DNA from: Eledone cirrhosa
Taxonomy: Eukaryota
Length of the DNA stretch: 64,000 nucleotides
Assembly (NCBI GenBank): GCA_964016885.1
Contig: OZ024746.1
Location: 27,404,001-27,468,000 of the forward strand
Direction of reading: 5' to 3'
Shown: positions 1-64,000 of the stretch, in pieces
Layout of the letters: every line of letters begins with the position of its first letter
How positions within the stretch are numbered: the first letter of the stretch is position 1
The notes under the pieces: model-generated
The model's database searches: none
What the model saw: only the letters and a program-made list of their open reading frames with translations
Told to the model about the DNA's origin: nothing
Position numbers and translations under genes: made by a program

Positions 1-479
1 TTCATATGAATACACCCAATTATATTTAAAATTTCGATTGATGAATACTTTTAGATAATTCAATGAATTGAGTTTTTTCTTTTTCCTAAAGCTAAGCCCA
101 AATGTTGTTCTAATTAATATCTCCCTATATATTACACTATAAAAAATATTCCTCTTTATCCCCCTCTCTGTAATCAACTCTCTTTTACTTTCTATGCTCT
201 TACTAGCTATATTATCCCCTCATCTGTTTCTTTCTCTATGCCTTTCTTTCCTTTCCTCTTTCTTCAGTAATTAAAATTATTTGAATCTCTAACAGTTATA
301 TTGTTGCTATGTATTTTTAAGCTTTCTCACACCCACCCTCTCTATTATATGTATTATATGTAGTTTTTTTTCATGTTTCAATATTAAGGTATATAAATAT
401 TGAGTTTTGTCATACATTACTCACTACCATGACTGAATCTTAACCAGCTACTATGTCAGGGTATGTCATGCATCATCTT

Positions 480-544
480 ATTTTATCTGATGAGGACGTA
501 CTGTTGAAGTTAACTCAGTACCTCTGAAATATGTATAATAAATT
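480..544 (+). ncRNA. Minimal type-I hammerhead ribozyme motif (family H1) in a Penelope-like terminal repeat
   Basis: TTTAT-CTGATGA(487-493)-stem II GGACGTACTG/CAGTACCTCT-GAAA(526-529)-near-palindromic stem III ATATGTAT-A-ATAAA (stem I partner). Near-identical copy at 42486-42552. Confidence 0.7.
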
Positions 545-572
545 ATACTTGATCACAAGAATATCTATTTTG

Positions 573-624
<52 letters not shown>

Positions 625-626
<2 letters not shown>

Positions 627-968
627 TATACTTGGGGAGGGTCATATTTGTGTAATATTGCCAGAATTAATAACAGAACACACTCACTGTTTGGTTGGTT
701 TTCGCTTCTCGCTGTCTTTTATTTCTGCGATCTAACTTACTCGGTCCTCAATGTTGCCATTGACTGACCGACGGTCAAAAATGATACAGATACAATATAG
801 ACACAAACACATATATATAGTTTACATAATTTACATAAATCTTTCGTTGCACATCTGCAACATCGTCAGTGGTGTTATATTTTTTCCTCCTGTTGTGTTG
901 TATGTCTACGCCATTTTTTATTCAGTCTGTTTCGACACACGATTTCATATAAAAAACCTCGCTAAACT
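625..968. repeat. TA-embedded dispersed repeat family A (also 39893-40163 and 57111-57850)
   Basis: Direct sequence match to the arms of the 57.1-57.8 kb palindrome. ORFs 751..1017, 57244..57507 and 57400..57669 share the same N-terminus only for this reason. Confidence 0.8.
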
Positions 969-1447
969 AATATATATATATATATATATATATTTATTTA
1001 TTATGAGAACAGATTAAACTTTAAGCTTTCACCCTTATAAATATATATAATCCTTATCGAATCCTCTTCGGATTTTAGTCTTCACATTTATTATTATTAC
1101 TATATACATATATATACATATATATACAGACTAACTTTGCTTCGGAGTTAATTGGCGGAATTATTACAGTATTAGAAGAGATATCTTGTTCTATCTGTTT
1201 CGGCACTATTCCTTCTGAGTTCAAATCCCAGCTCTGGTCACGAGGAAGTCGATGATGCGGCTACCAGGAGTTGCAATCGGCAGATAGTGTCTGCAATGGA
1301 AAGACTAAGTAAAATATCGGGTGCTTTTGGTGTTCTACACGACAAAGATCACAATATATATTGTTATGATTTCAAGACAGAAATGAAGAGAAATGAAGTG
1401 AAATACCCCAGAATATTTAACTAACAAGACTACTATTTCTATATAGC

Positions 1448-1900
1448 TGTTTCTACTTTTGGCACAAGGTCAGTAATTTAAAGGGAAGGAAAGGGGAAAG
1501 TCGATTAAATCGACACAGTGTTTGACTGTTACATTACTTTATCGAGACCCCGTAAGGATGAAAGGCAATGTTAATCCCTGCGAGATTTGAACTCAGAACG
1601 TAAAGGGGCGTAACTATATGTCGCAAAAGCTGTTGTTCAACGCTTTACCAACACTACCAATCCACCTCCTGACTACATTTATATAATGGTTTCTGATTTA
1701 GGTATAGGGCCAACAATTTCGGGGAAAGGGAAAGTCGATTAAATCGACCCCTGTCCGTTACTAGTACATTATTTTATCGACCCAGTATGGATGAAACGCA
1801 ATGCTAACCTCTGTTAGATTTGAACTGAGAACGTAAAGGGGTGTAGCCATATGCCGTAAAGCATGTTGTCTGACGCTCTACTGACACTGCCAATCCACCG
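1448..1900 (-). mobile_element. Two tandem copies of the tRNA-derived SINE family S1
   Basis: The minus strand shows a tRNA-like head (GGTGGATTGGYAGTGTYRGTARAG, B-box-like GTTCAAATC) and the core GCCTTTCATCCTTACGGGGTCGATAAA, as in copies at 13.0, 14.9, 25.2, 33.7 and 62.1 kb. Confidence 0.8.
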
Positions 1901-2779
1901 ACCTGATTGTCTATACAATAAAAGCAAATAATTCACAGTTAATATTGAAAATGTTTTATACCAGTTGTGCTAGGCAATTAGATATTTTAACAGCTATTTA
2001 ATAGATGGAAATAATTCACTAGTTCTTTTCTTCTCAATATCACTATGGAAGTTCTCCAATTCTCACACGTCAATATTATTAACTGTTGGAATAAAGAAGC
2101 TCTTCAAATTCCATTATTAATTTTTCTTCTGGTGAACTATAGCAAATTATAATGATTTAGATTTTTGTAAGAAGTGTTAACTTTATTTGTGAACGATTTT
2201 ATATGTATTGTTACCGGCGTGAAGGCAATGTGGTTAAGTTCGTCTCGCAGCCGCATGGTTTCGGGTTCAACTACGGTAAGTGACTTCTTATGTAACATTC
2301 GGATTAACCAATGCCTCGTGAGAAATCTTTTTTCGTTTTTCGACAGACAATATATCATAATCCGCTGTACCATGCAGGGTAGTATAGAAATAGGTAATGT
2401 GACGGATGTAGCCTGCTGATGTACATCAGCCACATACCAGTAATTAGTTCAGGTTGGTTGTTGTTTTAACGGAAGGGGAGATATATGATTTTGAAGAAAG
2501 TGTTCGGTTTTTTCTTTGTCCCGTTAAGGCAATTGACGCCCTTAGTTTCGTATATATTTGTTATACTTTGATCCGTGTGGACTGAGTTTCCCGTTGACAG
2601 CTCTCTGACGTAAAAGTCTCTAGCTGGGATCAGCTGTCATGGTATTCTTGCTGGAGCGCGTTGATAGCATTCGATTCCTATAGATTTGTGCATTTCCAAT
2701 GTAATTCACGGATATATATATATATATATATATATACAATATATTAACAAATGGAAACTATATTTATAAAACCATATTT

Positions 2780-2842
2780 ATTTCATTATACATATCTCAA
2801 GGACACCAAAGCAAATTATGGTGCGCTTTCATCAGATAAAAT
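2780..2842 (-). ncRNA. Hammerhead-like motif (family H2) with core mutation GAAA>GAGA, probably inactive
   Basis: Minus strand reads ATTTTAT-CTGATGA-AAGCGCACCA...TGGTGTCCTT-GAGA-TATGTAT-A-ATGAAAT, giving a 7-bp stem I and a 9/10-bp stem II. Confidence 0.55.
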
Positions 2843-3182
2843 ATAATATAGATCAGTTTTATAAACAAATATTGACATACCCTTAAAGAATGCAACCATG
2901 TCGGTTGGAAGCTCCCGGATAGTGTATTGTATGTTTACTCCAAAAATTTGTTGAGTGCTTTATATCAGTTATAAAAATATTTGCTTGTTGTATCCCAACA
3001 AATTAAATATAACTTCGACACACACATATATATATATATTAAAGAGTTAAACAAGATTCAATGAGTATATCAAAGAATGAGTTTTACAATAGATTGGAAG
3101 CACTCTACGGGAAATAATTTTCCAGAGTTATTAATATTAAAATACAAATATTAATAACATAGATGTTCTTTTGATCAATTAC

Positions 3183-3235
3183 ATTTTATTATATATATTT
3201 CGGATGTACAACAGTACGTCCTCATCAGGCAAAAT
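3183..3235 (-). ncRNA. Minimal hammerhead ribozyme motif (family H1b)
   Basis: Minus strand reads ATTTTGC-CTGATGA-GGACGTAC-TGTT-GTACATCC-GAAA-TATATAT-A-ATAAAAT. Sister copy at 39640-39692. Confidence 0.65.
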
Positions 3236-3945
3236 ATAATGATACATAACATACCCTGAGATGTTAAATGGTTAAGTTTTAATCAAGGTAGTGATTTTAT
3301 TAATATTTGTATTTTAATATATATATATATATATATATGTTGTGTGTGTATGTTAATGAATTGCTCACTATTTGCGCTTCGGCCTCTCCTTCACTATCAC
3401 GTCACTCTATTTTTTCGTTCTTTCAACTCGTTCAAACGTGGCTCTCTTTATTAGCATAACCTTTTCTTCTCTGCACCTCATTTACTCTGTGTTTGTCTTT
3501 GTCTCCATGGGTCTGACTGCCCTTTTTTGGTATACAGTGTTCGATGTAAATGTGTAACATCTATTTATATACAGATTCTGTGCACATCGTGTATTATCAC
3601 GAAATTTCTGCTTCGTTTACATCATTTAAAATCTTCCAGGACATTGTTTACATATCTTCTAAGAAACTGTGACCCCTAATGTACCAGAGATATAGTCGGT
3701 AGTGGTTGAAACTGTTTACATCCATTTCAACAGCCAATGAAGGCCATAGAGTTTCTGTGTGATGCCAATTTTGTTATATATTTGTTGTAATTTGCATACA
3801 TGTTGGTCAAAATGATATTTATGGTGTTTCCACTCTGATCTCAAGAATTCATTTCTCCCATCATCCAGCGTATAGGGAAAACCTCAAATTTCTTATATTG
3901 ACTATATGCAAATACGACTCCAATGTACTACTATAAATATATATA

Positions 3946-4215
3946 TAGGTTTCGTAAAGCATTTGGTAGCATTACCTATGAACGTATGTTTTAAGTTCTA
4001 CTTCCCCCCAAATTCGTTAATGGAATCAGGATCCTGTACGAAAACAATCTCACTACGGTACTGAGAGCAGAAGGAGAAACTGACTTCTTTCAGGTAGTCA
4101 CAGGTGTACTTCAAGACGATCTCTTCACACCGCATTTATTTATTACCATACTTAACTATGCACTATGTACTGCTATTGACGATTTTGATGGCTTTACCCT
4201 TCAAAAGCGTAGAAC
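3946..4215 (+). pseudogene. Degenerate RTE-clade reverse transcriptase fragment
   Basis: Translation gives FRKAF, ILYEN and EGETDFFQVVTGVLQDD, paralleling IDFRKAFNS...GMTEFFEILAGVLQGD at 58138-58407. Confidence 0.65.
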
Positions 4216-4954
4216 AGTAATCGAAAAAGCAAAGCAAGTGAACGATACAGTACAATGAAGATATGTATTCGTTAAATGCGTGATATAGGAGGAAAAAAAT
4301 GTCCTGATATTTCGGATGTTATTCCATTATCAGAAGATAGATTGAGAGACAAAAGGTCAAATAGAAAAAATATACCAGGGTAAGAAGAGGAAGAAATGGA
4401 AAAATAAATTGTTTTTGGAAGTAAAGCTTATGTTTTCACACCGCAGGCACATACACACACACACACACACACGCGCGCGCACACATAGACAGACAGACAC
4501 ATATGTATATAATATATTTAAAGGTAGATATTTAGAGGTAGATTCATAATTTGTTTTAAATTTCAAACGAGAAAGTAAAGAAATAAATTCAGTGTATCTT
4601 GCCAAATAAGTCTTTTTCTAGGTGACTACTTCAATACAATATAAAGATTGACTATTGAATGATAGAATTTATATAAAGATTGACTATAGAATGATAGAAT
4701 TTATCGTCTCCAATAATAATAACACATTTGAAAACCTTTCGTTATGCTTCTGTAAGGACGGAAAGATTCTTTTAAGAGAGAAGTAACTATAACAATACAA
4801 TTAGAAGGAAAACGGACACTTTAGTTGAATACCTAATGTAGGTAATTATAGAGACTGGTAGACACAACACACCTACACACAAATATATCTGTATGTAGGT
4901 GTATATGTTAGTATTTGTGTATCTGTGTATGTATGGGTGCATACGTATTTTACG

Positions 4955-4997
<43 letters not shown>

Positions 4998-5058
4998 GTG
5001 TGTGTGTGATATAAGTTTATAAGTTTTGACAGTCGTCTCTCATTGAAACCTTGTATAT

Positions 5059-5206
<148 letters not shown>

Positions 5207-5270
5207 GTATATATAAATATATATAGTGACGAAACATAAGTCAATTGCATGAACTCATAATCCTTTATTT

Positions 5271-5326
5271 ACTGGTATATACATTTCGATGATAGCCATT
5301 GAATGGCTATGACCTCATCAGACAGT
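5271..5326 (-). ncRNA. Minimal hammerhead ribozyme motif (family H3)
   Basis: Minus strand reads ACTGT-CTGATGA-GGTCATAGCCATTCAATGGCTATCATC-GAAA-TGTATAT-A-CCAGT. Part of a repeat (about 5225-5390) also found at 22885-23052 on the plus strand. Confidence 0.65.
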
Positions 5327-5647
5327 TAGTCAGTTCTTAGATATGCCAGCTCGGTGTTTATAGTGTTGATGGTATCAGAGCCTTGGGATATATATATATA
5401 TATATATATGACTTGGCAAGCTATTTAGAACACTGGTTTAATCGCTTTACTTCCCTCCGAAGAAGAGATATTATCTCGAAAATTAAGGACATTTAAATAA
5501 ATCTAAGGTAAAAGACTGATTGTCAACAATATCTTTTGCATTTGCATTCTTTATTCTATGTCCATACCTGCATTGTTTTGGCTTTATTATACATATACAA
5601 ACGTTTATACCTCATTACAGAATGCTTCAAGTGAACTATAACTTCCT

Positions 5648-5820
<173 letters not shown>

Positions 5821-5831
5821 TATATATATGC

Positions 5832-5906
<75 letters not shown>

Positions 5907-6194
5907 TGTATATGTGTGTGTCTGTGTGTGTGTGTGTCTGTGTGTGTGTGTTGCCGTATTGATAACTCATCATATCTGATGAGAAATCATATGCATACAA
6001 ATTAATATTAATTATATGTATCATTTCAGTCTTAATGATGTCACTGATTATTTTTATTTTTATAATAGATATTGGAGTTGATTAAGCAAACATATGTATG
6101 TATGCATATATATACGACTGCATCTATGTATGGATGTATGTATGAATGTATGTATGTATTCTTGTGTGCACGTACGTATAAAATATTTAGTTGT

Positions 6195-6309
<115 letters not shown>

Positions 6310-6389
6310 TATATATATATAAATGTATATATATATATATATGAATGTATATATATATATATATATATATGATGTTATCTCTTTCTCTT

Positions 6390-8236
6390 AATTTCGAGTA
6401 TATTTTTTGACCGGCCACCTTCCTGGTGGCAAGGCTGTAAAAGAAAAGAAATTGTCATCCCTTAAATCGCAAGAATGTTTTGCAAATTTTGAAGGTGCCA
6501 GCTATCGCAGCCATTTGTAGACTATGAATTAGGGAGCTGCGCTCTTTGTCCGCAAATCCAAGTTCAGTCATACTTTGGTCCAAGCGTGTTGGTATATAAC
6601 CCGTAGCTCCAATAACGATAGGTATGAAGCTAAATGTGTATCTTGGATACTGGATTTGTAAACTCCTCAACAATGGTACGTAGATGTTCTCCTTCTCCTG
6701 TATTTTTCTGATAACGTTTACATCAAGTGGGCAGCTGATCTCCACAACAGAACACGTTTTCAATGTGTGGTCCCAAACAACAATAACAGGCCGGTTGTGC
6801 TTTAATTTGGCGGCAGTTTTTATTTTCAGGTTCCACCAGTATTCCTTAGTGCCATCTGTCTCAATATATTCTTCCTCGTTTGTTGTTAATTTTGTTTTCC
6901 TAAGTGCGTTCCAGATGGTTCTAGCTATCCCATCGTGTCTCATGGGGAGGTAGTAGCGAGATGACATTCTTTCGCAGCTGGCAACAATGTGGCTTACATC
7001 CTCGATCTTTGTTTTACATAGCCTACATTTATTGTCAGCTGCTGTCCCTCCTCTTTTGTGTAGCAGATATTTGGTAGGGATTTCTTGTTCCTGTATTGCA
7101 TAGAGATATCCCTCAGGGTGTGATGTCATAAACTTGTCGGAACTTCATGCCAGGCTTTTTGAGTGGTATACCCCCTCTATAGTCTGTGTTTTACGTCTCA
7201 AGTATCCATGCACAACTTTTTCTGTAAATTGGTCAATTTTTTCGTCTTGTTTGAACATAGAATAGGATCTTCCGATTTCTCTGGGTGAGAGATTTATATA
7301 AGGTTTTATTCCATATCTCTCCTCCAAATCAGTGGCTATCCTAATGATATTTTTTTTTCATGCTCATAAACATGGGCAAGATGGTTGCCAACCTTTTTCC
7401 TCTGTTGAAGATGTTGCTTCAGTGTTACTATCCGGGTCTCATATGATGTTAATATGGATTTTAGACCCAGGCCACCTTCCTTGCGTGAGAAGTATAGCCT
7501 ATCCAGATCACCATCGATGTTAAAGTTCCCAGTAACACTGAGAAGTTTGCGAGTTCTAACACCCATCTCACTTAGTTCTTGCAATGACCAGTTCAGTAGG
7601 CCAAATGTTGGCGTTAGAATTGGCACAACATAAGTATTGTGGGCAATGTATTTGTTGTACGCTGACAGTTCTGATGACCATATTTTTATTTACTTTTCTG
7701 AGGTATTCAGTTCTGGTTCTCTCCTTATTTATGGGTCCTTCATATCTGACATTCTCATCCTGTCCAAGATATCTGTAGTTGTCACCTGACTGTAGAGGTT
7801 GTATTGTCAGGCCGTTCATCTCTAGATTTCTAGAGGAGGGCACAGCTCTTCCACGTTTTACTGCCAAATATGCACACTTGGACTCACCAAATTTCATTTT
7901 GATGTCTGTTGAAAATTGTGTAATGAGATCCAATTCTTTCTTGATGTCATTGATATTTGGCCCATACAACTTCAGGTCATCAACAAAGAAAAGATGGGAG
8001 AAACTTCTGGACCCACTTCTTTGTCCACCGTGTTTCCTGAGTAGGTTAGATAGTGGATTTAGTGAGAGAACGAAGAGTAGCACTGACAAGCTATCACCCT
8101 GAAATATGCCCTTCTGGTAATGTATCTTATTAGTCTTAACCTGCTCCTTCTCACCTCTAAGGAGCAAATTGGTGTACCAGTTCTTGGTCAGACGTTCAAC
8201 AGCAGCTACCAATGGTTGTGGGACTTTGGCTAACTG
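6390..8236 (-). mobile_element. 5'-truncated, frameshifted R4/Dong-like (R2 group, RLE) non-LTR retrotransposon
   Basis: ORF pieces carry RT motifs GIFQGDSLS and LFFVDDLKLY (7568..8212), the CCHC finger CRLCKTKIEDVSHIVASC and a restriction-like endonuclease region HNRPVIVVWD...VEISCP...KENIY (6455..7129). Confidence 0.9.
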
Positions 8237-8293
8237 TAAAGCCTTAACAATCCATCCATGTATGTATGTATGTATGTATTTATGTATGTATGC

Positions 8294-8326
<33 letters not shown>

Positions 8327-8371
8327 TGTATGTATGTATGTATGTATGTATGTATGTATGTATGTATGTAT

Positions 8372-9000
8372 GTTATGTCAGGTCATTATTGAGTTCTACT
8401 GGTAACATGTAACCCAGTACAACCTATCGCATGGTAGCGTCGTCGGCGACTAAACCGGCAACCCCACCAAGATTACTTGGTGAGGAGGGTGAGTTTAGAC
8501 ACCCTGCAGCACAAAAAACAAAACCTGACAAAGGGCGGAAGAACTAATAAGGGTAAACGGCCATCCAAATGTGTGTAAATATGTATATATACACATGTAC
8601 ATATGTATGTATATGTATATGTGTATGTGCGTGGGTGCATGTGTATATGCCCGGGGACATAGAAATAGTCAGACTGGATACCCGATCGCGCGGTTAAACC
8701 ACTGGGAGTGAAGGACCCCTAGCCTTTCTCAGGACATTCTTCTAGGAGAAGACAACTCAGGAAACTGGGATAACTCCGATATAAAACCTGCGGCTTAGTA
8801 GTTACCGATGATGTTGATCTTTTCTTCTTTTCGGATTATAACTGTTGTGGCCCAGAGAGTGGGATTGGCTCAGTGCACATTCTTTGCTCACTTAAAAAAA
8901 TATCTTCACGCACAGGCATTGCACGATAGAATTAATTAATGATTATTAATAATGGTATATCGTTCAATGGCCATACTCGATAACGAGGCGACAGCCATCA
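8372..9000. mobile_element. GC-richer non-coding repeat in (ATGT)n, possibly a non-autonomous element derived from an RTE 5' UTR
   Basis: Flanked on both sides by (TATG)n, with multiple hairpins. The motif CTAGGAGAAGACAACTC...ATAAAACC is reminiscent of RTE 5' UTR-derived elements (from memory, not verified). Confidence 0.4.
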
Positions 9001-9167
9001 TGTATGCATGTATGTATGTATTTATGTATGTTTGGATGTATGTATGTATGTATGTAATGCTGGCGTAGGAGTAGATCATGTAGCTTGTTTAGGGGAAACA
9101 TGGAAAATTCGACGAAAATGAACCCTTCTCATTTCGTACCGAATACCAGCTGGCTATCTCAAATACT

Positions 9168-9640
9168 TTGGTTGTGGTTATGTTCGTCGTTGTGATTGTA
9201 GTTGTGGTGGTGGTTGTGGTTATATTTGAGGTTGTGATTGTAGTTGTGGTTATATTTGTGGTAGTGATGGTAGTTGTGGTGGTTATGGTTATATTTGTTG
9301 TTGCGATTGTGGTGGATGTTGTGGTTATGGTGTTGGTTTTGGCTGTGGTTGTAGTTAGGGTTGTGATTCTGGTTGTAGTTCTGGTTGATGTGGTAGTTGT
9401 GGTGGTAGTTGTGGTGGTAGTTGTGGTGGTAGTTGTGGTTGTAGTTGTGGTCGTGTTTTTAGTTGTGTTTGTGCTTGAGGTTGTGATTGAGGCTGTTGTT
9501 GTGGTTGTAGTTGTGGTTATGTTTGTGGTTGTGATTGTGGTTGTGTTTGTGGTTGTGATTATGGTTGTGCCTGTGGTTGTTGCTGTGGTTGTGACTGTGC
9601 TGGATGTTGTGGCAGAGTTTGTGGATGTAGCTGTTATTTC
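9168..9640. repeat. Degenerate (GTT/GTG)n trinucleotide repeat
   Basis: Low-complexity tract producing poly-V and poly-T pseudo-ORFs. Confidence 0.9.
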
Positions 9641-12611
9641 TAACCAATCGTGTGACTTCATAGAGGATCCTAAACATAAAAGTAATATGATTAGTTAAAT
9701 TTTACACACAGCTTAATATAATGTTTTTGTAATTAAATGTAAAATATATATTAAAAGGAGTAACATTCTTTTATATATTGAGAACACATAACCTCTGTAT
9801 TGATTTTGTGTTTCTAAATGAATTTATATTAAGAATTAGCAAATTAGAGATTTTGTATAAAGAATGGTTGGTTACATTGCACGGCATCACATCTAAGTGT
9901 GTTGGATTTAAATTAAATAGAATGAAAAGAGGAGAGTAATTTAGATAATATAACTGACATAACTGACATCACACAATTTTATTTTGTCTTTCATCTAATC
10001 ACAAACGATTATTCTTGTAGGAAACCTTTAACCTTGTCGAAGGACATCGATTGAGTCATCACTTTCTCCTTTCTTCGCTTGAAAACAAAATTATGTTTAA
10101 CAAGCACGTTCTCTTAAGTCTAACAATGTATCTGTCAAATGTTTTGTGTAAATTCTATGTGGACTTCCTTCCACAAATTTGCACTTTGTTCGTGAAGAGA
10201 TTATTGGTTGGGAACCGACACGAAATCATTAACATTTAGATTGAATGAAGATTATAGATCTATGAATTAAATCTCTTTCAAAATGTTAATTTGCTAACAT
10301 TAGCCGGTCGGATTAATGGGAGACTTTCTATGCCTGTTTAAAATACTTTTTTCAACTACACATCTTGAACATACATGTGAACATATTGAATTAGAATCAC
10401 GTTGACAGACGCTGAGAAATAAACCCAAACTCTAAACTAATATTCTTCATCACATTCGCAGCAATTACATTTTACATTTGTAGGCTGTTCAATTAAATCC
10501 ACGCTGAGCTAGATAGCGCTCAAGGCATCTGATTAATGTTTAACAAATTTGCAATTTCCCAAGTGTATTTATAATTCTCAATAATAATAAAAACTAAATT
10601 TCTCTCCGGTATTATTGACAAGCCCAATTACTTTTTCAAAATAGTTCCCTTAAGGATATTGTATTTCTGCTATTATTTCGTCTAAGGTATTAGAGTTTAT
10701 TATCGAACAAAATATTATTGAATATCAAAATATTGCCTTCATTCGTAAACCTTACACATTACATTAAATATGATATAGGAGTGTTGATATGGTTAACAAA
10801 TGACCAGACCTATTTTCTCTCTTTTCTTTATGTATCATTTTTCTACATATTTTTCGTTTATCTTCCCCTTTCTTCTCTCTCTACAAAACAACTTGTGTTT
10901 TCGTTTGTGATAAAGGAGTGGAGTCCGGAACGTCGAAATGTCAACAGTGTTTTATTACTTCTTATTTTCAGCATACGCATTATTGTATTGTATTGTTCCC
11001 TGGTATTTGTACGTGGTTTCTAAGAAATATAACTAAGTACTACTTTACAATTAACTGTTATTTAGTAGGAATACAGTTCAATCAATTTCTGATGCGTAAA
11101 TTATGATTTACAACAAAAAAATGAGAAAGATAGCAGCCCACCTGAGTAAGGAACCTCATGAGGCGGAGAGGCTATTGCAGCAGGTATTGCTAACTATTGT
11201 CCGTGGCATTGCTTTCATTTTGTCTACGGGGCACAGCCGAACCACCGCCCAGACAAGTGTGTAGTGCATATTACCTCCCTCGACCTCTCCCGTTCTTTCG
11301 TTGCTCAAATCTATTTTTTGTTTCGTTTAGATATTATTTGCTTAAACAGAAAATATTTATTGATGGATGATGTTGAAGGTATTCACTAATGATTTGTTTG
11401 TCGTTCTTGATTGAGTTGATTACTTATAGAAAATGTCTATCTTCATCACATTATCATACCGACCGAAATTGTCTTTATTGGTGATACGCAATCAATTCTT
11501 GTAAAAATAAACAAATAGAGTAAATTCAATTGTCACTTTGTATTGTAATATATTATATCGTTTCTTTGCTATACGAATACGTTATTGTATATTTAAAAAA
11601 CCGTGTCCCGATATTGAGCCATTAATATAACAAAATTGGAAAGGAGTCAATCCTCAGATCGGATCAAGGAAACTACGTTTTTAATGGTAAAACTATTGTT
11701 GATACTAGCTAATATAAGAATACAGATAACAATTTTTCGACGTGTGGGTAAAGTCTATTAAGTCTAAAGCCGGCGGATGGAATGCTTCGTGGTATTGCAT
11801 CTTGCGCTCTCTGCTCTTTGAGTTCAAATTTGGCTGAGGTCAACAGTGCCTTTCATACTTTAGAAGTCGATAAAATAACACCAGTCCAGTACTGGCTCGA
11901 ACCTTCCTCTATATCTCTTTCTCACTTCCTCTCTCTCTCCCTCTCTTTTTAATAAGAAATCGACTGTGGTCAAACCAGGAAAGAGATGGGCTCCGCCAGT
12001 TTTAAACTATGCCCAAGAAACGCCGTATGTCAAGGCGGCACTCCTATGACTCCTCCAAGAATTAAGGGCCCATACAAAGTCGATTAAATCGGCCCCTACA
12101 TATTTAGTTGTGATTTATTTTAACGACCCTGCGAAGATAAAAGACAACGTTAAACTTGACCGGATTTCAACTCAGCCGTAACTAATAGCCGCAAAGTAAT
12201 TTGTCCAACACTCTGAAGACCGTTAACATACTTTCCTCAACGGTCAACAATATATTAAGTGAAGAATCTACAGCAATGTGTACACCACGGAATGTGTATA
12301 GTCAAATAGATCAACACTAGTGTTTCCTCTTGTGTTTTATTTATCGACCCTGGAATGTATAAATGTCAAAGTTGATTCCAGCGCCATTTTAAGTTAATTA
12401 GACCAAACAGCCAAACGAGATATCCAACAATGTAACGAGTCCAAAAAGATCGACAGCCTGGTAATGGGGTTATCTATGAAATATTTATATATGAAGCAGA
12501 TAGGGTGGGGTGGCTACAACAAACATATATTACACACACACATATATATGACATGTATGGTATATATACATATATGATATATATATATCCTACACACACA
12601 CGAACACACAC

Positions 12612-12743
<132 letters not shown>

Positions 12744-13020
12744 TTCCAAGAGACTTGAATAGACCTGTTTTTTCTCAATGAAATTTTCTTCGTGTCTGCC
12801 ACTACCCACTCTCCTCTATTTTTTCTTTAATGTCCCATTCTATATTCTGAAGGTCTAGCGTCCGAAATGTTACGACGCGTTTCCCACTATATCAAGCATA
12901 AAACTAATATATTTCTTCATTGTACTATGTTGTTTGATCTGTTATTTCTGTTTGTCTTTTGCACCCCCCCCCCATATATATAGAATAAAATACCCCAGAA
13001 TAACAGAATCCTTTAATAAT

Positions 13021-13205
13021 TGTTTATACTTTAGGCACAAGGCCAGCAAATTACCCAGTGCATTACTGGTACTTTATTTTATCGACCCCGTAAGGATGAA
13101 AGGCAAAGTCAACCTCGGCGGGATTTGAATTCAGATCGTAAAGTGTCGTAACTATGCTGGAAAGCATGGCGTCCGACCCTCTACCGATACTGCCAATCCA
13201 CCGCC
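13021..13205 (-). mobile_element. SINE S1, full-length copy
   Basis: tRNA head, conserved core and tail CCTTGTGCCTAAAGTATAAACA on the minus strand. TTTAATAAT occurs on both flanks. Confidence 0.85.
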
Positions 13206-13881
13206 ATTTAATAATAGATTAGTATAATGTTTAATGAATCCTTTAATAATAGATTAGTATAATGTTTAATGAAATTAACAAAAAAATAATATTTACGTTT
13301 TGGATACAAGTCCTTCATCGGAAGATAGAAAAAGAGGGATAAGGGTATGATTGGGAAAGAAAAGAAGCAGGAAGACAGAAATGAAAGAAACAAGAGCAAC
13401 AATTTTTGGGGAAGGCAAAGTCGATTAAATCCACCATAGTACGTTATTGATACTTTATTTTATGGATGCCGTAAGGATCAAAGGCATAATAATAATATTT
13501 TCTAAAGATAGGATTTACTCATTCTTAAAGTGTCTCTTATGTTTCTACACTATCAGCATAATTCTACGTTTATGCTTTTATGTATATTTATCTTTATCTT
13601 TTCGTTGGTAATATCTATGGAGTCTGTGTATTGGAAAAATATATAATGTTATATTTTAATTAATAAAAATAAACCTTCCTCCTTCCACTCCTCCCTCCTC
13701 CTTCTTTCTCCTCTTCCTGTTCCTCCTTCTCTCCATACTCTAGTGACAAAGCAAGCAGCAGTAGCATTGGCAGGAATAGTCTGTGTTTAATCTATAAACA
13801 TGTTTCACATCTACATGCGCGCACACAAACATATGCACACACATACACACACATACACTTAAATGTGTGCATGTGTATGAT

Positions 13882-13947
<66 letters not shown>

Positions 13948-14198
13948 TGTATGTATGTATGTATGTATGTATGTATGTATGTATGTATGTATGTATATAT
14001 ATATATTACTATATATATATTGACATATTGACGCGTATGATGTATCTGGCTTGTCTTTGTTTTGTGTATTAACATTCTTATTCATTTTTCAATTTATACA
14101 ATCTATATCATACATAATCTACAGTAAAACATAGCAATCAATATATATATATAATATATATAAACATATATATATATTATGTATATATGTATATATAA

Positions 14199-14253
<55 letters not shown>

Positions 14254-14501
14254 TATATACACATGACAGTAAATTATCACGTAACACATCATCCAACGCA
14301 ATTCTTATTAAACACCGATAACATACTTTATAGTTGATGTTATAGCTTTATGAATTTATATTGACTCCGACACCTCGGCTTACATCCCGCTCTCATGATA
14401 TTCTGTGTGTCTAGATTGAGATAGATAAAGCAAAGATAACATAAATGGGAGCCATGCAATATTTTTTATTACATTTAATACATTATATAATATAACAGTG
14501 A

Positions 14502-14872
14502 GTTTCACTCAGATGGTGGATGGGTGCTACACGAGAACGCTGAGGATGGCTCTGAACATTAATCAGTATACACTGAGGATGAAAAACTCAGAGCTGTATG
14601 GGAGCATCCCAAAAGTCAGCTCAAAAGTGACACAGAGGAGACTGAGGTTAGCTGGACATGCTCACCGACATCCAGAGTTGACATTGCACTCAGTGCTCCT
14701 TTGGGAGCCCCTACATGGACACACTAGAAGAGGAAGACCAAGGTTAACGTATGTTGATGCCTTAAGGACAGACACTGGTCTGTTGGAGATGCAGGACATG
14801 GCAGCGATAATGAGGGACAGAGACCGCTGGAGAGAACTCGTCCATGGATCTCGGGAATTTTACCCGCCTTAG
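14502..14872 (+). mobile_element. 3' end of an RTE-clade LINE (5'-truncated)
   Basis: RRLRLAGHAHRH...LLWEP...RRGRPRLTYVD...DRDRWR is the RTE ORF C-terminus. Same family at 43547-44150 and 58148-59190. Confidence 0.9.
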
Positions 14873-14925
14873 ATAGATAATATAACAGCCACGAGTTCAT
14901 ATAGAATTTTGACTGATTATTATTA

Positions 14926-15265
14926 GGTGGATTGGCAGTATCGGTAGAGCGTCGGACATCATGCATTGCATCATAGAGTTATGGCCCTTTATGATCTGAG
15001 TTCATATCGCGCCAAGGTTAACTTTGCCTTTCATCCTTACGGAGTCGATAAAATAAAGTACCAGTCATGTACTGCAGTCGATTTAATCGACTTTCCCCTC
15101 TCCCAAAATTGCTGGCCTTGTGCCTATATAAGAAATCATTATTATGTGCGGTCTGAGTTCAAATCCCGCCAAGGTTAACTTTGCCTTTCATCCTTACGGG
15201 GTCGATAAAATAAAGTAGCAGTAATGTACTGGATAATTGCTGGCCTTGTGCCAAAAGTAGAAACA
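14926..15265 (+). mobile_element. SINE S1 full copy plus a second 5'-truncated copy with 14-bp TSD
   Basis: A-box GGCAGTATCGGTAGAG, B-box-like GAGTTCATATC and GAGTTCAAATCCC. TSD ATTATTATGTGCGG at 15138-15151 and 15266-15279. Confidence 0.85.
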
Positions 15266-16309
15266 ATTATTATGTGCGGGCTCAACGTTGTAACTATGTA
15301 GAATCAGTAAAGCGTCGTAGACTATAGTTTGTAGTATAGATATCGGTTATCAGAGTTTCTGTTTCAAATCACATCAAGGTTAATTTTTACCTTTCATCCC
15401 AACCCCAGATATGAGACAAAATATAGGATCATTCGAGTACTTTGGTCGATAAATACTACTTTCCGCTGCCTCCAAATTATAGTTTCGGGTTCAATTTCAT
15501 TATGTGCCAACATATTGGGAATATGTCTGCTACTGCAGCTGTGGATTGACTTAAGCTTCACAACTATGTGTTTTAGGAATGCTCGAAAATATGCATGGAC
15601 GAAAATATGGCTAAAGATCAATAAGAACAACAACAACGACATGGCTACGGCCGCCACCACCACCACCACCATCACCACCACCACCGCCACTATCACCACC
15701 GTCAACAACAACAACAACAACATCATCATCACTAGCAGCTAAAACAGCAACACCAGATTGAATTCTCTGTGTATTACTTTCTGAACGCTGGAAGAAATTA
15801 TCACAGTTTCTCTTGAGTTAGAAAAATAAGATTAAAATAAAAGAAAAACCAAATCTAAATTTTTAGTTACATTTTCCACACGAGATAAGACCCTGTATCT
15901 GGATTGTGTTGTGAGGATATCGGGAAGAAGGGTATGGTAGTAGACGAGTATGGAGTGGGTATAGCCATCCAGATATTTATTATGGTGAGCACTGAAGATA
16001 AAACCTGTGACAGGAAGTTCTACAAAATGAATAAATGAATAAATTGTATATTTTCTATCTAGACTGGGATATCGATCTCGGTGAATCTTGTTTGATTTAA
16101 CTTTAGTCCTTTCATTAGAGTTTTTTCCCTCTTTATCTTTCCTATATTCAAACTAAAAGTACATTACAAGGTCACCTGCACGCACACATATAGACACATA
16201 CAAAGACACATACGTATATATACACACATGTAGACACACACACACCCACACAACACCAGACGGTGAATTATTAAGATTAAGTTCATATATATAATCCTCC
16301 TTTCTGAAT

Positions 16310-16364
<55 letters not shown>

Positions 16365-16454
16365 GCCTGTTTAGTCACCCAGACACATTTATACATGCAC
16401 ACACACACAGACACACAGACACACACATATATATATACATAGATGTATAGATAG

Positions 16455-16523
<69 letters not shown>

Positions 16524-16636
16524 GATATATGTATATATATATATACATAGATGTTTGCATAGATGTATTCATACATATATGAGCAGTTTGATATATACGC
16601 ATATATATGTCTATGTGGATACATACATACCTACAA

Positions 16637-16717
<81 letters not shown>

Positions 16718-16728
16718 TATATACATAT

Positions 16729-16862
<134 letters not shown>

Positions 16863-16865
16863 TAA

Positions 16866-16903
<38 letters not shown>

Positions 16904-17434
16904 ATATGTATGTATATATGTATGTATATATGTGTGTATGTGTGTGTTTCTGATAGAAGAAATCAGATATGTTTACAATAATGGAAAGCTTAAGTTATCA
17001 AGTATGACAAGGGCTACAGTTATGTCTATTCCCTGGAGCTACCAATATAGAAATGGATGCAAAGTCAATATATCTATTGATAGATTAAAGCAGTAAGTGA
17101 TGGAAGCAATGAACTAAAAGTATAACTACTATGACACTCATTATGATGATGGTGATGGTGATGATGGTGATAGTGATGCTGTTGGTGATGGGGGACGGTG
17201 GTGATGGTGATTATAGCGTTGATAGTGTTTGTGGTGGGAATAATGTTGGTGGTGGTGGTGGTGATGGTGATGGTGATGGTCCTGTTGGTGGAGGTAGTGG
17301 TGTTAATAAACAATGGCGATGACATTATTCTTCAGAACCTTACAATATTTTTAACAACAACAACATAATCATCATCATCATCAACCACAACAATAATAAT
17401 AACAACAATACTACTACTACTAATAATAATAATT

Positions 17435-17915
17435 GATTTGGGATTTACATACACTGGAAGTTATGCCAACACTACAAAATTCCAAATGAAAAATAGATGG
17501 TATAAACCCACACCAGAAAAGGTAACAGAGAATGACAAAGCAACTATGTTTTGGGATATGCCAATACATAGAAACAGCGAGATCAAAGTCAACCAACTAC
17601 AACAAATATACATGAATTAGGTGTATCAATCCCCACAGACGACAATATATCTACGAAGGAAAAGGAGAAATTATCCAAATATAAAGATCTATCGATAGAA
17701 ATAACCCGAATACGGATGATGAAAACAGAAAAAAATTACATACAATAATAGGTGCAATTTGAATGATAAAATATACAGGCAGATACATAACCAAACCCCC
17801 AGGATTCACAAATATATAATATGAATAGCACTACTAGATACTGCACAGTTATTATGAAGAGTACTTTCAATACAATAGAAACAACACCACTAGAAACCAC
17901 ACAGTACATACCCAA
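17435..17915 (+). pseudogene. Degenerate 3' fragment of an R4/Dong-like LINE (RLE region)
   Basis: RWYKPTPEKVTENDKATMFWDMPIH and VSIPTDDNISTKEKEKLSKYKDL match the RLE region of the 46 kb and 49 kb elements. Preceded by an (AAT/AAC)n tract. Confidence 0.75.
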
Positions 17916-19572
17916 GCTGTTTGTTATATATCTATAACTCAGAAATATCCAAGAGGTTGCGAAGGGGATGGGAAAAAGAAAACAAAGTCTATATTAGAAG
18001 TTTATTTAATATCTCTCGCCATAGCCACGAGACACAGGGTAAAGAAATCTCTTTTGTTGGACCAAGAGTGACTGTGGGACGATTTTCACTATATTTTTGT
18101 CAACCCTACAATATCTTTCATCATAGCCATCAGACAGAGCACGACAGTAAGCTCTATGTTACCCGTGAATGGTTGTGTAGCGATCTGCATCATGTGTTTG
18201 GCTAACAACTAGACCTGTTCTGTTGGCAACAACAACAATGCACTGACAACGAGCGTCTGGCAAGAAGACAATGATGTCGACGAGGAAGTAGAAGAAGAAG
18301 AAGAAGAAGAAGAAGAAGAAGAAGAAGAAGAAGAAGAAGAAGAAGAAGAAGAAGAAAAACAACAACAACAACAGCGACAACAACAACAGCAATATCAACA
18401 GCAGTTGCAACAAATCAACAACAAAATGGTGCTGCTGCTGCTGTTGTTGTTGTTGTTGACGATGATGATGATGATGAGGATGATGATGATGATGATGATG
18501 TGAGAAGAGGAAATAGAGAAAAGGAAATAATTTCTTTTGATTAGACAGAAATGCAGATAAAAGAGATTAACACCAGACCACGCCACCACCTCTCTGCCAG
18601 ATGTAATGGTATTGTCAAATCAGCAAAGATGAAATACAAAGTTGACTTCGATGATTTTTGAACTTAGAACTAAGAATCAAGCAGTAAAAAAATATCTTAA
18701 ATGTCTTAAATATTTCTTTGATCACAGCAGACGGATTTGTGCAATTCCACTTATTTCTCTCCTGTATAGAAGATAGAAGAAGAAGAAGAAGAAGAAGAAG
18801 AAGAAGAAGAAGAAGAAGAAGAAGAAGAAGAAGAAGAAGAAGAACAACAACAACAATAACAACAACAACTACAACCATAACTACAATCACAACCACAACC
18901 ACAACCACATTTCTCTTATGTCATGCGTTAACCCAGAGGGTGTGTGTATTTAGTGATTTAAGGTCTTCGTTTGAAGAGTCTATGGTATCGAATCTTGGTG
19001 ATGCATTGTGCCCTTGAGTAAAATACTTTATTTCATGTTGCGCCAGCCAACTCATCTGAAACAAATTGAGTTATATCTGCAATTTCAATGACTCAGCTTT
19101 GTCCCATCAATGTATCCGTTGAGCTGATTTTAGCCCGATACAAACGGCTGTTATTTCTAGCAGCACGAGTATGTGGCTAGCTAGACACTGGATAACCGCA
19201 TGAGGTTACCTCGTGCGCTAAACAGTCTTCCTAAATATTTTGAAGTGGAACATACCAATTTTTATAGTGCTTGCTGAGGAGATCAAAATGCGGTATTTTC
19301 TTCCACTTTTTCATTATTCGAAACATATTTGGATTTTAAGGTTTAAACCTGTCTACGGAACAGGTTTGATTTTGAAATTTAAATTTGTCCAAGCACTACG
19401 GCCATTGCCAATACAATTTGTTTTTGTTGATTTATGATGTATTATCTTAAGTCATGATAGGCAAACTGTAATATTATTATTAGTATATTTCTATCTAGCT
19501 AACTTGGTCATTTACAATACAAACATAAATATGAGGATATTTGTGTTTATCAAATATATTGATTTGTGTTAA

Positions 19573-19657
<85 letters not shown>

Positions 19658-19749
19658 TAAAATAACAGATTAAAGTTTAAGCAAAGAATCGCTGCTTTCA
19701 CCCTTAACGGGATTTTTGGATTTTAGTCTTCAAATTTATTATTACTATA

Positions 19750-19944
19750 TAACGGAGGAAATGTGGTAAGGGACCAGGTGGACCATAACGCACCAAAGTA
19801 CTCAATACTTAGGGTAGTAGAGTGGGTAATAGGAACGAGTAGGACCCCGACGGCTGAGCTCAAGCCGTTTCGACGGCTAATTGAGTCCAGAATTAGCCGT
19901 CGAAACGGCTTGAGCTCAGCCGTCGGGGTCCTACTCGTTCTTAT
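19750..19944. repeat. TA-embedded repeat family P with perfect 50-bp inverted repeat
   Basis: Arms 19833-19882 and 19891-19940 with loop GAGTCCAG. The unpaired left part recurs at 20125-20232, 32873-33044 and (reversed) 39826-39865. Confidence 0.85.
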
Positions 19945-20057
19945 ATATATATATATAGTTACGTTATTCCGGGTTGAATCGGAGGTAACCACAGTAATTC
20001 CTGATGATTTCTAAAGAATGAAACAGTTCTAGTCCTGTAGAATCTCATCTATATTAA

Positions 20058-20120
<63 letters not shown>

Positions 20121-20713
20121 GCAATGAAGGAAGTGTGGTAAGGAACCAGGTGGACCATAACGCACCAGAGTACTCGATACTTAGGGTAGTAGAGTTCAGG
20201 TCTAGCTGTCGAAACGGCCAGAGCTCAGCCGTTATATACATACTACTGTACGTCTGTACACATATATCTATGTACGTATACATACTTATATTTAGGTATC
20301 AGCCGTACTAAGACTGAGAAATGAAATTTCGTTTCATTCTTTTCCATTTATAGTTTTCGGTGCGCCCGGCCGACTAACTCACTCGATATGCAAATTAGGC
20401 TGCTCAGCCGTTAATATGCATAAGGAAAGTATATACTTTTAAATGTTCAATCATGTGACAGAAAGGTATACGATGCTGACGATAGCTAATAAGCTTGAAA
20501 CTAGTACATCGTTCCTTTGTCAGTGTTGAAAAAAAGGGCGACGATGGTTGCCGAGCACTGTACGGCGTAATTCGGGCTGTTTGTTTGCAAACAAACCGAA
20601 CATTATAGTAAATGTTCGGCAAATCCATACGTACATATATATATGTGTGCATGTATGTATATATACACATACTTCTGTACGTCTGTACACATATATGTAT
20701 GTACGTATACATA

Positions 20714-20791
<78 letters not shown>

Positions 20792-21032
20792 CCTATATAA
20801 ATATATATACATATATATATATATACAAGGGAGGAAACGAGGGAAAGTGATGGAGAGACAATGCGAGGGAGTAAGAGGGGGAAAGAAAGACGGTCAATGT
20901 TGGAATATATATAACCTGTAATTGATATCTTGAATATGCAATACAATATTCTATACCAATATATTATCGCTCAATTACAAATAATTTTATTCGCATCCCT
21001 AGCATTCATTTTCGAAGTATCACTTTACAAAT

Positions 21033-21094
<62 letters not shown>

Positions 21095-21225
21095 GTATGT
21101 ATGTGTGTATGTGTGTGTACATGTGAATTTATGTGTGTCTGTGTGTGTGCACTTCTAAATTTCTTCTCCGCTGAGATTTCCATTTCAGCAAATGACCTAT
21201 ACTTTGTAGAGTTTTTCTACAAATT

Positions 21226-21329
<104 letters not shown>

Positions 21330-21357
21330 TATATTATTTGCATACATATTACTTATA

Positions 21358-21545
<188 letters not shown>

Positions 21546-21573
21546 TATATTATTTGCATACATATTACTTATA

Positions 21574-21794
<221 letters not shown>

Positions 21795-22156
21795 GGGTGT
21801 AGGTATGTGTGTGTACATGTCATTTTGTGTGTGTCTGTGTGTGTGTGCACTTCTAAATTTCTGCTCCGCTGAGATTCTCTTTTCAGCAAATGACCTATAC
21901 TTTGTATTCTTATTTCCATTCCTTGTTAAAATATTCAATTTCACTTTTGGAAATTATTGCCGCTTTCTGAATTTGTTAGTGTAAATATAAATGTCATTTT
22001 CCAGATAATTATGTTTTAATTCAATGCAATCGATTTTGGCGGAATCGTTACAGTGTCTGATAGTTGTTCCAGTACCTTGGGTTTTGAGTTCAAATACACC
22101 AAGTTTCACCTTTCCACTAATTCTCACAAGGTTATTGAGATATATGTGACATGACC

Positions 22157-22157
<1 letters not shown>

Positions 22158-22187
<30 letters not shown>

Positions 22188-22410
22188 CTTCTTCTTCTTC
22201 TTCTTCTTCTTCTTCTTCTTCTTCTTGAGAGGGTCGTGGGGACAGAGTCCTCAAACACACTTTCCAGCGGATCTTATCAGAAGCAAACGTCTCTAGCTGG
22301 ATCTCCAAGCGTTACCAGCCAACCCCATGGATGTTATCCAGCCATCTCGCTCAGGGTCTACCCCTGGGTTTCTAGTCGTTAACATCTGTCCAGCGATTCT
22401 TTTCTGATCA
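22158..22410 (-). mobile_element. 3' end of a second RTE-like LINE with (GAA)n tail
   Basis: The minus strand encodes degenerate PRGRP*ARWLDNI...ASDKIRWK and is followed by (GAA)n, seen as (TTC)n at 22158-22226 on the plus strand. Confidence 0.6.
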
Positions 22411-22727
22411 CAATTTGAAAAATTCACAGTGAAAGTCTTGTATGTTCATTGTGCATAAACAGACTGTGTATACATTTGTATAAAACTCTATTATGCACCG
22501 AACTATGTTAATACTACTGCTACTTAATCCAAACCTATCAAGCTTACATTATATGCGAATGAGTCTCTGTAGCCAATGTTGTATACACAAAAAAGGTATA
22601 TAAACAGTAACTTGTTTGTCACCGATGGCGGATATATATCCAGTTAATACGTATGGATGATCAAAGACGCTTTTGTTGTTCCCATTTAGTTTTTGCATAC
22701 AACGTATATATATATATATATATATAT

Positions 22728-22823
<96 letters not shown>

Positions 22824-22949
22824 ATTGTATATATATATATATATATAAATATGTGTATCTATATATATATATACAGTATATAATATGTCCCAAGGCTCTG
22901 ATACCATCAACACTATAAACACAGAGCTGGCATATCTAAGAACTGAATA

Positions 22950-23005
22950 ACTGCCTGATGATGTCATAGCCATTCAATGGCTATCATCGAAATATATATA
23001 GCAGT
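22950..23005 (+). ncRNA. Minimal hammerhead ribozyme motif (family H3)
   Basis: ACTGC-CTGATGA-TGTCATAGCCATTCAATGGCTATCATC-GAAA-TATATAT-A-GCAGT. Stem I is a perfect 5 bp; the first stem II pair is mismatched. Confidence 0.65.
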
Positions 23006-23141
23006 AAATAAAGGATTATGAGTTCATGCAATTGACTTATGTTTCGTCACTATACAATATATATATATAGATATATGTATATATTAAAATAACAGATTAA
23101 AGTTTAAGCAAAGAATCGCTGCTTTCACCCTTAACGGGATC

Positions 23142-23177
<36 letters not shown>

Positions 23178-23191
23178 TCACACACCCACAT

Positions 23192-23263
<72 letters not shown>

Positions 23264-23829
23264 GTCATTTCGCATATGTAAATCTTTTTTTATATATTCA
23301 CATATCCACGCATATAGAAATTATATTTGATAAATATAAAAACATTAGAATTCACACGCTTGTATAAACCCAAACATTATATGAAATTACTGCGTGTGTT
23401 TTAATATGCATACACTTTGAGTTACATTAATTTGCCGTGCTGTTTACTGTTCACACATACATGTAATATATACAATGATTATATATTTATTTTCTACTGA
23501 AGGTAATTGCCCTCATTCTGCCGTTATAACATATTCTCACTTGGTATCAGAAAGTAATTTATTTTCCTTTAATAGGAAGGACATCAAAAATGGAGCAAGA
23601 TATCAAATATACCCTCTGAGAAAATATTGTTTGTATTCATTCCGTAAATTATACATATGATATGTGCATTGTTGCACAGAAAATTTAATTATATACAACC
23701 AAATAAATAGATATATTCGCATACTCATATCAAATATCGAATGTATTTAGATGATTTTTTTTATTGTTTTTTTTATTAACTTTTATTGCTTTATATATAT
23801 GTAGTGTATATATGTAGTGTATATATGTA

Positions 23830-23878
<49 letters not shown>

Positions 23879-23911
23879 ATAAGATCAAAAGATGGTTAAA
23901 AGAGTTCCAAG

Positions 23912-23982
23912 TATTTTATTATGCGCATTTCAAAAACAAATATCATCATGGGGTGATATCTGCGTTCTCATCAGATAAAATA
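23912..23982 (-). ncRNA. Minimal hammerhead ribozyme motif (family H4), intact core with palindromic stem III
   Basis: Minus strand reads TATTTTAT-CTGATGA-GAACGCAGATATCA-CCCCATGA-TGATATTTGTTTTT-GAAA-TGCGCAT-A-ATAAAATA, giving an 8-bp stem I, a long stem II and the stem III palindrome ATGCGCAT. Confidence 0.75.
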
Positions 23983-25246
23983 GGGATACATGATATGAAG
24001 CTTAAAAAACACTTGTGAATAGAGAAATTTTAAATCAACATATGAAAAATAATTTAAGATTGATGTATGAGATTGGGAAAAAGTGAGGGGGGGGGGTGTG
24101 GAAAAGAAATAGGAAGAGGAGGAGATGAGAGTAAAGAATAATGGGAGAGGAGTATAAGAAGGAAGGATGAGAGAGGAGGAGAGATGGGTGATAGAGAGAG
24201 AGAGAGAGAGTTATAGCCTTTACAACTGAGAAAATATTGTCTCACAGAGAGAAATTAAAAAGCCGTTGGAAGATAATAGATAATTTAAAAGAATTTGAAA
24301 TTAAAAGTTAATGAGGTTTATGCATGATGAGAAAAAAGAATTAAGAATAATATTAAATTAAGGTTTGTATATTGAAGGATTTAATAATATGTGCGAGGAA
24401 AAGAAATTATTAATATGTATTATTAAAATAGAAATATTAATGTTATTAAGGATATAATGTGAAAAGAAGGATAAGAATGAAGGAGTTATGAATTTAGAGG
24501 AATTAGTTGGGGTTTAAGTTTGTTTTTATGTAATGTAATATGTGTACGTAATATGTGTACGTAAATAGTTTGTTTAAAAATGAGCGCAGAAGGCAAAGAA
24601 GAAAATAATGTTTAAGGAAGAAAATATCTAACATCAAAAAATATATATGTTTACGAAATATTTTCTAATGGTAATAATATAATATATTAAAAGAAATTAG
24701 TTAGGGTTTAAGTTTGTTTTTATGTATTGTAATATGTAAAAGTCAAACGAGCATGAAATATGTATTGTAATATGTAATTTTGGATATAGATATATAAATA
24801 CGGCTCCTTAATTATAGAGCTAACTCTGTTGAAAGGACTTTACTGCTGTTTCTAGTTGCCACTGGGACAAAGCTGGTATGATGTGTGTATTTTTGGTAGA
24901 TACAGCACGTGTTACTGGACAGTCGATGATTTGAACTTAATGCGTAAGCACAGATCGCTGGACTTCTTCCTTGTTGAAAATCCAAGTATCGGCCTCCGTC
25001 GTTTACCATTCGATTAATTGGTGAAATATATTTCTTTAATGGAATATATACAGGGAAGATTAATCATATTATAAGGTATCTATTTTTGAAGTTCTAGTTA
25101 ACTTTATTTAGTTACCTACCTATGTGTGCTTACATAGGTAAAAATTATCCCCTGTAATTGTTCATATGTTTATTTATATGTTAATCAATTTCAAGTTGTT
25201 ATATATATATATATACACTACATATATACACTACATATATATATAT

Positions 25247-25420
25247 TGTTTCTACTTTTGGCACAAGGCCAGCAATTACCCAGTACATTACTGGTACTTT
25301 ATTTTATCGATCCCGTAAGGATGAAAGGCAAAGTTAACCTCGGCGGGATTTGAACTCAGAATGGCAAGGACCGTAACTCTATGCTGCAAAGCATGGCGTC
25401 CAACCCTCTACCGATACTGC
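25247..25420 (-). mobile_element. SINE S1 copy
   Basis: Near-identical to 33669-33856 and 62081-62205. Confidence 0.85.
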
Positions 25421-25852
25421 CGTGATATGATATACTTAATAAATATATATATATATATATTTATATATTTTATATTATTCATGTATATATATATTCTACT
25501 TTTATATATATATATATATATATATTTCGTTTCTGACAATATATGAACAATCGTCTGGTTGTGGAACCAACCAACCAACCGGAAATTTATAAATTCCTAA
25601 ATTTATGAATTTAATTTATAATAAATTGAAGTGAAAGCAACTGGTGCGTGTGTTTCTTATTGGCAACATGACCCTCCCAAAGCATAACAATATATATACA
25701 TATATATATATATTTATTAAAATAATAGATTAAAGTTTAAGCAAAGAATCGGTGCTTTCACCCTTAACGAGCCTTCTTTGAATTTTAGTCCTCAAATTTA
25801 TTATTATTACTATATATATATGTATATATATATATAAATGAAAAGTATAGAA

Positions 25853-26032
<180 letters not shown>

Positions 26033-29000
26033 TATATATAGTAGAAACAATTATGTTATATATGTATATTATTTTGATATTATATATTGGGAATATCTAT
26101 ATTATATATTCATATTGGTGTACATAGTAAATAATTAATGTATCATGAGGTCTGAGTAAAACATACATTTATCTTCATAAGTATATATAAGAGTATTATT
26201 TATAATATTATATATATATAAGTTATTCCGGGTTGAATCGGAGGGGACTACAGTAAGTAATGTACTCAATACATAGCAGAGTATACAAGTTTTAATATAG
26301 AAGAACTTCTACAGAACTAGAACTGTTTCATTCGTGAGAAATCACCAGGGAGCTCCCTGATGATTACCCATGTTAGTATACATTACGTAAGTTGGCAGGA
26401 ATCGCTTCGTCAGCGGGAGTTCGCTTCCCTGGAATAGAAAGTTCCGTATGGCGTGTTAATACGTTATTACACCACGTTGGTGTACACTGTATATATATAT
26501 ATATATATATATGATTCACACATGTGTATCAAATTTGTGGGTCTGTAAGTTATAGCAAAATATACAAAATATGATATATTGTATGTATTTGTAAAAATAC
26601 GAAAACTAGATGGTCAATGAACCTGCTAGATATAGAAGCACAAGCTCCATCGATTTACACCCCGCTTTCATAAAAAAGGAAGAAAGCAGCGAATTTCCAG
26701 AGTCGGTAGAATTTCAGGCTTTTTGCTTTTGTCTGAATTCTGAGTTAAAATTCCAATAAATCAACTTTGCCTTATATCCTTCGATAAAATAAAATAATGT
26801 ACCGGTTGAGTACGATTTAATCGCCTTTTTTCTTCCACATTGCTTTACTTGCATCGAAATTAGACATTTGAATCTAAAGAGTTGGTATACATATCGCAAA
26901 GCATTTTTATCCAGCGTTGTAATGATTCTGCTAACCCACTACCATCGAAATGGAAACGAAAAAACCGATACTTAGATGGAACACAGGAAACAATATTTCC
27001 ATTGGATAAGTCATTGCTGACTCTATCTAGCAATCGCAGCTTCTGGCATGAAAGGTCGGAATTTGAATTCAGGAGTTATCTAGCCAGATCAAATATTGTA
27101 AACAATTCCCTCTGACCCTTTAACAGTTCCACTAATTCACTGCTATTCGATTGGTATTTCATTTATCAACCCCTGAAAAGATGAAAATCATAGTTAAGAT
27201 TGGAGTAGTTTGAACTCAAAATGTAAAGAGCCGGAATAAATAACGGAAGATTGAAAGACCAGGTTAACTTATTCGGGTTTTAACGTAAAAACTACGGAAC
27301 AAACACATTTTATTCGACGCTCTAACAATTTTACCAATCTCCCGGCTTAAAAATGTTAATAAATAATGACTTCTGATTGTTTGACAAGGTCAGAGAACGG
27401 CTCAGCCGATTGAAATGACACACCATCAACTGAATCCCGTCGAGGATAGAAACAAATAATAATAGAATCTGATATACCTATATTACTACATCATCTATAA
27501 GAACGAATGTTTTCGCCGAACGTAAATTTCCTAACAACCCCATCCACTATAAATGCAACATATCCGAGTTGAAGAATATCTGTTCTGTACGAAATCTAAT
27601 CCGTTTTTCATTATATTTTAATTTGGTGCAGGAAGTTTTGGTCAGGTAGTAACAAAGGTTACAAGTGCTTATTAAAATTAAGTTATTTTCTAATTATGTT
27701 GTTGTTGATGTTGTTGTCGTGGTTGTTGTTGTAGGACCTCCATCGGTTCCGAGTGTTCTAGTTGATTTGATCAACGTCCGTTCGTGAAAATGTGGCCGAG
27801 CATTTCACAGACACGTATAACCTTTAGATAGTCCCCATAAAGGCATAGTGTGTGACGGGGTGCCGTTATGAATTATAGATAAAACAATTTTTTTACATCT
27901 GAGTGGATTGGGGGAACGTAAAATAAAGTGTCTTGTTCAAGGATACAATATGGCGCCGAGAAAGCCTACACCAGTAAGCCATGTGCCTTCAACATAATTT
28001 TGTATGTTGTTACAATGTGCGGACTCAGAAGGTCTTTGTAGAGTTAGTATAGATTATTTATCGGTTCAATTAGGTTTTTAGGTGATATATCGACATCCGT
28101 TCTTATTTCAGTCTGATAATATTATTACCTATTTCAATTCTATCGTATTGCCGGGTGTATATAAAAGGCATTTACAATATGTTTATGTACAATAAATATA
28201 CACAAATCTTACAATGATTGTTTTAAACTGTGGTCATATCACAGCTATCTCAGTAACCGTGCTTCTAGAATTTTATCTATCAGTGGCGATAATTACTCAC
28301 CTGGTATGAAGAAGAAGCTTATATGTAAAGTCTTTCATAATCATGAATGCATGATACTAATTTACATATAGTGAGAACTTGATTGATTAATATTAATTAG
28401 TAATAACATAATAAGTATATACGGACAACGTTATATTTTGTTATATTTTATACTATTTTCAAATAACAACTTGTTTATTATACATAAATATATGTTTTCA
28501 TATACACATATGAACAACGTTGTATTTGTGCTATAGGCAATTACGTATAATCGGGCAATATGCAAATGAGCATTTCTAGCCGATATATGTTTTTGTGCTA
28601 TATGTAAATGAGCATCTCCAGTACATGTTCAATACGCAAAATCTATATAAACTTTAGTCTATTTTTATCTCAATTTTGAGTGAATGCGTGCCACTGATAC
28701 ACGAAATTATATGGTTGCGAGGTAAACCAAGCAGCTATTCCTGCAATGATTATAAACAACATTCAGAAATCTGCAATAGTTTAGAGAACTAAGACAGAAT
28801 ATTAAAAAAAATGTATAGAGAAAGAGATTTAAAATATAGGTCATTCTCAGTGATATATAGACGGAGATTCAGAAAGATATACATGGCAATTATTAAAGTC
28901 ATATTTAAAATTAATGGACCCCGAGTGACTAGCAAATTATTTATAATCTGATTTTAAATAAGATTAATTGGTATTGAACGCTTGGGGATTATAGATCTAT

Positions 29001-29044
29001 TACATGCTACATTGGTAGGCGATTGGTTCATCCTCCTCATTCAG

Positions 29045-29105
29045 TATCATCACCATCATCTTCATCATTATCATCATCGGAAGTTATCATCGCCACCATC
29101 ATCAC

Positions 29106-29140
<35 letters not shown>

Positions 29141-29535
29141 CCATCATCATTGTCATCACAATCATCATAATCACCACCATCACCATCGTCATCATCATCT
29201 TCATCATCATCATCATCATCATCATCACCATCGTCATCATCATCATCGTCGTCATCATGAACATCGTCATCACCACCACCAACATCATCACCATTGTCAT
29301 CACAATAATCACAATAATCACCATCACCATCATCATCGTCATCACCATCATCGTCATCTTCAACATCTTCCTCATCTTTATGCTCATCATTATCATCTTC
29401 TTCATCATCATCATCATCATCATGATCATCATCATCATCATCATGATCATCATCATCATCATCATCATAACAATCATCACCGTCATGATTCATCACCATC
29501 GCCATCATCAACCCCCTCCCCCCCCCACCATCATC
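29045..29535. repeat. Degenerate (CAT)n trinucleotide repeat
   Basis: Low complexity, giving poly-I, poly-M and poly-D pseudo-ORFs. Confidence 0.9.
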
Positions 29536-30135
29536 ACAATTCTGGCGATAGCTGCACGAATAACGGAAGGAAACTTTTTACTAGAAAAATACTATGAATC
29601 CTGAACATTATCCGGCAGCACCAAATCAGCTTGGTATCACTGCGAACCCCCAAACCCTTGGGATCTCCAGTTGTTAGCTGATGACTGGAATGTCTCGTAG
29701 TGTAAGCAGAATGTAGAATAAAATATATGAACTCATTAAACGTCCCTATATCTATACCTGTTAAAATATATGAACTCATTAAACGTACCTATATCTATAC
29801 CTGTTAAAATATATGAACTCCTTAAACACACAGCCGTATCTATGTCTATTAAAAGAAACCGCACTGTAGGAAACCGAACTGCGAGATATTTTACAAATTA
29901 TATGTAAAAGCATTTATGAAAATAGTCTTTGGTTGGTATTTGCTAAAACATCATCGCGAAAAAGTCTTTGTGCAGAAGCGTAGATTTTACATAGAGATGG
30001 CAATTTGATGTGAACGTATGTAAGACACCCTCCCCCTATATATATATGCGTGTGTATGTATGTGTGTATCTTACACACACTCACAATATATTACTATCTC
30101 TTATAGACAGAGAGAAATGGAGAGAGAGAGAGAGA

Positions 30136-30179
<44 letters not shown>

Positions 30180-30935
30180 GTGAGAAGCGAGAGAATAAGA
30201 GAAAGGCAAAACTTAGATTAAGTGGCGCCTTCAAGTCGTGAAAGTTCTAGAAACGTTATGCTTTAATGCAAGTCGTATTGGTGATTGCTAAGTTTGGTTG
30301 ATATTCCAAGACATTAGTAAGAATATCGAAAATAGAAAATCCGTAAGATCATCACGTTTTGCCAGTGAATAAATAATTCAACGTTCTATTTATTATTCGA
30401 AATTAAAGAAAAAGTGACATTGGAGATTAACAGTGGGAATAGAGTTATGGAAACGAGAACAGGACAAAATAGTTCAGATAGAGAAACAGAACAACAACGC
30501 AGTATATACATCGCAATATCAAGCCTACACTTATATCCATATATAAAGTGACAGTAGATGGTTTATAAGCAAGAATGTCAACGTCAGCTTCCATTTTGTA
30601 GATATATTTATAGTTGATATTAGATATATATCCAATTCAGCTTGAGTAAATCCTTCATTGATAGACAATATTAGCTTACTTCAACATAAATCAGCTGCTA
30701 TTTTGAGAAATGTAGCAACCATAGACATAAATATATTGGACAATTTCCAACGTATAATAGATTCATGGATTTTTGACGGATATATTTATCTATTGGTGTA
30801 TGGATTGAATACACACACACACATACACACACACACACACACACACTAATCAACACACATACACCAACACATACTTACACACGTATACCTACATGTAAAC
30901 ACATGCACCAACATACACACACATGTATATATATA

Positions 30936-31958
30936 TCTATATACATAAATGGCAATTTCTGTCTGTTTGTGTGTGTGTGTTTGTTTGTGGTTTGTGTGTT
31001 TGTTTGTTTGTGGATTTGTTTGTGAACCTAAAACTCAAAAACCACCAAACCGATCTTGATGAAACTTGACACGCGTGTATCTCTCATGCCCATTTTATTT
31101 CTTACGTAGTAAGAAGTTCCAAAAAATCGATAATTTCCAGTCTGCATCGATTTTTTATAAATCAATAGGAAATTTGCATGCAAATGCTCATATGAATATT
31201 ATTTTCTACCATAACTTTTAAAGTTCTCAACAGATTTCCTTCAAAATTGAAACAGATAAATTATGTGCTAAGAATGGCTTTAGGCTTTAGGCTAATTGTC
31301 CTACACAACTCGTGGAAGGCAAACCTATTTTTCATTTGGTTTGTTTCTTCTGATATGAGCAACCAATTTGCTTTAAACTGTACAGGTGCATTATTTATGT
31401 ATCAATAAGGTGTTAAAATTTCCCCCAGGGCACCTTAAAGCGAAAACACCGTAAATATCGAATGTCGCAAATGCTTTTTTCAAACATCATACATACACCA
31501 CTTATGTGCAGTGGATGGTTTTCTCCAGCGAGACAGTGCTGTACAACAATGGATGGATAACAATCGAATTTGCCCTCCACGGGCCGAGTTTTACCCAGAC
31601 AAATGGGATTCATGGGCTCTGGATGGGTAATGCGCGGGTATTTTCCAAAAATGTATACCGGGCGGAACCCTTTGTGAATCGAATAGAAATTTCAACGGGC
31701 CACAGTTGACACTCGGGCCGTAAGGATATTTAAAAATTACCTACCGCCATAGGCTGTGGCATCTTTGCTGCTAACATGCGTATATTTAACCGAATGGAAC
31801 ATCTGGGGGTCACATTAACCAGTTGGCCGTGGTGTGGACATCTCCGACGATGACCATGTTTTCTTATAAGACAATTCAACTGAGAGCTTCATAAAGTGTT
31901 ATTTCTGCACAAACAATTGTATTACTTAAACCCTAGCAACGCTGGGTACCTCAGCTAG
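30936..31958 (+). mobile_element. Non-autonomous Helitron-like element
   Basis: 5' TC (TCTATATACATAAAT, followed by a TGTY/GT microsatellite), 3' hairpin CCTAGC-AAC-GCTGGG shortly before terminal CTAG (31955-31958), inserted between A and T without an evident TSD. Confidence 0.75.
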
Positions 31959-32275
31959 TATATATATATATATATATATATAAAACAAAGCGAGGTTCCA
32001 CATTAAGTTTCTTTATTGATTATAATCAGTTACAACCGTTTCACTGATGGTTGGCTCAGGATCTATGTAAATGCTGTAGACCAGACTGCTCAAAAGACTT
32101 GTTAATCAAGCGTAACCACCAGACTGCATCCCGTACCAAATACTAGTAGTGATCAATCAGCGAGCACATCGAGAGTCAGACAGTCAACTAAGCGCACACA
32201 CGTACACACACATGCATACAACCACATACGTACGCATACATAGATGCAAGTAAGTACACAAACATATATATATAT

Positions 32276-32325
<50 letters not shown>

Positions 32326-32872
32326 ATTTTCGCGGAATTTAAATTATAAAGTTTCCAGTCAGGCCTTCTGTCGTTTTGTTGAATATTTCCTGTCAATCTA
32401 TCCACCACTACCAAACTCTCCCCCTCTCTATATTTCTATCAATCCTCTCACTCTATTCATTACCACCAAGCTTTCCCCCTCTCTACATCAACCATACAAA
32501 TTACTCTCCCCAAACCCCCTCTCTATATCAATTAATACCAAACTCTACCCCTCTCTATATCTACTACACGGAACACCCTTTTCATTCCCCTCTCTATATC
32601 AATATATATATGAATCTCTCCCACTCTCTATATCTAATATACAACACACTCTCCCAACCTTCCTCACTATATCAATTACCATCAAACTCTACCCCTCTCT
32701 ATATCTATATCTATCTCTCCCATCTGTCTCTACACAACATCTACATAAATTGTAGCGCATCTAGAAGTAGATGTGTGTTTTGGTAGTTTGGGGAGAAAAA
32801 TATAAATATTTGGGGCCCCCCCCCCCCGGCCTCCCAGTTCTACCACCCCTGATAATATATATATACATATAT

Positions 32873-33044
32873 AACGAAGGAATGGTGGTAAGGAACCAGA
32901 TGGACCATAACGCCCCAGAGTACTCAATACTTAGGGTAGTAGAGTGGGTAATAGGAAAAAGTATGACCACCGACGGCAGAGCTCAAGCCGTTTCGACGGC
33001 TATTTCTAGACGTCTAGAAATAGCCTTCGAAACGGCTTGAGCTC
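32873..33044. repeat. Family P copy with 66-bp loop-less palindrome
   Basis: GAGCTC...TTTCTAGAC|GTCTAGAAA...GAGCTC at 32979-33044 with one mismatch. Confidence 0.85.
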
Positions 33045-33083
33045 CTATATATATATAAATATATATATATATATAGGAAAAAG

Positions 33084-33133
<50 letters not shown>

Positions 33134-33139
33134 AAAAAG

Positions 33140-33171
<32 letters not shown>

Positions 33172-33175
33172 CAAG

Positions 33176-33207
<32 letters not shown>

Positions 33208-33208
33208 A

Positions 33209-33263
<55 letters not shown>

Positions 33264-33668
33264 AGTATGTATATAAATATATATGTGTCGGTGTGTGTGT
33301 GTGTAAGTATATCTGTCTGTCTGTGTATCTGTTGTTTTCTTGTCCAGTATCCGTTATTTTTTTCTATAGTGACTATGGGTGCCTGGGGAAATGTAGGTCA
33401 GTTATTGAAGCATCCGAAAGTACAAAATATTCAGTAGGCAGCTGATACGCGGGAATTCTTCATATTCGCCTCCTCCATGGTTTCTATATCAATCGTGTGT
33501 CCCATGTGAAAATTTCGTGCATTCACACACACTCACGCACACACACACCCACACACATATATACACACACACGCATATACATACGTGCATATAAATGTTT
33601 AGTTCTAGATGTATAGGTTTATGAATAACGATTTCTTTTATTAATGATTTCTATAAATTACATTTAAT

Positions 33669-33856
33669 TGTTTCTACTTTTTGGCACAGGGCCAGCAATT
33701 GCCCAGTGTATTACTGGTACTTTATTTTATCGACTCCATAAGGATGAAAGGCAAAGTTAACTTCGGCGGGATTTGAACTCAGAATGGCAAGGGCCGTAAC
33801 TCTATGCGTCAAAGCATGGTGTCCGACTCTCTACCGATACTGCCAATCCACTGCCC
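33669..33856 (-). mobile_element. SINE S1 full-length copy with 20-bp TSD
   Basis: TTCTATAAATTACATTTAAT at 33649-33668 and 33857-33876 flanks a complete head-core-tail SINE. Confidence 0.9.
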
Positions 33857-33920
33857 TTCTATAAATTACATTTAATGATGTAGCATAGCTTTCTTCGTGT
33901 GTGTGTGTGTGGTGTGGTGT

Positions 33921-33966
<46 letters not shown>

Positions 33967-35669
33967 TATGTGTGTCTGTGTGTGCGTGCATGCGTCTGTG
34001 TGTGTCTGAATATCCGTGAGCGCTTGTTCTTTGTCTGTATCTGTTCCTGTATGTGACTCTGTGTGTGTGTGTGTGTCTGTCTGCGTGCATGTGTGAGTGT
34101 GTGTGTGTTTATCTGTGTCTGTTTGTGTGTGCGTGCGTATGTGTATGTCAGTGTGTTAGTTTGTGTATGTATGTGTATGTACATGTGTATGTGTGGCTGT
34201 ATGTGCTTATGTGTGCATCTGTAATATGCTTCAGAAAGGAGAATTCAAGTTTAAATTTTCTTTCTTATTAACTTTAGTATTATGCAACAGCTCAAGTTAT
34301 TTTTATATCTCTCAATTCCAATACTATCTCTGAATTGGCAATGATACACTGTCACTAAACTTTTATTGAGCAAGTTTCATATAAGATAAAGATTAACAAT
34401 TTAAAATGTGCCAAGAATGTTTGTAAACACATATATTATGTGTTTTAAAGTCTCTTTGCATCTGATGCCAAATTATTCTCATATGAATATATTGTGTGTA
34501 TTGACATAAAAATAATAGCGTTCTCTGGTAGGTTGCTTTAGTATTTAGTCTCAGGTCAGTCTGACCAGGGTTGATCACGCCTCCCTTCTTTCTGTATTAA
34601 TATATCCTTTACATTATTCAATGTGTCTTTCGCTTTTATTAGTGGGCTGTTTTGAATTGTGTGTGACTCGGCTACCTTTTCTAGTAGGTCGTTAAGGTCA
34701 GGTAGAAGCTCCATACTTAACTCCTAGTAATGTTATTACAGTGTTTAGCACCAGGTCAAGACTAATCAACGGTTTTGCAGCTGGAAAGTTCATCTCCAAC
34801 ACGCAAGCTTAAGTATGGCGTTTTGTGGAAGACCAACAATCAACCATGCATAGCAGTCTCTCCTATCCACGCGATAGACCTTATCCAAGGAAAAGGCAAT
34901 AGCCGAAAAGGTTTGGCACCAGTGTCGTCGTAACTCGAAACAGATCCTTTATAGACACTATTTACTTTATATACACACTGTATAGATTGCGGCCAACGGA
35001 AAGGTAAAAGGCAACAGTTTGGTAACAGTGTCTTCGCAACTGATTTTTTCCCTCATGAATAAATTTAAGTAACATAAAATAAATTGTCTAGTTCCGGAAT
35101 CGAACTCACGATCTTACGATTGCGAGCCTAACATTCTAAATACTAGGCCTTGACCCACATATATGATCAATATTGATTAGCGTTGCATTCTCTATTGAAG
35201 AAATATTTATGCATATTCAATATTAAATATTTACAAGTAGAAAGAGAAAGAAAAATGGAAAATAATGTAAAAATAAATCACAAATTGAGGATGGGGAAAT
35301 GGGGAGGGGGTAAATGACACAACTATTGGTCGGGCTCCACGGAAGATGTTGCCACACTTTCTGGGACTCGCAGATGGTGACGGAACATGTAGTGATACTT
35401 TCTGGGCCTCGCAGACTAGATGTCCGCGAAATATGTTGCGAAACTTTCTCTACAACCACCACACCACCACCAACACCACAACCACCACCATCACCATCAT
35501 CAACATGACCTCAGCCACTAATATCACCACCACATCTATTAGTGTTAGCAAGTATGACCAATCACCATGGACACCATTCAACTGTCGTATCTATATCCAA
35601 TTAATATTGAAAGATCGAAGACATTCTCATCTGAACTTTTGACATCCAACGAGACGACGTGGAAAGAGG

Positions 35670-37170
35670 TGGGTGGTGGAGGAGGGTGGGAATAATGTTT
35701 GGTTTGCAATGGCGGTGATGGTGATAATGGGGGTGGTAGTGAGGATGGTGGTGGTGGTGGTGGTGGTGGTGATGTTAATGTTGGTAGTGTTGGTGATAAT
35801 GGGGGTGGTAGTGAGGATGGTGGTGGTGGTGGTGATAATGGTGGTGGTGGTGGTAATAAATGGTGTTGGTGGTAGTGTGGTGGTGATGTTGGTGGTGGTG
35901 GTGGTGATAATGGGGGTGGTAGTGAGGATGGTGGTGGTGATGATAGTGATGTTACTGTTGGTAGTGTGGTGGTGATGGTGGCGTTGGTGATAATGGGGTT
36001 GGTAGTGAGGATGGTGGTGGTGGTGATGGTGATGTTACTGTTGGTAGTGTGGTGGTGATGGTGGCGTTGGTGATAATGGGGGTGGTAGTGAGGATGGTGG
36101 TGGTGGTGGTGATGATAGTGATGGTGGTAGTGTGGTGGTGATGGTAGTGTTGGTGATAATGGGGGTGGTAGTGAGGATGGTGGTGGTGGTGGTGATGATA
36201 GTGATGGTGGTAGTGTGGTGTTGGTGGTAGTGTGTTGGTGATGTTGGTGGTGGTGGTGGTGGTAATGAGGGTGGTAGTGAGGATGGTAGCGGTGAGGATG
36301 GTAGCGATGGTGACATTGTTGATGGTGATGGTGAGGGTGATGGTGGTAGCATGGTGGTGATGGCGGTGATGGCGGTAGTGAGGATGGTGGTGGTGATGAT
36401 GATGACATTGTAGATGGTGGTGGTGATGGTAGTAGTGTGGGGGGTGATGGTGATGGTGGTAGTGGTGGTAATGGTGATGGTAGTGGTGGTAGTGTGGTGG
36501 TGATAGTGGTGGTAGTAGTGGTGGAGTGGGTGATGGTGTTGGTGTTGGTGTTGGTGTTGGTGATGATAGATGATTCGGGTGACTGCTGGTATTGGTTTTG
36601 TTGTTGGTGGCGGTGGTGGAGGTAGTGGTGGTGCTGCTGAGGTGATTGTGGTGTTGGAGATGGTGGTGACTGTGATGGTGGTGGCTGTGATGGTGTTGAT
36701 GGTTTTGATGGTGGTGATGGTGGCGGTGAGGCTGTATATGACGGTGATGGCGATGATGGTGATGGTGATGATGGTGGAAGTGATGATGGTGATGATGATG
36801 GCTGTCAGTGTTAATTGTGTTGATGATGGTGATTGTAATGATGTTGGTGATAATTGTGACAGTGTTGATGGTGATTGTAATGATGTTGATGACGATGGTG
36901 ACGATAGCAACGATTATGAAGGTGATAATGACGATGATGATGGTGTTGATGGTGATGATGATGATGATGATGGTGATGTGGTGGTGATGATGGTGATGAT
37001 AATGGTGATGATGGTGATTCATGATGGTGATGATGATGGTGATGATGATGGTGATGATGGTGAGGATCACGATGATGAGGGTGATGATAATGGTGATGAT
37101 GGTGGTTATTGTCCTGATAGTGGTGATGGCGATGATGATGATAATGATGCTGGCGATGACGACAATGGTG
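35670..37170. repeat. Long degenerate (GGT/GAT)n tract with higher-order units
   Basis: The unit GGTGATAATGGGGGTGGTAGTGAGGATGGTGG recurs several times at 35720-36300. His/Pro/Thr-rich pseudo-ORFs appear in multiple frames. Confidence 0.9.
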
Positions 37171-37480
37171 AATATAGTGATTTAGTCGTGTTGATTTAAT
37201 TCATATGACTTTGGCAGTCATCCAACAAGACAAAGCATCTTTTAGCTGGCCTAGCACTAATGAAAGAGCCATTTACGATAATGTCGACCAGAAATCAATA
37301 TTTCTCATAGAAACATTATTACCATTTACCTATTCCTCCCCATCCCCCCTCCTCCTCCTCCTCCTCCTCCTCCTCCTCCTTATCATCATCGTCATCGTCA
37401 TCGTCATCGTCATCATCGTCATCAGAAATGATTTCACACAAATTATATACGCAATTTTATGTGTATGTGAGAAGACTACG

Positions 37481-37518
<38 letters not shown>

Positions 37519-37653
37519 GTCCCCTCTCTCTCTTACTCTCTCTCTCTCTCTCAGACACACACACTCTCTCTCTCCTCTCTCTTTCTCTCTCTCTCTATAT
37601 ATATATAGTGCCCAATTTGGTGAACCAACAGTATCTTGATCTTACAATCCCTA

Positions 37654-37705
<52 letters not shown>

Positions 37706-38055
37706 GTGGACTGGCCAGGTTGCCAGGTTTCCCAATGGCGAGTGGGCCCCAGGGTGCCCACGGTAGCATTGTAGGATCCCACAATAGTATTGTAGGGCCC
37801 ACCGTAGTATTTTAGGGGCCAATGCTTTGCTTTCAAAAAATACATGAAGTCTAAGAGAAACAATAACATTTTTCTTTAAATAAGTAAAACAATTAAGCAA
37901 AGCATTTGGTCAACCAATTCCCCAGGGAATTACTAGAAACCAAAATATATATGATAGTGCAAGTAGCTGGAATCAGTGGTTGTACATTCTACTAAATCTA
38001 AAGCGTAGTGTGTTTATTAGTGCATGCAAACATACATATATAGACACACACAAGC

Positions 38056-38099
<44 letters not shown>

Positions 38100-38106
<7 letters not shown>

Positions 38107-38503
38107 TGTATATATAGTGCATTTGGTAATACACTGTATGCTTAATTAAAAGCATTTTGAAGACCTTACGCTATTGTTTTAAAGTAGTGACTATGTCACT
38201 TACTTCTTTTTCAACAAACAAAGGGAGATAAGCTGACAGATCTCTGTTTCATACTGTTGGTATTCCTCAGAGCTTAGCACTCCCCTTGTTTGTTGAAAAT
38301 TATGAATGTTGGATTCTTATAGAATTCCAGTAATAATCAGGGACTGATCATACAGAGCGGTTGCCGGTCCAGCAAAAATTGTTTGTTGAAAAAAGAAGTA
38401 AGTGACATAGTCACTACTTTAAAACAATAGCGTAAGGTCTTCAAAATGCTTTTAATTAAGCATACAGTGTATTACCAAATACACTATATATACATTCATA
38501 TAT
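38100..38503. mobile_element. MITE-like fold-back element with about 120-bp inverted repeats
   Basis: 38100-38220 is the near-perfect reverse complement of 38378-38503. Flanked by diverged direct repeats at 37763-37962 and 38544-38698. Confidence 0.75.
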
Positions 38504-38949
38504 ACATCGCTATTTCAGAGCACCAATTCTAATATATATATATAGTAGCATTGCAGGGCCCACTGTATTATTTTAGGAGCCAATGAAGTCTAAGAGAAAG
38601 AATAACTAAAAAAAATTAAATAAAAACTGTTAAGCAAAGCATTTGGTCAACTAGTTCCCCAGGGAATTAATAGAAACTAAAATATATGATAGTGCAAATG
38701 GCATGGTTACTGATAACGAATGTTACAAAGTTAAGGGAATACAAACAAGAGATATACATTTTCCCTTTCTCAGTTGTCTACTAGGGGTCACGGATGTTTC
38801 AGCGCATTATCTATATATATATATCAAGTTTAATATAGAAATAGCTTCTACGGGGTTAGAACTGTTTCATTCATATATATATATATATATATATATATGT
38901 AAGTATGTATGTATACGTACATACATATGTATACAGACGTACAGTAGCA

Positions 38950-39089
<140 letters not shown>

Positions 39090-39286
39090 CAGGTACACAC
39101 ATATATATATGTACGTATCAGTTTAGCGAACGTTTATTATAACGCCCGCTTTGTCCGTTTGTAAACAAGCGAACAGCCTGATTTATGCCATACGGTGTTA
39201 AGGCAACCACGTCACCTTTTTTTTTTTTTTGTAAGTAAGTGCCGTACTAAGAGTGAGAAATGAAATTTCATTTCATTATATTACAA

Positions 39287-39379
<93 letters not shown>

Positions 39380-39544
39380 GTGTTAAACAATATTCAATGA
39401 TTATGTCAAAGAATGAGTTTTACAGTAGATTGGAAGCACTCTACGGTAAAATAATTTTCCGAAGTTATTAATATTAAAATATAAATGTTAATAAACAAAT
39501 ATATATATAAAACAAAGAATATAATGTATCATTATATTTTGTCT

Positions 39545-39634
39545 TAACTTTGCCTTTCACCCTTACGGGGTCGATAAAATAAAGTACCAGTAATGTACTG
39601 GGTTATTGCTGGCCTTGTGCCTAAAGTAGAAACA
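39545..39634 (+). mobile_element. 5'-truncated SINE S1 with 14-bp TSD
   Basis: ATTATATTTTGTCT at 39531-39544 and 39635-39648. Confidence 0.85.
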
Positions 39635-39639
39635 ATTAT

Positions 39640-39692
39640 ATTTTGTCTGATGAGGACGTACTGTTGTACATCCGAAATATGTATAATAAAAT
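39640..39692 (+). ncRNA. Minimal hammerhead ribozyme motif (family H1b), intact core
   Basis: ATTTTGT-CTGATGA-GGACGTAC-TGTT-GTACATCC-GAAA-TATGTAT-A-ATAAAAT, giving a 7-bp stem I, a 7/8-bp stem II and an AUA cleavage triplet. Confidence 0.75.
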
Positions 39693-39733
39693 GTAATTGA
39701 TCAAAAGAACATCTATTTTATTAATATTTATAT

Positions 39734-39805
<72 letters not shown>

Positions 39806-39892
39806 CTGTGTTTGTGTGTGTATATACTCTGGTGCGTTATGGTCCACTTGGTTCTTTACCACACTTTTTTGTTATTTTATATATATATATAT

Positions 39893-40155
39893 ATATTTGT
39901 TTTGCGAGGTTTTTTTTTATACGAAATCGTGTACCTAAACAAATATTGTTATACTTGGTGAGGGTCATATTATTGTAATAATATTGCCAGAAATAAATTA
40001 ACTGTGAAGATATAAAAGATACAGAACCGAAAACCAACCAAACAGTGAGTGTGTTCTGTTATTATTTCTGGCAATATTATTACAACAATATGACCGTCTC
40101 CCCAAGCATAACAATATTTGTTTCAACACACGATTTTATATAAAAAACCTCGCAA

Positions 40156-40163
<8 letters not shown>
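39893..40163. repeat. Family A inverted-repeat arrangement (about 100-bp diverged arms)
   Basis: 39893-39995 pairs with 40060-40163, embedded in (TA)n. Confidence 0.75.
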
Positions 40164-40236
<73 letters not shown>

Positions 40237-40679
40237 TAGCGAGAATCGTATTTCAGCTCAGGAATTAACGAAAAACAACTTCCGAGATGTGTGGCAAGCG
40301 CTCGATGATTCATATGAATCAGAGCTACAACATACTTTAAAGGCCAAACACACTGAGATGGTGGTTAAACTAATCATCCGCACAACCCCCCAAAACGACC
40401 AAATAATTCGGGTCAAACAATAAAAATATATGTGATTTAAAATTTATCCGGACCCCTGGACGGCTGGTAAAATCCAGTATTTGGGTTTCTGCGACTCCAG
40501 AAATCAATTACTGTCCGCTTACATAAAGAATGTTAGGCTTCTGGTAAGATGAATGGACAAGGAAGCCGTGTTATCAACGGGTTTTTGCTCAAATGCTATA
40601 CATAAGTGTGACTATTACTGACCCCACGTGGAGTTCAGCAAGGGAGGCAACACTTATATTAGGCGAATGAATTCAGTTG

Positions 40680-40779
<100 letters not shown>

Positions 40780-40836
40780 AATATATATATATATGCATAT
40801 ATATATATATATACATAAAAATATATATATATATGC

Positions 40837-40880
<44 letters not shown>

Positions 40881-40919
40881 CGTTTCTGAATTATTGGCAA
40901 CATGACCCTCCCAAAGTAT

Positions 40920-41068
<149 letters not shown>

Positions 41069-41085
41069 AATATATATATATATGC

Positions 41086-41167
<82 letters not shown>

Positions 41168-41598
41168 GCATATATATATATATTTTTATGTATATATATA
41201 TATATATATATGCATATATATATATATATATTTTTTTTTTTTAATATGCATATATATATATATTTATTTATATATATATATATGTGTGTATGTGTGTACA
41301 TATACATACTAGAACGTCTGATAGAATATTTCACACCATTTGTTCCGGCTCAATACACTATCACTTCAGACTCTACTTTTACATTTCATGTGGATAAATA
41401 AAGTACCAGTGTAATACTGGGGTCCACACTTTTCTATGTCTTTCTCACTTTCTCTCTCAGCTGTTTTCCTACCCGGAATGTGATGTGCTTTGCTATTTAA
41501 ATGCAAATGTTCGATGTAAACATGGATTGTTGGAAAGGTAGATAAACGAGCAGAGGAACGGTTGGAAAGACGGATGTATATATATATATATTTATATA

Positions 41599-41636
<38 letters not shown>

Positions 41637-41810
41637 TCGAAATCAATAAACGTGTCCGAGGAACCCGCGAGACTAGAGTCTGGTAGATCCACACATGGAT
41701 CGCGCGTCGAGCTGTCCGCCGGGGAAATAATTGTAACACACAATAAATTGTGTTCCGATGCATCTCTGATTTTTCGCTTTCCATTCCCCCCCTCTCTCTC
41801 TCTCTCTCTG

Positions 41811-42020
<210 letters not shown>

Positions 42021-42044
42021 TATATATATATATATATATATATA

Positions 42045-42226
<182 letters not shown>

Positions 42227-42232
42227 TGTATT

Positions 42233-42325
<93 letters not shown>

Positions 42326-42485
42326 TTAAATGTTAAACAAGGTTCAATGAATAAATCAAAGAATTAGTTTTACTAATTGTATCATATGTATCATGGTATA
42401 TAAATATTGAGTTTTGTCATATCTTACTCACTACCATGACTCAATCTTAACTATCTACTATGTTAGGGTATGTCATGCATCATCT

Positions 42486-42552
42486 TATCTTATCTGATGA
42501 GGACGTACTGTTGAAGTTAGCTCAGTACCTCTGAAATATGTATAATAAAATA
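42486..42552 (+). ncRNA. Minimal hammerhead ribozyme motif (family H1)
   Basis: Same architecture as 480-544, within a shared repeat of about 190 bp (388-575 vs 42395-42585). Confidence 0.7.
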
Positions 42553-42593
42553 TACTTGATCACAAGAATATCTATTTTTGTTAATACTTTGAA

Positions 42594-42655
<62 letters not shown>

Positions 42656-43199
42656 ATGGAAAACGAAACATGAGTGATGCATCGGAACTCAATTTATATT
42701 TATATATGTGTGTGTGTGTGTGTGCCTGTGTTTATGTGTGTTTGTAGGTGGATATATCTGTCGCTGGTGAAATGAAATAGCTGCTACATTGTACGAGGGA
42801 TTTCTATTGCTATCTAACAAATATACTCCACATGAGATATCAATTCAAATATTGTATTTCTATGTTGGAGTACATAAGTACGAGACATTTTTCGATGAAA
42901 ATATATATGAGATCAATGAACCATTTAGAAACCAATAACAAGATGAATCATTCAGAAACAAGGTGAAACTAATTCAACTACTTTGTAATCAATCTCAATA
43001 AATGGATTTGAGATATATTTGGTTTGATATCTAATTCATCGTGAGTGAATATACACCCGGATTTAGCTTTGATACTATAAAAATAGTGTTTTATAAATCC
43101 AATGGATGCAGGCATGGCAGAGTGGTTAAGATGTTCGCTTCGCAATACATACATACATGATGACGGCTGCAACTAAATTTCGAATAATGCTATCGCTTG

Positions 43200-43500
43200 A
43201 TGCGTAAGCATATGCAGAAAGCAAAGGGTGTCCTTTAATCAGATCTGCACAACACATGCCAGGACAGCCCATCATCTCCATCGATGAAGAATGAAAGACA
43301 GCTTAGCATGTGACTGTGGGGTCCCTGACCAGACAGTACTGCATTTTGTTCGGGATTGCCCCCCCCCCCCCCCTCAGATGTTTTCCTGGCGGCCTCGAGA
43401 CTATCCATAATACTGCAAATGACGCCTTGGTCTGGCTCACCGGTCTCGACTTGCCTCTCTAGCTACTGTGTATATGTCATACGACAATAAGTTAGTAAAT
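43200..43500 (+). mobile_element. 3' end of an ingi/Vingi-like LINE (degenerate)
   Basis: Translates to NQICTTHARTAHHLHR*RMKDSLACDCGVPDQTVLHFVRDCP...GGLETIHN...DALVWL (C-x-C...H...C finger), then CATACGACAATAA. The clade assignment is from memory. Confidence 0.55.
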
Positions 43501-43546
43501 ACATATATATACACATTTACATAGATACATACACATATATATCTCT

Positions 43547-44150
43547 AATGCGGGTAAAATTCCCGAGATCCATGGACGAGTTCTCTCCAGCGGTCTCTGT
43601 CCCTCATTATCGCTGCCATGTCCTGCGTCTCCAACAGACCAGTGTCTGTCCTTAGGGCATCAACATACGTTAACCTTGGTCTTCCTCTTCTAGTGTGTCC
43701 ATGTAGGGGCTCCTAAAGGAGCACTGAGTGCAATGTCAACTCTGGATGTCGGTGAGCATGTCCAGCTAACCTCAATCTCCTCTGTGTCACTTTTGAGCTG
43801 ACTTTTGGGATGCTCCCATACAGCTCCGAGTTTTTCATCCTCAGTGTATACTGATTAATGTTCAGTAAAGCCGCTAGAATTGGTTGAGGGCTTTCTGTAT
43901 TTGGGAGCAAAGATTGGGTATACGGAAGATGATGTGGTTGAGAGGAAGAGCAAGGCCTGGGCGGCGTGCCACAGCTTGAGATCGGTGTGGAGGTCGGACC
44001 TTCGTAGAGACCTGAAAATCCGCCTCTTCATTAATGTAGTGGAGTGCTGTATGGGTCTGAGACTTGGACACTGACCAAGAAACTCACTCAGATGGTGGAT
44101 GGGTGCTACACGAGAATGCTGAGGATGGCTCTGAACATTAATCAGTATAC
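43547..44150 (-). mobile_element. RTE LINE insertion with inverted 5' segment
   Basis: 43547-43865 is the RTE 3' end on the minus strand. 43872-44149 is the immediately upstream RTE segment on the plus strand. Both contain CTGAACATTAATCAGTATACAC. Confidence 0.85.
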
Positions 44151-44732
44151 ACACATATATATATACATATATATACATTTACATAGATACATACACATAT
44201 ACATATATACATATATACATATTTACATAGATACATACACACATACATATAAACATATATCCATATATACATATATACATGTGTACATACTTCCATACGT
44301 ATATAAATGATAAATACAAAAATATAAATAGATACATACACGCATACACTCATATCCTTATATCGACCCTGTTTTGTGAGTGAAACTGAATACAGGGAGA
44401 CTGTGAAATCCCATAGATTGGCTGTGTCTATAATTTAGCGTTCCAGATATTGTATTTCGCTGATACGGCTTAGAAAATGAATTAATGGGAGATGTATCTA
44501 TGGAATATTCATATTACATGTTAAGTCCTGAGATTTTAGTTCATTGTATCGATCAACTGAATGTTCATCATCGGGTCTGACGGAGAATCTATCATATCCA
44601 TCCAAATATATTTTTCCCTTATTTCTTTGGCATCAAGATATTCCATGAATAAGCATTCTTATCATAATATAAAGGGTTTTTATATATATATAAATAAATA
44701 TATATATATATGTGTGTGTATGTATATGGTAC

Positions 44733-44770
<38 letters not shown>

Positions 44771-44779
44771 TTCTCTCCC

Positions 44780-44851
<72 letters not shown>

Positions 44852-44889
44852 TATATATATGTATACACATTTATATATTTATATATATC

Positions 44890-45217
44890 ATCATTTCATT
44901 TTACGTCCGCTTTTTCCCTGCTTGCAAGGGTGGGACGGGAACTGATTCTGGCTTGATTTCTACAGCTGGATGCCCTTCCTAACACCAACCTCATTTACAG
45001 TGAGTGCTGGGTGCTTTTTTTGCACCTCCACAACCACTTTGCAGTGGAGTGATATGGACCCCAGTCCCTATCATCTCATTTCTACAGCTGAGTAAACTGG
45101 AGCAATATGAAATAAAGTGTCTTGCTCAAGGAAACAACACATCAGCCGGTCTGAGAATTGAACTCACAACCTTTTGATTGCAAGGCCAATGCTCTAACCA
45201 CTAAGCCATGTGCCTCC
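44890..45217 (-). mobile_element. Second tRNA-derived SINE family (S2)
   Basis: Minus-strand head GGAGGCACATGGCTTAGTGGTTAGAGC...GAGTTCAATTC and core CCTTGAGCAAGACACTT. Related remnants near 19.0, 27.9 and 35.1 kb. Confidence 0.7.
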
Positions 45218-45257
<40 letters not shown>

Positions 45258-45287
45258 TGTATATATACATATATTATATATATATAT

Positions 45288-45429
<142 letters not shown>

Positions 45430-45440
45430 GTATATATACA

Positions 45441-45476
<36 letters not shown>

Positions 45477-45854
45477 TGTGTATGGTTGTGTGTGCTTGTT
45501 TGTATGTGTGTGTGTACAGTTTAGTATTCTGATTCTCAACTGTTATGAAAGAAAGACTTAGAAGGTGAAACATTAGAAATTATTACAAGAGTGATTAATC
45601 GAATGTTTTCTTTCATTGTTAAATATGAAGAGAAATCAAACAGACATAACCTAACGTTGGTTAGGAAGCATCATGAACCGTATTGCTCCGAAAGTCGTCG
45701 AAAACCCTTTAAGTAAATCCATTAATAACATGTAGCAGTGATTGACAAGAATTCAAAGCTGCCACTACCAAGAGAGGCATAAGTTCTGCCTGAATTAACA
45801 TTCGTAGCATAGCCACTTTTCTTTGATTGCTGAAATTGCTGCTACAAGCTTAAT

Positions 45855-47790
45855 AATTATTATTATTTCTATTATTATTATTATTATTTTTATTTTCTTT
45901 CATTATTGTTTCTGAGATATATCCCGAGTGTCTTCCTGACACCTAGGGCAAATACATTCACAGTGTGCATTGGTAAGCCAGTTAATACAGCACATTGATT
46001 ATAATAAAAACAAAACAAAAAACAAAACAAAAAAAACAGTATACATATCTGTGCATATGCATATGCAAATACAAGGAAGGACACCAATCCCACAGAGACA
46101 GGGCTCTTCTCAATACGTGTGCAGTACCAATCAAAACAATTTTTTGCACCTTGTGCAGAGAGGGTAAACCAGGAATCATTCGCAAATATTGTTCTGTTCC
46201 TTTCTTGATCATTCCCAGTCCTCCCACAATCACTGGTATTGTAACGGCCTTGAGGTGCCACATTTTCTCAATTTCAATAAGCAGATGTTTATATTTTCGT
46301 AGCTTGGCAAATTCCTTTGCCGCGATATTGTGATCATACGGGATGCTCATATCTATCAATAAACAGACCTTGTTATTTTGATCTTTTACAATGATGTCAG
46401 TATGTACAGGAAAGTCCTAGAGAATTGTTACTTTTTCTCCTTCAGTTACAGCCTCAGGGTGATGATTGTACCACTTGTCTTCAGCTTTGATTTTGTAATG
46501 CCGACATATTACCCAGTGTAGATATTGGCCAACTCTGTCATGTCTATATTTGTATTCTACTGGTTCTAAAACTCTACACCCAGAGACTAAGTGATCCACT
46601 GTTTCAACCTCAGTACCGCAGAATCGGCACTTTGGGTTTATTCCGTTCCTCATCACATTGGCCTGGTAATTACGAGCTTTGATCTTGGGCAGCTAAGATG
46701 AAGCCTTTACTCTCCGCCTTTAGCCCTGAACTACGTAGCCACTGATGGGTGTGCATTTGGTCAACATCAGCTTGTTTGCTACAGGCCACATATTTGCCAT
46801 GCAGAGATTTCTGCTCCCAATTTGATGCTAATTGTCCTTGCCCTTTTGCTTTTGCCAGTGATTTTATGTGCCTAGCATCAGTTGCAACAGTTTCTTTAGT
46901 CTGTCCAGCCTGGGTATCAAGCATGAGATCAGTAGCATATGTTTTCCTCTCCTTCAATATAGAATGAAGCTTCTTACTTCTCTCATGCTTTTCAACAAGT
47001 TTCAGCATACAGTCGTTAGTTGTTTCAAGGTATTTGGCCAGTCCAATGATGGTGGTCTTGTAAGTAAGTTCAAATTAGATCAGGCCACGGCCTCCTTGAG
47101 TTCTAGGAAGGTAAAGACGACCCACATATGCTTTTGGGTGGTGCATCTTATTACAGGTCAGTAGCTTATGGACTTTGGTGACAATTCTTTTGATTTCACT
47201 CATATTCCAGTTGAACACACCGAAGCTATAAGTGACAACTGCGACTGCCAAGGAATTTATGGCTAGCAACTTGTTACGAGCGTTTAGTTCTGATCTCAGA
47301 ACTGCATGTACTCTCCTGTAACATTCTTTCCTTATCCTCTCTTTCATACTGGCATGCCAGAGCCCTCATTAATCCCTAAGTATTTATAGGTTTGTTCCTG
47401 CTCAAGTTCCTTTATGATTGTTTCAGCATCCAATTCAACTGAGTCTGATTTGACAAGCTTCCCCTTCTTGAAAGTGGCTTTTGCACACTTGTCAAGTCCA
47501 AACTCCATCTTGATGTCATCGCTAAACGTTTTTACTGTCCGCAAAAGGCCTTCCAGTTCGTCATTATCTTTGCAATATGGCTTCAAATCATCCATATAAA
47601 ATAGGTGGCTTATTTTTTTGTTGTCAATTCTATAACCGTACCCTGTTCTATTAAGTTCGGATGTAAGGGGTACTAAAGCAATGCAGAAAAGCAAGGGTGA
47701 AAGTGAGTCACCCTGAAATATACCACAGTTGATGTTTATATTCCTAGAGCACAGTACCCTAGTGGAATGAGACAATTGGAGATTTGTGTT
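45855..47790 (-). mobile_element. 5'-truncated R4/Dong-like LINE with (TAA)n tail
   Basis: RT motifs GIFQGDSLSPLLF and LFYMDDLK, CCHC finger CRFCGTEVETVDHLVSGC, RLE region IDMSIPYDHNIAAKEFAKLRKY, with several frameshifts. (ATT)n at 45855-45888 on the plus strand. Confidence 0.9.
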
Positions 47791-48828
47791 CGGGCATCCG
47801 AGTCCCAAATCCAAAAAGCTTTGGGACATGTGTGGGCAAAAAAACCCCACATCAGACGTGGGCAGAAATATGGAACCGTGGACGTATTCTTTGAAACACC
47901 ACAGGAGGCCAGAGAACACTCCATGGCCCCATTAAGAAGTGACGACTTTACACTCGTCCCAAGCTATTGTGGCCAGAGACTCGTGAAGATCAGGGTGACC
48001 CACGTTCCACCGGCCATCGAAATTCCCTGGCTAATAGCTGCCGTCCTCGCCGGCATCGAAGCCAACACCAAGATAATCGAAATAGCGAAAGAAAAGCAGG
48101 AGAACTGGTCCGGATCTGGGTTGGAGCTCCTGATACAAGCGAACCAAAAAAGCATTGAGGAGATCCCAGAGGTAATAGACCTCGCTGACGGCAGCCACCT
48201 CACCGTAATCGTCGAGGGCAGAAGCCCTAGGTGCGTCGTTTGTGGTGAAGGAACCCACCTAAGGGCTTTCTGCCTTCAGGCTAAAAGGTTGAGGCCACCT
48301 CTCTTACCCACCCCAGTGACTCAACCATCAACACCACCAGCAGCAGAGATGGCAGCAACAACTGTAGCAGCAACAACAGAAGCAACTGTAACAGCAACAA
48401 CCCCAGCAACAGTAGCAAAACCAACACCATCATCACCCAACGCGCCAGAACTAGCACCAGCGCCTACACCATCCACCACACCACAAACAAAACCAACGTC
48501 TGTGGAGGATTTTCCACTACCCTGCCTATCACAACTGGAGACAGATTGTGACGACGAGGAGTGGGAAACGGTATCAGGAAAAAAGAAAAAAAGAAACCAA
48601 AAAGAAAATATTCTCTTCCCTCCCCCTCCAAAAACAAAATACAGAGGGGAAACAAATAAACTATCAAACACCAGCATCACCAACCCCATCACCACAAAGA
48701 CCAACACCATCACCATCATTAACCCCAACACCACCATCACCAACACCACAAAAGTCACCAAAAAGCGAAACAGAAACAAACCCACAACAAACGCAAACAA
48801 AACAAAACAAAACAACACTACACAGCAT
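47791..48828 (+). pseudogene. Isolated ORF1 fragment of a second Tx1-like family
   Basis: RASESQIQKALG...VPSYCGQ...THVPP...CVVCGEGTHLRAFC is homologous to ORF1 at 50061-52158. No ORF2 follows. Confidence 0.85.
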
Positions 48829-48831
48829 TAA

Positions 48832-49825
48832 ATTATTATTATTATTGTTGTTATTACTCCTTGAGTCTCAGTCATTGATGTTAGTTAACCGGAAAGTCCG
48901 TTGGAGTGAATATCAAGCCACTACCTGCAGCCTCAGATATTCAGGACGTATGGGAGGGTTCTTGCTGTTCCCAGCAAGCATGCTTTTTGAAGCGTTCCAA
49001 AAAGCGTGAAGGGGCCGATTTTCTTTAACCATCCCTGGAAACTTTTGGAGATAGTCCCCAGTGCGCCTATGACAATCGGGATCACTTTGACTTTGACTTC
49101 ATGGCAGTTCCAAATCCTTTTTACCTCCCACTTTAAGTCCTGGTATCGGTTAATTTTCTCCCTCTCCTTCTCTTGCACTCTCGTGTCGAATGGGCAGGCC
49201 ACATCCACAATCAGACACGATCTTTTTTCTTTGTCTACAACCACCAGGTCAGGTCTATTGTGTTCCAGTTTCTTGTCCGTCTGTATCCTAAAATCACACA
49301 GCACCTTCACCTGATCGTTCTCCATCACCGCCTCTGGCTTATGCTCATACCATTTCTCAGAATGTGGTAAATTGTTTACTTTGCACAGGTGCCAGTGGAT
49401 CACCCTGCCCATCACATCATGTCTCCAGCCCTTATAGTGGGTCTGGGCTAGGTGTTTACACTCGGATACAATGTGAGCCACAGTCTCCTCTCTCTCCACA
49501 GATCCTGCACAGTGGGCTAGCCTCCTCCTTGTAAATATGGTGGTTCAACCACTTCGTATTGAGGGCCTGCTCCTGCGCAGCCATTAACATTCCTTCTGTA
49601 GCCTTTTTAAGGTCTCCTCTTCTCAACCAGTTCCATGTCTGTGGATCTCTAAATTCAGTTTTCTCAAAGAAGGTACTATGAAGGGATTTTTCCTGAAGGC
49701 TGCTCTTTCTCCTTGATGTTATTTCCTCCTTGGACATCCCCTGGCCTATTGTCCCCTCCTTCAGTACAGTTCTGAGCATTGGCTCCTTACTATCAGTCAC
49801 GTATTTGTGTAGGTTGTTTTTCTCC
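48832..49825 (-). mobile_element. 5'-truncated R4/Dong-like LINE (different subfamily) flanked by (TAA)n
   Basis: AAQEQAL, CRICG...ETVAHIVSEC finger (frameshifted) and RPDLVVVD...IVDVACPFD...EKINRY endonuclease. (ATT)n on both sides. Confidence 0.9.
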
Positions 49826-50060
49826 TTATTATTATTATTATTATTGAATGCCATGGTTGACGGAGGCTCGGCTCTGTAAGGTATAGTAATTTTTAACCGT
49901 TAAAACAATTGTAAATTGTTTAAAACTTGAACCAAATTGTTGATAAAGACACCCTCCTCCTCGTGAGAGGGGTCTTTCTGTCCGTTATTTGGCCCTTCGG
50001 GGTTAAATAATCAGTTATTGGGGTTTTGTACCCAAAATTTCATTTTAAACAAAAAACAAC

Positions 50061-52158
50061 ATGGCTACGAAAAAGAAATTTCATACGTCACTCCCACTCA
50101 TTCCGTCTTCTTCTTCCTCAATCATCACTACAGCAGAGAGAAGATTGTCTCTCTCCCTCCCTTCTTTAAATGTGTCTCTCTCCCTCCCTTCTCTTTCGCA
50201 AGTGACGAAAGAAAAGAAAAGTCTCGTGCAAAGCGTGCAAGGTTTCTCCACGACGACGACGACAGCGACGAAACAGGTGTGCGGGAAATACGAAAACCCA
50301 GTTCATTCGTCTGACGTCAGGAATAATAGCAGTAGCAGCCGTAATAACAACAGCAACAGTGACAATGAAAACAACAGTAGCAGCCGCAACAGCATCACCA
50401 GCAGCATAAACAACAACAGCATTAGCAGCAGCAACACCAACAACAACCACAGCAACAGCGGCGGAGGCAGTAGTCGTAGTACCTGCAGCAACAACAAAAG
50501 TACCAGCAGCTCTGACGACAACAACAACAGCAGAGAAAAACCAATCTCATTTGCAGGTATTGCGAAAAACTTGGAAACAATCCTCATAACAAATGAGGAA
50601 TTAGAGGAAGCGAAGAAGATGGTGACAAAGAACGGACACCGAGCAATCTGCAAGGCAGCGAAAAATTTTTTCGAAACCCAAGAGCACTGTACGGTCACGT
50701 ACCGTACAGTAAGTACAAAATCCCGTAGGGTGGAAAGAGCCACAGAGGCCCAAATACAAAAAGCCTTGGGGTCTGTGTGGCAGAGGAAAACGGACATCAC
50801 CCGAGGCAAAAAATACGCCACCGTAGATGTACTTTTTGCCACACCCCAGGAGGCAAAGGCCCAATCAGTAGTGACCCTAAGGAGCGAGGAAATGGTGTTG
50901 GTGCCCTCCTACTGCGGACAAAAAAATTGTGAGGGTCAAACTGACCCACGTCCCCCCCGGAATGACCCCTTCTTGGCTGGCCGCGTCTGTCCTCGTCGGA
51001 ATCGAGGACAAAACAACTGTACTGCAAGTACAGAAAAAAGTAAGAGAAGATTGGGTCGGCTCCTCCATTGAGATGCTAATCCAAACCAACCAGGAGTGCA
51101 TCGAAGCTATCCCGGATGTGATAGACTTCGATAACGGCACTCAACTGCCCATAAGTGTTGAGGGCAAACGCCCGAAATGCTTTCGCTGTGGATCGAAGAC
51201 TCACCTCAGGGCCTTCTGCAACGAGAAGACCCTGAGAAAGGAGAAAACCCCCCTCCTTCCGAATCCGGCTCCACGGCTACCAGCAACAGGACAAGCGGCA
51301 ACCAGGAACGATAGGTCCGTGGCACCCATACCCACTCCACGGAAATCAAAGACAGCAGCAGCAGTGGAAATATTAACAACAACAACAGCAATACCAAATG
51401 CAGCTGCAACAGAGACTCCAGTGCAAACATCACCAACAACAACAAGTGAAAGAGTGGAGCTGGTACCCCTCCCCGACCTTACAGAATCAGACATGGAGTG
51501 TGAGGTGGGAGAGGGATGGCAAAAGGTCGTAAGAAGGCACAAACGCAGAAGCAGCGCATCGTCGCCTTTGAAAAGGGAGGAAAGAAATGAGAAAAGGGTA
51601 AAGTCTACTGCAAAGAGACCCACAGCAGCAACACCACCAACACCATCACCACCCACACCAGCACCACCATCACCACCGGCGACAACCCCACCGCCAACAA
51701 CACCTTCAACACCACCACCACAAGCACCAACATCGCAAACACAACAACAAAACACACACACCCAGCAACAACGACAAGAAAATAGCAGAACCACACCCCA
51801 CCCCCAGAAAAACAAATGCACGGCAATAAACACACACAACAAGAAACTAATGACTTACATAATTGAACACACAGACATTTCACAACAGGACTACATAATA
51901 CCAGCACCAATCAAAACGCCAACTAACATAAGACTGCTAAAAATAGCACAGAAACAATACACAAACATTAAAACGAAATTCCCCAACGCAGTTGGTGATT
52001 TCAGGGACCTAGGAGGAACCTTCAATCGAAGAGTATATTCAGACATTCTCTTAGAAGAGCCGACGACCAGCCGAAGGGACGATTCAACGGTCCCTTCACC
52101 AGACGATCAAGTGAAAAGGGATGTAAAAACCATCCCTCCTCTACCAAAAGTACGGTAA
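50061..52158 (+). CDS. LINE ORF1, gag-like nucleic-acid-binding protein with CCHC knuckle; one frameshift at 50920-50926
   Basis: Joins ORFs 50061..51071 and 50929..52158. Contains CFRCGSKTHLRAFC and WQKVVRRHKRR. The paralog at 47.8 kb reads through the frameshifted position in one frame. Confidence 0.8.
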
Positions 52159-52192
52159 GTGGTCTTTCCCATCTTTTCCACTCTATTTAAAC

Positions 52193-55100
52193 ATGACCTC
52201 ACTCAGAATAGGCAGCATAAATGCGCGTGGCTTGGGGTCGTCATGGAAGCAGGGTCACCTGCTCAACGACCTCAGGTCACTAAACATAGATGTAGTGGCC
52301 ATCAGCGAGACCAGAATCTCCGAAGCACTGGCCTTCGCACCGATCTTCGGCGGCTACGATGTGTACGCATCTCCCAGCCGTCCTGGATCGGGTGGAGGAG
52401 TTGCTGTGCTTTTTCGGAGAGGTTTGGATCTCGCCATACGGGCCATCTTCCTGGACCCAGAGGGTAAGCTGGTGGTGCTGGACGTGACCAGCGGAGACGG
52501 GCAAGCTTTCAGGCTAGTGGCCGTCTATGCCCCGACAGGAGCAGGGCGGCCTGATTTCTTCCGGCGTCTGGAGACCTTTCTTGGAACGTCCCGCTCTTTA
52601 GTGTTAGTGGGCGACTGGAACGGGATCTTAGATGCACGCTGGGACTGTGTGGGATTAGCGGATAGGGGTGGAGGGTGCAAGAGCCTCACCAACCTGCTCA
52701 GGCGTTTTGAACTGTCCTACAGGTACCGATTGGATTTCCCGAATGTGCCAATGTGGACTTGGACAAACCGCATAGGGTCATCCAGATCATATCTAGATAG
52801 AGTATTTTGTAGGGAAATAGATAGGTCTAGCATAGGCTGTCCACAATTCAAGATAGTCAGCTACACGGACCACAAATTCGTGACCTGTGTGCTTGACTTA
52901 GATAGGCTTCATAGACGAGGACCCGGCTACTGGAAGCTAAACGCGTCCTTACCAGCGCGCAAGGCCTACAGAGACCGGATTAGCGAACTAGTTAAGCGGG
53001 CGTTGACGGGGGCCATCGTCAACAACAAGTGGTGGTTTGCTCTGAAAAGAGCGATTAGAATAGAATCGATTAGGTTTAGTAAGGCTTTAGCAATAGAGAA
53101 AAATAGAGCAGAGGGAGAACTAGTTAGAAAATTAGACGAGGCGCTTAGCAAAGGCATTGCGACCGACGTGCTTGCGGCGAAATTGGCCCTTGACCAATTC
53201 TTCAATGCAAAGCACGAAGGCTGCGTTGTCAGAGCTAGGGTGCGTGCTCTCAGACACGAGGGGACGAAAGCCGTTCAATGGGCCCGAGTGGCGGAGGCGC
53301 GTCGTGGCAACAAAGCCACGATCCGGTCTTTGGTGGACCACGACGGGCGCATGCTACTCGATCCCGGGCAAATGTGTGAAGCTTTTCAGCGACACTTCGC
53401 TCAGCTGTTCGGGGGCAGCGGGGGGCCGGGTAGAGGGATGGACTTTAGTGTCTACATCGACGGACTGCCGCGGCTCTCGGCCACTGAGGCGAGGTGTTGC
53501 GAAAAGCCGATAACAGCCGCTGAAGTACGGGAGGCAATGACTGGCTGCACAAGGGGTAAATCGCCTGGTTTGGATGGTCTGCCCTATGAACTTTACGTAC
53601 AGATGCCAGACTTGTTCGGAGGCCTCTTGGCGGACGTCTACTGCAACTGGCAACAGAACGGGAGAATTCCCAGTTCTGTGAGCCGAGGAGCGGTGGCACT
53701 GCTGAGAAAGGATCCGAACAAGGGGGATAACATAGACAATTTCCGGCCCATAACTCTGCTAAACACAGAGTTTAAGATTTTGGCCAAGGTGCTAGCAAAG
53801 AGGTTGGCGCTTGTCGTTGGTGGTCTGGTGGGAGAGGCGCAGACATGCGCCATTCCCGACAGATCCATCCACGACAACCTCCACCTCATGCGATACATCG
53901 TAGAGAGGGTAGCTAGGGAACCTGGCACGGGTGGGTCCTTGATCAATTTAGATCAGTCGAAAGCTTTCGATAGGGTCGACCATCGTTACCTAGCGGCAGT
54001 CCTGAGGGCGGCTGGCTTTGGGCCCGTCTTCAGAGGCTGGATCGCTGCCATGCACAGCGACATCTGCTCTGTGGTGAGAGTGAACGGTCACCTGTCGGAA
54101 CCGTTCAACATCATGCGCTCGGTCCGCCAAGGATGTCCCCTCTCGTCCCTCTTGTACGTATTGACGCTCGAGCCATTACTGCACAAACTGGAGACGTTGA
54201 GGGGAGTCCCGCGCGAACTAGGATGCGGAAGATCCGTGTCAGCATATGCGGACGATGTCACCGTAGTGGTGTCGAACGCCAAACACATCGAGGCGATCGG
54301 CACTACACTAAGAGAATACGAAGCGGTGACAGGAGCAATGATCAACCAGGAAAAGTCAGTGGGCCTGCAGCTCGGCACCTGGAGAGGCAGGTCCATGCCG
54401 TCCAACAGCGTCGTCGGGCGCTGGACGGACGGACCGGTTAAATTGCTAGGGGTCTGGTTCGGTCCGGACCTCCAGACGGACAAAAACTGGGACGAGGTGA
54501 CGAGCAGGGTGGCTTCTCTCACCCAGAAATGGGCGGAGAGGAAGCTATCCCTGAAAGGTCGAGCGGAGGTGGCTAACGCGTACATCGCGTCTGTCATCTG
54601 CTACCGCCTAACCGTCGTACCTTGTCCTAAGCCTCGCCTGACTGCGCTGGAGCGTTTGCTCTTTCGCTTTTTGTGGAAGGGACGTGCTCCGATGGTCAGG
54701 CGGTCCATCTGTTGTCAACACCCGCTACGTGGAGGGCTGGGCATGCCGTGGCTGATGATGCGCAGGCACGCGCTCAGGCTACGACATCTCCACCTCTTCC
54801 TCGACGGTGATCAGGTGTGGTCGCCGTTTGCTAGACGCGTTTTTCCCCAGCTCGTTTCCTTGACGGAGCTGCAGTCCTGGGTCAAGCGAAGACCGAGAGG
54901 GAGCGCCTGGAGACTGGAATGTCTTCAGGCGCTCACAGCCCTCGACCAATCGGGCAATGTGATCGGTGGAAACTCCACCTCGGCGTTCTATAGAGGATTA
55001 GTGGAGGGGAAGAGCGACGACGTACTTGGGGAAACTCTAGGCGTCGACGAAAATCAACTAGCCAATCTCTTCGGAAGAACTTTCGGGCCAGGGCCTAACT

Positions 55101-55606
55101 TCCAGAAATCTCTGGCCTGGCAGTGCTACCGAGGAGCCTTGCCAGTTCGGGATAAACTCTACAGGCATGGAGGTGCCGTCAGCCGGGCATGTCCGAGATG
55201 CGCGCAGGGCGACGAAACCGTCCTGCACGCACTCGTCCAGTGTCCGAAAATTGCTGACTTGTGGGTTTATGTCGAACACCTGCTGTCGCGTTTAGGACGG
55301 ATCCAGCTATCATCTGAGTCCATCGTGAGGATTGCCCCGCCCTCCTCCTTTAGCCGGGAAGGGCAGGCAGTTTTTATCTGTCTGGTGGCCATGGCGAAAG
55401 AGATAGTATGGTGGACACGTTTGAAAGGGCTGAAGACGAGCACTTACCTCTTCGGTGATGCTCTGATTGACTTTTTCAAATTTCATTTGAAAAGGAAAAT
55501 CAGAGTAGAGAGGGAAGTGCTCTCTTCCCAGCATTTTGTTGAAAGATGGGTGAGAGAAGCAAGAATGGCCCGAGTGAATGGGCCGACTCTGAGTATATAT
55601 CTGTAA
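52193..55606 (+). CDS. LINE ORF2 (1137 aa): APE endonuclease, reverse transcriptase, C-terminal CCHC finger
   Basis: APE motifs SINARGL, ISET, VYAP, GDWN, LDRV, TDH. RT motifs KSPGLDG, FRPITLLN, DQSKAFDRV, VRQGCPLS, AYADD. GPGYWKLN linker typical of L1/Tx1. Finger CPRCAQGDETVLHALVQC. Confidence 0.97.
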   Translation: MTSLRIGSINARGLGSSWKQGHLLNDLRSLNIDVVAISETRISEALAFAPIFGGYDVYASPSRPGSGGGVAVLFRRGLDLAIRAIFLDPEGKLVVLDVTSGDGQAFRLVAVYAPTGAGRPDFFRRLETFLGTSRSLVLVGDWNGILDARWDCVGLADRGGGCKSLTNLLRRFELSYRYRLDFPNVPMWTWTNRIGSSRSYLDRVFCREIDRSSIGCPQFKIVSYTDHKFVTCVLDLDRLHRRGPGYWKLNASLPARKAYRDRISELVKRALTGAIVNNKWWFALKRAIRIESIRFSKALAIEKNRAEGELVRKLDEALSKGIATDVLAAKLALDQFFNAKHEGCVVRARVRALRHEGTKAVQWARVAEARRGNKATIRSLVDHDGRMLLDPGQMCEAFQRHFAQLFGGSGGPGRGMDFSVYIDGLPRLSATEARCCEKPITAAEVREAMTGCTRGKSPGLDGLPYELYVQMPDLFGGLLADVYCNWQQNGRIPSSVSRGAVALLRKDPNKGDNIDNFRPITLLNTEFKILAKVLAKRLALVVGGLVGEAQTCAIPDRSIHDNLHLMRYIVERVAREPGTGGSLINLDQSKAFDRVDHRYLAAVLRAAGFGPVFRGWIAAMHSDICSVVRVNGHLSEPFNIMRSVRQGCPLSSLLYVLTLEPLLHKLETLRGVPRELGCGRSVSAYADDVTVVVSNAKHIEAIGTTLREYEAVTGAMINQEKSVGLQLGTWRGRSMPSNSVVGRWTDGPVKLLGVWFGPDLQTDKNWDEVTSRVASLTQKWAERKLSLKGRAEVANAYIASVICYRLTVVPCPKPRLTALERLLFRFLWKGRAPMVRRSICCQHPLRGGLGMPWLMMRRHALRLRHLHLFLDGDQVWSPFARRVFPQLVSLTELQSWVKRRPRGSAWRLECLQALTALDQSGNVIGGNSTSAFYRGLVEGKSDDVLGETLGVDENQLANLFGRTFGPGPNFQKSLAWQCYRGALPVRDKLYRHGGAVSRACPRCAQGDETVLHALVQCPKIADLWVYVEHLLSRLGRIQLSSESIVRIAPPSSFSREGQAVFICLVAMAKEIVWWTRLKGLKTSTYLFGDALIDFFKFHLKRKIRVEREVLSSQHFVERWVREARMARVNGPTLSIYL

Positions 55607-55854
55607 ACTAAAGGTGGAAAACTGGGAGAGGGCACTTGCCTTGGTGGTCAGGGTCATTGTGGCTTTTTACTGGGCTTTCTCCACAAATGTCCCTCCGAAG
55701 TCTCCCCCCTATTGGGGAATTTTTCATTGTTATTTTTTGTTACATCCTCTGTTTATGTTTTTTACACGCAGAAATGCCCATTTGTACCGTCCTGCATTGT
55801 CCTGCACTGTCCTTAATGTCTACTTTATGTAAACCCTTGTGGTTAATAAAGAAA

Positions 55855-55946
<92 letters not shown>

Positions 55947-56035
55947 ATCATTATTATTATTGTTGTTGTTGAACTGATAGATTGTATGAAAAAGGACTGT
56001 TAGTATTTAGTTGAAACACAGTTGTGTAGCCTCTG

Positions 56036-56473
56036 ATCACATATCTGTATGGTAGTCTGTGTATATCACATATCTGTATGGTAGACTGTGTATATCACAT
56101 ATCAGTATGGTAGTCAGTGTATATCACATATCTGTATGGTAGTCTGTGTATATCACATATCTGTATGGTAGTCTGTGTATATCACATATCTGTATGGTAG
56201 TCTGTGTATATCACATATCAGTATGGTAGTCTGTGTATATCACATATCTGTATGGTAGTCTGTGTATATCATATATCTGTATGGTAGTCTGTGTATATAA
56301 CATATCTGTATGGTAGTCTGTGTATATCACATATCTGTATGGTAGTCAGTGTATATCACATATCTGTATGGTAGTCTGTGTATATATCATATCTGTATGG
56401 TAGTCTGTGTATATCACATATCTGTATGGTAGTCTATGTATATATCATATCTGTATGGTAGTCTGTGTATATC
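56036..56473. repeat. 29-bp minisatellite, about 15 copies
   Basis: Unit CACATATCTGTATGGTAGTCTGTGTATAT repeated head-to-tail with few substitutions. Confidence 0.95.
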
Positions 56474-56581
56474 AGAGGCTGAAAGAGAATATATAACAAC
56501 TGAAATAATTATGAAGTCTCAACAGATTTCACAAGAGAACGTTCAGAGATACAGCGAGATAGAGATAGATAGAGAGAGAGA

Positions 56582-56664
<83 letters not shown>

Positions 56665-57078
56665 AAGGGAGCAAAAGCAAAGGGGAGAGAAGAGGCGAAA
56701 GAAGGTGGGAGAGAGAAACGGGTAGAGAAAGGAGAGAAAAGAGAGGAGAGAATGACATATTGCAATATTGTCTTTATATTCCTATAGAACACTTCTGGAT
56801 TTCCGCTTGACTGAAAGTTTATCAAGGAATTCACATATATTATTGGCAGGAACGTTGCATCGGCCATTAATGTACTTGATGTACTTGATGATGAGGACGA
56901 CAACGAGAATTATCATGATGAAAAGACGACGACGACGACGACGACGATGATGTGACTAATAAAATAAATATGATAATGATGATTTAGAAGACGATAGATA
57001 ATACTAACAGCAATATAACAATTATAATCACTTTTGTAAGAGCACGCAATATAAATAAAACTACTTAATGCCAATAGT

Positions 57079-57110
<32 letters not shown>

Positions 57111-57111
<1 letters not shown>

Positions 57112-57843
57112 TGTTATACTTGGGGAGGATCATATTTGTGTAATATTGCCAGAATTAATAACAGAACACACTCACTGTTTGGTTGGTTTTCGCTTCTCGC
57201 TTCTGTGTCTTTTATATCGGTAATCTAACTTACTCGGTCCTCAATGTTGCCATTGACTGACCGACGGTCAAAAATAATACAGATACAATATAGACACAAA
57301 CACATATATATAGTTTATCATAAATCTTTCGTTGCACATCTGCAACATCGTCAGTGGTGTTATATTTTCCTCCTGTTGTATTGTATGTCTACGCCATTTT
57401 TATTCAGTGTGGCACGTCGCCCAGGCTTTGCTCTTCTTCTCAACCACATTATCCTCTGTGTTCCCAATCTTTGCTCTAAGATACAGGAAGTCCTCAACCA
57501 AATCTAGCGCTAAAAATGGCGTAGACATACAATACAACAGGAGGAAAATATAACACCACTGACGATGTTGCAGATGTGCAACGAAAGATTTATGATAAGC
57601 TATATATATGTGTTTGTGTCTATATTGTATCTGTATTATTTTTGACCGTCGGTCAGTCAATGGCAACATTGAGGACCGAGTAAGTTAGATTACCGATATA
57701 AAAGACACAGAAGCGAGAAGCGAAAACCAACCAAACAGTGAGTGTGTTCTGTTATTAATTCTGGCAATATTACACAAATATGACCCTCCCCAAGTATAAC
57801 AATATTTGTTTCGACACACGATTTCATATTAAAAACATCGCAA

Positions 57844-57850
<7 letters not shown>
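57111..57850. repeat. Family A palindrome with about 290-bp arms enclosing an RTE fragment
   Basis: 57111-57402 is nearly the exact reverse complement of 57511-57803. Loop 57405-57509 is the reverse complement of RTE sequence at 58637-58740. Confidence 0.9.
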
Positions 57851-57888
<38 letters not shown>

Positions 57889-57916
57889 GACACACACACA
57901 CGCACACAAACGCACA

Positions 57917-57987
<71 letters not shown>

Positions 57988-57992
57988 ACACA

Positions 57993-58101
<109 letters not shown>

Positions 58102-58147
58102 ATATATATATATATATATATAAAGAAATAGACATACATGCATACAT

Positions 58148-59190
58148 ACATTGACTTTAGGAAAGCCTTTAATTCTGTGGACCGTTACTGCCTGATGAAG
58201 ATCTTACAGGCTTATGGAATCCTCAAGAAGATGGTGGACCTGATATCACTGCTCTACACCAACACCAAAGCCCAAGTCATTACACCTGATGGGATGACAG
58301 AGTTCTTTGAGATATTGGCTGGAGTGCTCCAGGGAGATACATTGTCTTCCTACCTTTTTATCATCGCAGTGCATTATTGTATGCGCCTTGCGCTGGAGAA
58401 ACACTAAGACTCTGGCTTTACAGTAGCACTGGCTCAGAGCAGGAGATTTAATGCTAAAAAGATATCAGATGCTGAATTTGCTGACGACATAGTTCCGGTG
58501 ACAAACCCAGTGAAGGAGACAAAGGAGTTGTTGCAGGAGGTGGAGACTGTGTCCATGAGTGTGGGGCTGAGAATGAATGCGATTAAGACGAAGTATCTGG
58601 TAGAGAACATTAAGAAGCCAGAGATAGGCGGGAAGTCGCTAGATTTGGTTGAGGACTTCCTGTATCTGAGAGCAAAGATTGGGAACACAGAGGATAATGT
58701 GGTTGAGAAGAAAAGCAAAGCCTGGGCGGCGTGCCACACTTTGAGATCGGTGTGGAAGTCGGACCTTCGTAAAGACCAGAAGATCCGTCTCTTCGTTGCT
58801 ACAGTGGAGTCGATGCTACTGTACGTGTCTGAGACTTGGACACTGACCAAGAAACTCACTGAGATGGTGGATAGGTGCTGCACGAGAATGTTGAGGATGG
58901 CTCTGAACATTAATCAGAGGTTGAAGAACTCAGAGCTGTACGGGAACCTCCCAAAAGTCAGCTCGAAAATAACACAGAGGTTAGCTGGACATGCTCACCG
59001 ACATTCAGAGTTGACACTACACTCAGTGCCCCCGTGGGCGCCTCTACACAGACACTAGAAGAGGGAGACAGGGGTTGACATTGATGCCCAGACACTGTTC
59101 CATGGGAGACGCAGGACATGGCGGTGATGATGAAGGACAGAGACCGCTGGAGAGAACTCGTTCATGGATCTCGGGAATTTTAGCCGCCCT
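58148..59190 (+). mobile_element. 5'-truncated RTE-clade LINE (RT to 3' end), degenerate
   Basis: IDFRKAFNSV, GVLQGDTL, EFADDI, VESMLLYVSETWTLTK, LAGHAHRH, with in-frame stops and deletions. Confidence 0.9.
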
Positions 59191-59314
59191 ATATATACAT
59201 AGATACGTACAAATATTTATATATATAAATATATATATATATATAAATATATATATATATGCATATATATATATGCATATATATATATAAAAAAAACATA
59301 TATATATATATATA

Positions 59315-59417
<103 letters not shown>

Positions 59418-59752
59418 GATAAATTTTCGAAAATTATCAGCGAGGACAAGACAACGAACGAAAACATGGCAAAACAAAAAACAATTCTTTAAAAAATAAA
59501 AATACAAACGAAAGATACAGAACTCCAGGTCATCGGTCGTTAAGATGGACTTCGGCACTTTCGACCCCAGTCAATGGAGCTGCTGGTACACATGGGGTTC
59601 ACAGTGTCTACCATAAATCAAACTCTGTCCACTGGAGTCAGAGACGAGAGACATATATATATATCTTAAAGATACTAGCTTAATGAAAACATCGAGTGAG
59701 TGGGAAAGCGATCGAAGACTTTTCGGTCATATCTGATGGCTTCGTTTCAGTA

Positions 59753-59929
<177 letters not shown>

Positions 59930-59980
59930 CATAAATACATACATATAAATATATATATATATATATGTATATATAAATAT

Positions 59981-60063
<83 letters not shown>

Positions 60064-60065
60064 CA

Positions 60066-60167
<102 letters not shown>

Positions 60168-60911
60168 TTGTAATTGCGTTGCCTACTTCTTAACAACACA
60201 CATATATTGGAAAGAAAAATTTTCCCATTTACGTACTGGTTTAGTTTTGTAGCTCACGGATATTCCTGTATTTCTTTGATAAATAAATACTAAATATATA
60301 AATATAAAAGACATTTGTCGAAAACTAAACGTTTTGTCCAGATAAGCAGGGAAAATAGATTTGTATAAGTTCATTATGTGAACTAGTGTGTTAACATTGA
60401 GATGTAGAATGTCTTTCGGCTACAACATGACTTCAACTCAAAATATATTAATAAGGCTTGCAGCGATAAGACGAATATTTCTATCAATTACGCGTGGCTT
60501 TACTACAGCATGGTTTTATATATATAGTTAGAGCTTCTTTTTTTATTTCTGTTACTATTGATAATTTTTTTACTTTATATTATGTTGTATATCTCATTAT
60601 TTCTGAAGCATTACGAACGTAACAACTAGAGAGTCGTTTTTATATTCTTTTAAATGTCTCCCTAACTAGTTACATAACTCTTATATCATTCTATAGTTAG
60701 TTCTTCTATATTATGTAAATATAATACGCTTTTTTACATAGCTGCCATTGAAATGTGCAGTAAAGATAAACATATTCTGGAATAAAAATTGAAGATAGCT
60801 AAATCTGTAATTATGTATTGCTAGAATATTTCAACGGTTATTTACTAGGAATATATTTATACATAATACATTCATGTAGGCATGGTTATGTGGTTAAAGA
60901 GCTATATTCGC

Positions 60912-60955
<44 letters not shown>

Positions 60956-61024
60956 TACACACGCACACACGCACGCACACGAGCGTGCACACACACACAC
61001 ACACATACACAAGCACCCTATACA

Positions 61025-61243
61025 TTTTTTACAGGACTTGTAATAGAGAGCGTTAAAGATAAAAGTCAAACCAAGTCTCTATATGGCAGCTCTACAAATT
61101 TAAAATTTGGAGCAGTTATATATTGTAAATTGGTTTAATCAACATACATGACTGCTCCAAATTTTAAATCTGTGAAGCTGCGATAGAGGGACTTAGTTTA
61201 ATTTTTGCTATCGTTAGCGCTCTTTATGACAATTTCTATAAAA
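61025..61243. mobile_element. Old fold-back or MITE-like inverted repeat
   Basis: Diverged arms of about 100 bp centred near 61132, e.g. TTTAAAATTTGGAGCAGT / ACTGCTCCAAATTTTAAA. Confidence 0.6.
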
Positions 61244-62080
61244 TCTGCCCTTCTGTAGGACGTTAATGTTTTAGCCACCATGTGCTTTTATTTTGGACAC
61301 TCTGCCAGGACAGATCGCTAGTTTAGTGTTCAATATGTGATTTATTATGTAAAGATCCGAACATCACTGATAATGGATTTCTCGTTGGACTTGATAGCAA
61401 CATAACTAATCATATACTGTCAGTCAAACATTGGGAAAGCTATCCCTTAGGATTATTTTGATATATATCACGGGTAAGTGTTATCTAGTTATTCTGGAGA
61501 AATCGCAGGAATTCTGTTGAAGCTAAAGAAAAATACCCAGAAAATCATGTTAGAGTGACATTTTAGTAATTACAAATATTCGTATGTATGTAAGATTTCT
61601 CTATTACTTTTTTGATTATTGATATATTCCTAACAGTGGATCTTATAAATCCTTTATATCATATGGACATTTAAAGGAATGGAATAATGGAGATATTTGT
61701 ATCTATGTAATTATTTCAAGAATATGAACATGAAACATCTATAATCATAATCTAAACCAAGACGTGGATTAGAATGAAGAAATAATGAAATATGAACGTT
61801 CTTCCTGCAGTAATTAACAATTTAAATGAGATAAGAACTTAACATTGATATACGTGGAAACATATAACTTAGATACTAACTAATCTGGCATGCAGTTTGC
61901 TTATTCTATAGCTAAAATAAAATAGTTTATGATTAAACAGCAATGCAATATATACAAATGACGTCAACACCAATCGTGCTTCTTCTTCAAATATACATAT
62001 TCAACATTCCCTTTACATCATCATTAATAACCTTCTTAAGATACACTGCCATCCAAAATCTGTGAGTTAGTTAGCATAAT

Positions 62081-62207
62081 TGTTTCTACTTTGGGCACAA
62101 GGCCAGCAATCACCCAGTGCATTACTGGTACTTTATTTTATCGACCCCGTAAGGATGAAAGGCAAAGTTAACCTCGGCGGGATTTGAACTCAGAATGGCA
62201 AGGGCTG
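62081..62207 (-). mobile_element. 5'-truncated SINE S1 with about 15-bp TSD
   Basis: GTTAGTTAGCATAAT before the copy and GTTAGTTAGTATAAT after it. Confidence 0.85.
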
Positions 62208-62698
62208 GGTTAGTTAGTATAATATATATTAGTTTACAACGGTACAAAGCCGGAAAAATACTTGAATGCAAAAGCAATTATTCAATCTCTAGAAGTCTTC
62301 AATTATACCCACATTAATGTTCTATTTTGAGACGGTGCTGCTATTGTACATACAAACATCCTAAATATCCTCCTGAACATTGGCATAATTTCACTGACAC
62401 ATGGTCAAGCCTCAGGCCCATAGGCGTTCGGTCGCTCCACTCTCTGACAATTCTAGGTCTACTATAATGGTCATTGCTTTTTTGAGGTGTCTGTTCTCGT
62501 GCTACACCCACCCTCAGCTCCTGATATATGTCGTATTGCAGTCGTCGGGATATATGCTATGATTTCGGTATTTTTAAACTTAGCAAAGTCCATCGACCTC
62601 CCTCGACCTATAGGCGACGATTTCTTCCATCGAGAAAGGGTTAGAGAAAGAATGGGAGAGATAGATACATAGAGAGGCAGATAGATAGCTAGATAGAT

Positions 62699-62814
<116 letters not shown>

Positions 62815-63175
62815 CGAGCGAGTAATTGAACTAGTACTTAATTGGTACTTTATTTGTCGAACTTAGAATGTTAAACAGCAACGGAAATTGACCTTAGGGC
62901 GCAGAGAGCAAGAACGAAAACATGCAATATATTTTTTAACTCGCTCTTTAATTAATCTTCCAATTCAACGCTTTATAACCGTAACTGTTTTTTTTCCATT
63001 TCAGGTAGACGCAATCGATCATCCACTTTTCTAAAACAATAAATCATACTCAAAACGCCAGCACCAACAGTTTTCCAAGATATGTCAACATGAATGGACC
63101 TGTTATTTTTATCTAAAGAGATTTTTTCCAATACCAACCCGCCCGCCACTTCAATCTATCTCATTTCTCATTCTT

Positions 63176-63211
63176 TCTTCTGATGAAGGACTAGCGTCCG
63201 AAACATTAAGA
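63176..63211 (+). ncRNA. Hammerhead-like motif (family H5)
   Basis: TCTT-CTGATGA-A-GGAC-TAGC-GTCC-GAAA-CATT-AAGA. Decayed relatives near 4300-4340 (-), 12847-12872 (+) and 13292-13325 (-). Confidence 0.5.
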
Positions 63212-63739
63212 CCCTCTTCCTGCTATTTCAAGCGTTAACCTAATATATTCCTTCCAATTGTGTTGTTATTTCTGGTTTTTCTTTTACACACACAGACACA
63301 CACATATATACACGCATATATCTACACAACTATATTATCAACTGATGAAAACCAGCATTGACAAGTTTGAAGCGATACTGCGGAGGGGGAAATGTTAAAA
63401 ACTATTTGAAATAATAAACCCTAACATCTTAATATTAGATGTAACCACAGTAAATTTTCCATAAAATAAATTACAAAGACCAAGAAAAAACAATACGTTT
63501 TACCAAATATAATCAACACATTATACATTAAATAAAGTATATTTACTTTACAACACTTTTTCAGATTTTCTCTAATTCAAACTAATTTTTAGTAAAACTG
63601 AATTGAATTTTCTCATTTTGTAATTCCATTTCTTCAATTTATATTCGTATGTAACTCATTATCTCATTTACTGTAATCCTATTTCAATAAACTTCTCTTC
63701 TCCACTTTCAAATTTCTTTTACATACATATCTCTCTCTC

Positions 63740-63836
<97 letters not shown>

Positions 63837-63919
63837 CATCCATCTATCTATCTATCTACCTAACAATCCACCTATTCCTATATATATACATCTCTGTATA
63901 TATATATATATATATATAA

Positions 63920-64000
<81 letters not shown>

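Follow-up and report, generated by a model that had tools for sequence, protein, structure and literature searches.

Four elements at one ATT repeat

Between positions 45855 and 55970 of the window, which denotes the whole analysed stretch of 64,000 nucleotides from Eledone cirrhosa, four elements lie at one ATT repeat: a pair of Dong-like copies, both on the minus strand, and a pair of Tx1-like copies, both on the plus strand. Read from 5' to 3', the order is (ATT)n, a copy of Dong family 1 (Dong1, -), the ORF1 of a Tx1 subfamily B element (Tx1B, +), (ATT)5, a copy of Dong family 2 (Dong2, -), (ATT)6, a Tx1 subfamily A element (Tx1A, +) and (ATT)15(GTT)n. Element-by-element mapping bears out the order and the strands given in the first-pass annotation, which had also claimed that no unique host DNA separates the elements; indeed, every stretch between the arrays is matched by related copies elsewhere, and hence the nest contains no host DNA. 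The left and right flanks of the nest, through which an empty paralogous site was sought, each have one match in the genome, that is, both are single-copy.

The nest opens with an interrupted (ATT)n array (45856-45887, +), which is the 3' (TAA)n flank of Dong1. Of this element the last 1.9 kb are present (about 45888-47791, -; RVT_1 with an E-value of 6e-13, tblastn matches to Dong ORFs of other loci), comprising the end of the reverse transcriptase (RT), a zinc knuckle, a restriction-like endonuclease (RLE) and the 3' UTR, with several stops and frameshifts; the copy is old, with 4.0% divergence from the nearest copy (median 4.8%). At 47791, Dong1 and Tx1B meet head-to-head with a 1-base overlap and no ATT array. 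A repeated chimeric family was rejected as an explanation of this joint, which is spanned by none of the 39 other matches listed.

The Tx1B piece (47791-48834, +), delimited by comparison with other Tx1B copies, is an internal ORF1 fragment that corresponds to about bases 423-1472 of 5425, so that about 4.4 kb are missing (roughly 0.4 kb at the 5' end and 4.0 kb from the 3' part); it diverges by 3.3% from the nearest copy (median 6.2%). It ends at a ATTAAATT site, which carries a SINE insertion in 4 of the other 29 Tx1B copies. The following array, (ATT)5 at 48832-48846 with imperfect units to 48854 (+), is not the end of Tx1B itself, copies of which continue into ORF2 elsewhere, but the 3' (TAA)n flank of Dong2. 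The piece does not represent a non-autonomous ORF1-only family, since ORF2 sequence lies downstream in 28 of the 29 other copies, and recombination between Tx1A and Tx1B inside ORF2 was rejected as the cause of the missing part, because the window copy is in the A state at nearly all diagnostic sites, to its last bases. A crossover of the two subfamilies inside the tail array is conceivable.

Dong2 is represented by its last 0.97 kb or so (about 48855-49825, -; 5'-truncated), with a zinc knuckle, a PD-(D/E)xK-type endonuclease and the 3' UTR, and differs by 1.2% from the nearest copy (median 2.5%). Between its truncated 5' end and the 5' end of Tx1A lies an (ATT)6 array (49826-49845, +) that Dong2 copies elsewhere do not include; insertion of Tx1A at an ATT-like site inside Dong2 was rejected, as such a site is absent at this place from the other Dong2 copies. 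Tx1A (49846-55856, +) is full-length and young, 0.35-0.5% from other copies. Its ORF1 encodes a CCHC knuckle and, compared with another copy, has a 1-base frameshift near 50920, its ORF2 (52193-55606) is intact and encodes 1137 aa with an APE-type endonuclease, an RT and a zinc finger, and its 3' UTR holds AATAAA. An (ATT)15(GTT)n(ATT)4 array (55857-55972, +) closes the nest. The proposal that the elements converge on a single (ATT/TAA)n site needs qualifying, since the joint at 47791 lacks ATT and Tx1B is incomplete.

A separate ORF1 with a CCHC zinc knuckle is typical of Tx1 elements. Both ORF1 types, A and B, contain a CX2CX4HX4C knuckle, and ORF1 is open over 701-702 aa in other copies. 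The Tx1A ORF2 matches PF03372, PF00078 and PF13966 above cut-off, and its best solved relative is human L1 ORF2p (E 6e-51), with R2 behind at 1e-21; it therefore combines an N-terminal APE, an RT of the L1 group and a C-terminal zinc finger. From this architecture and general knowledge of the clade, we take subfamilies A and B to be Tx1; the homologues and cluster members of Tx1 and the 120 listed homologues of Dong included no element names, and for clade naming NCBIfam gave only a sub-threshold RT match. A Tx1 sister family with ATCT-type flanks is 67% identical in ORF2 and about 62% in the endonuclease, the latter in an alignment that left out 4 of 8 proteins, which were not N-terminal pieces. 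In one SINE-bearing stretch, Rfam gave nothing above threshold.

A full Dong2 ORF of 1141 aa, 96% identical to the window piece, is present at another locus (L160). It is a single ORF with RVT_1 and no APE family in Pfam, its best solved relatives are R2 proteins, and residues 1029-1102 align weakly (i-E 0.056) to the C-terminal region of R2. One ORF, a non-LTR RT, a C-terminal PD-(D/E)xK endonuclease, no APE and insertion at (TAA)n on the sense strand are the hallmarks of Dong/R4, for which a Myb/SANT-like domain at the N-terminus, lacking zinc fingers, and a 5' HDV-like ribozyme are also described in the parts consulted of PMC7998251 and PMC3774820. The Pfam search of the L160 ORF matched no Myb family; the regions of both features fall outside the fragments of the window. 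The label Dong-like denotes architecture and (TAA)n insertion, and placement in R4 is putative.

Opposite polarity throughout the genome

An evenly spaced 1-Mb sample drawn only from contigs C1-C7 and C28 contained 87 ATT arrays; Tx1A/B made up 4.4% and Dong 1.8% of it. At the arrays, the 17 Tx1 junctions (in 11 stretches) without exception face the ATT strand; of 27 Dong junctions, 25 face the TAA strand and two the opposite way. Counted by stretch, the Dong bias taken alone is 7 to 2 (p=0.18). SINE junctions have the expected polarity in 20 of 24 cases, with four facing the other way. In the same random sample, 8/8 Tx1A/B 3' ends are followed by at least five ATT units and 15/17 Dong ends by at least three TAA units, the other two beginning with AATAAT.

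Searched copies gave the same picture. At least three TAA units on the element's own strand follow 56 of 58 Dong 3' ends, and own-strand repeats are present at 27 of 29 Tx1 3' ends and at 29 of 29 Tx1A 5' ends, without a single case on the other strand; of random 25-base windows, 0.24% hold at least three ATT units and 0.31% at least three TAA units. Among 135 searched element ends, 35 had neighbours without a library match, six lay next to an unclassified repeat, and the 94 classified neighbours obeyed the polarity without exception: Dong and Tx1 (34 pairs) or SINE (10) are always opposite, and Dong and Dong (17) or Tx1 and Tx1/SINE (33) always have the same orientation. It should be noted that these copies are best matches and not a random draw, that tandem arrays among them are not independent, and that the first 3'-end search skipped very common words and therefore returned mostly older copies. 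Nevertheless, the statement that RLE elements face the TAA strand and APE elements the ATT strand, and that the two endonuclease types share one target, agrees with both data sets, and the nest is typical of the Eledone cirrhosa genome.

It might be argued that Tx1A and Dong seek each other's ends and that the ATT array is only a part of a larger recognised site. Insertion of one transposon into another is known for Xenopus Tx1 and crocodilian Tx1-Mar, and Tx1 families targeting other transposons are described in the part consulted of PMC4494074. Young Tx1A copies indeed lie tail-to-tail with a Dong 3' end in 10 of 19 cases (nine by scripted scoring), compared with 15 of the 87 arrays of the random sample (p=0.002). 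However, the excess is not significant against long random arrays (9/35, p=0.07) and is absent inside the random sample (2/15 versus 8/72, p=0.68), and the neighbours are varied, including three Dong 3' UTRs, a SINE, other Tx1 copies, the leader of another repeat and unique DNA. Mutual attraction is therefore improbable: of the expected genome-wide co-occurrence and orientation bias, the latter was found, but adjacency of Dong and Tx1 does not clearly exceed the prediction from long arrays.

Targeting of pre-existing arrays

All 19 young full-length Tx1A copies whose ends were recovered have ATT on both sides, with a median of 10 perfect units at the 5' side and 15 at the 3' side. Together with the counts for 3' and 5' ends and the 8/8 of the random sample, this is far above the rule that more than 20% of flanks should agree for target specificity. 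One array inside another repeat is empty at two loci (L223 and L234) and filled with Tx1A at three (L092, L091 and L301). The presence of ATT on both sides, and of arrays that exist empty elsewhere, argues for targeting and not only for tails.

The opposite reading would be that there is no targeting at all, and that Tx1 and Dong carry their own ATT and TAA tails and accumulate in tolerant regions, with arrays and polarity as by-products. The longer 3' arrays make some tail addition likely, and the 5' array of a full-length Tx1A could ride on the RNA. Yet 5'-truncated copies also begin at arrays: the own-strand repeat precedes 14 of 26 truncated Tx1 and 42 of 56 truncated Dong copies, the other-strand repeat none, and some of the remaining 12 and 14 copies, which have no 3-unit array at the 5' end, are alignment breaks. 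In addition, a SINE with a Tx1-like tail has target duplications in 49 of 99 cases (4-11 with shuffled flanks), with a median length of 14 bases and an ATTAT start in 35 of 39, which places ATTAT already in the target. One array occurs in both filled and empty form, and tails alone would not impose fixed orientations on 94 of 94 neighbours. Thus, an explanation by tails is largely refuted and very unlikely.

Still less credible is an assembly artefact that joined repeats through ATT arrays, because both flanks are single-copy, the 47791 joint contains no repeat, the pieces differ in age and carry private mutations (as judged from divergence from related copies) and junctions of these types are common throughout the genome, and although in four public runs none of the listed short-read contigs bridges the 47791 joint and none spans the nest, these may come from other individuals or species, so that the missing bridge proves nothing.

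The claim that each insertion regenerates the target is supported by the two-sided ATT of Tx1A, the truncated Dong copies behind TAA and the clumping of Dong ends, at least two of which occur in 6 of 100 stretches (1.3 expected, p=0.002). Regions tolerant of insertions could likewise produce such clumping.

Proposed mechanism and comparison with known systems

Most probably, the nest arose by four successive insertions of two unrelated LINE classes in fixed opposite directions into ATT/TAA repeats, the fixed facing likely being due to nicking of, and priming from, different repeat strands. The sense strand carries (TAA)n in Dong-like copies, usually at both ends, and (ATT)n in Tx1A/B copies, at both ends. 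For a Dong RNA with a (UAA)n end, priming would start from a nick on the ATT strand, and for a Tx1 RNA with an (AUU)n end from an AAT-strand nick immediately after ATAAT; we infer the nicked strand, and the respective control by endonuclease and RNA tail, from the sequences. After an insertion, an array persists on either side and serves as a landing site for later elements; each event would leave two arrays in place of one, so that nests would grow. Dong1 and Tx1B would have been the earliest, followed by Dong2 and then Tx1A. The ATT-free joint and the absence of both Tx1B ends indicate that deletions shaped the nest; two deletions, probably at the 5' joining of Dong or afterwards, would have taken the Tx1B ends.

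The 28S rDNA is a multicopy target shared by an APE element, R1, and an RLE element, R2, which use separate sites in the gene in the same orientation and create no new target. The present pair resembles R1/R2 in combining the two types on one multicopy target and differs in its opposite orientation and target-creating insertion. Sharing of one simple repeat by two families in fixed opposite orientation has a precedent in SART and TRAS in the telomeric repeats of Bombyx, as far as described in the part consulted of PMC10088271; however, both are R1-clade APE elements, whereas here one partner is of the RLE type, the endonucleases are unrelated, and the target is a dispersed repeat, made in part by the elements.

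That Dong inserts at (TAA)n is already known: the parts consulted of PMC7998251 and PMC3812793 state that it is targeted in most insects, molluscs and cnidarians, and PMC13282606, consulted likewise in part, reports for Octopus vulgaris that Dong-R4 is abundant and has recently been active. The copies in Eledone resemble Bombyx Dong, DongAg, DongBg and Darwinula Dong1/2 in their single ORF, RT, C-terminal restriction-like endonuclease and sense-strand (TAA)n at both ends, and on the Dong side the only novelty is that at least three families share arrays with an APE class. Tx1 elements that target microsatellites include Kibi at (TC)n, Koshi at (TTC)n and crocodilian Tx1 at (TTCC)n/(TTTC)n, and SINEU is a Tx1-mobilised SINE; the 20% rule is the one used in PMC4494074, as given in the part consulted. 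Two ORFs, an APE-RT-zinc finger ORF2, insertion in microsatellites far above that rule, tandem arrays and a SINE with similar tail and target are common to them and the copies described here, which differ in their (ATT)n target, which an RLE element shares from the opposite strand, and in having a sister family with ATCT-type flanks. The literature searched yielded no Tx1 target of (ATT)n that is shared with an RLE clade, and (ATT)n is likely a new target for Tx1-type LINEs. What the genome-wide counts add is an APE and an RLE class, each using its own strand of a single dispersed repeat.

The mechanism of microsatellite targeting is described as poorly understood (PMC3812793, in the part consulted). 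Here the question becomes directly testable through intact copies that are nearly identical, thousands of SINE footprints marking the nick and a sister family whose target differs. Nests of Dong and Tx1 explain repeat hotspots and are likely sites of assembly and annotation errors. A more speculative possibility, which we hold to be rather doubtful, is that a self-feeding cycle of Tx1, Dong and SINE makes most long ATT arrays of the Eledone cirrhosa genome, each class building the target for the other, and that closely related Tx1 families switched between ATT and ATCT. If so, control by the endonuclease and by the RNA tail would be separable by swaps within a natural pair. In the present analysis, 21 of 35 long ATT arrays touch a Tx1A/B or Dong element.

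Anatomy and history of the nest

Within the window (G000:C6:27404001-27468000 of the 3.0-Gb assembly), where AT microsatellites are plentiful and the repeat content is probably similar to that described for octopods in the available text of PMC13282606, sequence features and domain families bore out the order and strands of the elements that the first-pass annotation had placed in 45856-55972. After an opening (ATT)n array, the nest holds a copy of the Dong-like family Dong1 (~45888-47791, minus strand; several broken frames and an RT fragment, RVT_1, E 6e-13), followed by an ORF1 fragment of the Tx1-like subfamily Tx1B (47791-48834, plus), an (ATT)5 array, a second Dong-like family, Dong2 (~48855-49825, minus), an (ATT)6 array, a full-length Tx1A (49846-55856, plus) and a closing (ATT)15(GTT)n array. 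In this Tx1A, ORF2 stays open over 1137 aa and matches APE, RT and zinc finger families; its nearest relative among solved structures is human L1 ORF2p. A complete Dong2 ORF from another locus contains RT and no APE, and its nearest solved relatives are R2 proteins, to which the C-terminal nuclease region is a weak match. The two Dong proteins are only 34-45% identical; Tx1A and Tx1B are 38% identical in ORF1 over the aligned part and have an ORF2 in common (95% at the DNA level). RTE-like LINE fragments adjoining (TA)n/(CA)n tracts flank the nest (43713-44178, minus; 58132-59058, plus), and a 29-base tandem repeat lies immediately to its right (56036-56474).

An assembly artefact is argued against by the single-copy flanks (one genome match each), by the repeat-free joint at 47791 and by the frequency of like junctions elsewhere in the genome; no short-read contig spanned the nest, and none of those listed bridged 47791, in runs that possibly come from other individuals or species.

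The joint between Dong1 and Tx1B at 47791 lacks ATT, has a 1-base overlap only and is absent from the 39 other matches listed. The array to the right of the Tx1B fragment is not the end of that element, as ORF2 sequence lies downstream in 28 of 29 other copies; the window copy retains approximately bases 423-1472 of 5425. It breaks at a ATTAAATT site, and a SINE is inserted at the identical position in 4/29 other Tx1B copies. Divergence from other copies (nearest; median) is 4.0% and 4.8% for Dong1 (35 copies), 3.3% and 6.2% for Tx1B (36), 1.2% and 2.5% for Dong2 (53), and 0.35% and 0.46% for Tx1A (4). These differing distances, the losses from Tx1B and the ATT-free joint indicate that the nest grew stepwise, with two deletions. 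In a simple history, Dong1 and Tx1B would have arrived first; Dong2 would then have been primed at ATTAAATT and its 5' end joined at the Tx1B tail array, with a loss of 4 kb; and Tx1A would have entered the same tail array last. Deletions at a later date would fit equally well. Recombination between Tx1A and Tx1B inside ORF2 was ruled out, since the window Tx1A belongs to subfamily A throughout. The subfamilies (47791-48834 and 50049-52158 in the window; L154-L159) share a 95%-identical ORF2 and 3' UTR and differ in their 5' UTRs, and one locus (L156) joins a B-type ORF1 to a mostly A-type ORF2, which suggests swapping of 5' ends.

Orientation of elements at ATT arrays

The rule that elements with a restriction-like endonuclease (RLE) face TAA and APE elements face ATT holds beyond the window. 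Each search yielded 40-41 matches, of which 30 were fetched, the window's own copy being excluded; these are best matches and include non-independent tandem copies. Among them, at least three ATT units follow Tx1 3' ends in 27/29 and precede Tx1A 5' ends in 29/29, at least three TAA units follow the 3' ends of Dong1 in 27/29 and of Dong2 in 29/29, and no fetched copy has the opposite-strand repeat at its Tx1 or Dong end; the background rate for at least three units is 0.24-0.31%. The expected 3' end was fetched for 20 young Tx1A copies and present in 19, all of which have ATT on both sides (median 10 perfect units on the 5' side, 15 on the 3' side). A Dong, Tx1 or SINE neighbour was identified at 94 of the 135 junctions of these searched copies, and every one of them obeys the polarity rule: opposite-facing Dong-Tx1 (34) and Dong-SINE (10), same-facing Dong-Dong (17) and Tx1-Tx1/SINE (33). 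The remainder have no library match (35) or adjoin an unclassified repeat (6). Three more unclassified repeats adjoin arrays in fixed orientation (L024, L025, L033, L039, L070, L081) and are possibly the ends of further Dong-type families.

The bias is also present in unselected DNA. In 100 stretches of 10 kb, taken at 20-Mb steps from contigs C1-C7 and C28, 87 arrays of at least four units were found; junctions were ATT-sense in 17/17 cases for Tx1 (11 stretches; p=0.001 by stretch) and in 20/24 for the SINE, and TAA-sense in 25/27 for Dong (7 vs 2 by stretch, p=0.18), a few matches being self-hits of minor library entries derived from these stretches. All eight sampled Tx1A/B ends run into at least five ATT units, and 15/17 Dong ends into at least three TAA units, the other two starting AATAAT. 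Another multicopy repeat (1088-1099 and 25798-25809 in the window; eight sampled arrays) has an invariant (TTA)4 ahead of a (TA)n tract; it is mostly unoccupied and raises the counts of short ATT arrays.

Arrays as target or tail

No upstream array can travel on the RNA of a 5'-truncated copy, and such copies start at arrays in 42/56 cases for Dong and 14/26 for Tx1, always on their own strand. An ATT array in another multicopy repeat is empty in two loci (L223, L234) and filled by Tx1A, with ~54 bases duplicated, in L092/L091/L301. The tail of the SINE, which is abundant (~100 3' ends per Mb), could be aligned to 5/5 Tx1 ends tested (p 0.002-0.025) and to 0/3 Dong ends. Target duplications, of median length 14 bases, flank 49/99 SINE copies, against 4-11 after flank shuffling; 35/39 begin ATTAT, and G never occurs just before the nick, where the base is C, T or A. 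Together, arrays at truncated 5' ends, the empty and filled array and the SINE duplications identify the ATT arrays as target. We infer that Tx1 proteins mobilise the SINE; if so, the nick would fall on the AAT strand after ATAAT, with all conserved bases on the primer side, compatible with endonuclease recognition or with base-pairing between the primer and an RNA tail of (AUU)n. Long duplications with ATT runs at both ends (~54 and ~125 bases) flank some Tx1A copies (L092/L091/L301, L111/L112/L319, L119/L320) and could be either long target duplications or tandem duplication.

Sharing of arrays and novelty

The co-occurrence expected of a landing pad shared by both clades was found in part. 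Ten of the 19 young Tx1A copies lie tail-to-tail with Dong, several hundred-fold above what placement at random would give (~0.001) and more than all random arrays (15/87, p=0.002), but not significantly more than long random arrays (9/35, p=0.07); no Dong-Tx1 excess exists inside the random sample (2/15 vs 8/72, p=0.68). There, 21/35 arrays of at least 24 bases touch Dong or Tx1, and Dong ends are clumped (at least two in 6 stretches vs 1.3 expected, p=0.002). On present data, a common preference for long, pure arrays, many of them element ends, suffices to explain the adjacency.

Opposed insertion of Dong and Tx1 at ATT is genuine, extends across the genome and represents a variant of microsatellite targeting as already known; PMC4640811 sets out the general scheme. 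The Dong half is already known, in that TAA is given as its target in insects and molluscs (PMC3812793, PMC7998251, PMC3774820); in their available text, PMC3812793 places Dong among APE elements and PMC7998251 gives it a REL endonuclease. The opposite-strand principle has a precedent in SART and TRAS (available text of PMC10088271), the likeness being opposite orientation within one repeat, which for SART/TRAS is telomeric. For the Tx1 clade, the available text of PMC4494074 lists TC, TTC, TTCC and TTTC as microsatellite targets, and its figure or supplements may name further targets. Recent activity of Dong-R4 and L1-Tx1 is reported in Octopus vulgaris (PMC13282606), in whose available text the words nested and target are absent; that of PMC9115989 has no occurrence of Tx1. 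A Tx1 that seeks ATT, the SINE that goes with it and the sharing of its target with an RLE clade appear to be undescribed so far, neither ATT-specific Tx1 nor Dong-Tx1 sharing having been found in the portions of the literature searched.

A sister Tx1 family (L215, L218, L228, L264, L296, L221; random sample), 67% identical to Tx1A in ORF2 and ~62% in the endonuclease, has ATCT/TCTA-type 3' flanks at 6/7 ends and no ATT array, an apparent target switch between close relatives. Tx1A 5' ends are 99.7-100% identical, many in head-to-tail arrays with ~6.07-kb spacing; at G000:C3:316825605-316845200 (L151, L152) and elsewhere, such arrays hold four or more full-length Tx1A copies that are nearly identical; ORF1 and ORF2 are open in several of them, and the subfamily looks recently active.

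Follow-up and report, generated by a model that had tools for sequence, protein, structure and literature searches.

Target-primed reverse transcription is the established mechanism of LINE integration, and the endonuclease sets the target specificity in Tx1L, TRAS1, SART1 and R1. The targets of human L1 are loose (TTTT/AA). Within the Tx1 clade, Kibi at (TC)n, Koshi at (TTC)n and crocodilian families at (TTCC)n and (TTTC)n are described as microsatellite-targeting (PMC4494074, PMC3812793). The Dong elements of the R4 clade are specific for (TAA)n in insects, molluscs, cnidarians and an ostracod (PMC7998251, PMC3812793), and Dong-R4 has been reported in Octopus. In Bombyx, the LINE lineages TRAS and SART occupy the telomeric repeats in opposite orientations and form mixed arrays (PMC10088271, PMC1919474).

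The window analyzed here is a stretch of 64,000 nucleotides from Eledone cirrhosa (contig OZ024746.1, positions 27,404,001 to 27,468,000). It contains a full-length APE-type LINE of the L1 group on the plus strand (49846-55856). Like Kibi, Koshi and the crocodilian Tx1 elements, it has two ORFs and stands in a microsatellite with the repeat at both ends; unlike them, its target (ATT)n consists of A and T only and is not a pyrimidine tract, and its host is an invertebrate. Dong uses the same microsatellite class, and Dong-like elements occupy the very tracts used by this element. However, Dong has one ORF and a C-terminal restriction-like endonuclease, whereas the element has two ORFs, an N-terminal APE domain and the opposite polarity. 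Judged by the published descriptions, the element belongs to a known kind, the APE-type LINE, for which (ATT)n would be a novel target. We read the locus, with a probability of about 0.7, as a full-length but damaged member of a young family of high copy number that targets (ATT)n in one orientation by a nick in the AAT strand and pairing of an (AUU)n tail.

Anatomy, classification and age of the element

The target-side tract (ATT)6 (49828-49845, plus strand), preceded by TT, directly abuts the first base of the element at 49846. All further parts lie on the same strand. The 5′-UTR (49846-50060) is that of subfamily A, and its starting bases are the same in 1604 genomic copies. ORF1 (50061-52158) is split by a one-base frameshift in an A run near 50920 into pieces of 336 and 398 aa; its N- and C-terminal parts are of low complexity, and a CX2CX4HX4C knuckle starts at 51178 as read from the sequence. 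ORF2 (52193-55606) is stop-free over 1137 aa and matches Exo_endo_phos, RVT_1 and zf-RVT in Pfam. It comprises an APE domain (about aa 5-230; motifs SINARG, ISETR, VYAP, GDWN, YLDR and YTDH), a reverse transcriptase (aa 511-754; LDQSKAFD, RQGCPLS and YADD) and a C-terminal CCHC motif (aa 1000-1017). The ORF2 with APE and RT motifs described in an earlier note was thus recovered by Pfam and motif reading. The 3′-UTR (55607-55856) carries AATAAA close to its end.

As the earlier note had also stated, no poly(A) is present at the 3′-end of the element; (ATT)15 directly follows the last base, 55856, and its tail and target portions are not separable. The 3′ tract (55857-55971) is pure ATT up to 55901 and continues as (GTT)n and mixed ATT/GTT units to 55971. 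Pure (ATT)n at both ends, as first described, therefore applies to the direct contact on both sides, and on the 3′ side to the first 15 units only, and the end of the element previously set at 55970 had taken in non-ATT microsatellite.

The copy in the window is full-length yet not intact. ORF1 is a single frame of 696-699 aa in most close siblings, which rules out programmed frameshifting. Breaks in the same region were also found in 2 of the 24 best matches and in three or more of the 19 copies picked by position, which suggests slippage or a sequencing error in the A run. The Tyr at aa 176 of ORF2 falls in the APE domain at an otherwise invariant aspartate (Asp in 23 of 24 siblings and in 27 of 27 distant homologues). 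In addition, ORF2 lacks two residues at aa 968, and an 11-nt unit of the 3′-UTR that is present in 22-23 of the 24 siblings is absent. Of the near-intact state proposed before, the uninterrupted ORF2 remains, whereas ORF1, these ORF2 changes and the shortened 3′-UTR speak against it, and autonomy of this copy is unlikely.

The order of N-terminal APE, central RT and C-terminal CCHC found by Pfam and motifs is that of the L1 group, and no RNase H family was matched by Pfam in ORF2. In a search of the PDB, human L1 ORF2p (9k6g and others) was best with an E-value of 6e-51 over aa 5-855, compared to 1e-21 or weaker for R2 proteins, a coarse test in which L1 and R2 were the only full proteins matched. 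The catalytic residues align with those of human L1 ORF2p, which has the same domain order; human L1 differs in its poly(A) tail and its knuckle-less ORF1. By predicted protein architecture, the element is therefore placed in the L1 group of non-LTR retrotransposons. An L1-group ORF2 together with an ORF1 bearing a CCHC knuckle would be consistent with the Tx1 clade, in which ORF1 is of the type-I kind with a CCHC zinc knuckle and an RRM (PMC5203782). Pfam detected neither the RRM nor the knuckle in ORF1, although CX2CX4HX4C stands in the sequence. Among the protein homologues listed by name, none is called Tx1; the closest named ones, from Argonauta hians (60%) and Patella caerulea (30%), are annotated as hypothetical proteins. 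The Kibi/Koshi family is ruled out by the target, since the heads abut ATT and (TTC)n lies further upstream in 3 of 30 cases; a Dong/R4 identity of the element itself is ruled out by the two ORFs and the APE domain.

Subfamilies A and B together comprise about 3,000 full-length copies genome-wide. B differs from A in the 5′-UTR and ORF1, while ORF2 is nearly the same (94-97% DNA identity). Among the 25 best matches, the mean pairwise distance was 0.41% and both ORFs were intact in 21. The position-picked copies had a median identity of 98.9%, with 5 of 19 intact. These near-identical copies bear out the youth assumed for the family, which may still be active at present. The contig sets (four for one sibling locus; three and one raw Hi-C run for the window) skip the repeats; no listed joint spans the element, and an empty allele was not observed.

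Flanks of full-length, truncated and SINE-like copies

Genome-wide, (ATT)3 precedes 1564 of 1604 exact 5′-ends of subfamily A (97.5%) and 1278 of 1360 of subfamily B (94.0%). Compared to 39 of 127,982 positions in the window, this contact is far above chance; in the genome, (ATT)6 occurs 443,461 times over about 6e9 strand positions, overlaps counted. The (ATT)n-specific insertion suggested in the earlier note is thereby corroborated, and the random 5′ flanks that would have spoken against it were not seen. Both values also exceed the share of flanks of one type (>20%) that is taken as target preference in PMC4494074. The two subfamilies thus show like ATT contact with unrelated 5′-ends on a nearly identical ORF2. 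The junction register of full-length copies is exact (ATT|G). A duplicated non-ATT flank after the tail was found in 0 of 51 full-length copies, and the flanks continue one interrupted element in 0 of 52 copies with both flanks.

Among the 5′-truncated copies, picked by their 3′-end, (ATT)3 adjoins 12 of 24, two of them with a common breakpoint (window background 0.125%). The remainder includes five copies that abut a reversed Dong-like body, one at a distance of 8 nt from the nearest ATT run, two in ACT/ACC-type tracts and three in unassigned sequence. This count leaves out a first 3′-end DNA search, which gave mostly older copies; the totals of 55 (LINE) and 42 (Dong-like) junctions from a separate survey include internal deletions and were drawn from loci picked for their closeness to ATT tracts. 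For the LINE, that survey was used for the register of its 14 ATT-abutting truncated junctions alone, eight of which stop at ATTA or ATTAT. Since this register differs from ATT|G, part of the 97.5% may represent repeat carried in the RNA. The truncated copies at (ATT)3, the lack of flank duplications in 51 copies and of a split neighbor argue that ATT is a target and not merely a carried tail.

The last ~25 nt of the 3′-UTR are similar to the 3′-ends of related LINEs and of a repeat that we call SINE-like, since its head has no tRNA match in Rfam. This repeat lies near (ATT)3 in just 3 of 24 copies, and in 9 of 16 copies it has duplications of 11-20 bp starting at ATT or ATTATT (0 in shuffled pairs). 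Insertion at such short motifs suggests that the LINE enzyme could do without a long tract. The endonuclease could then read a short ATT or ATTAT motif, comparable to TTTT/AA for human L1, with the tract specificity arising from RNA-DNA pairing at two ends (the tail, and a repeat that read-through transcripts would bring along at their 5′-end), local re-insertion and selection. The different registers of full-length and truncated junctions fit this explanation, as do crocodilian SINEs, which are reported to have a weaker target preference than their Tx1 partners (PMC4494074). However, the truncated LINEs carry no 5′ repeat and half of them still abut (ATT)3, and a visible duplication of the SINE type is seen in none of the 51 LINE copies. 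Moreover, the partnership of SINE and LINE is suggested by about 25 similar bases, and another relative may mobilize the SINE. Overall, we regard the short-motif explanation as unlikely.

Considerably less probable is unspecific insertion followed by passive survival in repeat-rich dumps and tandem amplification by unequal recombination. In its favor, 12 of 30 position-picked A heads (~40%) stand in tandem behind the tail of their own or a related family, and two arrays have duplicated flanks of ~100-250 nt. With looser matching, duplicated flank blocks of 41-42 nt were also found in 2 of 52 copies, which hints at recombination or long duplications as well. Of the same 30 heads, eight lie against reversed Dong-like bodies, six behind SINE-like ATT tails, three at (TTC)n-(ATT)n tracts and one at other sequence. 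The flanks of non-tandem copies are diverse while the polarity is fixed, and heads abut ATT although (AT)n fills 4388 bases of the window and (AAT)n only 96. Many copies are less than 1% diverged, which leaves little time for sorting by survival, and this explanation is already largely refuted. Least probable of all is a random insertion of an element that carries (ATT)n at both ends, for which the exact ATT|G register and the many non-tandem heads with just 4-12 ATT units could be cited, since it predicts duplicated or continuous flanks beyond the repeats (0 of 51 and 0 of 52) and ATT-free truncated junctions (12 of 24 have ATT).

Proposed insertion into (ATT)n tracts

In the preferred reading, (ATT)n targeting in one orientation, a putative ATT-specific endonuclease in ORF2 would nick the AAT strand of a pre-existing (ATT)n tract. 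The (AUU)n tail of the RNA would pair with the freed end and prime reverse transcription. By analogy with the SINE-like partner, the nick would be placed just before an ATT unit, and a target duplication of 11-20 bp would be concealed within the repeat. Pairing of the repeat may also aid 5′ joining, perhaps with full-length transcripts that start in the upstream tract, as the ATT|G junctions would suggest. From some truncated copies the tract may have been lost by 5′ joining or later deletion. Each insertion would bring a fresh ATT tail, so that the family, its relatives and Dong-like elements could supply each other with landing pads and build nested arrays.

Dong-like partners, nested arrays and significance

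The nested array in the window spans 45856-55971. A 5′-truncated RLE-type (Dong/R4-like) LINE on the minus strand (48857-49826), with its (AAT)n tail at 48832-48856 (minus strand), stands head-to-head with the element over a common ATT/AAT tract. It is preceded by a subfamily B ORF1 fragment (47791-48834, plus strand; 84-91% identical to eight B copies) and by a second, degraded RLE-type piece of the same kind (45895-47790, minus strand), followed on its own strand by (AAT)n (45856-45894, minus strand). Among 223 distinct junctions, Dong-like neighbors are oppositely oriented in 60 of 60 cases, and tandem copies sit in each other's tails. The Dong-like minus-strand elements have a single ORF of 1216 aa with RT, CCHC and a PD-(D/E)xK-like C-terminus, as read from the sequence, and (AAT)3 precedes 25 of 42 alignment 5′-ends at loci chosen near ATT tracts. 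They are probably Dong/R4-like, a label that rests on architecture, target and the reports from Octopus.

In that two LINE lineages insert into a single tandem repeat from opposite directions and build mixed arrays, the situation resembles that of TRAS and SART. Both of those are APE-type, belong to the R1 clade and sit at telomeres, whereas here the endonucleases are unrelated and the microsatellites dispersed. A target-preferring LINE with a less choosy SINE partner and tandem insertions also recalls Tx1-Mar and SINEU (PMC4494074); their target is a Mariner MITE, whereas the SINE-like repeat is found at bare ATT motifs. Tentatively, and at slightly less than even odds, these elements form an undescribed trio: an APE-type LINE and an RLE-type Dong converged on one microsatellite on opposite strands, their two unrelated endonucleases together building and renewing thousands of dispersed mixed arrays, with a SINE mobilized in trans by the LINE machinery at bare ATT. 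If true, such a trio would offer a natural experiment for telling enzyme specificity apart from RNA-guided pairing in LINE targeting.

The value as an integration tool would be modest, since the target is a common repeat rather than a unique site. In the accessible parts of the cephalopod literature, LINE activity is treated without target sites; here, thousands of young copies in one cephalopod genome point to strict strand-specific targeting. The contrast between the tract-level LINE and the motif-level SINE-like repeat would make the mechanism of microsatellite targeting directly testable, and nested LINE arrays and ATT/AAT microsatellites in this genome would feed one another.

Structure and variation of the LINE family

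The element (window positions 49846-55856, plus strand) is flanked by TT(ATT)6 upstream and by (ATT)15 followed by (GTT)n downstream. The pure (ATT)n described in the earlier note was thus found at both ends, but on the 3′ side it gives way to (GTT)n. The 1137-aa ORF2 (52193-55606, plus strand) was borne out. It contains APE, RT and zf-RVT domains with every catalytic motif looked for, and human L1 ORF2p was its best relative in a search of solved structures (E 6e-51). The description as near-intact did not hold. ORF1 (start 50061, plus strand), which encodes a CCHC knuckle, has a one-base frameshift near 50920 that breaks it in two, whereas close siblings mostly have an unbroken frame of 696-699 aa. 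ORF2 position 176 is Tyr, as opposed to Asp in 23 of 24 siblings and in all 27 distant homologues, and two ORF2 residues are deleted. Judged from these changes, the copy is full-length, yet probably not autonomous. Just 3′ of it lies a 29-bp minisatellite (56036-56474; 15 copies, 94% matches). Degraded RT-like fragments on both strands at about 43560-44140 resemble another LINE by eye.

The host genome (3.0 Gb) is rich in microsatellites. Among named homologues of ORF2, the closest is a protein of Argonauta hians (60% identity), and the host is probably an octopod. The exact 26-nt 5′ end (head) of the element's own subfamily A occurs 1604 times genome-wide and a 37-nt 3′ motif 1955 times. The 25 best full-length matches, chosen for likeness, differ by 0.41% on average, with both ORFs intact in 21. 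Positional sampling of the first 30 heads on contig C1 gave 19 copies; 5 of these were intact, and the median identity to one intact copy was 98.9%. Both values agree with the young age proposed earlier. Subfamily B (1360 exact 5′ ends) shares nearly the same ORF2 and 3′-UTR but differs in the 5′-UTR and in ORF1, whose best segment has 56% aa identity. At least one further head type was found (loci L103:7773, L227, L055 and L169), with ATT runs upstream in all four cases and a related ORF1 following in three. Within the family, 5′-UTR/ORF1 modules appear to be swapped on one ORF2. Contigs from runs with other organism codes also hold near-identical sequence. In Patella caerulea, eleven near-identical ORF2 homologues (protein cluster P0092) carry consecutive locus tags, which suggests that a target-specific relative is arrayed in tandem in this limpet.

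The ATT tract as the probable insertion target

(ATT)3 directly precedes 1564 of 1604 heads (97.5%) in subfamily A and 1278 of 1360 (94.0%) in subfamily B, compared to 39 of 127,982 window positions. Since these counts by themselves could stem from a repeat carried in the RNA, truncated copies, duplications and flank continuity were examined. For 45 of the first 100 listed 3′ ends, comparison by eye with the list of exact heads showed no exact A head where the distance would place one, and these 45 were fetched. They comprised 13 full-length copies, all with ATT runs upstream, 8 B-type copies (seven heads behind ATT, one head not located) and 24 5′-truncated copies. (ATT)3 adjoins 12 of these 24 (background 0.125%), or 11 of 23 if the two copies that share a breakpoint count as one. 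The other 12 adjoin a reversed body of a Dong-like (RLE-type) LINE (five) or a related LINE (one), lie in ACT/ACC-type tracts (two) or at 8 nt distance from an ATT run (one), or have a neighbouring sequence of no assigned type (three). A non-ATT flank duplicated after the tail was found in none of 51 full-length copies (53 candidates minus one that had no 3′ end within range and one duplicate); a looser test detected shared 41-42-nt blocks in 2 of 52 copies. Among the same 52 copies, none had 5′ and 3′ flanks continuing one interrupted element. The tract therefore most likely pre-dates the insertion, and the tabulated flanks support (ATT)n as the target, as the earlier note had proposed.

Some tandem copies repeat 40-250 bases of flank per unit (L017/L018, L025-L027, L101, L156/L157), readable as long target duplications or unequal recombination. 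At L050, L218 and L240, (ATT)n joins (AAT)n directly, forming inverted-repeat junctions beside family members.

Target-primed reverse transcription is the insertion route of LINEs, and for Tx1L, TRAS1 and R1 the endonuclease itself is described as sequence-specific (PMC1919474). Here, the APE would nick the AAT strand and the (AUU)n tail of the RNA would pair with the primer. A second nick would leave a duplication concealed within the repeat, and repeat pairing may also serve 5′ joining. The junction of full-length copies is ATT|G, whereas among the 14 truncated junctions that adjoin ATT, 8 have ATTA or ATTAT at the end, 5 are ATT-compatible and 1 carries an extra base. This difference suggests, rather than shows, that the full-length RNA begins inside the upstream tract. 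The best explanation is targeting of a pre-existing (ATT)n tract, likely through the endonuclease (probability about 0.7), with repeat pairing possibly contributing to the specificity. The first alternative, an endonuclease recognizing a short ATT motif with tract specificity supplied by RNA-DNA pairing, is considered unlikely.

Dong-like neighbours and a SINE-like repeat

In a ten-kb nested array (45856-55971), ATT/AAT tracts join the element, a subfamily-B fragment and two RLE-type LINE pieces on the minus strand; such ATT tracts also separate the pieces and the B fragment upstream of the element. A complete copy of such a neighbouring LINE has (AAT)n on either side and one 1216-aa ORF with RT, CCHC and a PD-(D/E)xK-like C-terminus. 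Matching architecture and target were reported for Dong/R4 (PMC7998251), contrary to which one review places Dong among APE-type elements. The label Dong-like refers to architecture, not phylogeny. In the loci collected here, a Dong-like neighbour occurs at 60 of 223 distinct APE-family junctions, in opposite orientation in all 60. Recently active LINEs of Octopus vulgaris include both Dong-R4 and L1-Tx1 (PMC13282606); no mention of their targets was found in the available text of that source.

A SINE-like repeat of ~190 nt has a 3′ end that resembles the final ~25 nt of the LINE, followed by ATT. Its 30-nt head has 37,435 matches, including satellite expansions, and Rfam recognized no tRNA head. 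The head is also amplified as a 45-bp tandem satellite (L260-L265, G000:C1 about 1.98 Mb, and near 10.53-10.58 Mb). From 30 sampled loci, six satellite loci were dropped; (ATT)3 was nearby in 3 of the remaining 24. Exact duplications of 11-20 bp beginning with ATT were found in 9 of 16 copies with a recognizable 3′ end and in none of the shuffled pairs. The repeat may be mobilized by the ORF2 of the LINE. If so, the nick would fall just before an ATT unit and specificity would be looser in trans, similar to the looser specificity reported for SINEU compared to Tx1-Mar (PMC4494074).

Classification and novelty

The element falls within the L1 group. Its knuckle-bearing ORF1, of a kind described in PMC5203782, and its target specificity fit the Tx1 clade, to which it quite probably belongs. 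It works in a similar mode to Kibi and Koshi but belongs to neither, and it is not Dong. Tx1 microsatellite targets on record are TC, TTC, TTCC and TTTC, besides the telomeric repeat. In the available text of the literature, including PMC3812793, PMC4640811, PMC9115989, PMC3747384, PMC4758252 and PMC5786205, a Tx1 family specific for (ATT)n or (TAA)n was not found; Repbase Reports, Dfam, subscription papers or supplements may already include this one. The family itself is well supported and, as far as this literature shows, new, though the type of element is already known. With the Dong-like LINEs it forms an opposite-orientation pair, as TRAS and SART do (PMC10088271), and this shared-target setting is the less usual context.
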